DNA of 64,000 nucleotides from a bacterium (lineage in GTDB: Bacteria > Patescibacteriota > Minisyncoccia > Phycocordibacterales > CAIZIN01): positions 165 through 64,164 of the forward strand of contig JANNXY010000042.1 in the NCBI GenBank assembly GCA_031409775.1, in the 5' to 3' direction. Each line of letters starts with the position of its first letter. The first letter of the stretch is position 1. Below the pieces are notes generated by a model. It had not been told where the DNA came from and searched no databases. It saw nothing but the letters and a program-made list of their open reading frames with translations. This document shows positions 1 through 64,000 of the stretch, one piece after another. A program made the translations under genes and the position numbers.

Positions 1-17
1 TCGGAGGGTTTTTAAAT

Positions 18-290
18 TTAATTCTTTACTTCAATTAGACTTTCAATCTCATCATATTTTGCCCGAAGAACCGCTTGTTCATCGAAATCTGGGGTTCTTC
101 CTGTATTTGAAAATTCATGGGTCATATCATGTAGCTCAGTAAGCTTGGCGGATGCTGCTTCGTAGTTGGCTGGACCTATTTGGCCTCGCAACTGAAATAA
201 ATTATCCAAATTAACCCCTACTTTGTTAAGAAAATTACTAAACCATTTTTTTCCTTCCTCATTTTCTTTTATTGGATCACCTTCACTCAT
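18..290 (-). CDS. hypothetical small protein (90 aa), no recognisable motif
   Basis: Intact ORF 15 nt downstream of, and co-directional with, the large membrane protein gene; no homology recognised. Confidence 0.35.
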   Translation of the reverse strand: MSEGDPIKENEEGKKWFSNFLNKVGVNLDNLFQLRGQIGPANYEAASAKLTELHDMTHEFSNTGRTPDFDEQAVLRAKYDEIESLIEVKN

Positions 291-305
291 TTTTGTATAT
301 TAATT

Positions 306-3140
306 TTAATTGTTAGAAATTATATCATTATTTTCTGGTTTTGGCTTGTTTTGTCTGATTATATAGGCAAACATTAGCCCAAACAGTATTACAACGAGTC
401 CCAACCCTCCCCACACGATCCATGGATATTTCTCTGTTATACGGCTCTCGTCTGGATCACATTTGTCCCCCACTTTGTCTAGATCGATATCACTCTGGTT
501 CTGGTTCGGCTCGTTTACACAGTTGTCTGTGCTGTTCACTACTCCATCACGATCGAAGTCATCGCAGGCATCCCCACGGCCGTTCTGATCTACATCACTC
601 TGATCAGTGTTGGCGATACGAACACAGTTATCCTGCATATCAGGGATGTTGTCCTTGTCAGTATCTGCAGGTTTATAGTCTGAATTCTGAACTATTTTTC
701 CTATAGATGCTTTCACCACGCCCTTGTCATCTCTCAGATTTGGCATCTCGCCGGTATTCAATGCCACAAATGATTCTGGGTCGCTATAAATGCGGTAACC
801 CACTCCTGGTTGAGCTAGAAACCGAACTGCAGAGTATGACTTTACTGTATCGAGATTTATTATCGTTAACTCATTGATTCGCAAGGGCTGTGAATATTCC
901 ATCTGAATAGTCCAGTTTGATGAATTGGTTTCTGGAAATTGTATAGTGTTCGAATTAGGTCGGATTCTGGAGAGGATTACTTTCTCATTTCCATTTGTAT
1001 CAAATGCCCTTACGGTAATAGAGGTAGGCAAAGCTACGTACTGATCAAAAGAAAAAACAATCGAATTGCTTCGAATAGATTTAGGGTACCGGAGAGAAAG
1101 AGAAACGGAACCCTGTGAACCATCTGCGGGCAAATCAAATGTTCGAGAGGTTTCGTAGTCATCGTCAGAAAGTTCATCAGAATTACTTGGGGTCATTTTC
1201 GTACTCGAATCTCCAACAATCAAACTCGGAATAAATTTATTTGATCCTGGTACGAAAACTCCAACTAGAGAGCGCGAATTATTATGTATAGGAACTTCTA
1301 CAACAGTCGGGACTTTAATCTCTGGGATGATTACACTTCCCACATTTCTAAATGATCCTACTTGAGCTGCCTGAGCTATGGTCATAGCACTTACTACATT
1401 CCCACCCAGTAAAGGAATTACCAAAAGTAAAACTAGCGCCGCAGGCTTACTTTTCTTTATAAAAGCAGTACTGATAAAGAGGATCCCAATAACGATAAAT
1501 GTCACAATGCGCGGTGCGAGATCCATATGCCACACATCTACGAATACAAGCCTAGCGACCACCAGTATAAGTATTGTTGCGCCATAGTGCTTGAAATTGA
1601 TCACATTACTCATAAGCCCATAAACATATGCAGCCAGTCCGATAATACTGTACACCAGCAATGATCCAAATGTCGCGGTACTTTCTAGAGTATTCCCTGC
1701 ATGGAAGCACAGCCACACAAGTGACAACAGATACACGGAACCTACTACATTGAGCGCAGTGTGGCCGTAGAGATGTGCAATACCTTTGTCTGCATCTTCT
1801 TTGTGAGACGAATAATAAAATACTCCGAGGAACATAAATGTAAGTCCCACCGCGAGAATGACAGAGAAATCCTCGTGCAATATATATGTGTTCCATTTAT
1901 TTGATAGAAAGCTTGGCAATGCCATGAGAGCCGGCACCGCCATAAGCCACGCCATCGCGTAGCCTGCAGAAATTTTCTTGGTAACCAAATAGCTTGCAAT
2001 AGATATTGCAGCCGCTTCGAATGTAAATGCGAGCACAAGCGATGGCCCATCGAGCTCTATGGACGTCGCTACCGCGAGGAATACCACTGATACGAGAGAA
2101 TATACGTAGAACAATTTCTCTTTGCCGGTCTTTACATATACGAAGAAGCTCCCTGCTGCAAATACCACCATCCACACTGCGAGCACCATACTCTGCAACT
2201 CCTCACGTACTATGGTCATGGTAGTAAGCATGATGAGTATTGAATTTATAATTGCCACAAATACATCAGACGGACTCGCTCCAGACTTAGACCGAACAAG
2301 TCCTATAATGCTCACTGCGAAATACAGTACAGATAGCACAAAAATAATGCCCAGTATAAAAAGATTATCTCGAGCTTCGAATCTGTCAAAGACATTCCAC
2401 ATACTATAGAATAATATTCCGAGAACAGAAACAGCATTTACCACCCTCCAATTCTTCATAGCTGCGACCCAGACAGACCCCACAGTGATCACGAGCAGAT
2501 AGACATAGAGCAGATCGATGTCCACGCGACTATCAGTGAGTATCGGCGCGATGAAGCCTATGAGTACAGAATAAATCGCAAGCCTTCTCATATCGAACAT
2601 CACCGCCACAAAGCCCAGGTATACTGCGACGATAAATGGTATTGATAGAGCTACTGCAGGAGTAAAGAATCCATAGACCACCTGCGATGCGTAGCTAGTT
2701 ATGACCACGAGAGCCGAACCAAGTACGAGGAGCATTGTTCCCTGCACGCTGTTTGATTGCATACGCAAGGTTCCCCACACAGCGATGATCGATCCCACGA
2801 TGAGCCCGAGCGCCACGCGAGCATGGGGACCTATCCAATTGTGCACGAATGCATAACTTATAAACCAGCCGAATCCAACGAGGATCATTAGTACACCGAC
2901 CTTGAGCAGCCAGTTCTCGCTAAACCATTTAAAGAATTTGTCCAGTGGATCCGGTCCGGATGGCGGAGGCATCACGTACGCGGGTTGTGCAGGAGCGGAA
3001 ACTGGATTATAAGCAACTACGGGTGCCACCCTCTCAACTGACTTGTGCCCGATCTGTGCTTCGAGGTTCGACACGCGGCTAGATAGACTAACTAGCTTGA
3101 TAATCACCACCACGAGCGCTACAAATAGTATAAATGACAT
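306..3140 (-). CDS. polytopic membrane protein (DUF2339-like, >20 predicted TM helices) with C-terminal thrombospondin type-3-like Ca-binding repeats and a terminal TM anchor
   Basis: 944 aa ORF. The N-terminal ~600 aa is dominated by hydrophobic helices. The C-terminal region contains repeated DxDxDGxxDxxDNC-type motifs (DTDKDNIPDMQDNC; DQSDVDQNGRGDACDDFDRDGVVNSTDNC; DIDLDKVGDKCD). A final hydrophobic segment WIVWGGLGLVVILFGLMFAYII follows. Confidence 0.6.
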   Translation of the reverse strand: MSFILFVALVVVIIKLVSLSSRVSNLEAQIGHKSVERVAPVVAYNPVSAPAQPAYVMPPPSGPDPLDKFFKWFSENWLLKVGVLMILVGFGWFISYAFVHNWIGPHARVALGLIVGSIIAVWGTLRMQSNSVQGTMLLVLGSALVVITSYASQVVYGFFTPAVALSIPFIVAVYLGFVAVMFDMRRLAIYSVLIGFIAPILTDSRVDIDLLYVYLLVITVGSVWVAAMKNWRVVNAVSVLGILFYSMWNVFDRFEARDNLFILGIIFVLSVLYFAVSIIGLVRSKSGASPSDVFVAIINSILIMLTTMTIVREELQSMVLAVWMVVFAAGSFFVYVKTGKEKLFYVYSLVSVVFLAVATSIELDGPSLVLAFTFEAAAISIASYLVTKKISAGYAMAWLMAVPALMALPSFLSNKWNTYILHEDFSVILAVGLTFMFLGVFYYSSHKEDADKGIAHLYGHTALNVVGSVYLLSLVWLCFHAGNTLESTATFGSLLVYSIIGLAAYVYGLMSNVINFKHYGATILILVVARLVFVDVWHMDLAPRIVTFIVIGILFISTAFIKKSKPAALVLLLVIPLLGGNVVSAMTIAQAAQVGSFRNVGSVIIPEIKVPTVVEVPIHNNSRSLVGVFVPGSNKFIPSLIVGDSSTKMTPSNSDELSDDDYETSRTFDLPADGSQGSVSLSLRYPKSIRSNSIVFSFDQYVALPTSITVRAFDTNGNEKVILSRIRPNSNTIQFPETNSSNWTIQMEYSQPLRINELTIINLDTVKSYSAVRFLAQPGVGYRIYSDPESFVALNTGEMPNLRDDKGVVKASIGKIVQNSDYKPADTDKDNIPDMQDNCVRIANTDQSDVDQNGRGDACDDFDRDGVVNSTDNCVNEPNQNQSDIDLDKVGDKCDPDESRITEKYPWIVWGGLGLVVILFGLMFAYIIRQNKPKPENNDIISNN

Positions 3141-3178
3141 AATTTATGAATTAATAATTATGTCTATATATTACCATG

Positions 3179-4960
3179 TTATGACAATTTCTCTAGCCTA
3201 GCTATATCTTCCTCGATAGATTTGAGCCCCGCTTCAAAGAATTCCGGCTTAGAGGTATCGACGCCGATGTCCTTAAATATCTGATACGGTGATTTGGAAC
3301 CACCAGCAGACAAGAACTCTTTTATCTTGTTTATGAAACCCTTGTCTTCTTTGTACTTGGCATAGAGCGCTTTGGAAATTATCTGACCATAAGCGTAGGA
3401 GTAGACGTAGAAGAAATATCTAAAGTGAGAAACGTAGACAAATGAATATCCCTCGTCTGGCTTCACATCCATCGCTTTACCTATGTAGCTCTCGATATGC
3501 TTCTTGTATAAGTCGGCGTACTCCCTGCTCGAAAGTGCCCCTTTTTGCCTCACCAAGTTGTGCATTTCGAGCTCGAAGTTAAAGAAAGCGATCTGGCGGA
3601 ATATGGTAGACATGTCATCCTGGATACGATCGAACAGGGCTATTTTCTTTTCTTTCTCTGACATCATTTCAAACACTTTCTCGAATGCAATGTTCTCGAA
3701 GAATGTTGAAGCAACTTCGGCAACAGAAATAGTATAGTTTTCATACAACACCGGCTGGCTACGAGAAAGTTCCGAATGTATCGCATGTCCCATCTCGTGA
3801 GCTAGAGTAGTATATGAGTTCAAGTTGTCCGTGTGATTGAGGAGAATTATGGTTGGTATATCGTGGCCGTTATTGCAAAATGCACCAGTTCTCTTGCCTT
3901 TCATAGGATAAACATCTATCCTCCCTGACTCTGCCATACTGAGTAGTATATTGCTGAATTTCACATCAGCACTAGCAAATGATTCTGCCGCCAAATCTAC
4001 CGCTTTGTTGAAAGGGATTTTCATCTTGGTCTTGCCTATACTTATCGAAGTGTCTGCTATGCGGAGCTTCTTTAGCTTGAGTAGCTTGGCTTTGAGTTTG
4101 TAGAACTTATGTGAAATGTAGAATTTATCAGTTATAGTATTGACCAAAGTCTCTATAGAATTCAAATCATTCTGGTAACCCACAACAGTTAGCTCATATG
4201 GTTTAGAGACATTGCGTAGATCATCGTCAATTTTCTTGTTGGTAACTACAGCGTTGAGCTCGGCTTCTGCAATAAATGAAATACTTTTTAGCTTCTGTGA
4301 TATCAGGTCACGAAGCTTGTAGCGGTCGGATTTGTTTAGCTCATTTATCATTCCTATCGCTTTACCCATCGGTAGCTTCTTGCCTTTCCATACTATCTGC
4401 TGCTGGTCCTGGAGCTTGCCTGAAACATCTGTCCACATGTTGTAGGCAGGCTGACGCTTGAGGTTGATGATCTTTTCTTCGGCTTCAGTTAAATTGTATT
4501 TGGCAGTAATAAAAATCCTTTCCAAGAAATATTTGTAACCTCCAAGAGTTTTATTAGTTAGAAATTCTTTTTGTTTATCTTTATCAATCTTACCAAGAGC
4601 AATTTCAAAGAAAATAATCTGGTTCGCAGCCATAGTTAGTCTGTTCTCCATCTTGTTTAACATCGCACGCATTGTGTCATTGTTACTATCCTTTTCTAAA
4701 AGCATCGACAGATACCAACCCGGCTTCCAAGTGCCTGCGGTTCTGTTTAGATTTTCCCAGTCTTCGAGTGCTTTGGCCAAACCTTCAGAAGTTTCTAGAT
4801 AATCAGATTTGTCTTTGTATTTCTTGGCAAACTTCCAGTAAACTTTCTCAATCATTTTGCAATCTTCTTCGATCCGAGGATCACTGATAGATTTGTAAAT
4901 ATCACTAAAATCCCATTCGGTCTTATACTTTGTATTTTTGCTGGTTTTTAAGTTTTTCAT
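3179..4960 (-). CDS. pepF: oligoendopeptidase F (peptidase M3B)
   Basis: 593 aa; HEMGH zinc-binding HExxH motif and overall PepF-like sequence (LAHEMGHAIHSE). Confidence 0.85.
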   Translation of the reverse strand: MKNLKTSKNTKYKTEWDFSDIYKSISDPRIEEDCKMIEKVYWKFAKKYKDKSDYLETSEGLAKALEDWENLNRTAGTWKPGWYLSMLLEKDSNNDTMRAMLNKMENRLTMAANQIIFFEIALGKIDKDKQKEFLTNKTLGGYKYFLERIFITAKYNLTEAEEKIINLKRQPAYNMWTDVSGKLQDQQQIVWKGKKLPMGKAIGMINELNKSDRYKLRDLISQKLKSISFIAEAELNAVVTNKKIDDDLRNVSKPYELTVVGYQNDLNSIETLVNTITDKFYISHKFYKLKAKLLKLKKLRIADTSISIGKTKMKIPFNKAVDLAAESFASADVKFSNILLSMAESGRIDVYPMKGKRTGAFCNNGHDIPTIILLNHTDNLNSYTTLAHEMGHAIHSELSRSQPVLYENYTISVAEVASTFFENIAFEKVFEMMSEKEKKIALFDRIQDDMSTIFRQIAFFNFELEMHNLVRQKGALSSREYADLYKKHIESYIGKAMDVKPDEGYSFVYVSHFRYFFYVYSYAYGQIISKALYAKYKEDKGFINKIKEFLSAGGSKSPYQIFKDIGVDTSKPEFFEAGLKSIEEDIARLEKLS

Positions 4961-4969
4961 CTAGCCAAT

Positions 4970-5545
4970 CTAACATATATCCCGAAGGATACCAAAATCC
5001 TTTACCAAAGTATCTTTCAATTTCTGATTATAGATTGCGGCTGCGGGGTGGTAGAGCGGGATGATTTTTACTTTACCCCATTTAGAATCTGCGAGATATG
5101 ACTTGCCATGTGCAGCGGAAATTGGCTCGATCTCATAACTCAAGCCAAATTTATCCATAATATAATTCATAGAATAACGACCGAGAGTGGCGATGACTTT
5201 CGGCTTGATTATTTCTAATTCCTGATCTAGATGTGGTCCGTACAATCTGATTTCCTCGGGAGTTGGATCGCGGTTCTCTGGCGGGCGGTCGTTTACGATA
5301 TTGGTGATGTAGATATCATCTCGGCTTAGGTTTACCGACTCGAGCAATCCATCTAGAATCTTCCCTGCTGCACCACAGAAAGGTTTGCCAGATTTGGCCT
5401 CATTGCGGCCTGGAGCCTCCCCTACGAACACGATCTCAGCTGTGTGACTTCCCTCACCTACCACAGGTAAGTAGCCGTTTTCGGTGCGATATTTGTAGAG
5501 GGGTAGCTTTGTATTATTTATGAGTTCTTTGTAAATAGAGTCCAT
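4970..5545 (-). CDS. uracil-DNA glycosylase superfamily protein (family-4-like)
   Basis: 191 aa; GEAPG motif (motif A of family 4/5 UDGs) and a C-terminal HPAA motif (YHPAAAIY). Only two Cys residues, so probably no Fe-S cluster. A TATAAT box lies 6 nt upstream of the ATG, suggesting a leaderless transcript. Confidence 0.7.
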   Translation of the reverse strand: MDSIYKELINNTKLPLYKYRTENGYLPVVGEGSHTAEIVFVGEAPGRNEAKSGKPFCGAAGKILDGLLESVNLSRDDIYITNIVNDRPPENRDPTPEEIRLYGPHLDQELEIIKPKVIATLGRYSMNYIMDKFGLSYEIEPISAAHGKSYLADSKWGKVKIIPLYHPAAAIYNQKLKDTLVKDFGILRDIC

Positions 5546-5744
5546 GGGGAGATTATAACATCCCTCCTGCCTCAGAAGGCAGTGCTCCCTTCAAAGGGAG
5601 AATTATACTCGCAGCTTCCCCAAAACTACGTTTATAACTGCAGCTAGGAACAGGAGCACAGGTACCTCGTGATGGGTTACAAATATTTCTAAATAGTGCA
5701 AAGTATTATTTACAAAAGAAACAAGTGATGTATGTGTCATATGT

Positions 5745-5780
5745 ACGCAAGAAAGCCTCTTCCGAAATAGAAAGAGGCTT
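5745..5780 (+). terminator. rho-independent terminator-like hairpin (GCCTCTTCCGAAATAGAAAGAGGC followed by TTTT)
   Basis: Perfect 9-bp GC-containing stem with a T-run on the plus strand only. No annotated plus-strand gene lies upstream. Confidence 0.5.
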
Positions 5781-5840
5781 TTAATGCTTGATTATCTTTC
5801 CACTTGGATGTGGACTAGAATTAGCACCTAACTCAATAGG

Positions 5841-6284
5841 TTGCTCACAGGTCGTTGGGCTAGTTCCCTCGCTGTAGTCTGGATATCGTATGAGGCTTTC
5901 AATGCTTTGCTTATTATACCACACTATGATAATGTGCAAGCAGAAAAACATCGACTTATGCACCATAATACATTATTCCACTTTGGTGAAGCTGCAATTT
6001 CACATGCAGAATTATGTGCTGAAACACTTCTCAATGCCGATCCAGATAAAATGCTTCACAGTTTGGATAAGGATGGTTTCTACTACATGCTCTATGGAGA
6101 TGAACTTAAGTATTTGATAATCTTTAGCAGATTCTTTGATCCTGAAGCGAATTTTGTTACGCTGCGCGGTTGCCCTACTGGTCCTGGGAGACAAGCTGGT
6201 AGGGACGAGATAATGAGACATATTGGGTCAGCAAAGAGATTTGCTACGGAGGTACTGGAAAGATGCAAAGAGCTCAGAGCCTAG
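5841..6284 (+). CDS. hypothetical protein (uncertain ORF)
   Basis: 147 aa ORF with no recognisable motifs. It overlaps conflicting ORFs on both strands, so the coding status is unresolved. Confidence 0.25.
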   Translation: MLTGRWASSLAVVWISYEAFNALLIIPHYDNVQAEKHRLMHHNTLFHFGEAAISHAELCAETLLNADPDKMLHSLDKDGFYYMLYGDELKYLIIFSRFFDPEANFVTLRGCPTGPGRQAGRDEIMRHIGSAKRFATEVLERCKELRA

Positions 6285-6296
6285 AACAGGTTCTTT

Positions 6297-6566
6297 TTAA
6301 TTTATCGCACCTTCTTTGCGTAGTAATTCCTTCTTACTCTTGCCCTGCAAGCCATTGTACTCACCAATTTTGCCATCGCTTCGGATCACGCGGTGACAGG
6401 GCACAGATTTATCAGCATTTGCTGCCATGATAGTCCCTACTGCCCGAGATGCTCCGGGACTACCGGCCTTGGTAGCGACACCCTTGTAGGTCATGGTCAT
6501 CCCCTTTGGAATTTTCTTTACTATGCTTAAAACTTTTTCTTTAAATTTATTTTTTGCTTCTTTCAT
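6297..6566 (-). CDS. MGMT-family methylated-DNA--protein-cysteine methyltransferase DNA-binding domain protein
   Basis: 89 aa; PCHRV active-site motif (VPCHRVIRSDGKIGEY) typical of the Ogt/Ada C-terminal domain. Confidence 0.7.
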   Translation of the reverse strand: MKEAKNKFKEKVLSIVKKIPKGMTMTYKGVATKAGSPGASRAVGTIMAANADKSVPCHRVIRSDGKIGEYNGLQGKSKKELLRKEGAIN

Positions 6567-6576
6567 TTATATATAT

Positions 6577-7413
6577 TTAGCATCCACAGAGATCCTTGAT
6601 GTCTTGCATAATCTGATCCTTCTTCTCTAGAAGCGACGGCATAGCGTGCAATATATCCTCGCGATCTTTGAGCGTGACACAGTCCACAATCTTCTGGGAA
6701 ATTATATACTGCTTCTCTGCTGTGGTAAGTGACGGCAGACATGTCACGGGGTGAATACCTGTCTCGATGATCATGTCATGCAGGTGACCCTTGGCTGGAT
6801 AGTTCCACCCGATCATGTTCACACCAGCGCAGGTGCCGTATTGGATGGCCTTCTCTGTAAATTTAGTATTGGTGATAAGCAATCCATCTGTCATCTGCTT
6901 CTGTCCATCAGGAGTTGTAACTTGTACATTGCGCAAGTCGTCGAAACGGGATTTGATATATAGAGCGACCTTGAGGTCGGATTTGGCACCCAGCTCGCTA
7001 TGGAATTTCACCTCGCCTAGGATAAGTGTCTGATCATTCCATGCCACTACATCTACCTCGTGATCAACGCACGTACCTTGGATAATTCTGCCAGTTTCTA
7101 CATTGTAACCCTTCTTGCGCAGTATTGCTGCGACGAACTGCTCGAATGGGAATCCCGTAGGACCGAACTCTGCGATAGATCGGCGGAGCGAGTAACGGAG
7201 TGCGGGAGTCCTACCAACCTTGTCATGGAGCAAGTCAAATGCTCTACGGTAAATAACATTGGTAGTTACAGGCTCTTTGATCCAAGCAGAAATTTCTTCC
7301 GATATTTCCTTTGCTGTTATAACAGATGCACCGGCTCGCTCTAGCGAGCTGCGTAGCTTCTGTGCGTCGAATTCTTCTTCGGTTCCGTCGGTTTTGAGTA
7401 TCAGGGGTTTCAT
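6577..7413 (-). CDS. ATP-cone domain protein fused to a PD-(D/E)xK (Mrr-like) restriction-endonuclease-fold domain
   Basis: The N-terminal ~90 aa resembles an ATP-cone (MKPLILKTDGTEEEFDAQKL...). The central region carries a D...EVK nuclease motif (CVDHEVDVVAWNDQTLILGEVKFH). It lies 10 nt upstream of the MGMT-like gene. Confidence 0.55.
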   Translation of the reverse strand: MKPLILKTDGTEEEFDAQKLRSSLERAGASVITAKEISEEISAWIKEPVTTNVIYRRAFDLLHDKVGRTPALRYSLRRSIAEFGPTGFPFEQFVAAILRKKGYNVETGRIIQGTCVDHEVDVVAWNDQTLILGEVKFHSELGAKSDLKVALYIKSRFDDLRNVQVTTPDGQKQMTDGLLITNTKFTEKAIQYGTCAGVNMIGWNYPAKGHLHDMIIETGIHPVTCLPSLTTAEKQYIISQKIVDCVTLKDREDILHAMPSLLEKKDQIMQDIKDLCGC

Positions 7414-7424
7414 TGGGGGATTTG

Positions 7425-7904
7425 CTAGCCTTTGATATCGATCTCTACTTCATCTATATTCTTGTCTGCTGGTACCTCAAACAGATTCAGCTGGATTGGC
7501 TTGCTATTCATTAAACCCTGAATTGACATAGGGTTTCCACCGGTTGTTTCTACTTTGAATTTCCTGTTGGTGATAACTTGGCTGCAAATTTCTTCTTCGT
7601 TTCTAGATGTATCCAGTGTGATAGTTGCAGATGTCTCGGTGTCTTTGGATATTGCAGAGACTAGGCTATAGCAAGGTGTAGGGAGATCGAGTGATCCAGC
7701 GTATATATGCTTGCCGTCTTTGTATTGATGCTTCACATTGATCACAGATACATAGTAGTCGCTGCCTGGGATAGGTAGGTTGTCTACTACGTCGTTCTTG
7801 TTCCAGTTCATCGCAGAATATACTCCCGCCACTAGAAGTATTATGACCAGTAGTACTGCAATAATCTTGCCCATATTATTTGAATTTTGCATATTTTCGT
7901 CCAT
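7425..7904 (-). CDS. membrane-anchored hypothetical protein
   Basis: 159 aa; N-terminal hydrophobic anchor (IIAVLLVIILLVAGVY) followed by a soluble domain; no homology recognised. Confidence 0.4.
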   Translation of the reverse strand: MDENMQNSNNMGKIIAVLLVIILLVAGVYSAMNWNKNDVVDNLPIPGSDYYVSVINVKHQYKDGKHIYAGSLDLPTPCYSLVSAISKDTETSATITLDTSRNEEEICSQVITNRKFKVETTGGNPMSIQGLMNSKPIQLNLFEVPADKNIDEVEIDIKG

Positions 7905-7919
7905 ATAGTTTATATTAGT

Positions 7920-8996
7920 TTATAACAAATCTATTATACCACCACCTACACATTCCTCGCCATCATATATAACTAGCGACTGGCCAGAAGCGATGGTAGC
8001 TGGAAATCCTGATTTGCTATTTGCTTTCCAAATATTTCCATGATTTTCTAAATCAATTTCGATCAATTCTCCGTGATATCTGTACTGTGCAGTTAGATTG
8101 TGATTACTTGTCCACTTTTCTTTGTCTAGAATATTTACTTTGGATAAATTAATAATATGGTCTGTGTGATTTTCGTTAGACTGCTTGGTTCCCACTGTAA
8201 TAGTATTGTTATCGATATTTTTACTTAGTACATAAAGTGGTTTGTCATTATCTGTCTTCGCCTGTATCGTGAATCCATGTCGCTCTCCAATACTATAGAA
8301 AAACGCTCCGTCGTGGTATCCTATCACTTCGCCTTTAGTATTTAGAACATCTCCCCTTTTTTCCTTTATAAAGTTCTTTAGAAAATCTTTCATGTTTAAT
8401 TTACCTAGAAAGCACAATCCCTGACTATCCTTCTTGTCACTTGTAAATAATTTGAATTTCTTTGCGAGTTTTCTCACTTCGGCTTTCTCGAGCCCACCTA
8501 TCGGGAACTGGATATTATTTAAATCTTCTTTCTTTATTCCATACAAGAAATACGATTGCTCTTTGGCCTTGTCTTTGCTCTTGAACAATCTACCATTTAT
8601 CACCTGAGCATAGTGGCCTGTCGCTACATAGTTTGCACCGTTGGCCATCGCCCAATTATAAAATACGCCGAATTTCACATGAGTATTGCACATCACATCT
8701 GGGTTCGGGATTCTACCTACGCGGTATTCTGCGATCATATAGTCCACAACCTCTTTCTTGTACGCTTCCACAGCATCGCAATCTCGGAAAGGTATGCCGA
8801 GCTGTGCACAGATTCGCATCGCGTCTCTCCTATCGTCACGGCTCGTGCATTCCATAAATGGTGGCTGCCAGACGTTGATAAACACTCCAGTCACATCGTA
8901 TCCAGCATCTACTAGCATCGCTGCCGCCACCGACGAGTCTACCCCGCCCGATATGCCTACAAAAACTTTTTTACCTTTTCCATTTTCAACTTTCAT
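7920..8996 (-). CDS. mnmA: tRNA-specific 2-thiouridylase MnmA
   Basis: PP-loop SGGVDSS (VGISGGVDSSVAA) and overall MnmA architecture, 358 aa. Confidence 0.9.
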   Translation of the reverse strand: MKVENGKGKKVFVGISGGVDSSVAAAMLVDAGYDVTGVFINVWQPPFMECTSRDDRRDAMRICAQLGIPFRDCDAVEAYKKEVVDYMIAEYRVGRIPNPDVMCNTHVKFGVFYNWAMANGANYVATGHYAQVINGRLFKSKDKAKEQSYFLYGIKKEDLNNIQFPIGGLEKAEVRKLAKKFKLFTSDKKDSQGLCFLGKLNMKDFLKNFIKEKRGDVLNTKGEVIGYHDGAFFYSIGERHGFTIQAKTDNDKPLYVLSKNIDNNTITVGTKQSNENHTDHIINLSKVNILDKEKWTSNHNLTAQYRYHGELIEIDLENHGNIWKANSKSGFPATIASGQSLVIYDGEECVGGGIIDLL

Positions 8997-9003
8997 TTTA
9001 ACT

Positions 9004-10362
9004 TTAGTAATTATCTCGCAAGAAGCGAATCATTTCGCGGCTGTCGGCGTAGACGTCTTCAGAATTAAGTAAGATCACGACAATTGGACGTTTCTCACCC
9101 TGGACAGTTTCCTCATAGACTCCTATATATGTTTCCCCTGCTGCTGTGGTCTTGCCTATTTTACCCCCTAGAAAAGTACTATTTAAACCCGGAACGGTGT
9201 TGAAATTCTGCAGATCTGAATACAGAGGATCCCCATAGACACTCGTCGTGACTCGGCCAGCACTCAGGTTGAATACAAATCTGCGATTATTGAGAACGTA
9301 TTTAGCGAGAGCGTATAGATCCTGCGCAGATGATACATTGCCATCACCTCCACCATAGGGGTCGACGAATCTGGTGTCCTTCATATTGATAGCCTGAGCT
9401 TTCTTGTTCATGAGACCCACGAAATAGTTCTTGCCCATACTGTCGGCTATCACATTGGCGGCCTCGTTCGATGACTCCATGAGTAATGGAAATAATAGGT
9501 CATAGACGGTTATAACCTGACCCGACTTGAGCCGAGGTTTAGAAGTGGTCGCCATCGAGTAATCATTTACCGTGAGGTTCTTCTCTATGTGGATATACTC
9601 AGTTGCAACTAGAGCTGTCATTATCTTGGTAATAGAAGCAACAGGGACCTGGTCACTTATACCCTGACTAGCCAGTATCGTATCGTTCTTCAGATCTGCT
9701 AATAAGTATTTCTCTGCTGTGACATGGGGCGTCTGACCGATATATTTAAATGAATCATTCTGCACATCTGACTCGTATACAATTACAGGCATACCGACTT
9801 TGGTTAGGTTGTACACGATCTCTGCATCTGCTGTAGATAGTCGTATACATCCACCAGAATAAGTCGAAGAAACCTCTGTACCATCCTCATAATACGGCCA
9901 TCCATGTATAAAGAAGTTGCCCTGGAATATCATACTCCATGGCTGGTATACATGTCCGATCGAGGATAAGTGATTCTTTTTCTTGGCTTCTATTTTATAA
10001 ATACCTGCAGGGGTTTCCCACCATGAGCCCTCTTTACCTTTGGATTTTATCTCGATTTCTTTGTTCAATTCTCCATCTATATATATGCGAAGTTTCATGG
10101 CTGTGAGGTCTGCTTCTACGAAGCTTTTCTTGTCTACCGTCAGAGAATTCTTGACCCTGCTAAAGTAGTTGATATCCGACATAGCAGCTGTAGAGCCATA
10201 GATAAAATCATTATCGTTCAATTTATCTGGCTCGGGGAAATTGTAGCCTTCTAGCGGGTTCTGGTACAAGAATCCCGCAACACCTATTACGATAATCAAT
10301 ATACCGGTTATGACCCCTCCCCATACTTTCTTATTACTTTTTTTTGAATTATTTGTTTCCAT
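9004..10362 (-). CDS. bifunctional L,D-transpeptidase (YkuD) / D-alanyl-D-alanine carboxypeptidase (peptidase S11) fusion protein
   Basis: N-terminal TM anchor. YkuD catalytic motif HGW...SGGCIRL. C-terminal PBP5-like motifs in order: SITK (SxxK), SSNEAANV (SxN) and GKIGKTT (KTG-like). Confidence 0.7.
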   Translation of the reverse strand: METNNSKKSNKKVWGGVITGILIIVIGVAGFLYQNPLEGYNFPEPDKLNDNDFIYGSTAAMSDINYFSRVKNSLTVDKKSFVEADLTAMKLRIYIDGELNKEIEIKSKGKEGSWWETPAGIYKIEAKKKNHLSSIGHVYQPWSMIFQGNFFIHGWPYYEDGTEVSSTYSGGCIRLSTADAEIVYNLTKVGMPVIVYESDVQNDSFKYIGQTPHVTAEKYLLADLKNDTILASQGISDQVPVASITKIMTALVATEYIHIEKNLTVNDYSMATTSKPRLKSGQVITVYDLLFPLLMESSNEAANVIADSMGKNYFVGLMNKKAQAINMKDTRFVDPYGGGDGNVSSAQDLYALAKYVLNNRRFVFNLSAGRVTTSVYGDPLYSDLQNFNTVPGLNSTFLGGKIGKTTAAGETYIGVYEETVQGEKRPIVVILLNSEDVYADSREMIRFLRDNY

Positions 10363-10363
10363 A

Positions 10364-11329
10364 CTAGTCTTTTATATATTTAGATTTGTTTATATTGTGT
10401 TCATCGAGTGATTTGGCATAGTACATTTTCCCGTCGTCACCTGTTAGGAAATATAAATAAGGTGTATCGATAGGCGTAACTGTATCCCTGATTGACTCGA
10501 TCCCTGGATTAGATATCGGACTAGGAGGAAGGCCTTTGTATTTATAAGTATTATACGGTGAGTCCAGCTTCAGATCTGCCACAGTGAGCTCCGCACTGGT
10601 TTTATTGTTGATAAACCTAAACGTCGCATCGACCTGTAGTGGCATTCCGATCTCTAGCCTCTTCCACAATATACCCGCTACTATTCTGCGACTTTCTTTG
10701 TCATTGGCCTCTTCTTCTACTATAGAAGCCATAGTGATAATGTCCGAGAGTGGTTTGTTGAATGCACCTATTTCTTGGCTGACTTCCTTTATTCTAGTTT
10801 CGAATGTCGTTGTGAGCTTGTCTATAACAAGCGGTGTAGTGGCGAGTGGCATGAACAAATACGTATCCGGGAACAAGTAACCCTCTTTGTCCTCTGCTTT
10901 CTCTACGAATGCCTCTGCGTCGAACCCGATGAGGTTGTCTGCTAGTATCTCCGACATTTCCCTAGAACTTATTCCTTCTGGAAGAGTAATCTTCCTCGGT
11001 ATGAATCCGTAGATACCCCTACTAATACGTTTGGCAACTCCGTATACACTGAGTGGCTTCTCGAACAAATAACTACCAGCCTGTACATGTGTCTCGCTAC
11101 CTGTGAGTACTATTGCCAAATGCAGCATGGTCGGAGATCTGACTAGGCCCTGGTTCGCGAGGTGCTTGGCAATACTGTACGATCCTCTATCTGCTGGGAT
11201 TTCAACTATTGTATCAGATTCAAATGTAGGCGGTGCGAAGAAATAGTATGAAAAAACACAAATTAAAACTAGCCCTAGGATTCCAGAAATTATGATTTTG
11301 TACTTGTGGGCTTGGAACATCATATACAT
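10364..11329 (-). CDS. mltG: endolytic murein transglycosylase MltG (YceG family)
   Basis: 321 aa with an N-terminal TM and a YceG-like domain. Its start overlaps the stop of the upstream gene by 1 nt. Confidence 0.8.
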   Translation of the reverse strand: MYMMFQAHKYKIIISGILGLVLICVFSYYFFAPPTFESDTIVEIPADRGSYSIAKHLANQGLVRSPTMLHLAIVLTGSETHVQAGSYLFEKPLSVYGVAKRISRGIYGFIPRKITLPEGISSREMSEILADNLIGFDAEAFVEKAEDKEGYLFPDTYLFMPLATTPLVIDKLTTTFETRIKEVSQEIGAFNKPLSDIITMASIVEEEANDKESRRIVAGILWKRLEIGMPLQVDATFRFINNKTSAELTVADLKLDSPYNTYKYKGLPPSPISNPGIESIRDTVTPIDTPYLYFLTGDDGKMYYAKSLDEHNINKSKYIKD

Positions 11330-12624
11330 TATACTGGAAGATTACCTGGTGGTTCAGCCTTCTTGGACAGTACGCGGTCAAACGACGGAGTCTGCACCAC
11401 CTGGCCTGGGAAGTGATACACGGTTGCGAGCTCCTCGCTGTTTAGCACCATGTGCTTTTCTTTGTTGGGTTCATAGAAATAATCTCTGGCTCTATATACT
11501 TCAAATAATTCCTGCTTTTTCTTCAACAATTTTTTGCCAAATATATCTTGCCAAGGGTAGTCAAACGATGTTGCGTTCTTTGGCTTGAAGCCATTTAGAT
11601 TGTGCGAGCCGTACTGCTTGAATATACTCGTGAGCCCACCAATGTTCGATGCGTCAAAGAACTCATTCTCTGATATATACATTGCCCGGATCCCTACATC
11701 GTATGCGGGCTTGGATACACTCCTCTCGAGCGCATTGATCACTTCTGACTGACCCTTGCTCACATTGGGGAATACTTTCTGTTCCTTGCCGTCTTTGTCC
11801 TTGATCACTTGCACCGTTTCTTCTTTGATCTTCTTTATCTCCTCGGCTGCAGAATCCTTCCAATTATCTTTCTTCTTCCAGAGCTCTTTCCAGGCGTCAT
11901 TGTAACCTTTCTCTAGCAAAGTCTTCTTAAACTTTCCCCAGCGTAGAGAAAAAGGTATCAAATCCTCATCCTTGTGCCCCCGCACAATAAACTGGATCCA
12001 GACTTGCTGACGCTGTCCTACGCTTCCCAGAAACTCTATCGTAGGTGTAATAGGATCTACTTTGAATTCTTCTTCTAGGAGCTTCTCCTCTCCGATACCG
12101 AAGTCACGGTAAGTCTTTATCGGGAATGCATCCGCTTTGCTAAGCTCGATCTCGCATCCCCATAGACCGTATTCACTAGGATTGTAGTTTATCTTCTTTG
12201 TATAATCTTTGACCTCTGTGACCTCGATACCTGGATACTGTGCATATAGCTGTGTCTCTGTAAATTTCTTCCAACCTGTCCATGTCCAGATGAAGAATCT
12301 AACCTTGCCCTCGATAGATGCAAGCTCGAGTGAGAAGTACGGACGAGTCTTGCCCAAGAAGTTCCTGTCGTACCATGTACCTTCGCCGCCAGTCTGGTTC
12401 AGGTTGAGCAGGAATGCCTCCATAGCGGATGGAGTCTTGGTAACTTCTTTGGGTAATAAGATTTCCAACACTACAGGGTTCTGCTTGTTCCAGAACACGC
12501 GACGCTTGTACGCAACAAATGTTTCGAAAAACTTACCCCACAGAAGAAATGGCAAAGAGACAGTAGCTATAGTTATAGCGTACCTGATTATAGAAGGGAC
12601 ATAATCCACCAATGATTCATTCAT
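11329..12624 (-). CDS. hypothetical membrane-anchored protein (431 aa)
   Basis: N-terminal TM (IIRYAITIATVSLPFLLW) followed by a large soluble domain with no recognised motifs. Translationally coupled to mltG. Confidence 0.4.
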   Translation of the reverse strand: MNESLVDYVPSIIRYAITIATVSLPFLLWGKFFETFVAYKRRVFWNKQNPVVLEILLPKEVTKTPSAMEAFLLNLNQTGGEGTWYDRNFLGKTRPYFSLELASIEGKVRFFIWTWTGWKKFTETQLYAQYPGIEVTEVKDYTKKINYNPSEYGLWGCEIELSKADAFPIKTYRDFGIGEEKLLEEEFKVDPITPTIEFLGSVGQRQQVWIQFIVRGHKDEDLIPFSLRWGKFKKTLLEKGYNDAWKELWKKKDNWKDSAAEEIKKIKEETVQVIKDKDGKEQKVFPNVSKGQSEVINALERSVSKPAYDVGIRAMYISENEFFDASNIGGLTSIFKQYGSHNLNGFKPKNATSFDYPWQDIFGKKLLKKKQELFEVYRARDYFYEPNKEKHMVLNSEELATVYHFPGQVVQTPSFDRVLSKKAEPPGNLPV

Positions 12625-12633
12625 GTGTATATT

Positions 12634-13668
12634 CTATACTATAGAATAAATATTGTCTTTGTTTTTCTTGAAATGCTTGGGGTTCTGGAGATTTACGAGT
12701 ATTGTATTTTCTTTTACATATCTTTCTTTCATAACCTTGTCGATGATCTGCTCTTTGGTCATTGGGCCGTTTTTAGAAATTACTGACTTGATAACGTCTT
12801 TGACTACACCTGAAATATATCCCCATTCAGCTAGTGCGTATAGACCTCTACCTACGAGAACGAACCTTTTGTCTTTGATAAGCTCATTGTGAGTGGTAGC
12901 AACATGTGCGCGCTTGCCAAATATAGAAGATATCGCCTTGGCTACTTCTCTAAAGTGGATTGGTGAACCGTGTCTTCTGATAATTAGGAATGCATAGTCG
13001 CGCATGCCTTTGAGTCTGATGTTGGGTGAAGTTGCCTTGCCCCATTCACCGAGTGGGTTCTTGCCTATAGTCTTCGACATAGAGAGCCATCGCTTGATCA
13101 TTTCTTCATTCTTATACTCATCTGATAGATCCTTGACATGTTCTAGGAACTGCTTGATAAGCTCGGTCTCTGGGATTATGTCCTCATCATCTAGGTTCTC
13201 GTAGATCTTGCGGAGAGAGAGGTGAATCTTCTTGGACAACTCTTCGTCGATATGCCATCTATGGGTAAACTCATCATCGTCTTTCATTTTCTTGAATTCG
13301 GGAGCGAGAACAAGCATGAAATGAACATGGTTCTGAACTGACTTGTCTTTGCCTACTGAACGTAGTATCTCCTGCTCTGCAACGATACTTCCTAAATCCT
13401 TTATTATCTTTTGTAATTCTTCGAATGGTGCACGCTCTTTCTTGTATACATCAGATTTGCGGATGTTCTGGAGTGCGTATTCTTCGATCTGTCGAACACG
13501 CTCACGGGTGATGCCGTATTTCTTGCCTATTGCTTCTAGGGTGACTTTCTTCTGATCTGTACCTAGTCCATAACGAGCCGTGAGTATATCCCGGGCGCGG
13601 ACTGGTAATGCGCCTAAAAGCTTTTTAACTACCTGCTTTGGTTTGAATTCCATGCGTGTGGTTGTCAT
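12634..13668 (-). CDS. sigma-70 region-4-like HTH DNA-binding protein with C-terminal winged-helix-like region
   Basis: N-terminal segment LPVRARDILTARYGL...TLEAIGKKYGITRERVRQIEEYAL resembles sigma region 4. No sigma regions 2 or 3 were recognised. Confidence 0.45.
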   Translation of the reverse strand: MTTTRMEFKPKQVVKKLLGALPVRARDILTARYGLGTDQKKVTLEAIGKKYGITRERVRQIEEYALQNIRKSDVYKKERAPFEELQKIIKDLGSIVAEQEILRSVGKDKSVQNHVHFMLVLAPEFKKMKDDDEFTHRWHIDEELSKKIHLSLRKIYENLDDEDIIPETELIKQFLEHVKDLSDEYKNEEMIKRWLSMSKTIGKNPLGEWGKATSPNIRLKGMRDYAFLIIRRHGSPIHFREVAKAISSIFGKRAHVATTHNELIKDKRFVLVGRGLYALAEWGYISGVVKDVIKSVISKNGPMTKEQIIDKVMKERYVKENTILVNLQNPKHFKKNKDNIYSIV

Positions 13669-13715
13669 AATTAAACAATTTATAAATAAAGATAGTTAGT
13701 AGATTATCATTATTA

Positions 13716-16559
13716 TCAATTTCCGTCAACTACAATACTGACTAGCCTGCCAGGGACGTATATTTCCTTCTTTATTACCCTCCCGGCGATCCACTTATCC
13801 ACAGCTGGTAGGGCTCTAGTAAGCTCAATAACATCTTTCTGTGTCGCTTCCCTGCTTACTTCTAGTTCAGCCCTAACCTTGCCATTTACCTGTATCGCAA
13901 TCTTTATAGTATCTGAAACAAGCTTGGATGCATCGTATGAGGGCCAGTTTGCCTTGTGGACAGAGGATTTGTGGCCTATCTGGCTCCAGAGCTCTTCGGT
14001 TACATGTGGGGCAAATGGGGCAAGTAGCTGGAGCACGGTCTCGTAGACTTTATTATTTACGCTTTCTTCTTTCTCTAGTCTATTTAAGAGGATCATAAGT
14101 GTAGAGATGGCGGTGTTGAACGACATTTTCTCTATATCTTCGCTTACTTTCTTTATACTTTGATTAAGTAGAATTTCTACGTCAGAGGGAGTTTTAATCT
14201 TCTTGTCCAATTTCTCTGCTAGCTTCCAAACGCGTTCCACGAACCTACGTGAGCCAACTACACTATCTGAACTCCATGCAACAGGTTGGTCAAATGGACC
14301 CATGAACATTTCAAATACACGGAGACTATCTGCTCCATAGATCTTTACCAAGTCATCCGGATTAACAACATTACCCTTTGATTTGGACATTTTTTCTCCG
14401 CCTTCAGCAAGTATTAGCCCGTGGGAGGTTCTCTTAGCGTATGGTTCAATCGTAGGAACTTCTCCGATATCATAGAGAAATTTGTGCCAGAATCGAGAAT
14501 ACAAAAGATGCAGCGTAGTATGCTCCATGCCGCCGTTGTACCAGTCCACTGGGGTCCATTTATCAAGCTTATTCTTGTCAGCGAAAGATTTTTTATTCTT
14601 TGGGTCTATATATCGCAAATAATACCAAGAAGATCCAGCCCAGTTGGGCATTGTATCTGTTTCCCTTTCAGCATCGCCCTTACACTTCGGGCATTGGACG
14701 TTGACCCATTTGGAAATAGTTGATAGCGGGGACTCTCCGTTGTCAGTGGGCTCATAATGCTTTACTTTGGGCAATACGACCGGCAAATCCTTCTCTGGTA
14801 CAGGTACCCAACCACAATCATTACAATTTATCATTGGAATTGGCTCTCCCCAATATCGCTGGCGAGAGAAGACCCAGTCTTTCAATTTATACTTTACGAC
14901 CTTACGGCCGAATTCATTTGTAATTTTTCCTTTTGCTTCATTTGCAGTTAGTCCATCAAACTCGCCTGAGTTGATTACAATTCCATCGCCTGTGTAAGGA
15001 GGGAAATATTCTGAACTCATGCGTTCGAGCCAGAACTTGAGCTCTGAGTTTACCATTTTGCCTACAACGAATTCCTGAGGGGAAACCCACAATATTTCAT
15101 TGGTTTCTTCTTCACCAGCAGCTATTTCAGTTCTATCGTTTCCAATAAGTTCGAAATACGCAGCGGTCGTGATGGCCACTCTGTTTTCATCTTTGTGTTT
15201 AGCAAAGTAAGAAGCTTGCACCGGTCCCCCGAGAGTTTTTATAAATTTCAAATTTGTGTAGCCAGTTTCCTCTATAACTTCGCGGACAGCAGCTTGTTCT
15301 GCGCTTTCATTTTCTTCTATCCCACCTATCACCACGGTATCCCATCCAAATTTACTATTGCGGATAATCAAGTATTTATCTTGGTTCGGATCGTACACTA
15401 TCGCATGTGCATTCTTCCTTACTTTAGAGGACTTGTCTGACCTCGGAGGATTCACATGGTCTACAACCGAAGGCATGATTACGTCTCTTATTTCCAAATC
15501 GTATTTCTTTGCGAATTTAAAGTCACGTTCATCGTGAGCTGGCACTGCCATTACTGCACCTGTTCCATAATTAACCAGAACATAGTCTGCTATCCAAATC
15601 GGAATTTCTTCCCCTGTTGCAGGGTTTATGGCTACTACGCCTTTTACTTCCACCCCAGTCTTTTCCTTGGTAGCATCAGTTCTGTCTATCTCGGTTTTGT
15701 CTTTTGATTTTTTTATATAATCCTCTACTTCCTTTTTATTTTCTATTGGGAGTTCAGCTATCAGCCTGTGTTCTGGTGCTAGCACGATATAGGTTACGCC
15801 ATATAGTGTGTCGGCACGAGTGGTAAATACTGTGATTTTCTCAGAACTGTCCTTGATCTGGAAATCAATCTCCGCACCTTCACTCCTACCAATCCAATTG
15901 CGTTGCTGGATCTTTATCTTTTCAAGGAAATCTACAGTGTCCAAATCTTTGTCCAATCTGTCTGCGTATTTGGTGATAGCAAGCATCCATTGATCCTTGT
16001 CCCTCTTTTCTACTGCAGTTCCACATCGTTCACATTTACCATCTACTACCTCTTCGTTGGCGAGGCCGATTTTATCTTTGGGACACCAATTTATATTCAT
16101 TTTGGATTTGTAAGCCAAACCTTTCTCAAACATCTTTAGAAATATCCACTGTGTCCATTTATAGTATTCGGGATCAGTTGTATTGACCTCTCGTGACCAG
16201 TCAAAGGAAGCTCCTAAGTTTTTAATTTGTTTTCTGAAATTACCTGTATTTTGCTTAGTAACAAACGCGGGCTGTTTACCAGTTTTAATAGCATAGTTTT
16301 CAGTAGGAAGTCCAAATGCATCCCATCCCATGGGATAAAGCACGTTAAACCCTTCTACTCGTCTCTTCCTTGCAATTGCATCCAGGGCAATATATGGCCT
16401 CACATGACCGACATGGAGACCGTCGCCAGACGGAAAAGGAAATTCAACCAGTGCATAGAATTTAGGCTTATCTGTCTTTTCGCTTGTTTTATAAAGCTTC
16501 TTCTCTTCCCACTTCTTCTGCCATTTCTTCTCTATTTTCTTGTGATCATAAGACTTCAT
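13716..16559 (-). CDS. leuS: leucyl-tRNA synthetase with inserted Nudix-fold domain
   Basis: HVGH (HIGH), editing-domain TTRADT and AVPAHDERD motifs, and KMSKSKGN. At 947 aa it is longer than E. coli LeuS because of a ~140 aa insertion containing GGIEENESAEQAAVREVIEETGY, which fits GX5EX7REUXEEXGU. Confidence 0.95.
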   Translation of the reverse strand: MKSYDHKKIEKKWQKKWEEKKLYKTSEKTDKPKFYALVEFPFPSGDGLHVGHVRPYIALDAIARKRRVEGFNVLYPMGWDAFGLPTENYAIKTGKQPAFVTKQNTGNFRKQIKNLGASFDWSREVNTTDPEYYKWTQWIFLKMFEKGLAYKSKMNINWCPKDKIGLANEEVVDGKCERCGTAVEKRDKDQWMLAITKYADRLDKDLDTVDFLEKIKIQQRNWIGRSEGAEIDFQIKDSSEKITVFTTRADTLYGVTYIVLAPEHRLIAELPIENKKEVEDYIKKSKDKTEIDRTDATKEKTGVEVKGVVAINPATGEEIPIWIADYVLVNYGTGAVMAVPAHDERDFKFAKKYDLEIRDVIMPSVVDHVNPPRSDKSSKVRKNAHAIVYDPNQDKYLIIRNSKFGWDTVVIGGIEENESAEQAAVREVIEETGYTNLKFIKTLGGPVQASYFAKHKDENRVAITTAAYFELIGNDRTEIAAGEEETNEILWVSPQEFVVGKMVNSELKFWLERMSSEYFPPYTGDGIVINSGEFDGLTANEAKGKITNEFGRKVVKYKLKDWVFSRQRYWGEPIPMINCNDCGWVPVPEKDLPVVLPKVKHYEPTDNGESPLSTISKWVNVQCPKCKGDAERETDTMPNWAGSSWYYLRYIDPKNKKSFADKNKLDKWTPVDWYNGGMEHTTLHLLYSRFWHKFLYDIGEVPTIEPYAKRTSHGLILAEGGEKMSKSKGNVVNPDDLVKIYGADSLRVFEMFMGPFDQPVAWSSDSVVGSRRFVERVWKLAEKLDKKIKTPSDVEILLNQSIKKVSEDIEKMSFNTAISTLMILLNRLEKEESVNNKVYETVLQLLAPFAPHVTEELWSQIGHKSSVHKANWPSYDASKLVSDTIKIAIQVNGKVRAELEVSREATQKDVIELTRALPAVDKWIAGRVIKKEIYVPGRLVSIVVDGN

Positions 16560-16578
16560 ATAGTAGTAACATATACTA

Positions 16579-17571
16579 CTATTCCATCGGCTTTGTGTCT
16601 ATCGGATAGCGCTTGGGATCGATAGTACGAGTAAAGCAATTAGCGCCTTCGGTATGCTCGAAGCTCTCGTTCATTGGGAAACCGCCAATACTCGTATCCA
16701 TATCCATCGCAGGATAAGGATAGGTCATTGAACCACCATAGCTTCCACGACCCTTGTTATCGTCCGTAGCTAGGGCGAAATCAGCACAGATTTCAAACGC
16801 TGGCGAGGTCGAGGCTACTTTATTATATCCATATACCTGACCTGATTCTGGATCTAGGAACTGATCTTTTACTTCTGGATATAGTGGATCGATAAGCTCA
16901 TCTAGAGTCTCTGGGACTGCACCTGTGCGCTGATAATGGCTCACAACCTGCCACTGAATGTTCTGCAAATTCTCAATACGAGTCTGATCATCACGAAGCT
17001 TGCGCTGATCCTGTGGCAATCCAACGATAAATAATCCGCCAATTATACTTACGATAACTACCACCGAAGTAACTGTGGTAAAAATTCTTAATAAATTAGG
17101 TTTCGAAAAATATATTTGTCGTAGGTCGCGAACTGTGTACCAAAACACCGCAAATGCCACAATGAAAACTACTGCAAATTTAGAGACAAATCTGCTTGAA
17201 ATCTCGCCAGAAAGGAAAGTGTTGATAAGGCTTATGAGGTCGCCTGCAACCACTACCCCCGCAACAAACAAAGTAAAATAAGAAAGCCATCTGCGTACCG
17301 ACCAATCTCGAAGTGCCTCGTTGCTTTTTAATTCCTTGAACATGAGTTTGGACAGATAGATAAGTATAGGAAATGCAACGACGAGTGTTGACAGCGCGAA
17401 CCTGATCGGAGAATAAAAAGGGTTATAGTCTCCAGCCAGTCTGTCTGGGAATACATAGTCGATCACTCCGAACGCGAACACTAGGAAGCTAGTGACAGAT
17501 GTATACAGGGCAGCGACAATTCCAATCTGCAAGAAGAAATCTTTTGCTTTTGAGTTGTGATTTGTAGACAT
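16579..17571 (-). CDS. integral membrane protein with C-terminal extracytoplasmic domain (hypothetical)
   Basis: 330 aa; several N-terminal TM helices then a soluble C-terminal region; no specific family recognised. Confidence 0.4.
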   Translation of the reverse strand: MSTNHNSKAKDFFLQIGIVAALYTSVTSFLVFAFGVIDYVFPDRLAGDYNPFYSPIRFALSTLVVAFPILIYLSKLMFKELKSNEALRDWSVRRWLSYFTLFVAGVVVAGDLISLINTFLSGEISSRFVSKFAVVFIVAFAVFWYTVRDLRQIYFSKPNLLRIFTTVTSVVVIVSIIGGLFIVGLPQDQRKLRDDQTRIENLQNIQWQVVSHYQRTGAVPETLDELIDPLYPEVKDQFLDPESGQVYGYNKVASTSPAFEICADFALATDDNKGRGSYGGSMTYPYPAMDMDTSIGGFPMNESFEHTEGANCFTRTIDPKRYPIDTKPME

Positions 17572-17642
17572 GATTCGTGATTAATAACAATAAGTGCTTA
17601 TTATACTATAATTAAAAAACTGCGAACACTATTTGTTCACAG

Positions 17643-17957
17643 TTATGCATACCCGACAGGACCCTCGTACGCGAGTGGTTCAGGTATTACCTGATCTGGT
17701 TCAGGTTCTGGTTCTGCAGGCATGTCGTCAGGAGCTGAACCATTTTTTTTAACCTTTTCCTCTATTGCTGGGACCGTTTTACTTTTTAAACTTATAATCG
17801 CAGGGACAAATAAGATGACAGTGCAATAGGAAGTTGCTGCAAAGAAAAAAAGCATCAAATACAGGTGCTTGTTGCTTTTCTTCCAAATTGAGTAAATTAT
17901 AAACCCTGTGATTATTACTGCGTCAAAGATCAATACCGCATATTGTGTTGTAGACAT
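17643..17957 (-). CDS. small membrane protein with acidic/Pro-rich C-terminus
   Basis: Likely start at MSTTQYAVLIF; two TM helices; C-terminal PEPEPEPD tract. Confidence 0.35.
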   Translation of the reverse strand: MSTTQYAVLIFDAVIITGFIIYSIWKKSNKHLYLMLFFFAATSYCTVILFVPAIISLKSKTVPAIEEKVKKNGSAPDDMPAEPEPEPDQVIPEPLAYEGPVGYA

Positions 17958-18016
17958 AGATTTTCTTTCTTCTGCCCTAAACTCTATACTTATTGCACAA
18001 ATTTGCAAGTGTTGTG

Positions 18017-19087
18017 TTAGACCTTGAACTCCATTACATCCCCATCCTTCACAATGTATTCCTTGCCTTCTGTGCGCCAGTTGCCTTTCTTTAGTAATTC
18101 CTCCCAGGATATAACATCAGCTTTGATGAACTTCTCCTCAAAGTCACCATGGATCGCTGCGCCTGCCTGCGGCGCTGTCGAACCGTCTAGTATGGTCCAG
18201 GCACGAGTCTCCTTCTCCCCTGTTGTGAAATATGTTGCGAGGTTCAGTAGCTTGTAACCGGTCTTTATAAGGTCGTCTACTCCATCTGAGCTTGCCCCGA
18301 GTTCTTTGCGGAACATTTCTTTCTCTTCGCCCTGGAAGTCTTTGAGCTCATGCTCAACCCCCGCGTCAACAATCACATAGGTAAAACTATTTTTATTTAA
18401 AAATTCAACAAGCTTCTGAAAACGCTCATCATTGGTTTCGTCGAGGTTTGTCGCACCAGCCTTCTTATTGAGTACATACATAAATGGCTTCATGGTAAGC
18501 AGATGTAAATGCTTCGCTATCACCTTTTCTTCTTTGGTTAGTTTGCATTGGTTGGCGAGTAGTCCCGTCTCTAGTACCACAGCGAGTTTCTCACATACAG
18601 CAAGCTCGGCGATGGCATCCTTCTTGCCAGCCTTTACGTCTTTGCCTAGATTACCTATACGCCTCTTTACCGTTTCTTGGTCAGCCAATATTAATTCCAA
18701 ATTAATAACTTCGATATCAGACAATGGATCGATCTTGTTGTTTACATGGAGTATATTTCCGTCTTCAAATATTCTCACCACTTCGCATATCGCATCCGTC
18801 TCGCGGATATTCGACAGGAATGCATTGCCGAGCCCTTCGCCTGCAGATGCGCCCTTTACAAGCCCTGCGATGTCTACGAATTCGATCGCTGCTGGGATCG
18901 TCTTCTGAGTTTTACTAAACTCCGCGAGCTTGTACAGCCTCTCGTCCGGCACCGCAACCACCCCTACAGACGGGTCAATGGTTGCAAATGGATAATTGGC
19001 AATAAGCACACCCTTATTTGTAAGTGCATTAAACAACGTCGATTTCCCCACATTTGGCAGTCCTACAATTCCTAAAGATAATTTCAT
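18017..19087 (-). CDS. ychF: ribosome-binding ATPase YchF (Obg family, TGS domain)
   Basis: G1 motif GIVGLPNVGKSTLFNALT; 356 aa with a C-terminal TGS-like region. Confidence 0.9.
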   Translation of the reverse strand: MKLSLGIVGLPNVGKSTLFNALTNKGVLIANYPFATIDPSVGVVAVPDERLYKLAEFSKTQKTIPAAIEFVDIAGLVKGASAGEGLGNAFLSNIRETDAICEVVRIFEDGNILHVNNKIDPLSDIEVINLELILADQETVKRRIGNLGKDVKAGKKDAIAELAVCEKLAVVLETGLLANQCKLTKEEKVIAKHLHLLTMKPFMYVLNKKAGATNLDETNDERFQKLVEFLNKNSFTYVIVDAGVEHELKDFQGEEKEMFRKELGASSDGVDDLIKTGYKLLNLATYFTTGEKETRAWTILDGSTAPQAGAAIHGDFEEKFIKADVISWEELLKKGNWRTEGKEYIVKDGDVMEFKV

Positions 19088-19185
19088 AGTTTATTGATAG
19101 TAACACACTGGATAAAATTGGAAAGTGAAATCACAATTTGATCGAGGAGAGTTCTAGCGACAACTCTTCATTAACCGACGAACCA

Positions 19186-19215
19186 TTGACATACTGGTAA
19201 TATATATGCTATAAT
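19186..19215 (+). promoter_or_regulatory. near-consensus sigma70 promoter (TTGACA-N18-TATAAT)
   Basis: TTGACA at 19186-19191 and TATAAT at 19210-19215. A ~115 nt leader follows, containing a 14-bp imperfect stem (GTTGGTGAGGGATT...AATCCCCCACCAAC). Confidence 0.5.
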
Positions 19216-19338
19216 AGAGACGCTAATAGTTCTTTGAATAAGTTGGTGAGGGATTTTAGGATAGAACCTATTCTATTATACAATCCCCCACCAACTCCCA
19301 GAAGGAGAAGGTGTACCGGGAAGAAAAACAACGTAGAT

Positions 19339-19659
19339 ATGAAAATCCAACTCCACAACATCCTGCTCGTCCTCATCGCCGGTCTCCTCATCAATATCAC
19401 AGTGAAGACGCCTGAACCGGCAAAGTCTGTCGCTACGTCTGGCTACCAGATAGTCACGGCTGAAGTCGTCTCGCGCGGCACGGTGGGTGCATATGGTCAC
19501 GCCCAACGTGGCTACATGCTCCGCACGCCAACCGGTTTGAAGTTCGTTCCTGATGGCGGGATGAACCTTCCAGAAAACGTCAAAGCGGTCTTTCTGACCA
19601 CCTACCCCAACGGCAACAGCGAGATCACTGGCACGTTCTACTACGAGAGCCAGCTCTAA
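19339..19659 (+). CDS. small secreted/membrane-anchored hypothetical protein
   Basis: Start reassigned to MKIQLHNILLVLIAGLL, an N-terminal hydrophobic signal-like segment preceded by a GGAAG RBS. Local GC is clearly higher than in the flanks. The longer ORF 19234.. is rejected. Confidence 0.45.
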   Translation: MKIQLHNILLVLIAGLLINITVKTPEPAKSVATSGYQIVTAEVVSRGTVGAYGHAQRGYMLRTPTGLKFVPDGGMNLPENVKAVFLTTYPNGNSEITGTFYYESQL

Positions 19660-19701
19660 ATCTTCTGCGGAGTCGGCATCACAACAGGTTCCAATCCTGT
19701 A

Positions 19702-19740
19702 AAACGCACCTCGCTACGGCTTGGTGCGTTTCTTTATTTC
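19702..19740 (+). terminator. rho-independent terminator (AACGCACC...GGTGCGTT + TCTTTATTT)
   Basis: 8-bp stem followed by a T-rich run, directly after the 19339..19659 gene. Confidence 0.6.
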
Positions 19741-19886
19741 CTCACCATCCAGCTCAGCTTCGGTAACTTAATCACAAACTCAAATGGTACCCACTTCTCT
19801 ATCTCACTATGTTGGGTAGAAAACTGACCATACCTTAAGATAATTTCATAGCTAGGTGATAGTAGCATAAAAACTGAAGAATTTGA

Positions 19887-20570
19887 ATGGAAAGTCTTCA
19901 GAACTCTGATATACTATTAATTATGAATAATAAAATCTTAATGGTAGGAATAGCAGCACTTACTGTAGGCGTTATTGGTGGCTATGCCATTGCCAATACA
20001 AATATAGTAGACGCACCAATTAGTAATCAGAGGCAAGCGGATGCCACCCCTATGGGCATGCATCGTATGTCCGGCGACTCAATGATGGTTAACGGGAACA
20101 CAAACACAGGTAGTATGAACAATATGGACCATATGATGTCTATGATGGTACAAAGTGAGCGAGAGTTCATCGATGGAATGATACCGCACCATCAGGAAGC
20201 AGTGGACACAGCCAAGGAAGTAATGGCACGAGGTGGTACAACCCCTGAAATAAAACAATTGGTTCAAAACATTGTGGTAGCTCAAGAAAAGGAAATTGCT
20301 GAGATGAAAATGTGGTATAAAACTTGGTACAAAGAAGCATACAAGGAAGATGACAAATACAAACCTATGATGCGAGAACTTTCTTCTCTTTCGGGGAAAG
20401 AACTAGACCAAACATTTCTCGAGGATATGATAATGCATCATATGGGAGCGATTATGATGGCCCAAAGTGTTCAACCGCATATTGAACATCAGGAGATGGA
20501 GAAACTCACTCAAGCTATTGTCACGAGCCAATCAGCTGAAATCAGACAGATGAGACAAATGCCCAGGTAG
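19887..20570 (+). CDS. DUF305-family protein with Met-rich N-terminal tract (putative periplasmic copper/metal-binding protein)
   Basis: Paired MIPHHQEAV and MIMHHMGAIMMAQ motifs characteristic of DUF305. N-terminal TM/signal. Met-rich stretch MGMHRMSGDSMMVNGNTNTGSMNNMDHMMSMMV reminiscent of MxM/MxxM Cu(I) motifs. Confidence 0.6.
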   Translation: MESLQNSDILLIMNNKILMVGIAALTVGVIGGYAIANTNIVDAPISNQRQADATPMGMHRMSGDSMMVNGNTNTGSMNNMDHMMSMMVQSEREFIDGMIPHHQEAVDTAKEVMARGGTTPEIKQLVQNIVVAQEKEIAEMKMWYKTWYKEAYKEDDKYKPMMRELSSLSGKELDQTFLEDMIMHHMGAIMMAQSVQPHIEHQEMEKLTQAIVTSQSAEIRQMRQMPR

Positions 20571-20605
20571 GTTGGAGATCAATGATATCGACTTCAATAT
20601 CATTC

Positions 20606-21355
20606 TTACAAAATCCCTATACTTGCAAGCAGAGTCTGTAGCTCCTCTCCACCTAGTTTCCTGTATTTGTTCTGACCTAGATCACCGAGCTCGATATTCA
20701 TGATCCTGGTGCGACGTAGTGTCACCACCTGGTTGTGCATCGCTTCTACCATGCGACGGATCTGATGCTTCTTGCCTTCGGTAAGCACTATGCTAAATGT
20801 CTTGTCGTCTATTATGTCCACCTCGCAAGGACGTGTGAGATCGTCCTCTATGGTCACACCCCGCTCCATCTGCTCCTCGAAGCTACCACGGAGCTTGTTG
20901 GCCACTGTTACTATGTATTCCTTGTCATGTTCGCGATCAGGGTTCAGGAGCTTGTCGGTGAGTCTGCCGTCATTGGTAAGTATTATGAGCCCGTCAGACA
21001 TCTTGTCGAGTCTACCTACTGGGAATACTCCTGTAAGTCCCGATGCCTCGAGTATGTCCTTCTCGCCGAGCTGTGGTGAATGGGTGATCACTCCTACAGG
21101 CTTGTTATAAGCATAATAGACATGTGGCGTAGGCTTGCCAGAGTATTTGACCTCTACCAGGTCGCTATGGCTTACCTTGTCACCGAGCACAGCGACTTTA
21201 CCATTGAGGTACACCTTGCCGGCCTTGACCAATTCATCACCACCTCTACGGGTAGTGATGTTCTTCATCGCGAGGTATTTGTTGATACGCATCGGGTACT
21301 CTGCATCAGGCGCTATAGGGGTTTCTTTCATAAAGGGAGTATATGCTAAAGTCAC
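20606..21355 (-). CDS. pseudouridine synthase, RsuA/RluB family (S4 domain plus catalytic domain)
   Basis: S4-like N-terminus (MRINKYLAMKNITTRRGGDELVKAGKVYLNG) and catalytic motif PVGRLDKMSDGLIILTNDG. Confidence 0.85.
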   Translation of the reverse strand: MTLAYTPFMKETPIAPDAEYPMRINKYLAMKNITTRRGGDELVKAGKVYLNGKVAVLGDKVSHSDLVEVKYSGKPTPHVYYAYNKPVGVITHSPQLGEKDILEASGLTGVFPVGRLDKMSDGLIILTNDGRLTDKLLNPDREHDKEYIVTVANKLRGSFEEQMERGVTIEDDLTRPCEVDIIDDKTFSIVLTEGKKHQIRRMVEAMHNQVVTLRRTRIMNIELGDLGQNKYRKLGGEELQTLLASIGIL

Positions 21356-21436
21356 GCATTGAGCAATTTACTCATCTTTACACAATCCATTAAACATGTA
21401 ACATACTCATTAGAATAGCTATTTAACTCAAAACAT

Positions 21437-21826
21437 ATGATAACACTAGCACCCGAAGATACACTCGCTGGATGGATGGTAATGATGAGGATATATGTCA
21501 AACAATTCAAAAACTTACCGAGGGAAGAAAATCGTGAGGAAAGCGTAAAAGAATTTCGTCGAGAAGTAGAATTAGGCATGAAGGAAATTGAAGGAAAAAT
21601 GACTTCCCTCGCCATAGAAAGCGACAGTAGAAAAAGACATTTTCATCTGACCAATTGGGCAAGTCGCATGCAGGTTTTCCTTCTTAACCTAGGAATTCTA
21701 GATAGAAACCTTGCCCTCACAAAAGGACAAAGGTGGAACTGGAATGAGGTTATTTGCGCAATGGCTTTCCTGCAAGCTATATACAAAGGCGCTTGCGTCA
21801 CGCTCTGGCAAAATTGCGCAGAATGA
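21437..21826 (+). CDS. hypothetical protein (129 aa)
   Basis: ORFan. Its stop TGA overlaps the ATG of the next ORF (ATGA at 21823-21826). Confidence 0.35.
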   Translation: MITLAPEDTLAGWMVMMRIYVKQFKNLPREENREESVKEFRREVELGMKEIEGKMTSLAIESDSRKRHFHLTNWASRMQVFLLNLGILDRNLALTKGQRWNWNEVICAMAFLQAIYKGACVTLWQNCAE

Positions 21827-22104
21827 AAAAAGTAATGTTTGAAATCGAGCCTCCGAAAGCTGAACGAGTTGAACTAGCTGCTGTAGGACATGTAACGAAA
21901 AAGGGTCCTTTTCGAATTCAGATTTTAAAGGGAAATTATTGGATTACTATGGAACCATGCGAACTGATTCCCAACCCACCTATTGCCGCCAAAGCAAATA
22001 GTATTAATCACAGATACGATTATTTTGCTAATTACAGAATCCATGCCAAAGATGGCCCATGCCATCTAGAAGTTATCCCCCTCGCTCCAGTCAAAAGACA
22101 TTGA
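21823..22104 (+). CDS. hypothetical protein (93 aa), translationally coupled to the upstream ORF
   Basis: Start at MKKVMFEIEPP, overlapping the upstream stop (ATGA). No homology recognised. Confidence 0.35.
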   Translation: MKKVMFEIEPPKAERVELAAVGHVTKKGPFRIQILKGNYWITMEPCELIPNPPIAAKANSINHRYDYFANYRIHAKDGPCHLEVIPLAPVKRH

Positions 22105-22267
22105 GAGCGAGTTTTTATTTCTTGAATATTTATCTTTATGATAAAGTAATTGCAGATGAAACTCTTGCTAACTATACTTATCCTATCTTTGTTTACTATT
22201 GTCCCCGCCGTATTCCGAGAAATCCTAATCGTGTCAAAGAGAAAACGGAGCCAAAAGACAATTGACA

Positions 22268-22303
22268 CTCTGCGCATGGTCAAATAGCGCAGAGATTTTT
22301 ATT
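22268..22303. terminator. bidirectional intrinsic terminator between convergent genes (CTCTGCGC...GCGCAGAG + ATTTTTATTT)
   Basis: 8-bp GC-rich stem with an 11-nt loop, a T-run on the plus strand and an A/T-rich sequence on the minus side. It sits between the 21823..22104 (+) gene and nrnA (-). Confidence 0.5.
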
Positions 22304-23301
22304 TATAATTTATCTATAAAGAATTTAACAGCTTCGAGTGGATCTGCGATATCTGTAATAGTACCTCCGGCAGCCAAGTCATGTCCCCCGCCGATATTTA
22401 GCTTCTCTACAATTTCTCGAACGTTTTCACCAGTTGGAAGCGAGCGGAGGGAAAGCCTACAGCCAACAGACTTAGGCATCACTGTAAATCCCCACGGATG
22501 ATCCTGGATTTTACGAATATATTGCGATATAAATATGCTCTTTCCGCTCGTCAGATCGTTTTCAGTTACATTATTGTTATCTATAAATTCTCGACTAACG
22601 TAACTATATGAAAAGTTTTTTAGTCCTTTTACACTTCCATGTCTAAGGTTTCCTATTAACTCTCTGATTACTTCAAAAACTTCTGGGGTAATATACCTAT
22701 ACCTTGATTGAAATTCTTGGATCTCGATCTGGCCAGTTTCTATTAGAATTTTTGCTATTTCCAATGTTCTAGTCTGGTTTGGTTTCAGGTATGAGAAGTT
22801 GCCTGTATCTCCGAGGACCCCAAGTAAAAAAGTTTCTGCTAAACTCTTGTCAATTTCGACATTTGAACACAACTCAAATATAATCTCTGCACAACATGGC
22901 CTAGAAGTATCAGAAATTAAGAGCGTGAATTGGTCTGGCGGGGATTTGTGATGGTCCACACATATTGTGTTTACTAGATTTGCGAACTTCTCTGGTCTAT
23001 TTGAAGCCCTAATCCATGATTGTGCATCCAGAATAATTTGCAAATCACTGTCTCCAATTCCGTCTGAACAATCTTCTAGGAACTCAATTTGGTCAAAATA
23101 TCTAAAGCTCGTAAACCTACTATCACGCTCACCACTGTAAACTATCCGTACTTTCTTGTTCGGGTGAATTTGTTTGATAACTGAATATAAACTTAATGTC
23201 GAACTAATTGAGTCATCATCTGGTGACATATGCGAAGTGATAAAGATGCTCTGTGCGGCATCTATCATCTGCCAGAATTTTGTCTTTAATTGGTCTTCCA
23301 T
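22303..23301 (-). CDS. nrnA: DHH/DHHA1 phosphoesterase, NrnA-like oligoribonuclease/pAp phosphatase
   Basis: DHH motif (ICVDHHKS), N-terminal SHMSPDDDSISS, and DHHA1 GGGH motif (NIGGGHDLAAGG). Confidence 0.8.
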   Translation of the reverse strand: MEDQLKTKFWQMIDAAQSIFITSHMSPDDDSISSTLSLYSVIKQIHPNKKVRIVYSGERDSRFTSFRYFDQIEFLEDCSDGIGDSDLQIILDAQSWIRASNRPEKFANLVNTICVDHHKSPPDQFTLLISDTSRPCCAEIIFELCSNVEIDKSLAETFLLGVLGDTGNFSYLKPNQTRTLEIAKILIETGQIEIQEFQSRYRYITPEVFEVIRELIGNLRHGSVKGLKNFSYSYVSREFIDNNNVTENDLTSGKSIFISQYIRKIQDHPWGFTVMPKSVGCRLSLRSLPTGENVREIVEKLNIGGGHDLAAGGTITDIADPLEAVKFFIDKL

Positions 23302-24509
23302 ATTTCTTCTTGTCTCACGAGCAGACTATCTGACTGCTCTGGATGCTTCATAATAGACTTTACTATATTCTCCATTCTAGCACCTTGGGAACCTTTGACC
23401 AGTATCATGTCATGAGCGTGGATATGCTTCTGCAGATAATTCTGCGCATCAGTCATGTTTCTAAATGAGTGGATCTTGCCATGATGCATCTTGGCTTCCC
23501 TGGCGCCTTTGGCGAAGTCTTCGGCTCTCATACCCACTGTTACCAGCACATCGACGCAGTCCTTTGCAAGCACTCCCAGCCTTACGTGTTCACGTATGGT
23601 ATGTTTGCCTAGCTCGAGCATGTCACCAAGTACAGCGACTTTCCTGTGATTTGACTTGATGCCTTTCATCGTTAGGAGTGCTTCTTCGAGCGCGATAGGT
23701 GAAGAATTGTATGTATCATCTATTATCTGTGAGCCGTGTATTCCGTCGATGAGCTTCATTCTGCCTGGCGGAGATTTGTGGTGACGCAATGCTTCAGAGA
23801 CTTCCAATCTGTTTAAATTCCTCGCCTCTGCAACTGCGAGTGCAGCAAGTAGTGGATACTGATGATGCTGCCCCACAACTCCCACTAGCTCGAACGGATT
23901 GTCAGAAGACTTGATATCTGCATCCAAACTGAACCCGTATGTGATTATTTTCTTACCCTCTATTCTCTTTGTTAGATTCATAATCTCTGGGTCATCGGCG
24001 TTCAGTATGGCTACACCATTTTTCTTTAGGCCCTTTACTATCTTTTTGTCTTCTTCGTTGAGCTCATGTGGGGAGTCGAAAAACTCTACATGCACCGGTA
24101 CCTCTGGACATCGAGTAAGTATAGCTATGTCGAGCTTGAGCCATTTCATAATGTCACCTACATCACCTGGTCTGTCTGATCCGATCTCGAGTAGCAACAC
24201 TTCTGGATAGTCTGACTTGAAAACGCATTTGGTTAGTCCACTCCACATGATCCTGATCCACTCTATAGGGTTGTTGTAGCCAGATGGGAGATCGAGTACT
24301 GTAAGTGGTACCCCGAATTCGCTGTTGAAACTCTTTTGTGACTTTCTCACTTTGCCAAATGGAGATAGCGCAGTATATACAGCGTCTTTGGTCGAAGTCT
24401 TCCCGACACTACCTGCTATACCTATCGTAAATGGTTTGTATTTGCGCAATACTATTCTGGCTTCAATTCGCAATATAGCTATCACTAACTTTTTAAATAT
24501 ATTTTTCAT
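23286..24509 (-). CDS. murF: Mur ligase family protein, most likely UDP-MurNAc-tripeptide--D-Ala-D-Ala ligase MurF
   Basis: P-loop GIAGSVGKTSTKD. Located immediately downstream of ftsI within the dcw cluster. Shorter (407 aa) than E. coli MurF. Confidence 0.7.
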   Translation of the reverse strand: MKNIFKKLVIAILRIEARIVLRKYKPFTIGIAGSVGKTSTKDAVYTALSPFGKVRKSQKSFNSEFGVPLTVLDLPSGYNNPIEWIRIMWSGLTKCVFKSDYPEVLLLEIGSDRPGDVGDIMKWLKLDIAILTRCPEVPVHVEFFDSPHELNEEDKKIVKGLKKNGVAILNADDPEIMNLTKRIEGKKIITYGFSLDADIKSSDNPFELVGVVGQHHQYPLLAALAVAEARNLNRLEVSEALRHHKSPPGRMKLIDGIHGSQIIDDTYNSSPIALEEALLTMKGIKSNHRKVAVLGDMLELGKHTIREHVRLGVLAKDCVDVLVTVGMRAEDFAKGAREAKMHHGKIHSFRNMTDAQNYLQKHIHAHDMILVKGSQGARMENIVKSIMKHPEQSDSLLVRQEEIWKTN

Positions 24510-24520
24510 ATTATCAATAA

Positions 24521-26230
24521 TTATCTATCTGGTGGGATATTGTAATAGCTTATCAGAAAATCAGTCATGTTGTTAAATGGCGAAGTGAGTGTATGTGATG
24601 CATAATCTACACCCTTGGGATAAACTGTATATAGAAACACGATGAATCGAGGTTTATACGCAGGGAAATAGCCAAAGAACGAATGCAAATAACGATCATC
24701 ATAATACCCACCCTGTGGGCTAGGGATCTGGGCTGTACCGGTCTTGGCGGCTATTGCATAATGATCATGCTTGATCTCGCCACCGAGCAGCGCCTCGTCT
24801 ACTACATTTACCAACATGCGTGTTATTTCTTCTGATGTCTCTGGCTTGATGATCTGGACTTTGTCACCCAACTCGGTCTGCTTGGTGACACCTATTTTGT
24901 AATTTATAGATTTAGCCAGATGTGGATGTACTCTGTAACCACCGTTCGCTAGAGCCGACAATGCAGATAGTGTAGATATCGGCGTGAGAGCGATACCTTG
25001 TCCGAATGATGCCGTCACAGGCTCGATCATCCTACCAGTGTCTAGATTGTCAGTTAGCGGGCTACCTTCGTATGGCAAGTCTATACCAGTCTTCTCTGTG
25101 ATGCCGAAGCTCTTCATATAGTCTGTAAACCTATCCCTACCGATTCTCTCTACTATATGCGCCATACCAACATTAAGTGACTTGGACAATGCAGTCTGCA
25201 TATCTATCGTACCGTATGCCTTCCGATCGAAATTGTAAATGGTTGCTTTATCAAATGTCGCAAAGCCTTTGTCGTTGTAAGTACTACCTGGAGTAATCAC
25301 ACCTGCATCTAGTCCAGCAGCAACTGTGAGTGGTTTGATTATGGATCCCATCTCGTAAACACTTTCGACCATGTTGTTGGAGAATGTCTCGAGGTCTTCT
25401 ACCTCTCTAGTGTTGTTGGGATCAAATGACGGTGTGAGCGCCATCGCATAGATCTCACCTGTATTGGGGTCCATCACTATCCCACCAGTCTGGCTAGATG
25501 ACCAACGAGTATTGGTACTCTCTATGACATCTTCTAGGTAACCCTGGACAGTCGGTTCTACCGACAACACGATATCACCTTCGAGGCTCTTTTTATTCAA
25601 AACATTATCTTTTATACCGTGCAGTAGTTCGGTAAAGAAATTCGCATAAGTATTCTCTGTTGTTCTAGATAGAACTTCGTCATAATACGACTCTAAACCA
25701 TAGTAGGCACCGAGTTTGTCACCTTTGTAAGACAGGAACCCCACCATGTGTGATCCAGTATTCCCACCTGGGTAGTATCTCCATCTTTCTTTGTAAATAT
25801 CTACACCTGGTATATCTAGCTTCTCTATGGACTTGGCTACATCTGACTCTACTCTATCTGCTACTTCTTCGAAAGGATCTTTGGCTTTAGAAGACTTGGC
25901 CATGAAATCTGTATAGTCTATACCTGAAATATACTTCGACAAACCGCTGTAAACAGCCTCTCTGTCAGTAATCTTGGTCGGGTTGATAGATACCATGTAT
26001 CCGTTCTTGAGCCCGGCAGCTGCGATGAGCGATCCGTCCTTGGCGGTAAAGAATATAGAACCTCTATCAAACAGACTTGTATAGGGTCGCGCATACTGTC
26101 GATCTGCTCTAGCACTATATGTCTCACCGTTTACAACCTGGACTAGATACAATTTAATCACAATTATAATTGCAAAAAGAAATATAGGAACTGTGATCAA
26201 TCTAATACGGAAAGTCAATTTATCAGACAT
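24521..26230 (-). CDS. ftsI: penicillin-binding protein FtsI (class B PBP, divisome transpeptidase)
   Basis: N-terminal TM; SIIKP (SxxK), SKSLN region and KTGTA motifs; position after ftsL in the dcw cluster. Confidence 0.8.
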   Translation of the reverse strand: MSDKLTFRIRLITVPIFLFAIIIVIKLYLVQVVNGETYSARADRQYARPYTSLFDRGSIFFTAKDGSLIAAAGLKNGYMVSINPTKITDREAVYSGLSKYISGIDYTDFMAKSSKAKDPFEEVADRVESDVAKSIEKLDIPGVDIYKERWRYYPGGNTGSHMVGFLSYKGDKLGAYYGLESYYDEVLSRTTENTYANFFTELLHGIKDNVLNKKSLEGDIVLSVEPTVQGYLEDVIESTNTRWSSSQTGGIVMDPNTGEIYAMALTPSFDPNNTREVEDLETFSNNMVESVYEMGSIIKPLTVAAGLDAGVITPGSTYNDKGFATFDKATIYNFDRKAYGTIDMQTALSKSLNVGMAHIVERIGRDRFTDYMKSFGITEKTGIDLPYEGSPLTDNLDTGRMIEPVTASFGQGIALTPISTLSALSALANGGYRVHPHLAKSINYKIGVTKQTELGDKVQIIKPETSEEITRMLVNVVDEALLGGEIKHDHYAIAAKTGTAQIPSPQGGYYDDRYLHSFFGYFPAYKPRFIVFLYTVYPKGVDYASHTLTSPFNNMTDFLISYYNIPPDR

Positions 26231-26248
26231 AATACAACTATATCATCA

Positions 26249-26563
26249 CTATCTCATTCTGTTTATAGACATCGCAGTTTCTCTGTCCAAGCCTATAAAC
26301 TGAGGCTTCTTTACTTCAACAAACCCCATCTCCCCTGCCTTCTCGAGAGTTACAGACTGTTTGAGCGCGATGTACTGAAACTCAGACTCAGCGAGTGAGC
26401 TCGTAATAGTAGATATGCTACGAGCGAACTGTGAATTATCCGAAGCATTCTTCATCATGTAGCCCAAATTTGCAATATAAAAAATAAGTGCACATGCACA
26501 CAATGTCATAATCGACTTTATTACGTATTCTCGGATTTGGTTTATATTTCTAAATGATTTCAT
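26249..26563 (-). CDS. ftsL: FtsL-like cell-division protein (small bitopic membrane protein)
   Basis: 104 aa with one TM helix and a short periplasmic tail. Lies between rsmH and ftsI, overlapping rsmH by 4 nt. Confidence 0.5.
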   Translation of the reverse strand: MKSFRNINQIREYVIKSIMTLCACALIFYIANLGYMMKNASDNSQFARSISTITSSLAESEFQYIALKQSVTLEKAGEMGFVEVKKPQFIGLDRETAMSINRMR

Positions 26564-27468
26564 AATATTTTCTTTATAACCCGGAGTTTAGAACTACGTG
26601 ATCTAGGGTTATCACTAACCTCTGTATCACTTGGAACTATTGGCTTCTTGGTCAGTATTTCTCCACTACATGCGGACTCTAGCGATCTGAAGTACTGCTT
26701 GACTATCCTGTCCTCCAAGCTATGGAAACTGATCACCGCGATACGACCACCCACTGCGAGCTTGCCCCACGTCTTCTCCAGACCTTCTTTAAGCGCATTC
26801 ATCTCGTCATTTACAGCTATGCGTAATGCCTGGAAAGTCTTGGTAGCAGGATGAGTTCTGCCATGTCTCGCGTAGAACGGTACCGCACTATATATACATT
26901 TCTCTAGCTCTGCGGAAGTCTCGATAGGCTTAGACTCTCTCTGCTCTACTATCGCTCTGGCTATACGTCTCGCGAATTTGTCCTCACCGAATCCATAGAT
27001 GATGTCCGCTAGCGTTTCTTCTGCCCATGTGTTGACTACATCATATGCACTCAGTGCATTTGGGTCTGTAGAGAGCGTCATGCGTAGAGGCTCATCCTTC
27101 TGGAAGCTGAACCCTCGTCCAGACTCATATGTAAATGAGCTAACCCCGAGGTCGAACAGTGCTTTGTCGATATGGTCGATAGAGTGCTTCTCTAGTGCTC
27201 GGTCTACATAGCGGAAATTGATTTCTTCGAAGATGAATCTGCAATTGTCTGTGCAGTTCATTAGTCTCTTCTCCGAGCGTGAAATCGCGTCTGAATCAGC
27301 ATCGAGTCCAATCACAGTGAGCCCCGATGTAGATCTACAGATCGCTTCGCTATGTCCACCAGCACCGAGTGTCGCATCGAGGACGATGTCGCCTGGTACA
27401 ATGGACAAGCCTTGTATGGATTCGTTTAAAAGAACTGGTATGTGGACTAGGCGGGCTAGATCAGACAT
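26560..27468 (-). CDS. rsmH: 16S rRNA (cytosine1402-N4)-methyltransferase RsmH (MraW)
   Basis: SAM-binding DATLGAGGHS motif and MraW family architecture, 302 aa. Confidence 0.9.
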   Translation of the reverse strand: MSDLARLVHIPVLLNESIQGLSIVPGDIVLDATLGAGGHSEAICRSTSGLTVIGLDADSDAISRSEKRLMNCTDNCRFIFEEINFRYVDRALEKHSIDHIDKALFDLGVSSFTYESGRGFSFQKDEPLRMTLSTDPNALSAYDVVNTWAEETLADIIYGFGEDKFARRIARAIVEQRESKPIETSAELEKCIYSAVPFYARHGRTHPATKTFQALRIAVNDEMNALKEGLEKTWGKLAVGGRIAVISFHSLEDRIVKQYFRSLESACSGEILTKKPIVPSDTEVSDNPRSRSSKLRVIKKIL

Positions 27469-27469
27469 A

Positions 27470-27904
27470 TTAGATTGCTCCTATTTCCCCAAGTTTGGAA
27501 GCCATCTGGTCTGCTTCCTTGCTTACCTTTGACTTGTATGACTTCCAAGTCGACTCATCCCACAGCTCGAGCCTGTTGAACACACCCGCAAACACCACCT
27601 TGTCAGCAATGCTTGCAAATGACTTCAAATGCTCTGGAATAAGTATCCTCCCGCTCGCATCGACATCTACCTCTACGGCTCCAGCGAGCATAAATCGGTT
27701 GAACCCGCGAGATGTTGCATCAAGCATACCGAGACCACCTAGCTTCTCGGCTATCTTCTGCCACTCCTTGGTCGAGTAGACAAACAAGCACTGGTCTAGG
27801 CCGTGGGTTATAACGATAGATTTGCCAATCACTTTGCGAAATTTCACAGGAAGCGAAGTTCTTTTCTTTTCATCAACGGTTTGTGTGTATTCGCCTATTA
27901 GCAT
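27470..27904 (-). CDS. mraZ: transcriptional regulator MraZ
   Basis: 144 aa; duplicated MraZ/SpoVT-AbrB halves; first gene of the dcw cluster. Confidence 0.9.
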   Translation of the reverse strand: MLIGEYTQTVDEKKRTSLPVKFRKVIGKSIVITHGLDQCLFVYSTKEWQKIAEKLGGLGMLDATSRGFNRFMLAGAVEVDVDASGRILIPEHLKSFASIADKVVFAGVFNRLELWDESTWKSYKSKVSKEADQMASKLGEIGAI

Positions 27905-27919
27905 AAAGTTACTTTACCA

Positions 27920-27975
27920 CTATTTCCCACTTGATACCATTCTATCCCACAATCCCCCTTTCCGCTCCCCACTTA
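27920..27975 (-). promoter_or_regulatory. three direct GTGGG repeats (minus-strand sense) upstream of mraZ, a candidate MraZ operator
   Basis: CCCAC at 27925-27929, 27945-27949 and 27967-27971 on the plus strand, spaced ~20-22 bp apart. E. coli MraZ boxes are TGGGN direct repeats at 10-bp periodicity, so the match is partial. Confidence 0.3.
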
Positions 27976-28156
27976 TCCACTTTTTCCCTCAATTCTAGAG
28001 TTACACAACATCCTCCGCTCTTTTGCAAAGCCAAAAGCCCACCTCCCTCAAGGCCTGCCTCGCCGGCAAGGCGGGGAGGAATTTATGCTTGACAAATTTC
28101 CTTTCCTTATGTTAAATTATGACCTGAACAGCTCTTTGAGCACAACCTACTAAAAT

Positions 28157-28426
28157 ATGAAAAAACCTGTTTGGCTTATTAAACTCCTACATTTTTGGGT
28201 AAAATTTATTGGTGGGATTGAGGGAGACGCATCATACTTTTACGAAAAAGTTCCTTGTGCTGATGGATTCCATCATACAGAATTCACAATATTTTGTTCA
28301 GGTACTACAAAGGAAGCAGAGGCCTATCCATCCTCAAACTTTGACCTGATTTCCGAAAAGGACAAAGAACTGATAAGAGACTTTGTCACCAAGCTTGGTT
28401 TCAAACTTAAGCAACAGTCAAAATAA
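28157..28426 (+). CDS. hypothetical small protein (89 aa)
   Basis: Intact ORF between divergent mraZ and lysK regions; no motifs. Confidence 0.3.
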   Translation: MKKPVWLIKLLHFWVKFIGGIEGDASYFYEKVPCADGFHHTEFTIFCSGTTKEAEAYPSSNFDLISEKDKELIRDFVTKLGFKLKQQSK

Positions 28427-28443
28427 ATAATGACTGATTTTAT

Positions 28444-30024
28444 TTAAACCACTTCCTTAAATCTCTTGATTAGAAATTCGCGGTCGAGGACAGAGAGGAA
28501 CCAGCCGGCCTTGGGACCAGAAGATTTTCCTAGAATGGAGAGGTAGATCGCGGAGAAGAATTCTTTGGGTTCGATTTGAAGACTTTCTTTGATCTCATGA
28601 AGCTTGGTGTGGAATGCCTGGCCTTCGATAGACTGATTCGCCTCGATGAATTCTACGAGCAGAGTAAGTGCCTGTTTCTGGATATCAGAGAAGTTCTTTG
28701 CACTTTCTGGTACTTCCTTTTTAATTTCGAATTTATATTCCTCGGGAGCGAATTCTGCAATCCATTTCTGTACATATGTGATACGGTGAAGCAATTCTTT
28801 CTTGTCTTCGTCGGTGAGAGTAATTTCTTGGAGTTTTTCAATTTCCTTTACTGGATCCAAATGCGGCATCTGGGAAATGAATGCGACAGTTGAAAACCTC
28901 GGCAAATGCCTCTCGGTAATATTGCCCTGATCCTCTGGCTTATGCGATAGGTAAAAGGCGCGGGTGAAATCGTCTTTAACACCTCCGAAATACTTTTTCG
29001 CGTAAGTATCGTAGTTATCAAATAGAATTGGCACGGTATCTCCTGCCGGATCGAATTCGAGGACCTTCATTGGTTCTTTGTATATAAGTAAAAATCTAAA
29101 TAACTCTGCAGGGAGTAAATCTGCAATCTCTCGCGATGATGACCCAGCACCTTTGGAACTGGACATTTTCTTGCCACCGACTTGAAAGAATTCATAAGGA
29201 ATGTTAAATGGTGGCTCAACACCGAACACTTCGCGAGCGATGGTATCTGCGACTTCCCTTGCACCACCTTTGGTCGAGTGATCCTTGCCGCCTCCCTCTA
29301 CATGGACTCCGATTATCTTGAACTTGGCAGCCCATTCTACCTTCCACGGAAGCTTGGCACGACCATCAAACGGAGATATCCTGCCCTGCTTGCCACATCC
29401 CGTGGCCCATTTGACGAAGTCACCACATGTATACTCGACTGTCTCCCCGTCCCAGTTTCGAGCCTTGGTAGTCCCCACCTTGCCACACTGCTCACATACC
29501 ACAGAAAGCGCGAGCCAATCATCAGCACGAACTGAGCCAGAAATTCTCTTGTAAATTTCTCGGATCTTGTCTGCATTATCTAGAGCGAGCCTGATAGCTT
29601 CGTTATATTTACCAGACTTGTACAATTCACTAGATCGGTAGAATTCCGGATAGAATCCTGTATCAGTTATCACCTGCATGAACTCGCTCGCGAAATATTC
29701 TGCATAGTTGGTTGCTATCGCATCAGGAGACGGGACGTTGCACAGAGGCTTGCCCATGTGCTCTCTGAATTTATTTTCATCCAGATACACCGGCAATCCA
29801 TCCATCGGATCATAGTCGTTGATTTCGTAAAGGAATTTGTGAAAGATTCCTTTCTCCTTTAGCACCTCATCGATCATGCCATGTATTGCAACACCTCGCA
29901 TCGATCCTACATGTACGCGACCAGAGGCGGTCTTCTCGTCACGTATGACAAGAGGCTTGCCGCTCTTTATAACAGCGTCAAAATGCTTTTCTATTTCCGA
30001 TCCTATTCGGTCGGTCCAAAACAT
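28444..30024 (-). CDS. lysK: lysyl-tRNA synthetase, class I (LysK type)
   Basis: HVGS (HIGH-like) at RVHVGSMRG and KMSSSKG signature typical of class I LysRS; 526 aa. Confidence 0.85.
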   Translation of the reverse strand: MFWTDRIGSEIEKHFDAVIKSGKPLVIRDEKTASGRVHVGSMRGVAIHGMIDEVLKEKGIFHKFLYEINDYDPMDGLPVYLDENKFREHMGKPLCNVPSPDAIATNYAEYFASEFMQVITDTGFYPEFYRSSELYKSGKYNEAIRLALDNADKIREIYKRISGSVRADDWLALSVVCEQCGKVGTTKARNWDGETVEYTCGDFVKWATGCGKQGRISPFDGRAKLPWKVEWAAKFKIIGVHVEGGGKDHSTKGGAREVADTIAREVFGVEPPFNIPYEFFQVGGKKMSSSKGAGSSSREIADLLPAELFRFLLIYKEPMKVLEFDPAGDTVPILFDNYDTYAKKYFGGVKDDFTRAFYLSHKPEDQGNITERHLPRFSTVAFISQMPHLDPVKEIEKLQEITLTDEDKKELLHRITYVQKWIAEFAPEEYKFEIKKEVPESAKNFSDIQKQALTLLVEFIEANQSIEGQAFHTKLHEIKESLQIEPKEFFSAIYLSILGKSSGPKAGWFLSVLDREFLIKRFKEVV

Positions 30025-30034
30025 TTTTTTAACA

Positions 30035-30499
30035 TTAGGCTATATCGATAACTTTGTAATTTACTTCACCTTTGGGAGTATTGAATGTGAATGCTTCGCC
30101 TTTCTTTTTGCCCATGAGAGCTGCACCTAGAGGAGATACGTATGAGATCTTGCCTTCGGCGGTGTTGGTCTCCTCGGATCCGACGATTTTAAAAACTTTC
30201 TTTTCTTTGTCGCCTTCTTTCTGAGCTGTTACAGTAGAACCTATTTCTACTTTCTCGCTATGATGGAGGGCCATTATGACAGCGGATTTGAGTAGGTTCT
30301 CGAGCTTCATTATGCGCTCCTCTGTAGATGCCTGGAGCTCGCGAGCCTGTTGGTATTCGGCGTTCTCTGATAAATCCCCCAGGCTTTTGGCATATTCTAG
30401 GGATTCTGCGATTTCTTTGCGCTTGCTGGATTTGAGCACTTCTAGCTCCGCTCTTAGCTCTTCAAATTTTTCTTTTGTTAGGTATTCTTTATCGTTCAT
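30035..30499 (-). CDS. greA: transcription elongation factor GreA
   Basis: 154 aa; N-terminal coiled-coil and C-terminal FKBP-like domain typical of GreA. Confidence 0.9.
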   Translation of the reverse strand: MNDKEYLTKEKFEELRAELEVLKSSKRKEIAESLEYAKSLGDLSENAEYQQARELQASTEERIMKLENLLKSAVIMALHHSEKVEIGSTVTAQKEGDKEKKVFKIVGSEETNTAEGKISYVSPLGAALMGKKKGEAFTFNTPKGEVNYKVIDIA

Positions 30500-30585
30500 G
30501 TTGTTTTATTAAATATAAAAATGTCTGGTTATTATACACGAAAATGAAGTTTTTACAAATTTGATGAGATTGACACAATCTAGTT

Positions 30586-32247
30586 TTAATTGTCAAAATA
30601 TTCTGGTGTATTTATATTCATCCAGTCTACGAGCTGGCGCATAACAAACACCGCTCCTACTGTGTTGGATCTAGGACCCTGCTCCATCATAACTACGAAT
30701 GCGTATTTGGGATTATCATACGGCCAGAAGCCTTCATTCCAAGAATTTACCTTGGCCTTGGTAGTTCCGAGCTCTGCTGTACCAGTCTTCCCCGCAATCT
30801 CTACATAAGGCACATTGAGAGCTTTGGCGGTACCGATGAGTGCTCCCTGCCTCATTCCTTCTCTTATAATCTTTAGGTTTCCTGGATTGACCCCTAGATC
30901 TGTAGAGCTAGCTACAGTACTACTAGCCACTCTAAGTATTGTAGGATCTATTAGCTTGCCACCGTTAGCTATCGCTGACACTGCCCTGAGTGCCTGCATA
31001 GGAGTCGCTTGGAATCCGTATTGTCCGATAGAGGTAAAGTAGGTATCCCCAAGTCTCCAGTCATCACCGTCAAAATGCTTTTTCTTCCATTCTGGATTCG
31101 GCACTGTTCCTGACTTGCCTTCGAAGAATCCCACAAGTGGCGAGCCGAACCCAAATAGTCTGTAATATTTGTCGAGTTTGGTAATCCCGAGGCCTTTGAT
31201 ATCTGCGAACCCTCCACCTATTTCATAGAAATACACATTGGATGACAATGCTATCGCTTTGCGCATATCCACTGGACCATGTGCTTTCCAATCATTGAAT
31301 GCTGTACTCTGTGATGGATTATACGGGTTTACTACTTCTATCTTGCCGGTACTAACTATTATTTTGTCCGGTGATATAGTTCCCTCCTCCAGTGCACCTA
31401 GTGCGACATATGGCTTCACGATTGACCCAGGTGTATACAACCCATGGTTAAGTCGACTCAGAAATAGGTTCCTGGGGTCATTGAAATACTCTTTTATCTT
31501 TGCACTATCACTACCCTCTGTCATCACTGACGAGCTGAATTCTGGATAACTAGTAAATGCCACGAGCTCTCCAGTATGGACATTCATAATAGCAGCTGCT
31601 CCACCAGAGAACCCGATATCATCTGACAATTTCTCCATATATTCATATAGCTTGGCCTGGATACGCGAATCCACAGATAGTTTAAGTGTTTCTCCATGCT
31701 CTGCTGGTTCTAGTACATTCTCGGATACTACTTTACCAAGTGCATCTGTCTCTGTGATCTTGATACCGTTTTTACCTTGGAGTATATAGTCATAATATTG
31801 CTCCGAACCAGTCTTACCTTTGAGCTCATGGTCAAAGTAGATGCCCTTCTTGTCCTTCTTGGGATAGCTTATATACCCGAGTAGCTGACTGAAGCCAGAT
31901 GTCGTAGTGTATACCCTGGTGTTAAACAGCTCGCCCTCACGCGGTGTGTTCCATGCGAGTAGCACATCATTGCGATCAACTATCGTACCTCTTTCGGCAA
32001 ATACAATATCGTTGTTGAGTCTGTTGTTCTCGCTAATTTTTGCATAGACTTCACCTTTACTTATCTGTAGTGCCCATGCTCTAGAAACGAAAAATAGTCC
32101 AAAAAAAAGAAAAAGTAACCCTATAAATAAAATGGTTCTACGAGGGATACTTTTCTCCATTCTACCCTCGAACTGGTTGTCATCGAACCTTGGTAGGTTG
32201 CGTGCATCCATAAATATTTCGTCTGGGAATACTTCGTGATTCTTCAT
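30586..32247 (-). CDS. mrdA: penicillin-binding protein 2 (elongasome transpeptidase MrdA)
   Basis: SIVKP (SxxK), SSN and KTGTA motifs; directly downstream of mreBCD. Confidence 0.85.
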   Translation of the reverse strand: MKNHEVFPDEIFMDARNLPRFDDNQFEGRMEKSIPRRTILFIGLLFLFFGLFFVSRAWALQISKGEVYAKISENNRLNNDIVFAERGTIVDRNDVLLAWNTPREGELFNTRVYTTTSGFSQLLGYISYPKKDKKGIYFDHELKGKTGSEQYYDYILQGKNGIKITETDALGKVVSENVLEPAEHGETLKLSVDSRIQAKLYEYMEKLSDDIGFSGGAAAIMNVHTGELVAFTSYPEFSSSVMTEGSDSAKIKEYFNDPRNLFLSRLNHGLYTPGSIVKPYVALGALEEGTISPDKIIVSTGKIEVVNPYNPSQSTAFNDWKAHGPVDMRKAIALSSNVYFYEIGGGFADIKGLGITKLDKYYRLFGFGSPLVGFFEGKSGTVPNPEWKKKHFDGDDWRLGDTYFTSIGQYGFQATPMQALRAVSAIANGGKLIDPTILRVASSTVASSTDLGVNPGNLKIIREGMRQGALIGTAKALNVPYVEIAGKTGTAELGTTKAKVNSWNEGFWPYDNPKYAFVVMMEQGPRSNTVGAVFVMRQLVDWMNINTPEYFDN

Positions 32248-32522
32248 TACCTTCTCATTTTATCCTTTATTATTGATATAGCAAAATACGTGATTATGAA
32301 GCCTAGATACCATAACAAATGAATCTTTTCGAGCCTACCAAATGAGTTGATAGATACAAATAGTGCAAACAGCATCAGTCCCTCGATCCAAGCATCGATC
32401 AGGATGAGGCCTACGGCAATCAGGGTGAGTGGGAACACCCACGGCAGAAGCAGTATAGATAATATGATTGCGATATCAAATGTTATCCGTGATAATTTCT
32501 GCATTATTTTAATATTACCCAT
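32247..32522 (-). CDS. mreD: rod shape-determining protein MreD-like small membrane protein
   Basis: 91 aa, 3-4 TM helices, located between mreC and mrdA with overlapping start/stop. Confidence 0.55.
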   Translation of the reverse strand: MGNIKIMQKLSRITFDIAIILSILLLPWVFPLTLIAVGLILIDAWIEGLMLFALFVSINSFGRLEKIHLLWYLGFIITYFAISIIKDKMRR

Positions 32523-33205
32523 TTGATAGAAGAGGTAGTTTCAGGTAAACTAACATATATCTTCTGTAATGTAGCCTCACCTTCGGCTTCAACTGATTCG
32601 ACGATTCCTATTATGTATAACTCTCTCTCCCTACTATATACAGTGTCACCGACTTTTACATTTATATCGCGTGGTAAATCTGCAACGAATTTACCATTAC
32701 CTTGGCCTTTGAGAAATACTTCTGAACCATTTATATCTGCGTGTGTAGTAATATCCGGTGAAGTAATCATGGTGACTATAGAGAAATCTCTGAACACTTC
32801 TGTCACATTACCGACAAACATTTCTGCTTTGTAAGCTTGGTTCCCTACCACAACACCGTGCATATCACCACGATCTATCACGAGCTTGTCATACATTGTA
32901 AATGGAGGTCTACGAGTTATCTTGCTAAGGATTCCAGTACTAGTCGGTGCTGTTTCTAGCTGTGCTATAGAATCATATTGCTCTGACTTGACCAGTAGAC
33001 TTCGCAGTGTAAGCCCTGTGTCGCCATTATTTGTTTTACCAAATAAATTCGACTCAGTGAACCAGACAGGGTTTATAGTGCTGATTATGGCTGGTGCTAG
33101 TATGTAGAGTAGTGCGATCACACATATCACCAGTGTCACAACGACAGCTTTGGAAGTGATAGATTGAGTATTTCTTTTCTTATTGAATCCTGACTGGTAA
33201 TTCAT
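32504..33205 (-). CDS. mreC: rod shape-determining protein MreC
   Basis: N-terminal TM, coiled-coil, and beta-rich C-terminal domain; follows mreB. Confidence 0.75.
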   Translation of the reverse strand: MNYQSGFNKKRNTQSITSKAVVVTLVICVIALLYILAPAIISTINPVWFTESNLFGKTNNGDTGLTLRSLLVKSEQYDSIAQLETAPTSTGILSKITRRPPFTMYDKLVIDRGDMHGVVVGNQAYKAEMFVGNVTEVFRDFSIVTMITSPDITTHADINGSEVFLKGQGNGKFVADLPRDINVKVGDTVYSRERELYIIGIVESVEAEGEATLQKIYVSLPETTSSIKWVILK

Positions 33206-34247
33206 CTTCGTTTTGAATTAGAACGTCTTTGTAATCTTCTAGGTTCTCTAGGATTATACCCGTACCCCTAGCCACTGCAGTGAGTGGGTCCTCGGCAATA
33301 AATACTGGAATCTGGAGATGCTCATGCAGGAGCTCGTCTAGACCCTTGATAAGTGCTCCTCCACCTGTGAGGTGCACACCCCGATACATTATATCTGATA
33401 AGATCTCTGGTGGCGTGTTCTCTAGCACCTCCTTGGCTGCTTCTACCAGGGTATCTATCGACTGGCCCATCGCCTCTCGTATGTCTGCATCGGTTATCAC
33501 AACCTCTTTGGGTAGACCGGTGACCAGATCCCGACCCCGTACAGCGATCTCTAGTGTATCTGACTTGGGTATTACTCTGCCTATTCCCATCTTTATCCTC
33601 TCTGCAGTTCTCTCGCCCATGAGTATCTTTAGTTCATTTCTAATATAAGAAATAATATCACTGTTGAATTTGTCCCCTGCGATTTTTAGGTTTTTTGATC
33701 TTACAATTCCACCTAGCGAAATTACTGCTATGTCAGTTGTACCTCCACCGATGTCTATCACCATGTTACCCACAGGTTCTTTGACAGGGAGTCTGATACC
33801 TATCGCAGCTGCCATAGGCTCCTCTACGATATGTACTTCGCGCGCGCCGGCTGACCGCGTAGCGTCACGCACGGCGCGCGTCTCTACGTTGGTGACACCA
33901 GACGGAACACCTACTACAACGCGTGGTCCGAACAATTTCTTCTGACCTTCTTGGACCTTGTTGAGTAGATAAGACATCATTTCCTCTGTTATCTCGTAGT
34001 CAGATATCACTCCGTCGATGAGCGGGTGTACTGCTGTGATGTGTCCCGGGGTTCTACCCAGCATCATCTTGGCTTCCATACCTACAGCGACAACTCGGCC
34101 TGTTTTCTGATTTATCGCCACGACAGATGGCTCGTTGATCACCACTCCTTTGCCGGGAATATAAACCAGAGTGTTCGCTGTACCGAGATCGATTCCGATG
34201 TCGTTGGAGAATTTGGCGTAGAATTTTTCGAAAAAGTTAGAGAACAT
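33180..34247 (-). CDS. mreB: rod shape-determining actin homolog MreB
   Basis: Actin-fold phosphate motifs (IGIDLGTANTLVY; DIGGGTTD); 355 aa. Confidence 0.95.
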   Translation of the reverse strand: MFSNFFEKFYAKFSNDIGIDLGTANTLVYIPGKGVVINEPSVVAINQKTGRVVAVGMEAKMMLGRTPGHITAVHPLIDGVISDYEITEEMMSYLLNKVQEGQKKLFGPRVVVGVPSGVTNVETRAVRDATRSAGAREVHIVEEPMAAAIGIRLPVKEPVGNMVIDIGGGTTDIAVISLGGIVRSKNLKIAGDKFNSDIISYIRNELKILMGERTAERIKMGIGRVIPKSDTLEIAVRGRDLVTGLPKEVVITDADIREAMGQSIDTLVEAAKEVLENTPPEILSDIMYRGVHLTGGGALIKGLDELLHEHLQIPVFIAEDPLTAVARGTGIILENLEDYKDVLIQNEDELPVRIQ

Positions 34248-34248
34248 A

Positions 34249-35490
34249 TTATGATAGCCATTCGATTATTTCTGTCATAGATTTGACCACGGTCTTGCCT
34301 GTCTGGCGATTCTTTACCTCTACTGCATCCTGATGCGACTTCTTGCCAACTATTATCTGATACGGGATACCGATGAGGTCTGCATCAGCGAATTTCTCCC
34401 CCGCTCTCACGCCCTCGCGGTCGTCATAAAGCACTGCACCATCGAGCTCTTTGTAAATATCATCTGCCAAGGACTTAACAGTTTGCTCCTCTGGTGACAG
34501 ACAGAGCAGATGTGCTCTAAATGGAGCGACAGATTCTGGCCAGACAATACCTTTTTCGTCTGACAGAACTTCGACAATAGTACCCATGAGTCTAGTAATA
34601 CCGATGCCATATGAACCCATGATCACTGGTATCTGCTCACCTTTCTCGTCTTTGTAATTTAAATCTAGCTTGTCAGAAAACTTTGTACCTAGGTTAAATA
34701 TATTTCCAACTTCGATAGATTTCTTCTCTATCAATTTGCTAGTATCGATCCCGAGCTTCTCGCCAATACCTGACTCCATAACTTCTTGGTTTATAGAGAT
34801 TCCTTTCTCTGTATCTACAAACACTGTGTCTTCTCCTGCATCAGAAATAGTCTGGAACTCATCAGAGAATTCGCTAAATATTCCACCAGAGGCAAATGTT
34901 TTCATAGTGATGCCACCTAACCCAGCTCTCGCAAATACTTTCATATACGCTTCGCTTGCTTTCTCATAAAACTCTGCATGTTCGGTATCTGTTCTGGAGA
35001 ATGAATATAGATCCTTCATCAAGAATTCTTTGCCGCGCATGATGCCGGATTTGGCTCGCAATTCATTGCGAAATTTGGTTTGGAATTGGTAAGCGTATTT
35101 AGGCAGGTCTCGATACGACTGGATATACTCAGCCATGATCGCTGTGAGTGGCTCCTCGTGGGTGATACCAAGCCCTGTCTCACCACCGGATTTGAACTCA
35201 GTCTTGAACCAATTATCGACAACAGCGTCATTCCACCTGCCGGTGCGCTCCCAAGTTTCTTTGTTCTGAAGTGCTGTGAGTGATATCTCCTGTCCACCGA
35301 TATTGTTCATTTCTTCTCTCACAATATTTTTCAAATTATCTATTACCTTTAATCCTAATGGCAAATACGAATAAACTCCGGCCATTTCCTTGTGCACATA
35401 GCCTGCACGTATGAGTAATTGCGCGTTCTTTGAAACTTCATCGGCTGGAGCCTCCTTCCTGGTCTTTGTAAATAGTTGTGATTGCTTCAT
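34249..35490 (-). CDS. proS: prolyl-tRNA synthetase (class II, short form lacking the INS editing domain)
   Basis: Typical bacterial ProRS N-terminus (MKQSQLFTKTRKEAPADEVSKNAQLLIRAGYV) but only 413 aa. Confidence 0.85.
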   Translation of the reverse strand: MKQSQLFTKTRKEAPADEVSKNAQLLIRAGYVHKEMAGVYSYLPLGLKVIDNLKNIVREEMNNIGGQEISLTALQNKETWERTGRWNDAVVDNWFKTEFKSGGETGLGITHEEPLTAIMAEYIQSYRDLPKYAYQFQTKFRNELRAKSGIMRGKEFLMKDLYSFSRTDTEHAEFYEKASEAYMKVFARAGLGGITMKTFASGGIFSEFSDEFQTISDAGEDTVFVDTEKGISINQEVMESGIGEKLGIDTSKLIEKKSIEVGNIFNLGTKFSDKLDLNYKDEKGEQIPVIMGSYGIGITRLMGTIVEVLSDEKGIVWPESVAPFRAHLLCLSPEEQTVKSLADDIYKELDGAVLYDDREGVRAGEKFADADLIGIPYQIIVGKKSHQDAVEVKNRQTGKTVVKSMTEIIEWLS

Positions 35491-35868
35491 GCATGTATTC
35501 TACTTGAAATTACCATATCCTCCAAACCCTTGACACTTCCGTTGTTTATTTATAATATAATTTTCAGTATGTCTATCCTACAACTTGTTCTTTTCCTTTT
35601 AGCTATCATCGGCTTTTCATTTGGATTTATCTTCTTGATTGGTGCATTAATTGATGGAGCAATATTTCCACTTTGTATCCCTAGTTGGTTATTTGGAATT
35701 TCCTTCTGGGAATTCTTGTGGTCTACAAAAGACCCTGAACCCACTACACACATACTCATTGGATCAGTCCTGTTTGTATTATTTTTATTCGGACTTTTCA
35801 CCTGTATATTCATTTACAACCAAGAGCGAATAAAAAATTTTCTGAGTGAACAGTTTGATTCATGGTAA
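35482..35868 (+). CDS. small integral membrane protein (hypothetical)
   Basis: 128 aa with 3-4 hydrophobic helices; no homology. Confidence 0.3.
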   Translation: MLHACILLEITISSKPLTLPLFIYNIIFSMSILQLVLFLLAIIGFSFGFIFLIGALIDGAIFPLCIPSWLFGISFWEFLWSTKDPEPTTHILIGSVLFVLFLFGLFTCIFIYNQERIKNFLSEQFDSW

Positions 35869-35932
35869 GATCTGCTGCACAATCGCGAATTAATTCGTGG
35901 TTTTTTTATTTCAACAACCTCGCTACATCATC

Positions 35933-37063
35933 CTATTTATTAAACATTGCAACATATTGGTACAATTCAAAAGATCGGTTTCTTGAAAAACCCGTTTTTT
36001 CTTTTAAGATCCCTTTTTCAACAAATTCCTCAATAAGTCGATTTGCTGTTATAAACACAACACCTAGTTCATGCGCTATCTGATTCACACCCATTATTGG
36101 CTGTGAAAAAAGTCTAAGTAATAATTTTTGTCCCAGTGGAGCACGCCTGCCCATTGTCATTATTTTTTTCTCATATTCTTGTCGTAGAGTTACTATATTT
36201 TCCAAAGTCTCTTTGCCTTTCGTTGCAGTACTGATAACCCCAGATAGAAAAAACTTTATCCATTGCTCTACACTATTTGATGAACGTACTAGAGTCAATG
36301 AGTCATAATATGAACCCTTATTTTTTGCAAAAAAGTCAGAGAGATAAAGCGTTGGACGTTGTAATACCCCACCTTCTACTAATTGAAGTGTGACCAACAA
36401 TCGTCCAATTCTCCCGTTACCATCCAAGAAAGGATGGATGGTTTCAAACTGATAGTGACTTATAGCCATTTTTAATAATATTGGTATTTCTAGTTGCTTG
36501 TTATGCCAAAATTTTTGCAGATCGGAAAGCAATTCTTCCACTTCAGTGGGGTGCGGTGGGATAAAGAAGGCATCTTTCAGACTCGATCCTCCAATCCAAT
36601 TTTGACTTTTTCTAATTTCGCCAGGGGTTCTGTGTTCACCGCGAACACCGGATAAAAGAATTTTGTGAGCAGATTTCAACAATCTCATAGACAAAGGTAG
36701 ATTCTCGAGTTCTTTTATCGAATGGTTTATTGCTTGGATATAGTTTTGCACCTCTCTCCAGTCATCTCTACGCTCTGGTTCAATATCTTCTTTCGGGGAG
36801 AGTATTTCATCTATCCCAGTCTTAGTTCCTTCAATACGACTAGATGTTATTGCCTCTTTGGCAATATGCATCTTGATAAAATAGTCCACATCAGGAACGA
36901 GTGTTGAGTAAGCATTGAGTTCACCTAAAAGCCTCATTGCCTCGGAAAGCAAAATATCAATCTTTTTATCTTCCCATTCAAATGGTTTATTAATCAGAAA
37001 AGGACTAAAGCACTTATATTCCAACTGCTGCTTATATATACCCGCTTTAAATGTTTGCTTCAT
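35933..37063 (-). CDS. Fic/DOC family protein (putative AMPylator) with N-terminal inhibitory motif and C-terminal winged helix
   Basis: Fic active-site motif [13 protein letters not shown]-terminal SxxxEG ([11 protein letters not shown]) inhibitory-helix motif, i.e. a class II Fic layout. Confidence 0.85.
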
Positions 37064-37119
37064 ATGTGTAATTATAGTTTTTTATATTTACACTTTAGCA
37101 TATATATGTAAATAAGCAA

Positions 37120-38217
37120 CTACTTTAGGAGTCTTGCCACATCTCCCCAAGTGATCACGAGCATGAGCGTTATAAGTAGGAGAAAGCCGATGCCGTTTAT
37201 GTAGCCTTGGATCCGTGCAGGAACTTTGCGCCTGGATACTGCTTCTATAAGCACTACGAAGAGTCTACCGCCATCGAGCGCTGGAAATGGTACAAGGTTT
37301 ATCACTGCAAGGTTGATAGATATAAGCGCTGTAAACCCGAGTAGGTAGAGTACACCAAACTGTGACGCATCCCCTACCATCCCGACAATTCCTACTGGAC
37401 CTGTGACAGAGTCGAGACTCGCCTGTCCACGAAAGCTCTGTAAGACGAGTTTACCGAGCCCAACAAATGTATCGCGGAATATTTGCAACGTCATCTTGCC
37501 ACCCTCAAATATCGCCTGGAAGAATGGATATCGTATAACCCCCACCGTACTCATGCTGATACCGATTGCTGGTGAACCCTCTACAATACCTGCTACTGGC
37601 ACTACTTCTACAGTACGGACATCACCACCTTTCTCTAGCTCTAGAGTGACTGGAGTATCTATCCACGCAGACTTGATCACGTTCTTTACGTCTTCTACAT
37701 TACGAGGTTCTACTAATGTGGTAGTGTTGCGCGCACGCAGTATCACATCACCGGACTTGATCATAGCTAGATCTGCTGGACTGCCTGGCGAGACCTGTAG
37801 GATCATGACCTGCGGATCCTGCACAGGAACAGTAGACATGTCATCGAGTGCTGTCGGATAGCCGAACATGAACGCTACTGCAACGAGCATCCAAGCAAAG
37901 ATGATGTTGAAAGTTACGCCTGCAATGAGCACAGCGGCCTGCACATACCATGGCTTGTGGGACATGTTGCGGGAACGGTCATGGTCGTCTTTGTTATCTA
38001 GGTCTGGATTCTCGCCATGGATGCGGACAAATCCACCAAATGGAACTATATTGAGTGAATACACAGTCTCGCCACGCTTCCAGGAGAATAGCTTCGGTGG
38101 GAATCCTAGTGCGAATTCTGTGACTTTGATTTTGAAAAACTTGGCAACAGAGAAATGCCCTAGCTCATGAACAAACACCAACACCAACAGTATGATTATA
38201 AATAGTAATATAGACAT
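37120..38217 (-). CDS. rseP: site-2 protease RseP (M50 zinc metalloprotease with PDZ domain)
   Basis: HELGH HExxH motif in the first TM region, a central PDZ-like domain, and the C-terminal LDGG motif. Confidence 0.85.
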   Translation of the reverse strand: MSILLFIIILLVLVFVHELGHFSVAKFFKIKVTEFALGFPPKLFSWKRGETVYSLNIVPFGGFVRIHGENPDLDNKDDHDRSRNMSHKPWYVQAAVLIAGVTFNIIFAWMLVAVAFMFGYPTALDDMSTVPVQDPQVMILQVSPGSPADLAMIKSGDVILRARNTTTLVEPRNVEDVKNVIKSAWIDTPVTLELEKGGDVRTVEVVPVAGIVEGSPAIGISMSTVGVIRYPFFQAIFEGGKMTLQIFRDTFVGLGKLVLQSFRGQASLDSVTGPVGIVGMVGDASQFGVLYLLGFTALISINLAVINLVPFPALDGGRLFVVLIEAVSRRKVPARIQGYINGIGFLLLITLMLVITWGDVARLLK

Positions 38218-38218
38218 A

Positions 38219-38770
38219 TTAGTTCATTATTTCTTTCTCTTTCTTGTCGAAGTGCGTATCGAACGTAGAATTCGATTCTGTAACGAGCTTGTCTACTTCT
38301 GTCTTGTGTCTCATCGCTTCGTCTTCACTAATTTCGCTATCTTTTTTCTTGGTATCTATCAATGCGTTAATTTTATTGCGTTCCTGACGTAACTCGACAC
38401 GGGCTTCTTCGAGCTTTTCTTTGACTATCTTTACGAGTGCACTCCTGCGGTCACCTGTGAGCTCTGGGAAGAATAGTCGTAGACCTTTCTCATCTATTGC
38501 AGTCGATAATCCCAAGTTGGATACAGATATGGCCTTTTCGATAGATTTCACCAGTGTCATGTCCCATGGTGTTATACGGATGGTTTTGGGATCTTCGACT
38601 GACAGGTTGGCTACCTGGTTAATAGGCATCATGGATCCGTATGCTTCGACAGAAATATTGTCGAGTATCGCGCTTGTAGCACGACCTGTTCTGATACCAG
38701 AAAGCTCTTTGGAGAGCCAGTCAGCTATCTCTGCGATACGCTTTTTAAAAGATGAAAATTCGTTTATCAT
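38219..38770 (-). CDS. frr: ribosome recycling factor
   Basis: 183 aa; canonical RRF sequence. Confidence 0.95.
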   Translation of the reverse strand: MINEFSSFKKRIAEIADWLSKELSGIRTGRATSAILDNISVEAYGSMMPINQVANLSVEDPKTIRITPWDMTLVKSIEKAISVSNLGLSTAIDEKGLRLFFPELTGDRRSALVKIVKEKLEEARVELRQERNKINALIDTKKKDSEISEDEAMRHKTEVDKLVTESNSTFDTHFDKKEKEIMN

Positions 38771-38793
38771 ATAATTAGTATAAAGTATTGAGG

Positions 38794-39813
38794 CTAAAAA
38801 GCCAGTGCCGCTGCGGACTCAAGTATCTGCTTTACCGATGAGCTCTGGTCGAGCAGGTACGATCGCATCTCTAGAATCATCCTCTGGTTCCTAATAGGTT
38901 TGTTGGTGTTACGCATAGCTGTGATTATCTGGTCCAATAAATCAACTGCACGGTCCTTGCCAAATTTCTCTGATTTGATTCCTTCGACTATTTTACTACT
39001 TTCTAGCAATAGCTCTTTTACGCTCAGTTTTATATCATTTATTTTATTACTTACTTTCGAATCAAATTTGGATTCCAGTCGCGATCTAAGAGTTGGTAGA
39101 ATACGTTCAGGGAATTGAGTAACGAAGAAAAAAACAGTATCTCGCGGCGGTTCCTCTACTACTTTGAGCAATGTGTTCTGTGCTTCTGCGTTCATGGTTA
39201 TAAACTCGAGCATCACTATCCTTTTCTTGTTTCCAAATGTGTGTCTAGATAAAGCATCTTTGACTTCGCGAGCTGTATCTATCTTGAAGTTGGTTTCTCT
39301 GTATACAAGCAACTCTAAATTACCTTTATCCTCTTTCGATAAAATCCCTTCTGCTATTTCTTTGGTCAAGAGGTATGCGTGATGCATCGGGGGTATTTTA
39401 GCATTTCCCCTCCTTATCCTAGGAGGGGTGGTCGTAGACCGGGGAGGTAGATTCTCTTGAATTTTACTTAAAACTCCACTTAGATTATTTCTTACTTCAC
39501 TATTCCAAAATCTTATAACGCTCAAATTTAATTCTTTGAAAAATTCTGTTCTTACTTTATCATATTCTTGATCTTCACTATGCGAATTCCCGTCGACTTC
39601 AATAATCAAACTCTTTTCACTGCAATAGAAATCAACTACATATCTGCCTATCCCCGTCTGCCTTCTGAATTTATAACCCAAGCCATTTCCTTTCAATTTT
39701 GACCAAAGTAAAACTTCCTCTTTGCTCATATTATGTCGGAGAAATCTTCTTTTTTCCTTTGAATTCGCTAGATTAAATATTCTATCAGTATTCATAGAAG
39801 AATTATACACCAC
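38794..39813 (-). CDS. holB: in-frame fusion ORF: DUF559 (Vsr-like endonuclease fold) domain + DNA polymerase III delta' (HolB)-like C-terminal part
   Basis: aa ~7-120 match DUF559 (KFRRQTGIGRYVVDFYCSEKSLIIEVDGNSHS...VIRFWNSEV). aa 143-339 match clamp-loader delta' (MHHAYLL..., LLKVVEEPP, LRSRL). The listed GTG start lies inside the inverted repeat, so the likely DUF559 start is the ATG at 39795 and the likely native holB start is the ATG at 39387. Confidence 0.65.
   Translation of the reverse strand: MVYNSSMNTDRIFNLANSKEKRRFLRHNMSKEEVLLWSKLKGNGLGYKFRRQTGIGRYVVDFYCSEKSLIIEVDGNSHSEDQEYDKVRTEFFKELNLSVIRFWNSEVRNNLSGVLSKIQENLPPRSTTTPPRIRRGNAKIPPMHHAYLLTKEIAEGILSKEDKGNLELLVYRETNFKIDTAREVKDALSRHTFGNKKRIVMLEFITMNAEAQNTLLKVVEEPPRDTVFFFVTQFPERILPTLRSRLESKFDSKVSNKINDIKLSVKELLLESSKIVEGIKSEKFGKDRAVDLLDQIITAMRNTNKPIRNQRMILEMRSYLLDQSSSVKQILESAAALAF
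39403..39447. repeat. right inverted repeat of DUF559 cassette (also encodes PPRSTTTPPRIRRGNAK linker)
   Basis: See the mobile_element entry; contains palindrome CCCCTCC-N8-GGAGGGG. Confidence 0.6.
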
Positions 39814-39854
39814 CCCGGCCTCCGGCCACCCCTCCTAGGATAAGGAGGGGAAAT
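39811..39854. repeat. left inverted repeat of DUF559 cassette (supplies TATAAT 7 nt upstream of the DUF559 ATG)
   Basis: Reverse complement matches 39403-39447; contains palindrome CCCCTCC-N8-GGAGGGG. Confidence 0.6.
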
Positions 39855-39855
39855 A

Positions 39856-40869
39856 CTACCTCTTTGACAATATGGTTTTCTTGTATGCATCTAGGTGTTC
39901 GAGTGCAGTACCTGTGCCTTTGGCCACACAATGCATCGGGTCCTCGGCAAGCGTGCATTTAACACCCGTACGTCGATAGACAAGTTCTGGGAAGTTGCGT
40001 AGTAGTGATGAGCCACCTGTCATAATTATACCCTGGTCGATAATATCTGATGCGAGCTCTGGTGGGGTTTCCTGTAATACATCCTTTATAGCCTTGATCA
40101 TCTCGCGAAGCTCTTTGGAAATTGCTTTCACTATTTCGTTAGTCTTGATCTCTGTTGATCGTGGAAGTCCAGTGAGGAAATCACGGCCTTTGACTATCAC
40201 CACGAGCTCTTCGTCGAGGAAGACCGCCGAACCTATTTCTAGCTTTATTCGTTCGGCGGTCTTGTCCCCTATCGCTAGGTTGAAATTCTTCTTTATATAA
40301 TCAGTTATTGCTGCATCTATCTTGTTGCCTGCACATTTGACTGATGTAGATGCTACTATACCTCCGAGCGAGATCACCGCCACATCTGTAGTACCACCTC
40401 CAATATCCACTACCATGTGACCTTTGGGTTCATATATCGGTATCCCTGCGCCGATCGCAGCAAGTATGGGCTCTTTGACCACATAAGCGTTCTTGGCTCC
40501 AGCTTTGATAGTCGCCTCGATCACTGCCCTACGCTCCGTTGAAGTGATTCCTGCGGGAACAGAAACCATTACCTCTGGTTTCCAGATATTCCATTTACCC
40601 AATGATTTGTTCATATAGTATCGGAGCATTGCTTCTGTCACACGATAGTCAGCGATCACCCCGTCTTTGAGCGGTCTATAGGCTATGATGTTCTCTGGGG
40701 TTCGACCTATCATAGCCTTGGCATCGAGCCCAACAGCCAGAATCCTATTGTCCTGTTCTGATACAGCTACAACAGAAGGTTCGTTTAGAACTATGCCTTG
40801 ACCAGGGACAAAAACCAGTGTATTTGCAGTTCCTAGATCTATTCCTAATTTGGGTGAAAACCAGCTCAT
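39856..40869 (-). CDS. MreB-like actin homolog (second paralog)
   Basis: LGIDLGTANTLVF and DIGGGTTD motifs; 337 aa; separate from the mreBCD operon. Confidence 0.85.
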   Translation of the reverse strand: MSWFSPKLGIDLGTANTLVFVPGQGIVLNEPSVVAVSEQDNRILAVGLDAKAMIGRTPENIIAYRPLKDGVIADYRVTEAMLRYYMNKSLGKWNIWKPEVMVSVPAGITSTERRAVIEATIKAGAKNAYVVKEPILAAIGAGIPIYEPKGHMVVDIGGGTTDVAVISLGGIVASTSVKCAGNKIDAAITDYIKKNFNLAIGDKTAERIKLEIGSAVFLDEELVVIVKGRDFLTGLPRSTEIKTNEIVKAISKELREMIKAIKDVLQETPPELASDIIDQGIIMTGGSSLLRNFPELVYRRTGVKCTLAEDPMHCVAKGTGTALEHLDAYKKTILSKR

Positions 40870-40914
40870 TTGGTGGTAATAGTAATATCTTTTGCTTAGG
40901 TTTACAATGTAAAC

Positions 40915-42795
40915 ATGTATTTAATCCGAGTAATACCAATATCTAGAGGAATTGACAAGGACTCGCTTACATATTTCAGCCTCAGAGACTGCCCTGTGGG
41001 ACACATCGCAAGCATCCAGATAAGGAGTAGAATGGCCCCAGCTATAGTGTATTCAAGCGAGAAAGTGGAGATGGAGAAGAGCTCTATCAAGCAACTCCCG
41101 TATGAGTTGAAAAAGATTTCCGATGCTGGGAGCGGTAGTCAGCCATTTTTTAACCAAGCATTTATGAAGGCTGTAGAAAATATCGCAACACATCATGCAT
41201 CATCTGCAGGTGCGGTGATCGAAGCTCTCACACCATCTAACGTACTCTCTGAGCATGTATCAATCATATCAAAGGTGGCAGAAATTCCAGTCGACAATCA
41301 CCCCACAGAGAACCTGATGTTCCAAGCCGACGACGAGACTCGACTTGCACATTACAAAAGCATAATAAGAGAAGAATTCGCCAAGAAAAATTCTGTATTT
41401 ATACTTGTACCGACAGTTCACGAAGCCAACTTTATCAAAGAAGGTTTAGAAAAAGGTATCGAATCATATACCTATGTAGCTCACGGTGGTCTGTCCAAGA
41501 AAGCTTCTGTACATCTATGGAACGAAGTGATAAGCAATTCACACCCTGTATTGGTTATAGGAACTGCGATATTTCTATCTATACCGCGAAGATGGAATAC
41601 GATCATAGTAGAGCGCGAGAGTTCTAGGCATTACAAAATGTCACAGAGACCGTTCCTAGATGTTCGACGTGTCGCAGAGAAGCTGGCCCTGCATTCGAAA
41701 GCGACATGTATATTTGCAGACGTGATGCTACGCGCAGAAACTCTCTGTAGGTACGAAGATGGCGAGATACACGAAGTGAGTAAACCCCAATGGAGGTCTA
41801 TGTCGAATTCCAAGATAAACCTAGTAGACCTCCGTAGTCTCAAATTCTCTATACTAAGTAATGAGCTGAGGCAACTGATTTCTGACAACAAATCCAACGG
41901 TCGGAGGCTGTTTATCTATGTATCACGTAGGGGTAATTCTCCACAGATTATATGTCGGGACTGTGGCAACACGGTTATGTGTAACAGGTGTAGTGCACCC
42001 GTAGTGCTGCATACATCAGCTGCCAAAAGTGATCGATACTTCCTCTGCCATAGTTGTGGCGAGCGACGTACCGCAGATGAGTCATGCACTCACTGCGAGA
42101 GCTGGCACCTACAGGGCTACGGTGTGGGCATAGAATCTGCCCAAGAACTCCTGAGTAAAGAATTTCCAAATATCAAAATATTTAGAATCGACTCCGACAC
42201 TACACCCACAGACAAGAAAGCGACAGCTGTAATAGATGAATTCTATACCAACCCCGGTAGCATACTACTAGGCACTGACCGTGCGCTGTACTACCTCAAG
42301 GAACCGATCGAGAATGTCGCTATAGCATCACTCGACTCTCTGTTCTCGCTCCCCGACTTCCGAATCCAAGAAAAGATATTCCACACCATTCTACAGCTAC
42401 GATCGCTCTCGTCACATACATTCATCGCACAGACGCGCTACACCGACAATCCGTTGTGGAACTATGCGCTCAAAGGAAACCTCATCGACTTCTACCGCTC
42501 AGAAAAGGACTCTCGCAAGCAGTTCCACTATCCACCGTACAAGACACTTATAAAGATCACCTACACAGGTACACCAGCATTAGTCCGCAAGGAAATGTCG
42601 AACCTCAAATCAATATTGGAACCGTATGTTGTAAACATCTTCCCTGCGTTTATCGAGAACAAGAAAGGTAAATTTGTAATGCATGGACTACTCCGCCTCG
42701 ACAAGCGTGACTGGCCGAACCTGGACCTCCATGACAAACTCCGCTCCCTCCCGCCAAGCTTTGCCGTAAATGTCGATCCCGAGAATTTGCTTTAG
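40915..42795 (+). CDS. priA: primosomal protein N' (PriA) homolog with degenerate helicase ATPase motifs
   Basis: PriA-like 3'-DNA-binding N-terminus and the characteristic CxxC-rich Zn-binding insert (CRDCGNTVMCNRCSAPVV...CHSCGERRTADESCTHCES) are present. No GxGKT Walker A was found. The DEEH box position reads IIVERESSRHYK. Confidence 0.65.
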   Translation: MYLIRVIPISRGIDKDSLTYFSLRDCPVGHIASIQIRSRMAPAIVYSSEKVEMEKSSIKQLPYELKKISDAGSGSQPFFNQAFMKAVENIATHHASSAGAVIEALTPSNVLSEHVSIISKVAEIPVDNHPTENLMFQADDETRLAHYKSIIREEFAKKNSVFILVPTVHEANFIKEGLEKGIESYTYVAHGGLSKKASVHLWNEVISNSHPVLVIGTAIFLSIPRRWNTIIVERESSRHYKMSQRPFLDVRRVAEKLALHSKATCIFADVMLRAETLCRYEDGEIHEVSKPQWRSMSNSKINLVDLRSLKFSILSNELRQLISDNKSNGRRLFIYVSRRGNSPQIICRDCGNTVMCNRCSAPVVLHTSAAKSDRYFLCHSCGERRTADESCTHCESWHLQGYGVGIESAQELLSKEFPNIKIFRIDSDTTPTDKKATAVIDEFYTNPGSILLGTDRALYYLKEPIENVAIASLDSLFSLPDFRIQEKIFHTILQLRSLSSHTFIAQTRYTDNPLWNYALKGNLIDFYRSEKDSRKQFHYPPYKTLIKITYTGTPALVRKEMSNLKSILEPYVVNIFPAFIENKKGKFVMHGLLRLDKRDWPNLDLHDKLRSLPPSFAVNVDPENLL

Positions 42796-43166
42796 TTTGC
42801 ACCCAGATAATCTTTGATTCTTTGTTTACTCTCATTTTCAGATTCACCTTTGAAGTAAATTTCAATAAATTCAACGGTAGTTGTCGCAGGATAAAAGGCA
42901 TAGATGATGCGAATACCACTTTTTGCCCCACGACCCTTGAGCGACTTACAGGCAAACTTCTTTAGTTTGCAAATTTTTATTTTATCTGTACAAAAGTTGG
43001 GAATCAAGAAAATGGAATTAATATATTCCAAACCTTCATGGTAAGGCTCTATTGTTGCAATCTTGGCGAACTCTAAATCATCTGTAAGAGACCTAAACTT
43101 CTTTTGCAGAAACTTTAAATCCCTTTGGAATTCACTTGTTTCTCTATAAATAATCTTGATCGTCAT
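42792..43166 (-). CDS. RelE/ParE/HigB-superfamily toxin-like protein
   Basis: 124 aa; C-terminal KSGIRIIYAFYP...IEIYFKGESE resembles the RelE/HigB core (GxRxIY...I). Overlaps the upstream HTH-Panacea gene by 23 nt. Confidence 0.5.
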   Translation of the reverse strand: MTIKIIYRETSEFQRDLKFLQKKFRSLTDDLEFAKIATIEPYHEGLEYINSIFLIPNFCTDKIKICKLKKFACKSLKGRGAKSGIRIIYAFYPATTTVEFIEIYFKGESENESKQRIKDYLGAN

Positions 43167-43962
43167 AATTTCTTACAGAAGTTTTCTCAGTCCGATAAAA
43201 AACACCTTCATATTTAATTGGCTGATTTTCTTTGGTAACGATCCATGGGATATCCTCATGAGAGTAGTTGCTCAATTCTGTGGCATTTTTATTGCTTAAT
43301 CTCGCCAATACTTCATCGATGTGCTTTATTTCATTTGCACTGAGTACAGAGAGGTTAGCCTGCCTCTTTGGTAGGTATTTGGTCTGCCCATGTTGGAAAT
43401 AATTACTTTTTACGGTTTCTAGCTCGCCTTTGGACTCCATTGATTCTATGACCTTTTTGAACTCCACTGGAGTCGGGCCAAAATGATTCTTGATATATGT
43501 CGCACCAATGAGCTGTTCTTCGAACTTTTCGTAATAATCAAAGTCGATAAAGTAGAGAAGTTTGTACAGAACCGTCATCCCGACATTTGGCTTGCCACCA
43601 ACCCTTTCGAGTATATAAAGCAATACCTCTTTGAACTTCTTGATGTTTTTCTGCGGGACATCTATGCGCATTCCTATCGTTTCTTTTATTTCCTTTTCGT
43701 CCATTATTCTTATATCCAATTCGAAATTTTTTTTTCCAGAAATGAGGTTTTCAATTTTAATTTCGAAAATCTGTGCGATCTTTTGAGCTTGGGAAATAGT
43801 CAGCTCTTTCTTGCCTTTCTCCACCTCAATGTAGCTTGGGCGTGAAATACCAATCTTTTCAGCAATATAAGCCTGTGACAAATTTGCCTCGTTACGTAAT
43901 TCTTGTAGAAATTTATGTTTAATCATATCCAATATTATATACTCGCCATATTGATATGTCAA
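43144..43962 (-). CDS. XRE-family HTH + Panacea (DUF4065) domain antitoxin-like protein
   Basis: N-terminal HTH (LSQAYIAEKIGISRPSYIEVEKGKKELTISQAQKIAQIF). The central GMTVLYKLLYFIDFDYYEKFEEQLIGATYIKNHFGPTPVEF matches the DUF4065/Panacea KLxKLLYF...GxP...GPV pattern. Confidence 0.55.
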   Translation of the reverse strand: MTYQYGEYIILDMIKHKFLQELRNEANLSQAYIAEKIGISRPSYIEVEKGKKELTISQAQKIAQIFEIKIENLISGKKNFELDIRIMDEKEIKETIGMRIDVPQKNIKKFKEVLLYILERVGGKPNVGMTVLYKLLYFIDFDYYEKFEEQLIGATYIKNHFGPTPVEFKKVIESMESKGELETVKSNYFQHGQTKYLPKRQANLSVLSANEIKHIDEVLARLSNKNATELSNYSHEDIPWIVTKENQPIKYEGVFYRTEKTSVRNYDDQDYL

Positions 43963-44092
43963 TAATAGTTACAATAAAATTGTTAAAATAACTAACATAA
44001 TCTTGATTTTTAGCTCCCCGTACCCTATTACACAATCAAATATCTGTCAAATTCAGCTTTATTTTATTCCTCATTTATTGTATAAATACCCC

Positions 44093-44596
44093 ATGTCAAA
44101 GATAATTCAAAACGGTGATAAGGTGCTCCGCATGGAAGCAGAGTCAGTGGATCCCAAAATGTTTGGGAGCAAGAAGCTCCTCGCTATACTCAAGGATATG
44201 GCCAAGACTGCGAATGCCGAGCAGGACGCAGTGGCTATTGCTGCTCCACAGATCGGAGTGAGCCTGCGCATATTTGTGATTACTGACCGAGTTCGCGAGA
44301 TAATCAAGTCCCCCGACCTCCCACTAATTTATATAAATCCAACAATTATTAAGCAAAGCAAGGACAAGAAAGCAATGGAAGAAGGCTGCCTCTCGGTGCG
44401 CTGGCTCTATGGCAAAGTCCGCAGGTCCTCCCGCGTGACGATCGAAGCATTCGACGAGAGTGGCAACAAATTCACCCGTGGTGCCTCTGGCCTCCTCGCC
44501 CAGATATTCCAGCACGAGACCGATCACCTCGACGGCATCCTATTTATCGATACCGCCAAGAATTTAAGGGAGATGCTGCCAGAGAATCAGGATTAG
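44093..44596 (+). CDS. def: peptide deformylase
   Basis: EGCLS and QHETDHLDG (HExxH) motifs. Start reassigned to MSKIIQNGDKV; the N-terminal extension from 44003 is rejected. Confidence 0.9.
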   Translation: MSKIIQNGDKVLRMEAESVDPKMFGSKKLLAILKDMAKTANAEQDAVAIAAPQIGVSLRIFVITDRVREIIKSPDLPLIYINPTIIKQSKDKKAMEEGCLSVRWLYGKVRRSSRVTIEAFDESGNKFTRGASGLLAQIFQHETDHLDGILFIDTAKNLREMLPENQD

Positions 44597-44759
44597 AATT
44601 TATGTGTTATTTTTTGCATGGAGGAATATTTGCTGTTGCAAAGCAATTTTTTTCCAAAACTTTAATTCAGCAATTAGTTTGGTCGCTGGAGAGTTCTTCT
44701 TTTTTAAGACTAACCCTAGATTCCGTATTCACTTAGGACACTCTGTATAATCAGAGTAC

Positions 44760-45467
44760 ATGAAAAAATCAAAAACTTTTAAATTATTATCTCGCGCCGA
44801 GCGTGATGAAATAGAAATACTACTAGAAAAAGAATATTCTGGGAGATCAATTGCCAAAGCACTCTGTCGTTCTCCGAATACTATCTCGTATGAGATTAGG
44901 AAAAACGGTGGCAAGAAAAAGTACAAGGCTCAAAATGCTCACCAATATGCACAGACCAGAAGAAAAGATACCAAAACACAGTGGAAAAAGATTGAACACA
45001 ATAGCACTCTCAAAACCTTCATCATTGAGAAATTGAAATTACATTGGAATTCCGATGAAATCGCTGGATACATGAGGCGAAAAAAGCTAAAGTTTTATGC
45101 CTCAAAAACAGCTATCTATGAGTGGCTTAGGAGTGAGTACGGACAACAATATTGCAAGCATCTCTACTCTGGTCGATACAGGGTCAAACGCCACAAGACG
45201 AGCAAGAAGAAACGGGAGATGATTCCTAATCGAGTGAGCATTGAGAAGCGTCCAAAGGCCATTCTGAAGCGAGGTAGGTTTGGTCACTGTGAAGCTGATA
45301 CTGTAGTCTCAGCCAAAGATGGCTCTGGAGGAGTCTCAGTGTTTCAAGAAAGAAAATCTCGCTTGTATCAGGCAAAAAAGGCGCTAGGTATGAGTGCCAA
45401 AGAACATGTGATTAATCAAGAACCCCGCGGCAGAGCCGTCCCCTCGCAAAGCCTCGGCGGGGTATGA
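44760..45467 (+). pseudogene. IS30-family transposase remnant (N-terminal HTH and start of DDE domain only), interrupted by IS200-type insertion
   Basis: N-terminal HTH region and GHCEADTV (IS30 GHWEGDxI equivalent) followed by ERKSRLY. Homology ends at ~45430, where the IS200 right end begins. No C-terminal DDE/E part is found downstream. Confidence 0.65.
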
Positions 45468-45995
45468 ATTGATGCATGGTCTAGTGCCAAAGGGTGAGCT
45501 GTACTGATTCGACCGTCTTTCCCTGGTTTTCTATGTATTTCTTTACTATATCCCAGTTTCCACGCTCGCCTACTGTAGCGAGATAGTAACCATCACTCCA
45601 GAACTCTCCTCCCCACAGATCTTTACGCAGTTCAGGAAATCGCCTGAATAGTTGTTTGGCTGTAATGCTTTTGAACATCGTCACTACTTCGATACCTGAA
45701 TACTTCGGGTGATAAGAGCAGAGTATGTGAATATGGTTAATATCGCATCCTAGGTTTTCAAAATCGATTTCGTATCTTTCACCGATTTCCTTGGCGATTT
45801 CTAATACGGCGAGCTCCACTGGTTTGTCTAACAGAGCTTTGCGGTATTTGACGGGAAAGACTATGTGATAGTGGGTATTGTATGCGCAGTGATTGCTTTT
45901 CTTGACCATGCATCTAGTATATCTGAAAACCAAGGGTTTTCAGACTTTCCTTAGCAGAAACCCCGCCCTAGAAGGGACGGGGAATGGGGGAGATT
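45425..45995 (-). mobile_element. IS200-type element (tnpA only) with subterminal GC-rich hairpins
   Basis: Left-end hairpin CCCCGCCCTAGAAGGGACGGGG at ~45948-45975 and an imperfect palindrome at ~45436-45470 flank tnpA. The element is inserted into the IS30 transposase gene. Boundaries are approximate. Confidence 0.5.
45481..45933 (-). CDS. tnpA: IS200/IS605-family Y1 (HUH) transposase TnpA
   Basis: 150 aa; HUH motif HIHIL (INHIHILCSY) and the conserved catalytic Tyr region (WSDGYYLATVG) typical of IS200 TnpA. Confidence 0.85.
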   Translation of the reverse strand: MVFRYTRCMVKKSNHCAYNTHYHIVFPVKYRKALLDKPVELAVLEIAKEIGERYEIDFENLGCDINHIHILCSYHPKYSGIEVVTMFKSITAKQLFRRFPELRKDLWGGEFWSDGYYLATVGERGNWDIVKKYIENQGKTVESVQLTLWH

Positions 45996-46013
45996 TAATC
46001 AATCCACGTAAAT

Positions 46014-46685
46014 TTATAATTGTAATTTTTTTGAGTCTGAAATACTCTCTGATAATTCATTAAATGTATACTGGTAGATTTTCCAATCAGAATAATCAAT
46101 TATTTCTTCTGGTTCATCGAATGTAAGCCAGTCGTCTTTAATATTCCCTGAACAATGCTTAAGTTTATTTATATATCTGCCAACAGCGCTGTCTCTATTC
46201 TCTTCATTTTTCTTATAATCTAGACCTATTTTTCCTAAAGTTATTTTTAAGTCAATTAAAGTTTTAGAGGGGATAAATAATTCTGCCTTTCCATTATTAA
46301 TTATATGGTCAGTTATCTCTCGATACCTTAACGCCTCCTCTTTTTGAGATGTTTCTTCATATTTTACACCCAATTCCACTAATTTACTGCAATATAATTT
46401 ATATATCTTCCATTGATTGAAAGACAAATCATTCGTTACCTCATCGTAGGTTTTTTGGATGCGTTGCGAGTATACTGCCACAAGAAAACAAATTGATACC
46501 AAAATAAATCCCTCAGAGGGTGATAACTCATCCTGCATAATTATGAAACCAATAAATATAATCAAAAAAGGATGTTTAACGATAAATTTTTTAATAGAAT
46601 ATAATACTTTACGCATGTTACTTATTATTAAGATTTTGATTACAAACGGATAAAGCAATACTAAGTGCCATAAAAAAACCTCCAC
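46014..46685 (-). CDS. hypothetical membrane-anchored protein (223 aa) in very AT-rich DNA
   Basis: Two N-terminal TM helices then a charged Lys/Glu-rich cytoplasmic domain. Local GC is far below the rest of the window; no homology recognised. Confidence 0.4.
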   Translation of the reverse strand: MEVFLWHLVLLYPFVIKILIISNMRKVLYSIKKFIVKHPFLIIFIGFIIMQDELSPSEGFILVSICFLVAVYSQRIQKTYDEVTNDLSFNQWKIYKLYCSKLVELGVKYEETSQKEEALRYREITDHIINNGKAELFIPSKTLIDLKITLGKIGLDYKKNEENRDSAVGRYINKLKHCSGNIKDDWLTFDEPEEIIDYSDWKIYQYTFNELSESISDSKKLQL

Positions 46686-46803
46686 CTATTACTGCTGGCA
46701 ATGAATCTAATCCCATCTCGCTTGAACTCAATACTCCAAGTAATACTGCAAAGAAACCTATTATTAGTGATGCTAAACCTACAAGATTAGTTAATGTTTT
46801 CAT
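46618..46803 (-). CDS. small hydrophobic protein (61 aa)
   Basis: Two predicted TM helices (LVGLASLIIGFFAVLLGVL; GGGFFMALSIALSV); immediately upstream of, and overlapping, the 223-aa gene. Confidence 0.3.
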   Translation of the reverse strand: MKTLTNLVGLASLIIGFFAVLLGVLSSSEMGLDSLPAVIGGGFFMALSIALSVCNQNLNNK

Positions 46804-46916
46804 ATATATTAAGCATACTCTTATAATGTTGATAATTCAACTACTATTATGTGATTAAATCTATAGAGATTACTGTTGATAAATATACATATTTTAATGA
46901 GTTTAAGCATAGGTGA

Positions 46917-47330
46917 GTGACTGATAACTGTCAAAAACCCAACTTTCTAGCTGGTTCCAACTTTCACTTACAATGTCCACACACGAAACCGCTTCGGCGG
47001 TTTTTATTGTGTGTGGGCCCAAGCAAAGCCTGGGTTGGCTTTGCGTCAGGACTCGAACGGCGGAGCGGGACCCAGATTAGCAAATCTGGGAGCGAGCCGG
47101 TGCCCAGACAAATCATTCGCGACGGCGAAAGATTTAGTCGAGGGAGAGATTCCTGTAGGGTCCACTGAACAGAAAAAACACCCACCGCTGGGTGTTTTCT
47201 CGTGTACGTTGAACGCGGAGCCATATTTTCAAGTACGGAAAATGGCGAGCCGGGGTCGAGGAATTCGTCAGCTGACGAGCTAGCGAATATCCGTGACCAC
47301 AAAATATTTGCAACAATTTCTGTATAAAGT
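46917..47330. ncRNA. GC-rich, highly structured non-coding region with two intrinsic-terminator-like hairpins (unclassified structured RNA candidate)
   Basis: Overlapping open frames on both strands and no credible protein. Nested hairpin CACACAC[AACCGC-TTCG-GCGGTT]TTTTT...GTGTGTG at 46977-47016. Further stems GCAAAGCC/GGCTTTGC and CCCAGAT/ATCTGGG. Hairpin AACACCCA-CCGC-TGGGTGTT (47177-47196) has an A6/T6 run on its minus-strand side. Perfect palindrome CGTCAGCTGACG at ~47258. Confidence 0.35.
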
Positions 47331-47348
47331 TACTATGAAGTTAGAAAT

Positions 47349-47546
47349 ATGCCCGAAGATCCTACTGATCCCAAGAAAATTAGCAATGCATCACTTAGAG
47401 TAAAGATGAGGGGCTGGAGCCCAGAGAAACGCGAAACGTACTTCCGCTTGGTAGCTGTGGTTCAAGTGCACTCCTTTGCGATTTCAGGAGTTAAGCTCGA
47501 CAAGGAGAAAACGCTGCAGAAAATCCGCCGAACATCTCAGAACTGA
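47349..47546 (+). CDS. hypothetical small basic protein (65 aa)
   Basis: Short ORF with no motifs, followed by a hairpin with a T-run at ~47530-47560. Confidence 0.2.
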   Translation: MPEDPTDPKKISNASLRVKMRGWSPEKRETYFRLVAVVQVHSFAISGVKLDKEKTLQKIRRTSQN

Positions 47547-47560
47547 GATCGGCTTTTTAT

Positions 47561-48442
47561 TTACGACAACCTACCCTTCTTCCTGAACTCTGCTCTGCTG
47601 TGCTCGATAGCCAGCTTCCAGAACTCGACAAGTGATGAACCGACACTATGCAACGACTCGAGTAGCGGACTACCCTGGTCCACTACAGGATGCGCGTGTA
47701 TGTCCTGCAGGTATACATGCTTGGGTGTAATGATAAAGTCGAACTGGGCTACATGGCCGAGTCCTAGGTCACTATGTAGGAGCCTCGCAGCGTCTTCTAT
47801 GTATTTCTTCTGAACACTATCGAGCTTGTGAACGATGTGGTACTTGTCCCCGACCTTCTCTACTACTGGAGTGACGTAGATATCTCTTCCACGGAAGCCA
47901 CGCAGGGTGCAGACATGCATAGTTCTGCCCTGTATGTGACGCTCGATATATGCATGACCGTGCTGTGCCATAGTGTCGCGTAGAGAACTAGCAAATACAT
48001 CGAAATCATACGCAAGGTTACCATTGGTTTTACTTGTCTTTATATTTACTGGTAGAAATACCTGCGAGTGTAGCTTGCTGAGCTCGCCCTGACTCAGATC
48101 ATGTCCACGTATATAGAATGTGTGTGGGGTGAGGATGTTGTGATCTTTGGCATGCTTCTTCCAGAGTACTTTGTGACCAGGGGCATTCCACATACTACGC
48201 TCTGAATACGGACTAACGAGTGGCATCTTGTGCCCCAGATGCGTAGGAACAGTATCGGTGAGCACTACCGCTACATCCCCATGATGAACAAAGAAATCAT
48301 CTGCAACTGTACTGCCCTGGAACAGATGTCCGCCCAGCGGGTTCTCTATCACATAAGTGACCTTGAAACCAGCGAGAGCGCTGATCACTTCTTGATCTCT
48401 CGGGCTACCGTCTCCTACTACTATAACTCTTTTAATTTCCAT
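47561..48442 (-). CDS. ATP-grasp family protein, D-alanine--D-alanine ligase-like
   Basis: C-terminal AQFDFIITPKHVYLQDIHAHPVV resembles the Ddl R.DF...yllEvNt.PG region. N-terminal VIVVGDGSPRDQEVISA resembles the Ddl GGxSxEHEVS region. The match is divergent, so this is a family-level call only. Confidence 0.45.
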   Translation of the reverse strand: MEIKRVIVVGDGSPRDQEVISALAGFKVTYVIENPLGGHLFQGSTVADDFFVHHGDVAVVLTDTVPTHLGHKMPLVSPYSERSMWNAPGHKVLWKKHAKDHNILTPHTFYIRGHDLSQGELSKLHSQVFLPVNIKTSKTNGNLAYDFDVFASSLRDTMAQHGHAYIERHIQGRTMHVCTLRGFRGRDIYVTPVVEKVGDKYHIVHKLDSVQKKYIEDAARLLHSDLGLGHVAQFDFIITPKHVYLQDIHAHPVVDQGSPLLESLHSVGSSLVEFWKLAIEHSRAEFRKKGRLS

Positions 48443-48451
48443 GTAGGATTA

Positions 48452-49714
48452 TTATAACAGGAATCTTTTTGCACGTCTCTGTCTATGGAATGTTATCGCG
48501 TATCTGTGACACTCTGCATTGAGCTTGATGATGTCTGTGTTGTATTTATCTACCACATCCGTATCACCAATTATCGCACGAGCTTTGTGTCTGTCATCTT
48601 TAACAACACTTAACACTTTTATTTTTTCAGCTAAACCCTTTTCTGATATAATTTTATCTGCGGCGTTTTTCTGGGCATCTCCGCCATCTACTACGAGTAT
48701 ATCTGGTAGTCTCCACTCTGGATGGTTGAGCCTCCGTGAGAGAGTTTCTGTGAGTGCACCGGTGTCGTTGCTCGATGTGTAGTTTCTTATGATAAATTTC
48801 CTATACTCTGCACGTACGAATTCCCCATCCTGCATCACCACCATGACCCCCACCATATCTGTACCAGACATATGTGCGATGTCGTATGCTTCTAATCGAA
48901 GACTGGGCTCTAGGTTAGAGCTATTAGCTTTCAGTGGAGACTCATACTTTATGAGGGATACATCGCGTATATGCTCGAGTGCAAATATCTGGTTACGAAT
49001 AGTTCTAGCTAGTTCGAACTCTTCTGCTTTCGCGGCAGATTTCATCTCTGTATTCAGACTTGCTAGCAACTTCTTTTTCTTGCCTTGGAAAAACAGTGAT
49101 ATGTTACGAATAGTTCGAGAATATTCTTTCTTTGTAATTACACCTGCACATACACCAGGGCATTTGCCTATCATGTAGTTGAAGCATGGACGTTTTGCGA
49201 GTACACCTGGACATTTCTCGTCTCGATAAGGAAAGATCCTTCGGATAATCTTCAGGGCTTCCTTGATAGACCGGGACTCTGGGTATGGACCGAAGCTAGC
49301 TTTTAGCTGATAGCTTACAGCTTCTAGATCTTTCTTCCTTACGAGCTTTATCACTGGGAAATCTTCGTCTGTTATCACTACACAGTAGAAGCTCTTGTCA
49401 TCTTTCTCTTTAGTATTGAATTCTGGTTTGAATTTGCGGATCAGATCCGCCTCGAGTATGAGCGCCTCGAGTACAGAGTCGGTGGGTTGATGATCTATTG
49501 ACTTGGCTTCGAGCATCATGTTCACGAGTAGCTGACCGCGAGTGGTTATGAGGTCTTTACCAAAGTAGCTCCTCACTCTATCACGCAGGCTTGTCGCCTT
49601 GCCAATGTATAGAATTTTCTTGTTGCGTCCAAGGAAAAAGTACACCCCCGGAGTATCAGGGAGTTTTTTGAGCTTATTTATTAACGCTTTGCTGTGTGTT
49701 TGACTATTCATCAA
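48452..49714 (-). CDS. uvrC: excinuclease ABC subunit C, short form (GIY-YIG + UVR + RNase-H-like endonuclease domains; no C-terminal HhH2)
   Basis: GIY-YIG motif GVYFFLGRNKKILYIGKATSLRDRVRSYF. A UVR-like segment around ELARTIRNQIFALEHI. C-terminal endonuclease region YDIAHMSG; 420 aa. Confidence 0.8.
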   Translation of the reverse strand: MMNSQTHSKALINKLKKLPDTPGVYFFLGRNKKILYIGKATSLRDRVRSYFGKDLITTRGQLLVNMMLEAKSIDHQPTDSVLEALILEADLIRKFKPEFNTKEKDDKSFYCVVITDEDFPVIKLVRKKDLEAVSYQLKASFGPYPESRSIKEALKIIRRIFPYRDEKCPGVLAKRPCFNYMIGKCPGVCAGVITKKEYSRTIRNISLFFQGKKKKLLASLNTEMKSAAKAEEFELARTIRNQIFALEHIRDVSLIKYESPLKANSSNLEPSLRLEAYDIAHMSGTDMVGVMVVMQDGEFVRAEYRKFIIRNYTSSNDTGALTETLSRRLNHPEWRLPDILVVDGGDAQKNAADKIISEKGLAEKIKVLSVVKDDRHKARAIIGDTDVVDKYNTDIIKLNAECHRYAITFHRQRRAKRFLL

Positions 49715-49967
49715 ATGTATTATATACTATATTCATGATAATTCCAACTCAGTTACCTACCGTCGCTCCAGAAATCCAGTTTGCAGGAATGATCAAGATA
49801 GGTGCGAGAGATGCGCTTCGAGATCCCAGCATTATGGGTACCCGTCTGCATCCAGCAACAGTTCTTTCTTTGGCAGAATCTGCAGGGATAAACATTGATC
49901 AAGAGGTCACTAACTTTCTTGCACAAGTACATCAAAAAGCTTTAGTAGCTTAGGGAATATTCCCTTT

Positions 49968-52556
49968 TTATTTAAGTATCTTCTTCAGGTATTTGCCTGT
50001 ATAACTCTTGGGATTGTTGGCAACTTCTTCGGGGGTACCCTTGGCCACCAGTGAGCCACCATTTATACCTCCTTCGGGTCCAATATCGATAACATAGTCA
50101 CATGACTTGATCACGTCAAGGTTATGCTCGATCACGAGAACCGAGTTCCCCTTCTTGACCAGCCTCTCTAGGATCTCGATCAGCTTCCTCACATCCTCGT
50201 AATGTAGACCGATGGTCGGCTCGTCTAGTATATATAGAGTCTTCTCGACATGTGACCTGTACAGCTCCGAGGAAATCTTTACCCTCTGAGCTTCTCCTCC
50301 AGATAAAGTGGTTGCAGACTGACCGAGCTTGAGATACCCGAGCCCTACATCGAGTAGTGTATCGATGCGATCAGATATAGCAGGGATATCTTTGAAAAAT
50401 TCTACGGATTCCTCAACTGTCATCTGGAGTACATCGTAGATGCTCTTTTTCTTGTATTTCACCTCTAGGGTTTCTTTCATAAACCTCTTGCCACCACATA
50501 GGTCACAAGTCACGTAGACAGTTGGTAAGAAATGCATCTCGACTTCTATAACACCATTACCCTGACACGCTTCACAACGGCCACCTTTAACATTGAATGA
50601 GAACCTACCTGGACCCCAACCACGTACCCTGGCGTCTTCGCTCGCAGCAAATAGATCCCTGATATGGGTAAATGCTCCTGTGTATGTCGCAGGGTTAGAC
50701 CGAGGTGTCCTACCGATCGGACTCTGGTCAATGAGTATTGACCTGGAAATGTATTCGGAGCTGAACGCTGTACAGTTAAATACCTCTGCCGTCCTATGCC
50801 TACGCTCGAGTTTCGCCTGCAGATTCTTGTACAGAATTTCATAAACGAAAGAAGACTTGCCCGAGCCGGAGACCCCTGTGACAGCTACGAGCCTACCGAG
50901 CGGTATGTCTACATTCAAATTTTTAATATTAAATACTTTACCACCAGCGATCTTTATCTTGCCTTTATCCTGAGTACGGCGCTCATCAGGTACTTCTATC
51001 TCCTTCTCGCCACGTAGATACGATAATGTGAGCGAGCCGGAAGTATTTTTCTTTGCTGTTAGCAAGTCTTCGAGCCAACCCTGTACCACCACATTGCCAC
51101 CATGCACACCCGCACCTGGTCCAATGTCTATAATATAATCCGACGCATACATAGTGTCCTCGTCGTGCTCGACTACGATGATGGTGTTACCCATGTCTCG
51201 CAGATGTGTGAGAGTCTTGATCAGTCTATCATTGTCGCGCTGATGCAGACCTATAGTAGGCTCATCTAGCACATATAGCGCTCCGACGAGTCCCGAACCT
51301 AGCTGTGATGCCAACCTGATGCGTTGTGCCTCTCCACCAGAGAGCGTGTTGGCTCGCCTGTCTAGAGTCAGATACTCTATACCCACATTCTCCATGAACT
51401 CTAGACGATTCATTATCTCCTTTACGATTACTTTGGAAATCTCGCGCTCCTGTGGGTTTAGTTTTAATTCTAGGAAGAAATTCTGCGCATCTGCAATCGA
51501 TAATGCAGTAATGTTCACAATGTTTTTCTTGTCACCCATGTACACATGCAGAGCTTCTGGACGGAGTCGCGCTCCCATACAAACTGGACATGACTCGTGG
51601 GTAAAGAATTCCTTGGTACCCAACCCATTGCATTCTGGGCATGCTCCGTATGGTGAGTTAAATGAAAACAATCTAGGCTCGATCTCTGGATAAGAAAACC
51701 CATCATATGGGCACATAAATTTGGACGAGATGAGTTTGGACTCATTTCCTGATACGACTCTGATCAGACCATCAGACTCATGGAGCGCACGCTCTATAGA
51801 CTCTGACAAACGCTCTTTGTAGCCGACTTTTTTCTGTCTTATTTCTGATATATAGAACTCATCAACAAGCACATCGATATCGTGCTTCTTGTTCTTGCTT
51901 AGAACTATCTGCTCGCGGAGGTTCATCACCTTGCCATCTACCATGACCTTCTCGAAGCCTTTGCCCAGTAGGTCATAAAGCATTTGATAGTATTCACCCT
52001 TCCTCCCGACAACTAGCGGAGCAAATATTGAAACCTTCATATCGTCGAGCGATACCCCCATCACAGTTTTACTTGATACTTTTAGACCTTCTACTGTATG
52101 CACAATAGTCTCAAATATCTGCTCATTGGTGAGCTTTTTTATTTCTCTACCGCATTCTAGACAATGCGGGGTACCAATCCTCGCAAATAATATTCGCAAA
52201 TAATCGTATATTTCTGTAATAGTTGCAACAGTTGAGCGAGGGTTGTTGGAGCGTGATTTCTGGTCGATTGATATAGCTGGTGATAGGCCAGAAATCTCGT
52301 CTACATCAGGCTTCTGCATTGTATTTAGGAATTGTCTAGCATACGCAGAGAGTGACTCGACATAGCGTCTCTGACCCTCGGCAAATATAGTATCGAATGC
52401 GAGCGAGGATTTACCTGAGCCAGATAAGCCAGTTATCGCGATCATTTTGTTGCGAGGCATCTCTACTGTGATATTCTTTAGGTTATGCGTCCGAGCACCC
52501 TTTACAACAATGGATTCAGCTGGACCAAGTTTGGGATTAGTCTTCTTTTCTTTCAA
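49968..52556 (-). CDS. uvrA: excinuclease ABC subunit A
   Basis: Two ABC ATPase modules (GLSGSGKSSLAFDTIFAEGQRRYVESLSAYARQFL; GVSGSGKSS) and Zn-finger CxxC pairs; 862 aa. Confidence 0.95.
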   Translation of the reverse strand: MKEKKTNPKLGPAESIVVKGARTHNLKNITVEMPRNKMIAITGLSGSGKSSLAFDTIFAEGQRRYVESLSAYARQFLNTMQKPDVDEISGLSPAISIDQKSRSNNPRSTVATITEIYDYLRILFARIGTPHCLECGREIKKLTNEQIFETIVHTVEGLKVSSKTVMGVSLDDMKVSIFAPLVVGRKGEYYQMLYDLLGKGFEKVMVDGKVMNLREQIVLSKNKKHDIDVLVDEFYISEIRQKKVGYKERLSESIERALHESDGLIRVVSGNESKLISSKFMCPYDGFSYPEIEPRLFSFNSPYGACPECNGLGTKEFFTHESCPVCMGARLRPEALHVYMGDKKNIVNITALSIADAQNFFLELKLNPQEREISKVIVKEIMNRLEFMENVGIEYLTLDRRANTLSGGEAQRIRLASQLGSGLVGALYVLDEPTIGLHQRDNDRLIKTLTHLRDMGNTIIVVEHDEDTMYASDYIIDIGPGAGVHGGNVVVQGWLEDLLTAKKNTSGSLTLSYLRGEKEIEVPDERRTQDKGKIKIAGGKVFNIKNLNVDIPLGRLVAVTGVSGSGKSSFVYEILYKNLQAKLERRHRTAEVFNCTAFSSEYISRSILIDQSPIGRTPRSNPATYTGAFTHIRDLFAASEDARVRGWGPGRFSFNVKGGRCEACQGNGVIEVEMHFLPTVYVTCDLCGGKRFMKETLEVKYKKKSIYDVLQMTVEESVEFFKDIPAISDRIDTLLDVGLGYLKLGQSATTLSGGEAQRVKISSELYRSHVEKTLYILDEPTIGLHYEDVRKLIEILERLVKKGNSVLVIEHNLDVIKSCDYVIDIGPEGGINGGSLVAKGTPEEVANNPKSYTGKYLKKILK

Positions 52557-52571
52557 AGTCTAGAAATAGTA

Positions 52572-53390
52572 CTATACCGAAGGCTTCTTGGCCAGAGCTT
52601 TAATTTCTTCGAAAATTCTGTCGAGCCCTACAAGTGCTTTGACAAAGAATTTGCTTGCTCCGAGCTTGAAACATTTTTCCATATCGTTTCTTTGGTCTAG
52701 ATTAGACAATACTATTACTGGAATCGGCTTAGTTCTTTCATTTGCTTTTATCTTTTCTAGGATTTCGAATCCACTCGCCCCTGGCAATACTAGATCTAGA
52801 ATAATAGCATCATACATCGATTTCTCGAGAAATACATAAGCTTCCTCGCCACTTTTAGCCAAGGAATAATTGGCACCAGTTGCAGCCAGCTTACGACTTA
52901 CAATAGATGCTAGAAACATATCGTCTTCTACCCACAATACAGATGTACCTTTGAGATTTACACCTTCAGATGCAACCCCTTCGACATCGATAATACTCTC
53001 AGTTGATGAAGTAGGATTCGATGCCTTGCCTAGAACTTTGTTTACACTTTCAAATACTTCCTCTGGAGTAATATTCGCCTTGATGAGCCTGTCTGATACG
53101 CTCAACTTGTCTAATCTATCAGACTGAACAAGTTGACCAGAGTTGGATATGAGTATTACTGGAATTTTGAGCAGCTCGCTATCTTTGGCCCTGGCCTCTA
53201 GAACTTGATAGCCATCCATTGACGGGATTTCGAGATCGAGCAATACGACGTCAGGTGACATCATTGTCATCTCTGACAGTCCTACTGCCCCATCCCTGAC
53301 CCAGCCCACATCGAATCCTTTGAGTTGAAAGAATTTCTCTAGTATTTTGCCCATATTTTCGTCATCTTCAATAATTAGAATTTTCGTCAT
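52572..53390 (-). CDS. response regulator with two tandem receiver (REC) domains and no output domain
   Basis: REC1 (ILIIEDDENMGK...VVLLDLEIPSMDG...) and REC2 (VLWVEDDMFLAS...AIILDLVLPGASG...), each with the conserved Asp and Lys. Confidence 0.8.
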   Translation of the reverse strand: MTKILIIEDDENMGKILEKFFQLKGFDVGWVRDGAVGLSEMTMMSPDVVLLDLEIPSMDGYQVLEARAKDSELLKIPVILISNSGQLVQSDRLDKLSVSDRLIKANITPEEVFESVNKVLGKASNPTSSTESIIDVEGVASEGVNLKGTSVLWVEDDMFLASIVSRKLAATGANYSLAKSGEEAYVFLEKSMYDAIILDLVLPGASGFEILEKIKANERTKPIPVIVLSNLDQRNDMEKCFKLGASKFFVKALVGLDRIFEEIKALAKKPSV

Positions 53391-53399
53391 GTTATGTTG

Positions 53400-54374
53400 T
53401 TATCCTGATTTTGGTAAACTAAATGTAAACACTGAACCTTTGCCCTCCTCTGACTCGAACCCTACGGTTCCTCCGTGTTTCTCTATTATACTTTTAACTA
53501 TAAATAAACCCAAGCCCGAACCATTGGCAACTTCCTTGGAAGCGTTTCTAGCTCTGTAGAATTTGCTAAATATGTATGCCTGCTGGTCTTTGGGTATACC
53601 TATCCCCGTATCTCTAACGCTTACATTTACGTTGTTGTGCTCTTCGTATACTTGGATTGTAATACTACCATTGTCTGGTGTATATTTTACAGCATTCTCT
53701 AGCAAGTTTTGGATTACCCCACGAATTTTTTCCTTGTCAGCAAATGTATTACATATATCCCCACTACATCCAGCATAGTGCAAATTAATCTTCTTTAAAT
53801 CTGCTGCCGGCTTCACTTCATATGTGACATCATCTATCAACTCACCGATATTGACAGCAACCTTCATCAAATCGTTTCTACCATTATCCAACTTGTCTGC
53901 GAGCAACATTCCTTCTACAAGTGATATCAAGTGATTATTACTCTCCTCTCCTCTGCGCAGAAATTCCTCTTGGTCCAAGTTCAGCGGACCAAGTTCCTTT
54001 TTTAGTAGCATTAGTAACATCCACTTCATCGCAGATAGTGGTGTCCTCATCTGATGAGCGATAATAGAGATGAATTCGGACTTCTGATTATCAATCATTC
54101 GTAACTTGTCATTGGCCTTCATGAGTTCTAGATCCCTCTTTATGAGTAGTTTAGACGATTCATCTTGTTCTTTGATCAACCCTGTGAGCTTGAGTCTCTG
54201 ATCTACGCCGAAACTCACGATCTTTTTAAAGAATGCTACTAGAAATACAATATTGATGAGAAGTAGGTAGCTCGTATATATGAGTTCGACTTCCTCATGT
54301 GTGAGCTTCACAGCAAGTATAATACCTACTGAAATCAAAAGCTCTGTAATTATAAGAAATGGTATGGTCCACAT
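53400..54374 (-). CDS. sensor histidine kinase (HisKA + HATPase_c) with two N-terminal TM helices
   Basis: H-box IAHQMRTPLSAMKWML; N box (LLENAVKYTP), G1 (VRDTGIGIP) and G2 (GSGLGLFIVKS). Confidence 0.85.
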   Translation of the reverse strand: MWTIPFLIITELLISVGIILAVKLTHEEVELIYTSYLLLINIVFLVAFFKKIVSFGVDQRLKLTGLIKEQDESSKLLIKRDLELMKANDKLRMIDNQKSEFISIIAHQMRTPLSAMKWMLLMLLKKELGPLNLDQEEFLRRGEESNNHLISLVEGMLLADKLDNGRNDLMKVAVNIGELIDDVTYEVKPAADLKKINLHYAGCSGDICNTFADKEKIRGVIQNLLENAVKYTPDNGSITIQVYEEHNNVNVSVRDTGIGIPKDQQAYIFSKFYRARNASKEVANGSGLGLFIVKSIIEKHGGTVGFESEEGKGSVFTFSLPKSG

Positions 54375-54377
54375 AAA

Positions 54378-55538
54378 TTATTCTGCCAGAATTAATATTA
54401 CCACAGTTTCGTTGTGAAATTCAGATCTGCATTGCTCGCCATAAGTGTAGAATCCGATCATGGGGACGTCGGGGCTTATTACACTCTGAATCTTCTTTAT
54501 TTCTTCGCTAGATCTCTCACCGAACAATTTGCGACGAGCTATACAACTAAATAGAATAACAGCCCTAGGTATAGATCCTCTGATCTGTGTCATGGCACCA
54601 ACTGCAGCTTCACCAGCTGCGTTTATCGCTTCATCGAAGCTACCTATCATTATCTGTATATCGACACCCTCGGGGACTTCGGCTACACAAGTTATGGAGC
54701 CACTGGGATCAACTGTCAGAGGATCTCTAATCAGCATTTCGTTGTTCGAAGGATTCTTTATCCCCAATGGATACATGATTGCCAGTCTGGCTAGCTTCTC
54801 TTTCTCGATGTCCACTGCTTCTTTGCCGAAATAGTCTTTATAGATATTTATAGCCGGCTTGCCATCTAGCTCATGTATTATTGAACCCTCGGCCCTAGTT
54901 ACCTTGCGAGGGGTTCCAATAGGGATCCAGCCATGTCGCACACCGATGCCAGCCTTGATCGGGCCAGATATGGCTAGGGCGACCACTGATCCTGTGTAGA
55001 CCTTGCCATTTAAGTATTGATAAGTTTTTTCAAACACTAGCCCATCCCCAGCTGTCCCACCAACTATCGGGAAGTTGTCTCCGAGCACACTAGCTATACC
55101 TCTCACTATCTCGGCCCCGTTCCCAGTAAATGCATCTGGGAACATCATGAACACATCTGGATTTCCAGATATCTGATCTACAATAGATTTCGCAACACTT
55201 TCTCCGGCTTTGCGCGCACCATCGGTGATATTGCTTCCTATCGCTGAATAGAATTTAAGGTTATCGGAATATAACGCCATCACTGCAATAGAATCCCTGT
55301 TCGATGGGCCCTCAGTCGTGATCTCTCCTGCTGTAGAGCATCCAATAATAGTTGAATCAGGACCTACGATAGACACGATTCCCTCCAGGAGCTTCTCCTG
55401 ATCATAAGACACATAGGCAAAAACAATATAAGCACTCGCTTTGCTTTCTTTGATTGATAAAAGTGCTTGTCTGGCGGCATTTGCTCCTTCGATGAAAGCA
55501 TCCGTGCCAGCACTAGATCCTACTCCTGCTTTTAACAT
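54378..55538 (-). CDS. FIST (FIST_N/FIST_C) sensory domain protein
   Basis: 386 aa; sequence pattern typical of FIST-domain proteins. Directly upstream of the kinase and regulator. Confidence 0.6.
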   Translation of the reverse strand: MLKAGVGSSAGTDAFIEGANAARQALLSIKESKASAYIVFAYVSYDQEKLLEGIVSIVGPDSTIIGCSTAGEITTEGPSNRDSIAVMALYSDNLKFYSAIGSNITDGARKAGESVAKSIVDQISGNPDVFMMFPDAFTGNGAEIVRGIASVLGDNFPIVGGTAGDGLVFEKTYQYLNGKVYTGSVVALAISGPIKAGIGVRHGWIPIGTPRKVTRAEGSIIHELDGKPAINIYKDYFGKEAVDIEKEKLARLAIMYPLGIKNPSNNEMLIRDPLTVDPSGSITCVAEVPEGVDIQIMIGSFDEAINAAGEAAVGAMTQIRGSIPRAVILFSCIARRKLFGERSSEEIKKIQSVISPDVPMIGFYTYGEQCRSEFHNETVVILILAE

Positions 55539-55545
55539 GAAGATA

Positions 55546-57582
55546 TTATAAACCCTTTCTCTTCTTTTTGGTAGGCTTCACACCTTGCAAACTGCGTATC
55601 TCATCACGGATGAGTGCTGCTGTTTCAAAGTCGAGCTCTTCTACCGCTTGTCGCATTTGATCTTCTTTTTCTTTTAGATATTTCTCGGGATCTTTCTCAT
55701 ATAATGATTTCTCCAGGTTTACGAGCACATCCACTGCTTTATCATGATCTTTGCGGAGTTCCTCGGTGATGTCTCTTATTTTCTTTATGATTGTCTTTGG
55801 CGTAATGCCGTGCTTGGTATTGTAAGCAACCTGGATTTTCCTTCTCCTATCGGTCTCCTTTATTGACCTCTCGATAGATCCTGTCATCTTGTCTGCATAC
55901 AGAGTTACGCGACCCTCTACATTGCGCGCAGCGCGACCGATAATCTGGATAAGTGAAGTTTCCGAACGCAGGAAGCCTTCTTTGTCTGCATCGAATATCC
56001 CAATCATCGCTACTTCTGGCAAATCGATTCCTTCTCGCAGAAGGTTAACTCCCACGAGCACATCATACTCCCCCTTCCTCAGATCTGTGAGTATTTCGAT
56101 TCTCTCGATCGTTTTGATATCACTGTGCAGGTATCTCGCCTTTATATTTTTTTCCTTTAGATATTCTGACAGATCCTCTGCCATTTTCTTGGTCAGTGTC
56201 GTACCTATCACCCTGAAGCCTTTGGCGATCACTTTCTCTGCCTCTGCGATGAAGTCTGCAATCTGGCCTTTGTAACCCCCCTTCTCTGTCACGGGTTTGA
56301 TAGTCACTATCGGATCAACGAGCCCAGTCGGCCTGATAATCTGCTCCACTACCTGCTCACTATGTTCTGCCTCGTATTGTGATGGTGTAGCTGAAGTGTA
56401 AATACATTGTCCAACCCTTTCTTCGAACTCGACGAATTTGAGAGGTCGGTTGTCCCTAGCAGATGGTAGTCTGAATCCATAATCGATCAGAGTATTCTTG
56501 CGCGAAGCATCACCGGCATACATACCACCGATCTGTGGTATAGATACATGTGATTCATCTATGATAGTTAGGAAATTCGGGCTGCCATCTGCATCATGTG
56601 GGAAGTATGACAGAAGCGTATCTGGTGCCTCACCAGGCATCTTGCCGGAGAAATGTCTAGAATAATTCTCTATACCGTTGCAGTAACCTATTTCCTTGAT
56701 CATTGCTAGGTCATAGCTGGTCTTTCTCTTTAGTCTTTCTACTTCTAGCACCTTACCCTCTTTTTCTAATTCTTTTAATCTAGTTGCGAGCTCCGCCTTG
56801 ATCGTCTCGTAGGCCCTCTTCTGCTGTGTAGGATCAGAGATGAAATGTTTGGCAGGGAAAATAAACACATGCTTTTCTTCGGAAATTATTGTGCGCGTCA
56901 CTGCATCGATCAGAGTTACCCCACTGATTTTGTTACCATCAAATGTCACCCTTATTATATACCGCTCACTTACAGGCATAACCTCGGCCGAGTTGCCTAG
57001 GGCACGGAACTGACCTGGTGATAGATCTGCGGTAGTTCTTTCGAAGTGAATACCCACAAGTTTCTTTAGAAATTCTTGTCTAGAGATTTCCATACCCACT
57101 TCAACTCTCATATTTACCCTCTCGTACTCCGCTGGACTACCGAGTCCATAAATACACGAAACAGATGCCACGATAATCACGTCTTTGCGGGTAAGCAATG
57201 CTTGGGTAGATGCATGTCGCAAACGCTCGATCTCTTCGTTGATCATAGCCTCCTTCTCTATATATGTATCAGAATTCGGCATATAAGCCTCTGGCTGGTA
57301 GTAGTCGTAGTATGATACAAAGTAATGCACAGCATTGTTGGGGAAGAAATCCCTGTACTCCTGTGCGAGCTGAGCCGCGAGAGTCTTGTTGTGAGCGATC
57401 ACCAGTGTTGGCTTGCCGATCTGGGCGATCACATTGGCTACTGTAAAAGTCTTGCCAGATCCAGTCACACCCAGTAGTGTCTGATGCTTGTAGCCATCAC
57501 GAATGCCCATAACAAGGTCCTTGATAGCTTGTGGCTGATCCCCTGCTGGGCTAAATGCGTTGTTGATTTGGAATAGGGGCAT
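55546..57582 (-). CDS. uvrB: excinuclease ABC subunit B
   Basis: Helicase motif I GVTGSGKTFTVANVI, DExH-like core, and a C-terminal UVR domain; 678 aa. Confidence 0.95.
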   Translation of the reverse strand: MPLFQINNAFSPAGDQPQAIKDLVMGIRDGYKHQTLLGVTGSGKTFTVANVIAQIGKPTLVIAHNKTLAAQLAQEYRDFFPNNAVHYFVSYYDYYQPEAYMPNSDTYIEKEAMINEEIERLRHASTQALLTRKDVIIVASVSCIYGLGSPAEYERVNMRVEVGMEISRQEFLKKLVGIHFERTTADLSPGQFRALGNSAEVMPVSERYIIRVTFDGNKISGVTLIDAVTRTIISEEKHVFIFPAKHFISDPTQQKRAYETIKAELATRLKELEKEGKVLEVERLKRKTSYDLAMIKEIGYCNGIENYSRHFSGKMPGEAPDTLLSYFPHDADGSPNFLTIIDESHVSIPQIGGMYAGDASRKNTLIDYGFRLPSARDNRPLKFVEFEERVGQCIYTSATPSQYEAEHSEQVVEQIIRPTGLVDPIVTIKPVTEKGGYKGQIADFIAEAEKVIAKGFRVIGTTLTKKMAEDLSEYLKEKNIKARYLHSDIKTIERIEILTDLRKGEYDVLVGVNLLREGIDLPEVAMIGIFDADKEGFLRSETSLIQIIGRAARNVEGRVTLYADKMTGSIERSIKETDRRRKIQVAYNTKHGITPKTIIKKIRDITEELRKDHDKAVDVLVNLEKSLYEKDPEKYLKEKEDQMRQAVEELDFETAALIRDEIRSLQGVKPTKKKRKGL

Positions 57583-57602
57583 TGGGGTATTATATTATAC
57601 AT

Positions 57603-58847
57603 TTATTTACGCTGGTATATCGCTAGAAACTCCTCTTTGAATTTCAAAAAGGTTCCAGATAGAATATGCTCCCGCATTTCTTTGACCAGGTTGATAATGA
57701 AATACAAATTGTGAATACAGCACAGGGTGGATGCCAGGATTTCTTTGGCACGGTGGAGGTATGCGACATAAGCTCGGGTATAATTGCGACAAGTAAAGCA
57801 GTCACATTTACTATCAATCGGTCCGAGATCGCTCCTGAACTCTCTATTCAATATATTTATCTTGCCTCTACGAGTATACAGATTGCCGTGACGACCGATA
57901 CGAGTAGGCGCTACACAGTCAAATAAATCACAGCCCTGCTCCACCGCCATGAACAAGTCCTCTGGCTCGCCTATGCCCAGCAGATGGCGTGGTTTGTCAT
58001 CGGGGAGGATTTCATTGACCCATTTCACCGCAGTAGACATGTCTTCCTTGGCAAATGACCCACCGATACCGAATCCGTCGAATGCTCCTCCATTAACTTC
58101 CATCTTGCCTATTATTTCAGCAGACTCTTTGCGCAAATCTTCGAACCTGCCTCCCTGCACGATGCCGAACAGGGCTTGCATCGGCTTGCCGAAGCGTTTC
58201 GCGGAGGCGGCCTGATGATACTTTAAACTCTGTCTGGCCCAACGATGAGTTCTGTCCAGCGCCTCCCTCTGATACGTATACGTTTCGTTGGGCGATGTGC
58301 ATTCGTCGAAAGCAAATATCATATCCGCCCCAAGGTTATGCTGGATCTCGATCGATCGTGATGGAGTGATGTAATGCAGAGCTCCATCGAGGTGGGATTT
58401 AAATGTCACACCTTCCTCATCGATCTTGGCAAGTATGGGGTCGCGGTCCTCGAGCATTTCACGCTTAGCCTCACGTAGAAGCATCGGCGCGTCAGTTGGT
58501 TTGGTGATCTTACTTATATCTTTGCCATAGGCAGCACCGAGCGAGAACACCTGAAACCCACCTGAGTCCGTCATGAGCGGGCCTGGCCAATTCATCATCT
58601 GGTGCAGTCCTCCCTGCTCGGCTACTGCATGGTCACCAGGTTCCAGAAACAAATGATAGGTATTGCAGAGTCCTACCTGTGCACCAGTTTCTACTAGCTG
58701 CTCTGGGGTCATGGCCTTGAATGCTCCCTTGGTACCTACTGTCACAAAAGCGGGTGTATTTATATTGCCGTGTTTAGTCTCTATCACCCCCGCCCTCCCT
58801 AGCTTGTTTGGAATTTTCTTTTCTATACTAAATTTAATAGCAGGCAT
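57603..58847 (-). CDS. tgt: queuine tRNA-ribosyltransferase
   Basis: Tgt (beta/alpha)8 core motifs (LLGIGEPED) and Zn site CDCFTCRNYTRAYVAYLH. Confidence 0.9.
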   Translation of the reverse strand: MPAIKFSIEKKIPNKLGRAGVIETKHGNINTPAFVTVGTKGAFKAMTPEQLVETGAQVGLCNTYHLFLEPGDHAVAEQGGLHQMMNWPGPLMTDSGGFQVFSLGAAYGKDISKITKPTDAPMLLREAKREMLEDRDPILAKIDEEGVTFKSHLDGALHYITPSRSIEIQHNLGADMIFAFDECTSPNETYTYQREALDRTHRWARQSLKYHQAASAKRFGKPMQALFGIVQGGRFEDLRKESAEIIGKMEVNGGAFDGFGIGGSFAKEDMSTAVKWVNEILPDDKPRHLLGIGEPEDLFMAVEQGCDLFDCVAPTRIGRHGNLYTRRGKINILNREFRSDLGPIDSKCDCFTCRNYTRAYVAYLHRAKEILASTLCCIHNLYFIINLVKEMREHILSGTFLKFKEEFLAIYQRK

Positions 58848-58854
58848 AATTTGT

Positions 58855-58995
58855 CTATTCGACCAGTGCTGGTGAGGTTTCTAGGTCAGTATCGGTGATC
58901 GGGACCAGTCCGCTATCAGAGAAAATAATGAAATATCCCACTACTATAACAGCTATAGAAACCGCGATACATTCTTTCTTACTTAATGTTTTCAT
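58855..58995 (-). CDS. possible small membrane protein (46 aa), not in supplied ORF track
   Basis: ATG at 58995 (minus); MKTLSKKECIAVSIAVIVVGYFIIFSDSGLVPITDTDLETSPALVE with one TM helix. It sits in the gap between the ABC ATPase gene and tgt. Confidence 0.2.
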   Translation of the reverse strand: MKTLSKKECIAVSIAVIVVGYFIIFSDSGLVPITDTDLETSPALVE

Positions 58996-59008
58996 ATAAT
59001 TAATATTA

Positions 59009-59668
59009 TCAAATAATTAGTCCGTCATCTAGCTTGACGATCCTTTGTGCCATTTTCCCATAATCCTCTTCGTGGGTCACCATGATGATGGTCTGACCCT
59101 GCGCATGAAGCTCCTGGAATATCTCCATAACTTTCTTCGAGGATTCATTGTCAAGATTCGCTGTCGGCTCGTCCGCGAAAAGGATCTTGGGATTGTGAGC
59201 GATGGCACGGGAAATAGACACTCGCTGCTGCTCACCTCCGGAGAGGTTCGCTGGGAGGTTATTCTGTCTATGTGTCAGCCCCATTCGATCCAGCGCATGG
59301 ATGGCTTCTTTAAATGCTCGTGACTTGCTCTTGCCTTGCATAAGGAGTGGTAGCGCGATGTTCTCTATAGCAGTGAGGTCCGGAAGCAATGCATAGTCCT
59401 GGAATACGTAACCAAGTTTGTTGAGTCTAAACGATGTCTTGTCCGCAGCGGACATTTTCTCGGTATTGATCCCGTCGACAATGATCGTGCCGGATGTAGG
59501 CTCGTCGAGTAGCGACATCTGATACATAAATGTAGACTTACCTGCGCCAGATCGGCCCATGATGGCGATGAACTCCCCATTCTGCGCAGTGAAATCAATA
59601 CCCTTGAGAATCTGGGTTTGTACACTTCCGTTCTTGAATGATTTTGTCAGGTTTTTTACTTCGATCAT
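59009..59668 (-). CDS. ABC transporter ATP-binding protein (MacB/LolD-type)
   Basis: Walker A GRSGAGKST, signature LSGGEQQR and Walker B ILFADEPT. Start reassigned to MIEVKNLTKSF, because the N-terminal extension overlaps a hairpin. Confidence 0.85.
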   Translation of the reverse strand: MIEVKNLTKSFKNGSVQTQILKGIDFTAQNGEFIAIMGRSGAGKSTFMYQMSLLDEPTSGTIIVDGINTEKMSAADKTSFRLNKLGYVFQDYALLPDLTAIENIALPLLMQGKSKSRAFKEAIHALDRMGLTHRQNNLPANLSGGEQQRVSISRAIAHNPKILFADEPTANLDNESSKKVMEIFQELHAQGQTIIMVTHEEDYGKMAQRIVKLDDGLII

Positions 59669-59697
59669 ACTTAATGAGATTATAACATCTAAAAGCA

Positions 59698-59718
59698 GAA
59701 AAGCCCCGCAGGGCTTTT
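59698..59718. terminator. GC-rich hairpin (GAAAAGCCCCGCAGGGCTTTTC) between NYN fragment and ABC ATPase gene
   Basis: 8-bp stem with modest T-runs on both sides; could be an intra-operon attenuator or terminator. Confidence 0.35.
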
Positions 59719-59880
59719 CTAGACTACTCATGATGAACAAACTTGCGTTATATTATTACTTCATGTAAACTATAAATTGTAGTTGAAAGACTATCCTCGC
59801 CTGTAGGATAACAGGATTGTCTTTATTCCCACCCTCGGCTTCGGCCGGGGGTGGTTTGTTTATATTCCTTTTCTGAGGTA

Positions 59881-60210
59881 TTATAATTGATCTTTGAGTG
59901 GATCAGCCACTAAAACGAGATTGCTGCTTTCCTCTAACACTCGACTAAGGAAATCTCGAGCACAAATTGTGACAACCTTTTTCTTCTTTGATTGAAGATA
60001 CCGAAGAACCACATCAAAATCACTGTCCCCTGACCAGAAAAATATTGTATCGTACTTCTCTACCTTCTGAAGCATATCCATCGCTATTTCAATGTCAAAA
60101 TTACATTTGCTGATCTTTCCAACAAAGCGACCCTCAACATCAAAGTTATTAATCTCCTTTACTTCTTTCGTTCGAGCGATGAATCCGCACTTACGTGCTT
60201 TTGGGATCAA
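59881..60210 (-). pseudogene. NYN/LabA-like domain fragment (C-terminal two-thirds only)
   Basis: GFIARTKEV...NFDIEIAMDML...WSGDSDFDVVLRYL...KKVVTICARD matches the NYN core. The N-terminal FIDGxN segment is absent, stops lie in frame upstream, and the ORF needs a TTG start. Confidence 0.45.
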
Positions 60211-60283
60211 AAAGATAGGTGTTCCGATAATGCTCTGATTTTAAATCTCCCAAATTCATAATTTATTAATTATCATATTTATA

Positions 60284-61534
60284 TTATCTCCCTAATATCG
60301 AATCCAGTGTGTTCTTGCGCACAATTATCCTCGCAGGCACATACCCAGCTATCATCGTCGCCACCATGAGTAGTCCCACACGTATAGCGGTCTCTATATA
60401 CGGTGCAACGAGAATTCCGTCAGAAAATGGGAAGTCGATAGGGTGTGCATCTACAAACGGTATGAGGAACGCATAAAGCACAATGAGCCCTAGCCCCGAC
60501 CCGACAGCTGCATAGAAGAACGACTGGAACATGTATGATATCTCGATCGTGCGGCCGCTGATACCGATACCTTTGAGAATACCTATGAATTTGCGTCGTG
60601 TGATTGCGTTGATAAATATCACAATAAACACTGTGATCGATGCTACAGCGAGACCGATAGAAGAGATCATGTTACCGAGTAGTGCGAATGTAGTTTTGAT
60701 ATCCTTGAGGAATTTAGGCTCAGCGTCGGCATATGTCTGGACTTTGGCGTATTCACCAACACCGAGGCTGAGAAATTTGTTTTTGAGTGCAAGTACATCT
60801 GTCCCTGGCCTGATACGTGCAGAGATCTCTGCAACACTATAGTCGTCTCTACCGATGAGGCTGCGGAACTGAGTAGCTGGGAAGAAAACTCTCGCACTCA
60901 CTGTGTCGACTTTGGACTTGAGAATGCCTTTGACTGTAACTTCGCGTACAACATCACCGATCTTTATACGGACTTTGCTACCGGCCTTGACCCCCTGTAG
61001 CGCAGTAAACCCCGGTGCCTCTATATCAGAATACTGCTTCAGGAGGAATGATCCAACCATAACCTGGTCAAAGTCATATGGCTTGAGATAGCTACCCTCT
61101 ACTATAAATTTCTTTAGGCTTGTTATGTCGTTCTCTGACTCTGGGTCGATACCCACAAACTGTGCACCGGTAGAGTTGGTATTTTTCGTATTGTCTGTCT
61201 TTTCTTTGTAGCCAGCTTCTATAGTACCGGTATCTAGATATCGTGCGGTGAAATTCTCCACCTCTGGCTGACTGCGCAGTATCTCGAGTATCATAGGTGT
61301 GTTTTCTATATAATCTTTCTTGGCGAGTTTAGAAATTATCAAGTCACTTGTATAGTATTCCTTGTTAGCATTTACGGAACCCTCGATGAGTCCTACTAGT
61401 ACACCAGAGACTACAACGAGATTGAGGAATGTAAGCACCATAACAGATATAATAAGAAGAGTGGTCCACAGACTGGCTCTGCGTATCTGTCGTGTCGCGA
61501 GGAAGAAACCTATCTGAATCTCCTTTAGTAACAT
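60284..61534 (-). CDS. ABC transporter permease, FtsX/MacB-like (N-terminal TM, large periplasmic domain, three C-terminal TMs)
   Basis: 416 aa with a topology typical of MacB/LolC-E permeases. Start overlaps the upstream adaptor gene stop. Confidence 0.75.
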   Translation of the reverse strand: MLLKEIQIGFFLATRQIRRASLWTTLLIISVMVLTFLNLVVVSGVLVGLIEGSVNANKEYYTSDLIISKLAKKDYIENTPMILEILRSQPEVENFTARYLDTGTIEAGYKEKTDNTKNTNSTGAQFVGIDPESENDITSLKKFIVEGSYLKPYDFDQVMVGSFLLKQYSDIEAPGFTALQGVKAGSKVRIKIGDVVREVTVKGILKSKVDTVSARVFFPATQFRSLIGRDDYSVAEISARIRPGTDVLALKNKFLSLGVGEYAKVQTYADAEPKFLKDIKTTFALLGNMISSIGLAVASITVFIVIFINAITRRKFIGILKGIGISGRTIEISYMFQSFFYAAVGSGLGLIVLYAFLIPFVDAHPIDFPFSDGILVAPYIETAIRVGLLMVATMIAGYVPARIIVRKNTLDSILGR

Positions 61535-62976
61535 TAGTTTTCTATTATGGGATCAATAATCAACATTTCACCCTCTGTGAGCCCTCCGATGACTTCGATC
61601 TCGCCACTTGTAGCAACTGAGCCTGTTGTGATCTGCTTTTCTACAATCTCTTCCCCAACCTTTATGTTCACATAGCTGAACCCACCTCTCTCTGTGACCG
61701 CAGATTGTGGGATGAGTATAGAATCATGCTTGACCTCTGTGGTGACGATAACATTGGCGGTGAGACCCGACTTCAATCTGGAGTCCTTCAGAACGAATTC
61801 GAAAGTAACTTTATAAGTTGAAACCCCGTCGCGCAATGTCTCTGCTGGATCTATCGACACAACTCGTACATCGAACAGCACATCACTACCGAACGCATCC
61901 AGCGTTACCTGAGCTAGATTGCCTACACGTATATCGCCAATGTTGATCTCTGGCACAAATGTCTCTATCTGAAATGCATTACTAGAAATAAGCTTGATAA
62001 GTCTGTCGGCCGAAGAAACTATCTCCCCAACCTCTGCATCCTGGACAGTAACTGTCCCAGAGAATGGTGCTGTTATGATCCTCTTTTCTAAATTGGATTT
62101 CAGTCCAGCCACTACCGCTTCGGCTGCAGAGACCTTGGCTTCCTGATAAGGAACTTCTGACTCTACGTCACGGAGCTTGTCTTTGGCCTCTGTTATGCTT
62201 GCGATAGCGATATTGATACTACTACGTGCAGCGGATACATCTGCACGAAATTTGTCTATCTGTATCTGGGTATAGCTGCTTCCTTCTATTTCGAAGTCGT
62301 TAACAGCTATAGAAACTTTATTAAGAAATAACTTGGTTAACAGTAAATTACCCTCAGTTAATACGACATCATTGATACCTAGATTGTCACTCCAATTGCG
62401 TAGCATACGTTCTATATCTGATCTGTCTTTATCTATAGACTGCTTGAGCTCGTAATCGTCGAACGCGAAAACGATCTTGTATTTGTCTGCTTCAAAGAAC
62501 TGATCCACATTGTTGTGTATAGCATCATCTGCACGTACGTATGCATCGCCTATGGCTTGGACGAGCTCGGTCTGCGCGGTGAGGTATTCTGTGCCGGAGA
62601 CACCTTTGGCTCCAGTCTTTAGCTCTGACAGTCTCTGTCTCTCTGCAGATAGATCTGCCTCTGCTTTGGCTATCTCTGCGGTAGCGTCTCCGAGCGATAG
62701 AGACGCGAGAGTCTGACCCGCAGATACGCTACTACCAACTCTCACATTTACAGAGTCAATACGGCCTGATGTATCGAATCCTAGATCGACATCCCTAGAC
62801 GGTACGACCTTGCCCGCTATAGAAACCGTCCTGCTGAACTCACTTTTCTGTATTACCCTAGTAGGTAGACCACTGTCGGTATTATCTTTTCTTAGATAAA
62901 AAGTCCCCACACTGAATACTATGGCAAGTATTATGATCTTCCATATATTATTGGCCACAAAGTTTTTAAATTTCAT
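61534..62976 (-). CDS. HlyD-family periplasmic adaptor (membrane fusion protein, MacA-like)
   Basis: N-terminal TM, biotinyl/lipoyl-like hairpin segments and a long coiled-coil region (AEIAKAEADLSAERQRLSELK). Confidence 0.7.
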   Translation of the reverse strand: MKFKNFVANNIWKIIILAIVFSVGTFYLRKDNTDSGLPTRVIQKSEFSRTVSIAGKVVPSRDVDLGFDTSGRIDSVNVRVGSSVSAGQTLASLSLGDATAEIAKAEADLSAERQRLSELKTGAKGVSGTEYLTAQTELVQAIGDAYVRADDAIHNNVDQFFEADKYKIVFAFDDYELKQSIDKDRSDIERMLRNWSDNLGINDVVLTEGNLLLTKLFLNKVSIAVNDFEIEGSSYTQIQIDKFRADVSAARSSINIAIASITEAKDKLRDVESEVPYQEAKVSAAEAVVAGLKSNLEKRIITAPFSGTVTVQDAEVGEIVSSADRLIKLISSNAFQIETFVPEINIGDIRVGNLAQVTLDAFGSDVLFDVRVVSIDPAETLRDGVSTYKVTFEFVLKDSRLKSGLTANVIVTTEVKHDSILIPQSAVTERGGFSYVNIKVGEEIVEKQITTGSVATSGEIEVIGGLTEGEMLIIDPIIEN

Positions 62977-63000
62977 ACAACAATATTAACATCAAAACAG

Positions 63001-63534
63001 CTATATACCAAGCCCCGCTTTGCGATTGGAATCACCCAACATCTTGCTCATTTCTGTGATAATTATCTCTTTGACCTTGCCGGGGTAAGCGATCTGGGTG
63101 AGATAGAATTCACGTGTCGTTGCTGCAGTCTGTACGAACAGATCACCGTAGTCGAGCATCGTAGGTACGACACCCTCTATCTCTGTGGTTATATCCTGGA
63201 TCATTTCATATCGCATACTAGATACTTCTCTGTTAAATAATCCCTTCTGCTCGATGTCCATGATCCTTTTGTTGGTAATGACCCCAATGTCGAGGTAATA
63301 GTCAGTCCAAGCGAGAAACAGCAGCATCCATATGATAGATAGATACACAAGGTAAAAGAAAGCGAACAATGAATACGCCTCTATATTGTTGAGCTGTGGA
63401 ACGAGGTGGAAGAACGGTATCAGTATCATCGGTAGGAATCCTGCGATACCTATCACCACCAGCCTCAGCACAAATATGAACCAATGTTTGCGTGCGATAT
63501 ATATTACGTATTCGTGTGGCTCGAGCTCCATCAT
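63001..63534 (-). CDS. membrane protein with bacterial PH (bPH_2/YdbS-YdbT-like) domain
   Basis: Two N-terminal TM helices followed by a ~100 aa soluble domain with the bPH_2-like pattern. Confidence 0.45.
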   Translation of the reverse strand: MMELEPHEYVIYIARKHWFIFVLRLVVIGIAGFLPMILIPFFHLVPQLNNIEAYSLFAFFYLVYLSIIWMLLFLAWTDYYLDIGVITNKRIMDIEQKGLFNREVSSMRYEMIQDITTEIEGVVPTMLDYGDLFVQTAATTREFYLTQIAYPGKVKEIIITEMSKMLGDSNRKAGLGI

Positions 63535-63743
63535 ATATTTATAATATTAGACTGGTTCATGATCATCATGGCAGATAGTAGTAGCGTGATCCCGCCAGCG
63601 ACGAAGAAAGTGAAGAGTATAGATCTCATCGTCCGCGATATCCCGAAATACCCCCAATGATACAGTAGCGACAGAGCAACAACTACGAACACAACTCCGG
63701 CGAACCCCAACGTTCCGAACATGACATAGTTTAAATAAGGCAT
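63531..63743 (-). CDS. small membrane protein (70 aa)
   Basis: Two hydrophobic helices; overlaps the downstream gene start by 4 nt. Confidence 0.3.
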   Translation of the reverse strand: MPYLNYVMFGTLGFAGVVFVVVALSLLYHWGYFGISRTMRSILFTFFVAGGITLLLSAMMIMNQSNIINI

Positions 63744-64000
63744 GGGATTATTTTAGCATAAAGTAATTTATATATAAAAATAGCGAGGGTTAGCTCGCTT
63801 AATGAATATGAGTAAGCTTCCCATAATCCAACCTCTCCCCATTAACTCCCTCAATCACATCATGGTGTGTAACAGCGATGAATCTGTCCAATAATTGAAT
63901 CGATTCTGGTAAGCAATTATACAGATCGAGATTGACAGTAATATTTGGTGGCAAAGGGATTTGGAAATCACAGTATGCGTTAAAAGAGACAGCACTTTTC

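Follow-up and report, generated by a model that had tools for sequence, protein, structure and literature searches.

A PriA ortholog without helicase ATPase motifs in a lineage of Parcubacteria-group bacteria

The 626-residue protein encoded at positions 40915 to 42795 of the window (the whole 64-kb stretch of DNA that was analysed, 64,000 nucleotides) is a PriA ortholog by descent. It is not a PriA helicase, because SF2 motifs I, II, III, V and VI have all been replaced. The ATPase motifs are missing from all 268 relatives examined, which were drawn from the 120 closest homologs and 150 representatives of 50%-identity clusters. The loss is therefore a property of a whole lineage of the Parcubacteria/Patescibacteria and extends beyond one genome. 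The gene is probably the orthologous priA of a Parcubacteria-group lineage in which PriA has turned into a pseudohelicase, acting as an ATP-independent adaptor for fork recognition and helicase loading. Pseudohelicase PriA as such is already known from Deinococcus-Thermus (Lopper 2015).

Identity, locus and fold of the PriA ortholog

The open reading frame begins with ATG and contains no internal stop codons, ambiguous bases or long homopolymers; the source assembly has a protein on record that is identical to the 626-residue PriA homolog. NCBIfam model TIGR00595 matched the protein with 219.7 bits (E 6.2e-65; query residues 147-597, model positions 14-478 of 509), which does not reach the curated equivalog cutoff of 230.35, and the score lay far beneath the cutoffs of the PRK05580 sub-models. 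Model NF004066 matched with E 3.7e-65, and the PriA chains 6dcr, 8fak and 4nl4 in the PDB matched by sequence at E ~1e-28. The family lies on a long branch, with 19-22% identity to every canonical PriA. The NCBI labels of the relatives are a mixture of 'hypothetical protein' and 'primosomal protein N'', consistent with the sub-cutoff TIGR00595 score. The features of the locus and of the protein are as follows; domain boundaries are approximate where indicated.

39856..40869, - strand: mreB, divergent upstream neighbour in conserved synteny; the Pfam MreB_Mbl score is that of the neighbouring paralog
40915..42795, + strand: priA-like gene, 626 aa plus stop; PriA ortholog, predicted to be ATPase-dead
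40915..41235, + strand: 3'-DNA-binding domain (3'BD), aa 1-107, approximate; PF17764 in the family; aligns with E. coli 1-~110
41236..41307, + strand: short variable linker, aa 108-131, in place of the winged-helix and Q-motif region
41308..41814, + strand: RecA-like lobe 1, aa 132-300, approximate; aligns with E. coli HD1; ATPase motifs gone
41323..41346, + strand: former Walker A (motif I), GVTGSGKT to QADDETRL; E. coli G224-T231 = query Q137-L144
41611..41622, + strand: former Walker B (motif II), DEEH to ERES; E. coli D320-H323 = query E233-S236
41716..41730, + strand: former motif III, GSATP to ADVML, by sequence alignment to PriA
41815..42429, + strand: RecA-like lobe 2 with the CRR insertion, aa 301-505, approximate, by alignment and fold
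41926..41931, + strand: motif IV arginines R338-R339 (= E. coli R427/R428), retained
41944..42108, + strand: Cys-rich zinc-binding region (CRR), four CxxC, aa 344-398
42100..42108, + strand: family-specific patch S396-W397-H398 on the CRR, with D349 at 41959-41961
42271..42303, + strand: former motif V, GTQMLAKGHHF to GTDRALYYLKE; E. coli K544/G545 = Y459/Y460
42394..42417, + strand: motif VI, QVxGRxGR arginine-finger box absent, segment shortened
42430..42792, + strand: C-terminal domain (CTD), aa 506-626, approximate; TIGR00595 to position 478/509, full-length Foldseek alignment
44003..44596, + strand: def, peptide deformylase, downstream; Pfam Pep_deformylase E 1.4e-45

The gene occupies the ancestral mreB(-)/priA(+)/def(+) locus. 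At related loci mreB lies upstream on the strand opposite to priA in 62 of 80 cases, and def follows priA on its own strand in 60 of 80; the priA-def adjacency is interrupted in this window. The priA-def neighbourhood is shared with Clostridia, where the canonical priA also lies beside def(-fmt).

An AF2 model of the protein (pLDDT 89.5) aligned over its full length with E. coli PriA 8fak_H in Foldseek (E 6.5e-39, TMq 0.81), and a replicate model gave E 1.7e-42 and TMq 0.82 against 8FAK. For these two independent models the fork-bound 8FAK was the best match among PriA states (TMq 0.81/0.82 versus 0.62-0.69). The runner-up was 6DCR, E. coli PriA with a winged-helix (WH) deletion, and the next families, Mfd and DEAD-box, followed at E ~1e-7 to 1e-9. 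By Foldseek, the models have the PriA fold of two RecA-like lobes, CRR and CTD. The order 3'BD, HD1, HD2 with CRR, and CTD is shared with the canonical PriAs of E. coli and K. pneumoniae (4NL4, 6DGD, 8FAK). TIGR00595, the PDB matches and the fold agree with the preliminary description in naming a PriA homolog, and the product is confirmed to be full-length.

That description had also proposed that the 3'BD is retained, and this was borne out by PF17764, which matched 66 of the 74 family members used for Pfam domain counts (best E 2.4e-11; the query itself is sub-threshold at E 0.11), and by the full-length structural alignment, in which the N-terminal beta-barrel plus helices of the AF2 model take part. 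Residues ~115-220 of E. coli PriA have no counterpart in the protein, this being an alignment gap. PF21213 (PriA-like_WH) matched none of the 74 members, compared with E 1.3e-30 in the E. coli control, and the linker found at this place is the least conserved stretch of the protein. Absence of the WH domain is a likeness to 6DCR, which is an engineered deletion with active helicase, whereas here the domain was lost naturally and alongside the ATPase. In the RecA-like lobes, Pfam DEAD was weak and found in 2/74 members (1.8e-22 in the E. coli control), ResIII in 0/74 (8.6e-15 in the control), and Helicase_C gave a weak match in 8/74. PriA_C matched 7/74 members, and the conserved features of the CTD are QTR, YPPF and W600.

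Loss of the ATPase motifs across the family

Each ATPase motif was aligned with E. coli PriA and residues were counted in 151 representatives of the family. As canonical background, 11 PriAs from Pseudomonadota (alpha, beta, gamma), Bacillota, Cyanobacteriota and Bacteroidota were used; these are just 33-40% identical to E. coli PriA and their motifs are still essentially invariant. Walker A reads G-[VI]-T-[GS]-S-G-K-T in 11/11, one having Ser at the third Gly. Walker B reads DEE in 11/11, as DEE[HQ]. In motif III, A-T-P is present in 11/11 and is preceded by Ser in 10/11 (Thr in one), and the K-G of motif V and the QVxGRxGR of motif VI are invariant (11/11).

In the family the Walker A position is occupied by other residues, of which Q137 is conserved at 92%. 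The position of E. coli K230 carries an arginine (R143) in 150/151, and that of G229 is acidic in 135/151 representatives. The proposal that DEEH corresponds to ERES proved exactly right. At the D320 position E is found in 119 and D in 32; the position of the catalytic E321 holds R in 65, K in 37, H in 14 and N in 11, and E in only 10, and the E322 position (query E235) is E in 141/151. In motif III the position of E. coli S356 (query D269) is Asp in 135/151. The motif V positions of K544 and G545 are P/S/L and Y/F/H, respectively. The motif VI segment has a deletion of 2-5 residues, the length depending on the alignment, and a lone conserved basic residue, R496 (R in 118, K in 16). Loss of motifs I, II, III, V and VI, of the Q-motif region and of the WH domain in the family is thus confirmed. 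The preliminary description was correct as to Walker A and B and understated the extent of the loss, which takes in the remaining motifs, the Q-motif region and the WH domain and affects the whole lineage.

Pattern searches of the whole protein for [AG]xxxxGK[ST], GK[ST] and DExH/D gave no match, and no P-loop was present in six frames of the gene +/-300 nt, so that neither the protein nor any frame holds an intact Walker A or B elsewhere. UvrB in the same 64-kb window has normal ResIII and Helicase_C matches, and the motif loss is therefore specific to the gene. Sequencing error as its cause is excluded, because all 268 relatives share the state and the gene is full length.

Relatives are encoded in at least 520 GTDB species genomes, and the family comprises at least 150 (up to ~2,100) clusters at 50% identity. 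Full-length reading frames, invariant cysteines and the conservation of the replacement residues R143, E235 and D269 show that the replaced ATP site is under purifying selection and has not decayed. No account of this family turned up in literature searches for PriA together with Patescibacteria, Candidate Phyla Radiation, Parcubacteria or Actinobacteria; the single paper naming both PriA and Patescibacteria deals with another phylum, UBP6.

Retained DNA-binding elements and a family-specific patch

The cysteine-rich zinc region, which provides two Zn sites from four CxxC pairs within helicase lobe 2, is kept, as had been suggested. Its eight cysteines (C347, C350, C356, C359, C378, C381, C391 and C394), each present in 143-151 of 151 representatives, align with E. 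coli C436, C439, C445, C448, C463, C466, C476 and C479; Zn_ribbon_PriA matched 14/74 family members. Motif IV is likewise kept in the family, with R in 146/151 followed by R/K in 145/151, and is invariant in the 11 canonical PriAs. In E. coli these arginines, R427 and R428, contact the lagging-strand ssDNA in the PriA pore (PMC13594977). Equivalents of the pore and CRR-UP contact residues R427, R428, H455 and D513 are all kept in the family. The histidines that stabilise the CRR-DOWN state (H437, H599 and H600) are missing, and were considered as a sign of a locked CRR-UP state; this was rejected, as they vary among canonical PriAs, and being specific to E. coli they are uninformative for the family.

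The CRR also carries residues that set the family apart from canonical PriA. W397 is W in 148/151 representatives, the canonical PriAs being variable or gapped there, and D349 is D in 148/151 and variable in canonical PriAs. Position 396 is S/G in the family, and the residue after W397, H398 in the query, is R/K in 125/151. The PriB-docking residues on the CRR of E. coli PriA are D438, S481, T482 and H483 (PMC10175261), and the D349/S396/W397/H398 patch sits on this same face.

Comparison with known systems and a putative ATP-independent role

The closest precedent is PriA of D. radiodurans, which matches Walker A/B poorly and has Arg in place of the Walker Lys, features that are conserved in Deinococcus-Thermus (Lopper, Boone & Morrow 2015, PMC4504706). 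The D. radiodurans protein shows neither ATPase nor helicase activity and interacts with ssDNA, with forks and, directly, with DnaB; the genome encodes neither PriB nor DnaT (PMC4504706). The family described here shares the degenerate Walker A/B and the change of lysine to arginine. It differs in phylum, Deinococcota as against the Parcubacteria/Patescibacteria group. Its further loss of motifs III, V and VI, of the Q-motif region and of the WH domain may be another difference from the Deinococcus proteins. A scan of metagenome contigs with the published forward primer for D. radiodurans priA gave five matches, all of them chance (GC 0.56-0.58, 38-codon ORFs). UniProt carries a caution that actinobacterial PriA is without detectable helicase domains; if it is correct, the pseudohelicase kind is broader than Deinococcus.

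Arginine in place of the Walker lysine is also known from E. coli as priA300 (K230R), which is devoid of ATPase and helicase activity and still supports PriA-PriB restart (PMC5778457). The K230A variant is able to load DnaB in vitro, and for its pore state E. coli PriA needs ssDNA and not ATP (PMC10175261). Taken together, the K230R and K230A/D alleles lose ATPase, helicase and translocase functions and keep primosome assembly and PriA-PriB restart, while the helicase-dependent PriA-PriC route is defective. They are, however, single-residue laboratory mutants of an intact helicase, whereas here evolution has remodelled the whole ATP site. Together with the sequence, the modelled structure and the D. 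radiodurans precedent, K230R strongly supports the earlier suggestion that the protein is probably catalytically dead and kept for binding of DNA or protein.

An origin of the motif loss in sequencing or assembly error, a frameshift or a decaying pseudogene could be argued from a metagenome-assembled contig, a TIGR00595 score just below cutoff and the label 'hypothetical protein' on some relatives. This has practically no chance of being true: the reading frame is uninterrupted, lacks ambiguous bases and homopolymers and has no P-loop in any frame, the protein can be aligned end to end with hundreds of relatives that were assembled independently and show the same motif loss, and the many invariant residues and high-confidence folds do not fit a pseudogene. 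Conservation across genomes has already refuted it. That the protein is still an NTPase or helicase working through non-canonical residues, for example with Arg143 for the Walker lysine, is very improbable. The former active site does contain the conserved charges Arg143, Glu/Asp233 and Glu235 within an intact RecA-like fold. Nevertheless, the P-loop glycines have all given way to other residues, mostly acidic ones expected to repel phosphate, the Glu321 position is R/K/H/N, and motif III, the K-G of motif V and both arginine fingers of motif VI are absent; moreover, K230R alone kills the activity of the E. coli enzyme, and this change is also found in the inactive PriA of D. radiodurans.

Two further explanations concern the role of the gene. 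Extra, plasmid-borne copies of priA are known in other bacteria, and the protein could be a specialised paralog with a regulatory or scaffolding task, a canonical PriA or other restart helicase being encoded elsewhere in the genome. We regard this as unlikely, given that the gene holds the ancestral priA-def position, that no motif-intact sequence was found among the 268 closest relatives, and that, as is generally known, metagenome-assembled genomes of the Parcubacteria group are small and have few paralogs. A slightly better, still low, chance is given to repurposing outside restart, as a general loader of the replicative helicase at oriC or a sensor of branched DNA. The long branch, with its low identity to every canonical PriA, and the new, near-invariant patch of D349, S/G396, W397 and R/K398 would fit such a change, as would the lack of a known loader in the 64-kb window, which covers almost all of its 64.9-kb contig and among whose scanned ORFs no DnaB, DciA, SSB or PriB was found. 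Yet all PriA fork-recognition modules and pore-lining residues have been kept, the housekeeping synteny is unchanged, and the closest experimental analogues still act in restart.

The pseudohelicase PriA is most likely an ATP-independent, structure-specific adaptor. Its 3'BD would recognise the nascent leading-strand 3' end at an abandoned fork, and the two RecA-like lobes, the zinc-bound CRR, the motif IV arginines and the CTD would jointly bind and encircle the lagging-strand template ssDNA. Binding and hydrolysis of ATP would be impossible, and there would therefore be no translocation or unwinding. The probable targets are forks or D-loops with a lagging-strand template that has already become single-stranded. 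The replicative helicase may be recruited directly, as in the PriA-DnaB interaction of D. radiodurans, or via a partner, with the D...SW[R/K] patch on the CRR as a candidate docking site. Loss of ATPase and helicase activity is predicted from the replaced motifs; fork binding, a role in restart and the partner are suggested by the retained modules and the analogues. The restart pathway would be reduced or altered, as the preliminary description had supposed.

More speculatively, and with considerable doubt on our part, restart without a PriA motor could operate across ultra-small bacteria, at least in the Parcubacteria group and possibly in more of the Patescibacteria. The former ATP pocket would have become a charged latch formed by [E/D]142-R143, E/D233, E235 and D269, which fixes the pore-forming conformation by holding the CRR and both RecA-like lobes in the rotated state that E. 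coli PriA reaches only after fork binding. The patch of D349, S396, W397 and [R/K]398 would dock DnaB, DciA, or SSB or an OB-fold protein. If this reading of latch and patch is true, PriA in these bacteria would be a constitutively primed, single-protein adaptor for helicase loading.

The family is a second natural lineage of pseudohelicase PriA after Deinococcus and is far larger in species, and its erosion spans every ATPase motif plus the winged-helix domain. Restart capacity is easily under-called in these genomes because of the sub-cutoff TIGR00595 scores and the frequent label 'hypothetical protein'. The conserved replacement residues and the CRR patch offer concrete, testable handles, and the family provides a natural minimal PriA for the study of fork recognition and helicase recruitment. 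It supports the view derived from priA300 that PriA is essential and conserved for recognising forks and recruiting the helicase, not for unwinding.

Identity and architecture of the PriA-like protein

The priA-like gene (window 40915-42795, forward strand) is an uninterrupted open reading frame of 626 codons with an ATG start, free of ambiguous bases and long homopolymers. An identical protein was already on record from the source assembly (P0001, 64,908-bp contig). The NCBIfam model TIGR00595, 'replication restart helicase PriA', matched the product with 219.7 bits (E 6.2e-65), slightly below its curated cutoff of 230.35, and the PriA structures of E. coli and K. pneumoniae matched at E ~1e-28. 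Pfam gave no significant match to DEAD, ResIII or PriA-WH (winged-helix, WH), and matches to Helicase_C and the 3'-DNA-binding domain (3'BD) were sub-threshold only. E. coli PriA, used as a control, matched 3'BD (3.8e-32), WH (1.3e-30), DEAD (1.8e-22), ResIII (8.6e-15) and Helicase_C (5.9e-12), as well as PriA_C and Zn_ribbon_PriA.

An AF2 model built on a 118-sequence alignment reached a pLDDT of 89.5 and a pTM of 0.88. Its top Foldseek match was 8fak_H (E 6.5e-39, TMq 0.81); next came 6dcr, an E. coli PriA with the winged helix deleted, and then 4nl4 and 6dgd; the first non-PriA family (Mfd, DEAD-box) was ~30 orders of magnitude weaker. The ranking was unchanged for P0264, a relative 34% identical to the protein (pLDDT 94.3; 8fak_H TMq 0.82, other PriA chains 0.62-0.69). 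PriA chains ranked first for both independent models. The protein is clearly a PriA homolog with the PriA fold, in agreement with the preliminary description. In its relatives in the Parcubacteria group (the family), as in the protein itself, a short linker of low conservation takes the place of the WH and Q-motif region (E. coli ~115-220).

Domains of the PriA-like protein
aa 1-107: 3'BD
between 3'BD and HD1: linker, short and poorly conserved
aa 132-300: HD1, RecA-like lobe
aa 301-505: HD2, RecA-like lobe carrying the Cys-rich zinc region (CRR, aa 344-398)
aa 506-626: C-terminal domain

Motif loss and the former ATP site

The helicase motifs were aligned with E. coli PriA from NC_000913. The preliminary description had reported that GVTGSGKT was lost and that DEEH was replaced by ERES; both alignments were correct, and the loss exceeds what it had stated. 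The Cys-rich insertion it described was also found, with all eight CRR cysteines (8/8) kept. No [AG]xxxxGK[ST], GK[ST] or DExH/D string occurs in the whole protein, and all six frames, read across the gene and 300 nt on either side, are free of P-loops.

Helicase motifs (E. coli PriA; PriA-like protein)
Motif I (Walker A): G224-VTGSGKT231; Q137-ADDETRL144
Motif II (Walker B): D320-EEH323; E233-RES236
Motif III: GSATP; ADVML
Motif V: K544-G545; Y459-Y460
Motif VI: QVxGRxGR; segment shortened, no counterpart

Ten further canonical PriAs, from Alpha-, Beta- and Gammaproteobacteria, Bacilli, Clostridia, Cyanobacteriota and Bacteroidota, were obtained by tblastn of E. coli PriA against a plasmid collection. 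They are only 33-40% identical to E. coli PriA. In canonical PriAs GxTGSGKT, DEE[HQ], [ST]ATP, the motif V K-G and QVxGRxGR are essentially invariant, one protein having Ser at the third Gly of GxTGSGKT, whereas the family has none of these motifs. At 19-22% identity to each canonical PriA, the family forms a long branch. The collection held 78 records with a PriA match in all, many of them chromosomes filed as plasmids; motif-intact priA was also present on genuine large plasmids, 15 of them Pseudomonas records (~170-200 kb) and several from Vibrio (for example P. aeruginosa pNY5530-NR1, locus L088, and Vibrio pSEA2, locus L096).

Residues at the former ATP site were counted over 151 family representatives.

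Former ATP-site residues (E. coli position; family)
K230, Walker A lysine: Arg 150/151
G229, P-loop glycine: Glu or Asp 135/151
D320, Walker B: Glu 119, Asp 32
E321, catalytic glutamate: R 65, K 37, H 14, N 11; Glu only 10
E322, Walker B: Glu 141/151
S356, motif III: Asp 135/151

The top-residue frequency at the median position of the family protein is only 0.44. Against this background, the former ATP-site positions are evidently selected for a role that is not catalytic. The site is remodelled rather than decayed, and the replacements may form a structural charged network.

In the fork-bound cryo-EM structure, rotation of the CRR encloses the lagging-strand ssDNA in a pore and uncovers the PriB dock; the WH domain of E. 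coli PriA docks on the parental duplex (PMC10175261). The E. coli pore is lined by R427 and R428, and the rotated CRR is stabilised by H455, E492 and D513 (PMC13594977). The family has R at R427 (146/151), R/K at R428 (145/151), H (115) or Y (32) at H455, E/D at E492 (126) and D/E at D513 (137 of 151). Since R427, R428, H455 and D513 are invariant in the canonical set too, their retention is a general PriA feature and indicates no special bias. The absence of the E. coli CRR-DOWN histidines was rejected as evidence for a locked CRR-UP state, because canonical PriAs also differ from one another at those histidines. The family does share D349 (148/151), S/G396, W397 (148/151) and R/K398 (125/151), a patch on the CRR face used by E. 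coli PriA to dock PriB, where canonical PriAs are variable or gapped; this family-specific patch is a candidate site for binding a partner or ssDNA.

Distribution and genomic context

The 120 closest database homologs are full length and 41-61% identical to the protein, and all are motif-less; organism labels, where given, were Patescibacteria, Taylorbacteria, Paceibacterota and Minisyncoccia. Among 1.84 billion cluster representatives, 12,084 relatives passed E<=1e-3 and 2,120 passed E<=1e-30; the top 150 are 35-50% identical, and motif I lacks a P-loop in all of these 150. At least 520 species-representative genomes encode a relative. Informative titles among 80 genomes retrieved were Parcubacteria, Taylorbacteria, Paceibacterota and Zambryskiibacteriota, the last assigned by NCBI taxonomy to the Parcubacteria group, itself part of the Patescibacteria group. 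Pfam matched PriA_3primeBD in 66, Zn_ribbon_PriA in 14 and PriA_C in 7 of 74 divergent members; DEAD matched two (both weak), and ResIII and PriA-like_WH none. UvrB of the same window matched ResIII and Helicase_C normally, so the loss is gene-specific and no compositional artefact. It is neither an error nor a peculiarity of one genome.

About 35 of the 80 related records (among loci L003-L077), which are TPA assemblies, carry the title 'uncultured Candidatus Saccharibacteria bacterium', and another (L059, a 2.9-kb contig) is called 'Victivallales'. These labels look coarse or mis-binned, because their PriA sequences interleave with those of Taylorbacteria and Paceibacterota records.

Features of the window
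13716-16559, reverse: leucyl-tRNA synthetase, 947 aa
28444-30024, reverse: lysyl-tRNA synthetase
33180-34247, reverse: MreB paralog
38794-39813, reverse: DUF559/HolB-like ORF
39856-40869, reverse: MreB paralog adjoining priA
40870-40914: mreB/priA spacer, 45 bp
42792-43962, reverse: toxin-antitoxin-like pair
35933-37063 and 44760-45933: genome-specific insertions

The priA-like gene is divergent from mreB across the 45-bp spacer and lies upstream of def; def is downstream in 60/80 related loci, and RRF, a HolB-like gene and rseP are farther upstream in 28-35 of them. The two MreB paralogs are <7 kb apart, the one adjoining priA being the syntenic copy, upstream in 62/80. The short spacer contains a TACAAT hexamer with its end 6 nt ahead of the priA ATG, and together these may point to a transcript with no leader or a very short one.

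The toxin-antitoxin-like pair is inserted between priA and def. One member is a 272-aa protein of antitoxin type (HTH_3 plus SocA/Panacea); the other, a 124-aa ORF that overlaps it, gave no Pfam match, and its stop overlaps that of priA by 4 nt. Downstream of def lie an HTH_38 ORF and an IS200-type Y1 transposase, which with a Fic/DOC protein make up the further insertions around the conserved block; all of these, and the pair, are absent from 80/80 related loci. The 38794-39813 ORF carries DUF559 (Vsr-like endonuclease; aa 19-122, E 8.8e-32) in frame with a segment resembling HolB, the delta' subunit of DNA polymerase III (aa 163-246, matching Pfam model positions 68-152 only). Related loci are homologous from aa ~137-143 onward; the DUF559 part is thus genome-specific, and either sits in the 5' end of holB or is fused to it.

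The window also encodes uvrA, uvrB and uvrC; DnaB, DciA, SSB, PriB and DnaT were not seen among the ORFs scanned in it. In the leucyl-tRNA synthetase a NUDIX domain (aa 381-504, E 1.7e-13) is embedded directly after the editing domain, an unusual place; its Nudix box, GGIEENESAEQAAVREVIEETGY, is intact. The lysyl-tRNA synthetase belongs to class I (PF01921, E 1.7e-85), whereas bacteria usually have the class II type.

Function and alternative explanations

The E. coli priA300 product (K230R) has lost ATPase, helicase and translocase activity, yet priA300 cells are nearly wild type and keep a working PriA-PriB pathway; the PriA-PriC route requires helicase activity (PMC5778457). ATPase-dead K230A PriA still supports DnaB loading in vitro (PMC10175261). 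Experiments on D. radiodurans PriA, which shares the Lys-to-Arg change of the family, showed neither ATPase nor helicase activity; the protein binds forks and interacts directly with DnaB, and its genome encodes no PriB or DnaT (PMC4504706). In the best-supported reading, the Parcubacteria PriA is a protein of this same kind.

On that reading the protein is the lineage's orthologous PriA turned pseudohelicase. Such a PriA would act as an ATP-independent adaptor for fork recognition and helicase recruitment. Homology, fold, complete motif loss, selection and distribution are established by the analysis, and from them loss of activity, DNA binding and a restart role are inferred. Repurposing away from replication restart is unlikely. 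A specialised paralog beside an intact PriA is a less probable account again, as priA-def(-fmt) also adjoins canonical priA in two Clostridia, which supports orthology rather than a stray paralog. Retention of a non-canonical ATPase activity is very improbable. That the loss is artefactual, or the gene a pseudogene, is scarcely credible against an uninterrupted ORF and the same motif-less state in the 120 closest homologs; sequencing error, which the preliminary description had considered, is excluded by these relatives and by the clean ORF.

A 2017 review named Deinococcus as the sole exception (PMC5778457). Our literature search found no description of a PriA pseudohelicase for Patescibacteria, CPR or Parcubacteria. 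The kind is already known, and the family adds a very large new group to it, in which erosion takes in all ATPase motifs and the WH domain. Actinobacterial PriA is flagged in UniProt as without detectable helicase domains; if this is true, PriA motor loss would be commoner than the literature suggests. Given priA300 and Deinococcus PriA, the finding is not very surprising; it is solid, lineage-wide, and useful to replication-restart and CPR biology.

Follow-up and report, generated by a model that had tools for sequence, protein, structure and literature searches.

A Rare Pair of Unannotated Membrane Protein Genes beside a Conserved Landmark Element in an Accessory Patch of a Patescibacteria Genome

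Introduction

The tiny genomes of Patescibacteria are commonly described as poor in defence and toxin-antitoxin systems. The DNA examined here, a stretch of 64,000 nucleotides referred to as the window, comes from an ultra-small Patescibacteria/CPR bacterium whose UvrC is at most 65% identical to that of the best MAGs in the genome collection. Within it, the first-pass annotation had singled out two very AT-rich open reading frames for membrane proteins and had likened them to a small defence or abortive-infection cargo. The locus raises the questions of whether these frames are genes, how they came to lie where they do, and what their products might do. The features that bear on the answers are listed in Table 1.

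Table 1. Coordinates of the gene pair, its neighbours in the window, and related features in metagenome loci
Feature	Location	Strand	Basis or remark
Large gene, 200-aa protein	window 46014..46616	-	public gene call and homologue alignment
Small gene, 61-aa protein, two hydrophobic helices	window 46618..46803	-	ORF scan and hydropathy; MKTLTNLVGLASLIIGFFAVLLGVL...IGGGFFMALSIALSV...
Promoter-like TTGACA-17 nt-TATGCT, 5' of small gene	window 46906..46934	-	consensus match only
Conserved ~52-nt landmark (GTGGACATTGTAAGTGAAAGTTGGAACCAGCTAGAAAGTTGGGTTTTTGA)	window 46929..46980	-	nhmmer E 3e-16; single copy in window
Hairpin-rich, GC-richer block, ~8 near-perfect stem-loops	window 46981..47345		between Ddl-like gene and landmark
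IS200/IS605-family Y1 transposase, 150 aa, flanking hairpins	window 45481..45933	-	Y1_Tnp E 1.4e-35, positions 2-121/121
IS30-like transposase, truncated, 235 aa	window 44760..45467	+	HTH_38 only, catalytic domain missing
Peptide deformylase gene def	window 44090-44596	+	between IS30 fragment and PanA pair
HTH-Panacea (PanA-type) antitoxin gene	window 43144..43962	-	SocA_Panacea 4.6e-18, HTH_3 1.4e-12
124-aa partner of PanA-type antitoxin	window 42792-43166		overlaps antitoxin gene; no family match
Landmark copy	L019 26-78		
Landmark copy	L025 3639-3690		
Landmark copy	L027 1038-990		
Landmark copies	L029 1693-1642 and 2844-2794		
Landmark copy	L031 932-983		
Landmark copy	L032 1490-1440		
Landmark copy	L033 1290-1341		
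tmRNA gene, 3' end	L020 4542-4668	-	cut by contig end

Results and Discussion

Reading Frames and Selection

An ORF scan recovers the two co-directional, minus-strand frames at 46014-46803 that had been described previously. The 223-aa length then given to the larger protein, and the gene overlap that followed from it, are products of choosing the longest possible ORF, which opens at GTG 46685; the real start is ATG 46616, giving 200 aa. Because P0001, the 200-aa public gene call for the exact window sequence, starts at this methionine, and all three homologues of the large protein align from it, the 61-aa and 200-aa genes are adjacent without overlapping. A single base separates them in a TAA-C-ATG junction. 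This arrangement is compatible with translational coupling of the pair, and the two genes are probably co-transcribed. Promoter-like sites in the region, some of them on the plus strand (46576-46605 and 46799-46827), occur at chance level, with seven found as compared to 6.0±2.6 expected.

The large protein belongs to a small family. When 1.84 billion representatives of ~15 billion proteins are scanned exhaustively with HMMER, three members are found in all, namely the window protein, P0002 (49% identity), and P0003 (34%). A profile search of a 90%-clustered collection adds a fourth, P0004, at 32% identity, so that the family numbers four members in ~15 billion proteins, with a patchy distribution. 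Their end-to-end alignment contains 39 invariant columns, and the copies of the gene in the metagenome loci L019 and L020 differ with a dN/dS of 0.14 at a dS of 1.56. Taken together, the low dN/dS and the conserved full-length family establish the large gene as real and as subject to purifying selection. The sole homologue of the 61-aa protein is P0006, at 72% identity. Comparison of the small gene with its copy in locus L021 gives a dN/dS of 0.43 over 31 substitutions, with the ORF intact and without a frameshift. The small gene thus also appears to be real, on weaker evidence than that for the large gene.

These data bear on whether the frames could have arisen by chance in AT-rich non-coding or decaying DNA. 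The region is AT-rich, a clear Shine-Dalgarno motif is missing before both start codons, and a single homologue with a dN/dS of 0.43 is weak coding evidence for the 61-aa protein. However, the large ORF is full length in four contigs at 32-49% identity, AlphaFold2 reaches a pLDDT of ~86-95 for residues 71-140 of its product from just three sequences, and the small ORF has stayed open in L021 despite its substitutions. Chance is largely refuted for the large gene and, for the pair, is barely credible.

Protein Families and Predicted Structure

Both genes encode membrane proteins. Hydropathy analysis and AlphaFold2 bear out the two N-terminal transmembrane (TM) helices and the charged C-terminal domain reported earlier for the larger protein. 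Its N-terminus is positively charged (net +5 in the first 15 residues), and its hydrophobic helices, at ~11-29 and ~34-51 by hydropathy, are linked through the acidic loop QDELSPSEG. The positive-inside rule would place both termini in the cytoplasm. The C-terminal 148 residues are charged and all-helical, with 15% K+R and 18% D+E. The AlphaFold2 model, built from three sequences, has a mean pLDDT of 70, and its best-predicted part (residues 71-140) is a helical-hairpin core. The smaller protein is, as described before, a two-helix hydrophobic peptide by hydropathy, with hydrophobic stretches at ~3-28 and ~35-55, the second of which is glycine-rich.

Searches of Pfam, NCBIfam, PHROG, PADLOC, and PDB sequence profiles give no significant match to either protein or its homologues, in agreement with the earlier view that no family can be recognised. 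In PADLOC-DB v2, no family matches the 200-aa and 61-aa proteins at E values up to 0.1, and none matches any of the four large-family members at E values up to 1. The searches by tblastn against phages (50,697 GenBank phage records) and plasmids reveal no relatives, the protein-family scans of metagenome contigs and IMG/VR return nothing, and a DNA motif of the small gene is not found in IMG/VR. A LemA-like identity (N-terminal TM helix plus helical bundle, ~190 aa) was considered for the large family and rejected, with no Pfam matches among its four members at E values up to 5. Fold searches return generic coiled-coil matches and no specific fold for either protein. Both protein families are unannotated and very rare. 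The label of strict ORFans is nevertheless too strong, given three homologues (32-49%) for the large protein and one (72%) for the small.

Composition and Genomic Setting

The GC content of 46014-46900 is 0.29, the lowest among all 887-nt segments of the window (mean 0.430, sd 0.031), as the first-pass annotation had observed. The foreign composition claimed for these genes is also present at synonymous sites. Relative to the 48 window ORFs of at least 150 aa (GC3 0.451±0.061), the large gene has a GC3 of 0.264 (z -3.0) and the small gene one of 0.161 (z -4.7). Because GC3 is also low, the low GC content is not merely an amino-acid effect of Lys/Ile/Asn-rich proteins. Contigs bearing homologues have GC contents of 0.30-0.39. 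The low GC and GC3 are compatible with recent acquisition from an AT-richer donor.

A comparison across genomes, which had been suggested as a check, gives a result in the same direction. The pair is not found at the uvrC loci of 11 relatives (49-65% UvrC identity) within the DNA searched per locus, a comparison in which some contigs stop a few kb beyond uvrC and the relatives are too remote to settle presence or absence strictly. The uvrC/Ddl-like neighbourhood itself is kept in nine of the 11. The presence and synteny that would mark a core or housekeeping membrane protein are seen at none of these 11 loci at 49-65% UvrC identity.

The pair lies in a patch that consists, in order, of the PanA antitoxin and its 124-aa partner, def, the IS30-like fragment, IS200, the gene pair, and the hairpin block. 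Core genes flank this patch on both sides: Ddl-like, uvrC, uvrA, a FIST-domain gene, a two-component system, and uvrB to the right, and a helicase-like gene, mreB, holB, frr, and rseP to the left of 42.8 kb. IS200 borders the pair on its downstream side, with a hairpin at 45982-45961 beside it. An independent Logan contig of the same sequence stops at the start of IS200, 48 nt beyond the 200-aa gene, which is the break expected from a multi-copy IS in an assembly. The neighbours had been called transposase remnants and a toxin-antitoxin pair. The first term suits the IS30-like gene, which is truncated to HTH_38, but IS200 looks full length. The HTH-Panacea pair exists, but it lies ~2 kb off, beyond IS200, the IS30 fragment, and def. 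Membership of the 61-aa/200-aa pair in a PanA-PanT system was considered and rejected, as the only Panacea gene is this distant one, with its own 124-aa partner. From composition, setting, and distribution, we conclude that the pair is very probably accessory, horizontally acquired membrane cargo.

Other features of the window were recorded along the way. The def gene has an unusually high GC3 of 0.615 (z +2.7) and may itself be an acquired copy. A Fic/DOC protein (Fic_N + Fic) encoded at 35933-37063 (-) has the second-lowest GC3 in the window, 0.31, and is likely accessory. The gene at 38794-39813 (-) joins an N-terminal DUF559 endonuclease-like region to a DNA polymerase III delta-prime domain (DNA_pol3_delta2), which is either an unusual fusion or a merger of two genes by the ORF caller. 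The Logan annotation calls as a gene a 65-aa ORF at 47349-47546 (+), which lies between the hairpin block and the Ddl-like gene and has no NCBIfam match. The sole Rfam match in the window is a SAM riboswitch (RF00162) at 5789-5888 (-), with 44.5 bits, just over the gathering score. ARAGORN finds no tRNA or tmRNA genes across the 64 kb. On a related Parcubacteria contig, L007, a LOOT RNA (RF03000, 70 bits) is located at 17188-17304 (-).

Mosaic Structure of Homologous Loci

The two genes do not travel together. DNA homology between the window and L021 begins ~55 nt upstream of the small-gene ATG and ends at its stop codon; the ORF that comes next in L021, across a TAA-T-ATG junction, is a different one of 50 aa. 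In L019 and L020, the large gene lies 6 nt after an unrelated gene for a 44-aa tail-anchored peptide (MNEEI.EEIREIK.RIKQIEKETSAILWALGAATGI...), which combines a charged N-terminal helix with a C-terminal TM helix. On the contig of P0002 (JGI 3300071358), where the neighbours encode 134-aa, 310-aa, and 83-aa proteins, the large gene is preceded by the gene for the 310-aa protein. A small membrane peptide gene followed by the large gene is found in three of the four loci, with peptides that are analogous, not homologous, and the 61-aa protein has no similarity to the 44-aa ORF or to a 62-aa ORF in L020.

Identity between L019 and L020 is 93% (dS 0.2) from the 44-aa gene into the large gene as far as codon ~12 and falls to ~72% (dS 1.56) in the remainder of the large gene; beyond it, the two loci are unrelated. 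The high identity of L019 790-990 to L020 3170-3370 indicates either that the loci recombined recently or that the 44-aa region is under an added constraint, for example from an overlapping RNA. By these alignments, the small and large genes are inherited independently, as modules swapped between mosaic, recombining loci. The earlier description of an effector with a partner is not backed by this comparison, given that the pairing is not conserved across L019, L020, L021, and the P0002 contig.

Genes for 44-aa, 203-aa, and 62-aa (two-helix) membrane proteins form a cluster in L020, and ~400 nt separate this cluster from a tmRNA gene at its 3' end. A 79-aa ORF, GIY-YIG-like by eye, lies between the tmRNA and this cluster. 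The 3' end of the tmRNA gene is a classic integration site. The cluster thus bears on the possibility that the pair was left behind by a prophage or integrative element. Under this reading, the 61-aa protein would serve as a holin of class-II type or as an exclusion factor, and the 200-aa protein would be a membrane protein with an accessory role. In its size and its two helices, the 61-aa protein is typical of small holins. Close to the tmRNA end, the L020 family member clusters with both a two-helix protein and the 44-aa tail-anchored peptide, the latter of XhlA-like design. The AT-rich composition is likewise akin to that of prophage accessory genes. However, the tmRNA 3' end has no second, directly repeated copy in L020; endolysin, integrase, and other phage genes are missing from the window patch and from L019-L021; and IMG/VR, the 50,697 GenBank phage records, and PHROGs hold no relative. 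This origin is unlikely, in our judgement.

Landmark and Hairpin-Rich Blocks

The gene pair starts ~125 nt downstream of a short conserved element, termed the landmark here (46980-46929). A 50-nt stretch of it aligns with the beginning of L019 at 78% identity, and a pattern derived from it, TTGGAACCAGYTANNNNNTTGGGTTTT, retrieves nine metagenome loci. Copies are present in L019 and L025-L033, with a diverged version in L020; the match in L028 is weak and covers only the 3' part of the element (nhmmer E 5.5e-05). In L029/L030, nhmmer detects two direct copies ~1.15 kb apart, and those of L029 bracket a one-gene segment. The full landmark pattern has no match in IMG/VR, and 17-mer and 19-mer landmark motifs give only chance matches there.

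Upstream of the landmark, the loci carry unrelated genes, and what follows it varies. The first co-oriented genes past it encode a Panacea antitoxin and toxin in L020, L026, and L032, DUF4258 and DUF2283 proteins in L027, a RiboL-PSP HEPN protein and a 79-aa ORF in L031, an ORF without an assigned family in L025, the 44-aa and 199-aa proteins in L019, and the 61-aa and 200-aa proteins in the window. The slot is empty in L029B, L030, and L033, where nothing but a terminator and a convergent gene follows. No mutual similarity is found among the toxins associated with PanA in the window, L020, and L032, and in L020 PanA is paired with a 146-aa protein rather than with the large-family member. The 640-nt spacer of L019 was examined as a decayed PanA module and rejected, as it has no translated similarity. 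Homology between landmark copies tends to break at a shared point just past ...TTGGGTTTTTGA. From these sequence comparisons, the landmark appears to be the upstream border of a variable cargo slot. Because the pair lies directly 3' of the landmark, it sits in a slot that elsewhere holds cargo of toxin-antitoxin or abortive-infection type.

Several forms of the landmark can be considered. It may be a short ORF of 25-41 codons, (V/M)DL[VI]xE[SN]WNQLxSWVF..., which ends at a common stop position in L026, L031, and L032. Differences between copies are distributed over the codon positions as 129/75/118, and pN/pS is 0.5-0.76 in frame versus 0.84-3.0 out of frame, values that are suggestive, not decisive, for coding. 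The element also contains an imperfect inverted repeat; it may be a hairpin followed by a U-run, or it may be a recombination site. No Rfam family matches it.

On its other side, the landmark adjoins the hairpin-rich block, which had been annotated as a structured RNA. Its predicted folding is much stronger than that of shuffled sequences (z -7.1 on one strand and -6.6 on the other), but it belongs to no Rfam family even at E values up to 10 and contains no tRNA or tmRNA. Its last long hairpin, GGGCCCACACAC...GTGTGTGGAC, has counterparts in L029 with different stem sequences; the base of the hairpin, GGGYCCAC...GTGGAC, recurs, and the stems differ between the window and the two L029 copies. 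A similar hairpin-rich non-coding block occupies L019 176-800 (fold z -6.45), downstream of the landmark, whereas the window block is upstream of it. Homology of the window block to the L019 upstream region was rejected, as their global alignment is at noise level and only the ~50-nt landmark is common. In L002, the closest relative (65% UvrC identity), ~390 nt of GC-rich, apparently non-coding DNA lie between uvrC and the Ddl-like gene (9326-9711); this stretch matches no Rfam family, and similarity between it and the window block is not detectable. The hairpin blocks may be structured RNA or arrays of palindromic repeats.

Proposed Function

Because the slot holds toxin-antitoxin and HEPN modules on other Patescibacteria contigs, the pair most likely functions as a membrane-acting conflict module, whether for toxin/immunity, abortive infection, or exclusion. 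We hold this reading tentatively, on the strength of position and precedent. In PanA systems, small peptides with TM helices are experimentally verified membrane-depolarising toxins (PMC8832971). In the mechanism that we propose, a two-gene accessory cassette would have been acquired horizontally into the variable slot that starts at the landmark, and the slot would have been scrambled downstream by IS200 and the truncated IS30. The 61-aa two-helix peptide would insert into the cytoplasmic membrane and perturb it. The 200-aa protein, held by its helical-hairpin membrane anchor with the coiled-coil domain in the cytoplasm, would restrain the peptide, sense a trigger, or assist the peptide. The membrane topology, any toxicity, any interaction of the 61-aa and 200-aa proteins, and any role in defence are features that we infer for the pair.

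Several observations weigh against a conflict module. No family member has similarity to anything in PADLOC, PHROG, Pfam, or NCBIfam, and the 61-aa/200-aa pairing is not conserved. The slot argument is guilt by position drawn from ~10 short contigs, accessory regions in general are rich in toxin-antitoxin modules, and the nearest genomes are only 49-65% identical in UvrC. The earlier proposal of a defence or abortive-infection cargo thus retains circumstantial support, in that the landmark slot elsewhere carries PanA, DUF4258/DUF2283, and HEPN genes, but it gains none from matches to known defence or phage families.

The genes could instead encode lineage-restricted envelope proteins, involved in surface organisation or an episymbiotic lifestyle, with no conflict role, a chance location beside mobile DNA, and possibly as unrelated neighbours. 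Patescibacteria genomes contain many unannotated small membrane proteins, and the clear purifying selection on the large protein, the generic membrane-anchored coiled coil of its predicted fold, and the separate inheritance of the two genes all accord with such a role. It is harder to reconcile with a family of only four patchily distributed members in ~15 billion proteins, with GC3 values 3 to 4.7 sd below those of host genes, with toxin-antitoxin and HEPN cargo in the same slot elsewhere, and with homologous loci that are mosaic and recombining. We consider this explanation somewhat unlikely, if quite conceivable. Were it correct, the finding would be a routine island ORFan pair.

A broader and more doubtful suggestion can also be made. 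The landmark and hairpin blocks might together mark an undescribed cargo-capture or recombination hotspot of Patescibacteria that shuffles small conflict cassettes from genome to genome, in the manner of integron or pdif modules, with the pair as a new class of membrane-acting toxin/immunity or exclusion cassette; at present this is a long shot. Small membrane ORFans in accessory patches are of a familiar kind, and the landmark-defined slot is the more unusual observation. A landmark that predicts the sites of accessory conflict genes would give a simple handle for cataloguing the mobile gene pool of Patescibacteria, and would also aid the discovery of small membrane effectors that are invisible to profile searches. 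The 200-aa family is of interest in itself as a clean, conserved, and wholly unannotated membrane protein family.

Comparison with Known Systems

The small membrane-depolarising toxins, PanT proteins with TM helices and Hok/TisB type I toxins, are likewise short hydrophobic peptides in accessory DNA, and PanA modules fill the same landmark slot in L020, L026, and L032. The 61-aa protein falls within the description of type I toxins as hydrophobic peptides of ~70 aa or less with TM helices. The 44-aa ORF of L019 and L020 has the charged N-terminus and C-terminal TM design of PanT clusters T3 and T12 (PMC8832971). In contrast to these toxins, with which the pair has no sequence similarity, the 61-aa protein has as its partner a 200-aa membrane protein outside any recognised family, and no Panacea antitoxin gene adjoins the pair. 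The two plus-strand promoter-like sites at the pair would suit an antisense RNA antitoxin, but such sites are no more frequent in the region than expected by chance.

Small two-TM holins and superinfection-exclusion proteins also resemble the 61-aa protein in size and topology, being AT-rich and located by mobile DNA, and the protein lies within the range of small holins (two TM domains, ~60-90 aa). However, the neighbours of the pair are IS200 and the hairpin block, endolysin and phage genes are not nearby, and the phage collections give no matches. Assignment to a holin lysis cassette was rejected for this lack of an endolysin or phage context at the pair. The 200-aa protein may be compared with membrane-anchored helical-hairpin or coiled-coil proteins, such as the membrane-fusion proteins LipC and HlyD and the translocator IpaB, and further with the alpha-pore-forming AhlC, YaxB, and ClyA and with ESCRT-III/PspA, with fold matches that are only of the generic coiled-coil kind.

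The landmark itself can be compared with cassette-capture sites, namely integron attC arrays and the XerC/D pdif modules of Acinetobacter plasmids. Its sequence does not appear to fit the attC or dif consensus. The window patch contains no integron integrase and the window only one landmark copy, and, unlike in integron and pdif systems, no integrase or recombinase gene is seen in any landmark contig, all of which are short. The organisation is nevertheless similar in that attC and pdif sites, like the landmark, are short conserved sequences that precede varied, co-oriented small cargo rich in toxin-antitoxin genes.

Follow-up and report, generated by a model that had tools for sequence, protein, structure and literature searches.

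A GC-rich block crowded with hairpins lies beside an AT-rich island in the genome of a patescibacterium, and the question is what this block is. The window, the stretch of 64,000 nucleotides (64 kb) analysed here, had been read once before from its letters alone. That first-pass annotation placed the block at 46917–47330 and took it for a structured RNA gene, either the target at which an island integrates or a regulatory RNA brought in by the island. The raised GC content is real, 0.51–0.545 over 46900–47299 against 0.26–0.32 in the DNA just to the left, and the hairpins and the perfect palindrome that had been listed were all located. They comprise the stem pairs CCACACAC/GTGTGTGG (46977–46984/47009–47016), which encloses AAACCGC-TTCG-GCGGTTT (46986–47003), GCAAAGCC/GGCTTTGC (47023–47030/47037–47044), CCCAGATT/AATCTGGG (47071–47078/47083–47090) and GAAAAAACACCCA/TGGGTGTTTTCTC (47172–47184/47189–47201), and the palindrome TCGTCAG/CTGACGA (47265–47278). 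The limits of the block hold in part: 46975–47306 is conserved in other genomes, on the plus strand, whereas 46917–46974 is not conserved across relatives and looks like island DNA or the promoter DNA of a minus-strand ORF of 61 aa.

The impression of dense structure was borne out by folding. The 441 nt of 46900–47340 reach a minimum free energy (MFE) of -168.6 kcal/mol, with z = -6.7 for the plus strand and -5.8 for the minus strand, and none of 100 shuffles reached this MFE. Most of the sliding 120-nt segments starting at 46920–47240 are significant (z -2.5 to -4.4), with segment 47120–47239 not significant on the plus strand; no significant 120-nt segment starts outside that range. A protein gene or pseudogene was rejected, as had been expected: the three ORFs inside the block have no Pfam match and give no coding signal, and the block is a conserved, covarying structure, not a protein remnant. 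The adjacent ORF of 65 aa, to the right, is an ORFan with no real homologue among 1.84 billion representatives. It was also rejected as a partner gene, being unrelated to the methyltransferase at the same position in the relative L005 (homologous loci carry such L numbers).

The block runs in the order terminator palindrome, module X (47015–47164), second terminator hairpin, module Y (47210–47306). Spacer 1 (46975–47018, plus strand) is an extended palindromic intrinsic-terminator hairpin with the outer stem CCACACAC/GUGUGUGG and the inner stem AAACCGC-UUCG-GCGGUUU followed by a U-run. The terminator stem-loop occupies 46985–47004 and is followed on the plus strand by UUUUUAUU; the right arm of the spacer extends into the start of X. 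In the homologues, each boundary between units is built in this way, and all the unit boundaries are long palindromes. Spacer 2 (47165–47209, plus strand) is AAAACACCCA-CCGC-UGGGUGUUUU with a conserved top, CA-CYRC-UG. Its hairpin (47169–47205) keeps this top and has covarying stems in L019, L045 and L024, with a different loop top in L052; its homologues follow X in L019 and L045 and come directly after tRNA-Ala in L024. The hairpin had been read as a terminator for a minus-strand transcript. A U6 run does stand on the minus strand at 47172–47201, but UUUUCU stands on the plus strand as well, and judging from these runs spacer 2 can terminate in both directions. Both hairpins have the GC-rich stem-loop and U-run of intrinsic terminators, in agreement with the first-pass annotation, but they are spacers separating the units of a modular array, not parts of the modules and not the ends of one RNA.

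Module X is 150 nt long, on the plus strand, and scores 147 bits with the covariance model R1, a value high by construction because R1 was built from nine units including this one. No second copy was detected by R1 within the 64-kb window. X begins with the first part of a 5′ arm, GGGCCCAA (47015–47022, plus strand), the complement of the acceptor 3′ strand of tRNA-Ala, which pairs with 47157–47163 as helix P1 and carries a G3.U70 pair in the window. Hairpin hp1, GCAAAGCC-UGGGUU-GGCUUUGC (47023–47044, plus strand), follows, with compensatory changes in 9/9 pairs and 98% of its alignment cells paired. The next segment, GUCAGGACUCGAAC (47045–47058, plus strand), includes CAGGACUCGAAC, the exact reverse complement of the tRNA-Ala T-arm sequence GUUCGAGUCCUG; its CAGGA pairs with UCCUG at 47151–47155 as helix P2. 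Hairpin hp2 (47059–47100, plus strand) has two internal loops and the apical loop UUAGCAAA. Its helices, 4–7, are all compensatory, and AGCA or AGUA recurs in the apical loop among the homologues. P3 and hp3 (47101–47146, plus strand) read CCC-A-GAC...GUC-GA-GGG around AAAUCAUUCG-CGACGG-CGAAAGAUUU. P3 covaries, L036 having CCU/AGG in place of CCC/GGG, and the hp3 stems have other sequences yet remain paired in L019, L052 and L041. X closes with GAUUCCUGUAGGGUCCA (47148–47164, plus strand), which repeats the 3′ end of tRNA-Ala between T-loop position 57 and the discriminator A73, with 17/17 nt identical. The canonical tRNA-Ala(UGC) genes of L024, L027, L031, L039, L043, L044 and L049 have the same 3′ end, as has the truncated gene of L005.

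The two parts of the arm belong together. The first 8 nt of X (GGACCCUA; GGGCCCAA in the window) and the CAGGACUCGAAC after hp1 form the exact reverse complement of GUUCGAGUCCUG-UAGGGUCC, which is the T-loop, the T-stem 3′ strand and the acceptor 3′ strand of tRNA-Ala. The 20 nt of the arm, which hp1 splits in two, are reverse-complementary to both the T-arm and the acceptor 3′ strand. At the level of sequence, these matches demonstrate that X is built from inverted and direct copies of the tRNA 3′ end. They also account for the T-loop-like string that had been reported on the minus strand without a pairing stem. The minus-strand GTTCGAGTCC is the complement of the conserved plus-strand motif GGACUCGAAC; the string is real but is no orphan, being the inverted copy of the tRNA-Ala T-arm within module X, and its lack of a stem is thereby explained. 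The arm and the 3′ end of X can form a 13-bp coaxial tRNA-like stack, 8 bp from P1 and 5 bp from P2. The arm has a second potential partner across the spacer hairpin, namely the 3′ half of the preceding tRNA. X has a U at -1 and an A at the discriminator position.

Module Y (47210–47306, plus strand) is about 95 nt long; it starts with GAACGCGGAGCC and has the tail ACAAAAUA. Its order is GCGGAGCC, hairpin hpA (47221–47245), CGAGCC and hairpin hpB, in which GGUCG (47254–47258) pairs with UGACC (47294–47298) around the CGTCAGCTGACG palindrome. Y is kept in three further distinct homologues, L019, L052 and L024 (L039 is identical to L024). In the A4 alignment, which covers spacer 2 and Y, 21/42 pairs are compensatory, with one invariant G.U in hpB. 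L024 has the order tRNA, spacer 2, Y and lacks X, and in L045 X stands behind the tRNA and Y is missing; the modules therefore come and go. Y resembles the hp2–hp3 core of X, with the same GGAGC...GCGAG frame and AGCA and CGACGG loops.

The lead to the homologues was a 19-nt identity (z = 9.3), the sole significant similarity of the block to the loci of close relatives: 47148–47166, GATTCCTGTAGGGTCCACT, matches in L005 the last bases of a gene that the edge of the contig truncates. Scanning of JGI metagenomes with the 17-mer gave 36 loci in three groups. The first consists of canonical tRNA-Ala(UGC) genes and phage tRNA-Phe genes ending in the 17-mer, the second of chance matches, and the third of seven stretches at six loci (L019, L023, L036, L041 twice, L045 and L052). 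The third group shares the upstream non-tRNA context of the window, ...GGTGCCCAGAC-hairpin-AGTCGAGGGAGA, with compensating hairpin arms. X is present in 11 other distinct metagenomic loci, of Paceibacteria (Parcubacteria). Eleven further full-length units (131–151 nt) from nine other loci were aligned with the window's unit, which is 56–71% identical to the others; the alignment is therefore not made of very recent copies. Unit length is 148–151 nt in the units of the 17-mer scan and 131–132 nt in two later type-b units. R1 adds partly degenerate units in L019 and L023.

To avoid the bias of the 17-mer, contigs were also chosen by homology to the L023 Ddl protein. Four of these loci show the DNA that lies behind the tRNA, and X comes after tRNA-Ala(UGC) in 4/4, with R1 scores of 94 bits (L066/67), 80 bits (L071/72), 73 bits (L069/70, a Candidatus Zambryskibacteria MAG) and 51 bits (L075/76), and a terminator hairpin of 28–35 nt separates tRNA-Ala from X. 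The L075/L076 unit, recognized by R1 only, was left out of the 12-unit alignment. In L023, L036 and L045, X and an intact tRNA-Ala(UGC) share a strand, with X 28–47 nt to the 3′ side of the gene. X and Y are absent from L005, the closest relative with a visible tRNA, and from L063 and L064, so that the distribution is patchy.

The covariation that the first-pass annotation had proposed to look for was found. Among the 12 units of X, 92.2% of the alignment cells are paired as compared with 72.5% after shuffling, and 0/500 shuffles were as high. Double changes occur in 28/42 pairs against 17.3 expected, and sliding the partner column lowers pairing to 37–49%. Hairpins hp1 and hp2 and helix P3 covary, while the terminal helices P1 and P2 are almost invariant, with just one compensatory change seen in P1. 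The arm tracks the local tRNA: L069 has UAAGGUCC in the tRNA and the pairing GGGCCUUA in the arm, and L075 has UCGGGUCC and GGACCCGA. In L066 and L075 the 3′ end of X itself has decayed to about 10/13 pairs, and the arm matches the tRNA at 12–13/13. By these counts, pairing between the arm and the tRNA end, or else their common descent, is kept at least as well as P1. The terminal helix may thus not be the selected pairing, since the 3′ end of X decays while the arm still matches the tRNA.

As for the strand, the annotation had leaned to the minus one, but the tRNA-sense strand folds better. It is the more stable in 12/12 X units and 4/4 Y units, by a mean of -7.5 kcal/mol (MFE); the counts of G.U cells (14) and A.C cells (12) in X are about equal and do not separate the strands. 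From the folding energies and the lack of coding signal, X and Y are taken to be non-coding, folded as a single strand and of the same sense as the tRNA. The family is conserved and covarying, folds on the sense strand, is non-coding and lies 3′ of tRNA-Ala(UGC) in Paceibacteria.

The neighbourhood explains where the block belongs. UvrC (48452–49714, minus strand) has its best relatives in Patescibacteria/Paceibacterota MAGs at 55–68% identity. The ORF of 293 aa at 47561–48442 (minus strand) has no Pfam match and an NCBIfam match at E = 8e-5. With the protein encoded at the corresponding position in L005 it shares 33% identity (E = 5e-38), and by this homology it is a diverged D-Ala-D-Ala ligase (a Ddl homologue); a scan of a collection of genome contigs with this Ddl-like protein gave one match, irrelevant. 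The order uvrA-uvrC-ddl-tRNA-Ala(UGC) is found in L063, L064, L066, L069, L071, L074 and L075. The block belongs to this core neighbourhood and is not carried by an island. In the homologues, ...CCTGTAGGGTCCA precedes the same kind of spacer hairpin. In the window, GTCCA (46974–46978, plus strand) represents the last bases of an upstream tRNA-Ala or of a preceding unit, with the AT-rich island directly to its left; no tRNA-Ala gene is present upstream of X and no significant remnant of one was found left of GTCCA. Relatives carry tRNA-Ala there, so the site does mark a tRNA gene, the classic target of islands. The block itself is not that target: it is tRNA-Ala(UGC), which is gone here apart from these last 5 nt (or those of a preceding unit).

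To the left of the block lie AT-rich ORFans, an IS200-type tnpA, an IS30 fragment, def and priA. L001, an independent assembly of the same genome, is 100% identical and breaks at the IS200-type tnpA. From this arrangement we conclude that the block is core DNA next to an insertion or rearrangement, and that the tRNA gene is cut off in this window at the foot of the terminator palindrome. The window's copy may thus be an orphan, since the tRNA gene and its promoter were lost at the junction with the AT-rich island. The block as such is most likely the remainder of a tRNA-Ala(UGC) locus that in this clade carries one or more accessory modules behind the tRNA.

Known RNA families were searched for and gave no identity. 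At gathering thresholds, Rfam 15 reported only a SAM riboswitch (5789–5888, minus strand) in the 64-kb window; in E-value mode (E <= 10) nothing meaningful was found in 46700–47700, and seven homologous loci gave tRNAs and chance-level matches only, with no family for X or Y. The Rfam comparison suggested with the first-pass annotation thus matched no family in the block or its homologues. ARAGORN found 0 tRNA or tmRNA in the window and only noise at lowered thresholds. A tRNA is rejected, in line with the earlier failure to fit one: there is no cloverleaf with D, anticodon and T arms, and ARAGORN and Rfam RF00005 are silent on the block. A split tRNA with its 5′ half elsewhere was also rejected, since every position on both strands, joined to the 3′ fragment, gave 0 ARAGORN matches in a scan whose positive control worked. 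A decayed tRNA just upstream of the block was dismissed with an alignment not above shuffles.

The idea of a tmRNA came from the likeness of GGACUCGAAC to the tmRNA sequence GGAUUCGAC and from the G3.U70 helix, GGGCCC/GGGUCC here. A one-piece or permuted tmRNA was rejected, because T-loop and tag are both missing and neither ARAGORN nor Rfam reports a tmRNA in the window or in any homologue. Candidate tag frames from the GCA of the hp2 loop or after UAGUC end differently or never in the window, L019, L045 and L052. There is no room for the tmRNA pseudoknots, because the module has only 150 nt. Position 3 is A in about 8/12 X units and G3.U70 occurs in only about a quarter of the units; alanine charging is therefore not a conserved property. 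A small T-like hairpin, AGGGA-GAGA-UUCCU, was discarded, for L036 compensates P3 instead. Comparison by hand with RNase P, SRP and 6S RNA gave short resemblances only, with no Rfam match, and the earlier failure to recognize tmRNA, RNase P or SRP stands.

Mobile-element RNAs fared no better. A guide RNA of the IS200/IS605 type (omega/reRNA) was rejected, as there is only tnpA (Y1_Tnp), 1.1 kb off on the other strand; no TnpB or IscB is present, and Rfam gave no HEARO or IS605-orfB match. X and Y resemble a MITE or REP in being small, with terminal inverted repeats, a GTAG-containing palindrome foot and a stable transcribed fold, and in the IS200-type Y1 transposase gene 1 kb away in the window. 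They differ in not being dispersed, with one site per genome region, always tRNA-Ala, in having no target-site duplication, and in low identity between copies with compensatory changes. With one copy in 64 kb and the others always at tRNA-Ala and 56–71% identical, this candidate was rejected. Comparison by blastn with phages and plasmids gave nothing real, and an origin from either was set aside. Homology to the RNAs between genes downstream of uvrC in L003, L005 and L007 was also rejected, there being none beyond the 19-nt tRNA end.

The reading that we favour, with confidence that is evenly balanced, is a new structured RNA of tRNA origin, produced together with tRNA-Ala or directly after it by read-through and tRNA processing. 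X and Y would be transcribed through the leaky hairpin terminator behind tRNA-Ala. The tRNA-processing enzymes would then excise them, RNase P at G1 and 3′ trimming at the discriminator, the acceptor/T-stem 'top half' mimic of X enabling this release. X and Y would remain as stable small RNAs, with the conserved loops (AGCA, GACG) and junctions binding a partner. In the precursor, the same arm could instead reach across the terminator and pair with the 3′ half of the tRNA itself. The earlier proposal of a structured RNA gene thus stands insofar as this is a conserved, covarying structured element, and falls insofar as it is not the integration-target gene itself. Several points weigh against an RNA: every unit is preceded by a strong, bidirectional-looking terminator with no room for a promoter, P1 and P2 hardly vary, the distribution is patchy, and the G.U and A.C counts are similar.

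RNase P prefers a U at -1. Mimics of the tRNA top half are known from the tRNA-like domain of tmRNA, the YrlA module of bacterial Y-RNA and mascRNA-type 3′ elements. MALAT1/mascRNA has been described as such a tRNA-like 3′ element (PMC8457004). X resembles a tRNA top half in its acceptor-like terminal helix with discriminator A, set on a T-stem-like helix, 13 bp together. Its ends carry the local tRNA-Ala sequence, U stands at -1, and two unpaired A's lead into a hairpin that resembles a D-arm and has GG in its loop. Unlike a tRNA or tmRNA, X has no T-loop, anticodon arm, cloverleaf or tag frame, and G3.U70 is not conserved. The 5′ strand is no tRNA 5′ half but repeats the 3′ strand and T-loop in inverted form, and about 90 nt (hp2 and hp3) stand in the place of the T-loop. 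Small RNAs arise from the 3′ external transcribed spacers of tRNAs, for example 3′ETS-leuZ of E. coli. X and Y are likewise non-coding, directly behind a tRNA and probably freed by the tRNA-processing machinery, but they are much larger, highly structured, placed after a terminator and made of tRNA-derived sequence.

Among the alternatives, a miniature non-autonomous integrating element at the tRNA 3′ end is unlikely but the one to be weighed first. Each integration would restore the gene and shift the former 3′ end downstream, and tandem arrays would arise by repetition; in single-stranded DNA, the inverted arm would pair with the 3′-end copy and recreate the target site as a duplex, as in CTX phage attP(+) or integron attC. 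Integrase-less elements are known to accrete at tRNA or tmRNA genes (PMC5704250, PMC3146451), and folded single-stranded attP is known (PMC3442271, PMC3089051). The module is bounded by direct repeats of 13–17 nt of the tRNA 3′ end, and in the window such a repeat, as at the distal boundary of an att remnant, is identical at 17/17 nt. Similar loci vary (tRNA-Y in L024; X-Y in the window, L019 and L052; tRNA-X in L045), L041 has tandem copies with a period of 197 nt and identical ends, and L023 and L019 have arrays too. Unit length is constant, the arm fits the present tRNA 3′ end perfectly, whereas in L066 and L075 the 'displaced' copy further downstream is decaying, and folded-DNA recombination sites likewise vary while conserving structure.

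Other observations oppose such an element. Neither a recombinase nor element genes lie between the repeats, the units being of 150–200 nt without an ORF, and no integrase, transposase or other recombinase was found in the flanking ORFs of the arrays whose neighbours were scanned. Three scans of IMG/VR returned phage tRNA-Phe genes and chance matches only, with no X copy in the viral contigs, and the 64-kb window has a single copy. X sits always at the same syntenic tRNA-Ala by ddl, down to a Ddl divergence of about 55%, a constancy that looks like vertical inheritance. Units of different genomes are just 56–71% identical, the conserved loop and junction sequences are not needed by an att site, and the T-loop part differs within one locus, GAGU in the tRNA and GAUU in X.

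Compared with the accretion of CIMEs and IMEs (PMC5704250, PMC3146451), X is similar in its site at a tRNA 3′ end, the direct repeat that ends each unit, the head-to-tail arrays and a presence that varies by genome. It is unlike them in units of about 150–200 nt instead of kilobases, free of genes, with covarying hairpins and no recombinase nearby, and in that it appears to be inherited vertically with the locus. With CTX attP(+) and integron attC (PMC3442271, PMC3089051, PMC4792948) it shares two inverted target copies around a spacer, foldable into a duplex target, and the conservation of structure over sequence; it differs in its would-be target, a tRNA gene where theirs is dif or attI, and in its extra conserved hairpins. 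A role of Xer/IntI or of single-stranded DNA for X would be by analogy.

Rather more doubtful is X as an 'anti-tRNA' RNA, whose arm, kept in complementarity to the final 20 nt of the precursor of the local tRNA-Ala, would swap strands between the tRNA 3′ half and X's tRNA-like 3′ end, so that the cell or a selfish element senses or controls tRNA-Ala maturation; or the arm would be directed at nucleic acids bearing the 3′ end of tRNA-Ala, for example attP in integrating elements.

Improbable to a greater degree is a cis-acting 3′ element of the tRNA-Ala transcription unit. In read-through transcripts, the antisense arm and the terminator would form a hairpin of about 40 bp that controls termination, RNase III cleavage or tRNA-Ala maturation, with X's own 3′ end as the competing strand of a strand-exchange switch. 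The palindrome of tRNA 3′ end, trailer, terminator, leader and X arm is nearly perfect at every boundary and co-varies with the tRNA in L069 and L075. The complementarity runs into the genomic trailer, not CCA, and the partner must therefore be the precursor in cis. Such an element leaves unexplained the conserved loops and junctions of hp2 and hp3, module Y and the tandem arrays; the tRNA-Ala genes of relatives work without X, and the window's X is intact though its tRNA partner is lost.

A functionless relic, that is, a decaying duplication of tRNA-Ala and terminator, or att leftovers, plus ordinary terminators between convergent genes, would fit the missing tRNA gene of the window, the degenerate units (L019 2589–2720 and 2966–3163, and L023b) and spacers that look like ordinary intrinsic terminators, but it is highly improbable and already disfavoured by the covariation in the alignments: 28/42 pairs are compensatory across genomes of 56–71% identity, length is fixed at 148–151 nt in most full-length units (131–132 nt in the two of type b), the loop and junction motifs are invariant, and helices are not preserved under decay.

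X and Y are a new family of tRNA-derived structured elements, absent from Rfam 15, and full-text literature searches gave no description of such an element. The design is unusual, with inverted and direct copies of a tRNA 3′ end around two conserved hairpins, the element co-evolves with the tRNA, and the family is a new candidate non-coding RNA for Rfam. The finding exceeds a cluster of terminators in interest, and the window's copy, which may be an orphan, lies at the border of inserted DNA. There is also a warning for annotation: at the borders of islands, the tRNA 3′ ends carried by X units can be misread as att sites or tRNA fragments. The genomes of Patescibacteria are tiny and contain little non-coding DNA. 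X has been kept with compensatory changes in many small-genome lineages and is therefore probably doing something, possibly through a new coupling of an RNA to tRNA processing or to integration at tRNA genes.

Directly downstream of uvrC in the closest relatives lies a GC-rich, visibly structured gap, at 11237–11521 in locus L003, 7234–7573 in L005 and 7381–8028 in L007, the structured sequence being 200–650 nt long. The gaps of L003 and L005 each contain a sigma-70-like promoter (TTGCAA-17-TAGTAT and CTTGAC-17-TATATT, respectively), a C-rich stretch (CCUUCCCCC and CCCUCCCC, respectively) and a terminator. Neither Rfam nor ARAGORN gave a match in the three gaps, and they are similar neither to each other nor to the GC-rich block of the window. 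Within the 64 kb window the only Rfam family found is a SAM riboswitch (RF00162; 5789–5888, minus strand), which at 44.5 bits exceeds the gathering score of 44.4 by a slight margin.

The stretch 46906–46965 falls within the limits that the first-pass annotation set for the block, yet it is not conserved in the homologues. It carries two copies of the direct repeat CCAACTTTC, at 46939 and 46957, and a promoter-like site on the minus strand (TTGACA-17-TATGCT, 46934–46906) upstream of a 61-residue membrane ORF (46618–46803). Farther left is an IS200-type Y1 transposase gene (45481–45933, minus strand). An independent Logan assembly ends inside this gene, which points to a repeat in the genome. 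The adjoining 235-residue ORF (44760–45467, plus strand), whose sole domain is HTH_38, is probably an IS30-type fragment. An AT-rich toxin-antitoxin-like pair of 124 and 272 residues (42792–43962, minus strand) is wedged between priA (40915–42795) and def (44003–44596), the toxin ORF overlapping the priA stop by 4 nt.

To the right of the block, the gene finder called a 65-residue ORFan (47349–47546, plus strand). Its only other matches are weak and align residues 1–47 with repeated stretches of very large proteins (600–3400 residues); a hairpin with a U-run (47534–47560) follows the ORF. The D-Ala-D-Ala ligase homologue (47561–48442, minus strand) is extremely diverged: its NCBIfam E-value is merely 8e-5, Pfam gave no match, and among 5.8 billion proteins no relative exceeds 31% identity. 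In contrast, relatives of the flanking UvrC reach 68% identity.

The last 17 nt of the Paceibacteria tRNA-Ala are identical to those of tRNA-Phe(GAA) in large phage tRNA arrays of 17–23 genes (L022, L026, L034, L038, L046, L054 and the IMG/VR loci L008–L018).

Units of X, the 150-nt structured module, occur in arrays. In the metagenomic locus L019 a 601-residue protein (655–2460, plus strand) is encoded upstream of the array; it has no Pfam match and is made up of several repeats of about 60 residues, …NWP…GW(I/V)GWSELVGKEN…. Another metagenomic locus, L041, carries two X units in tandem (127–276 and 323–473). The spacer, 5′ arm, hp3 and 3′ end are identical, and the units diverge strongly from the 3′ side of hp1 through hp2 (approximately positions 22–92). 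This pattern suggests that the hairpin in this part has undergone recombination or diversification.
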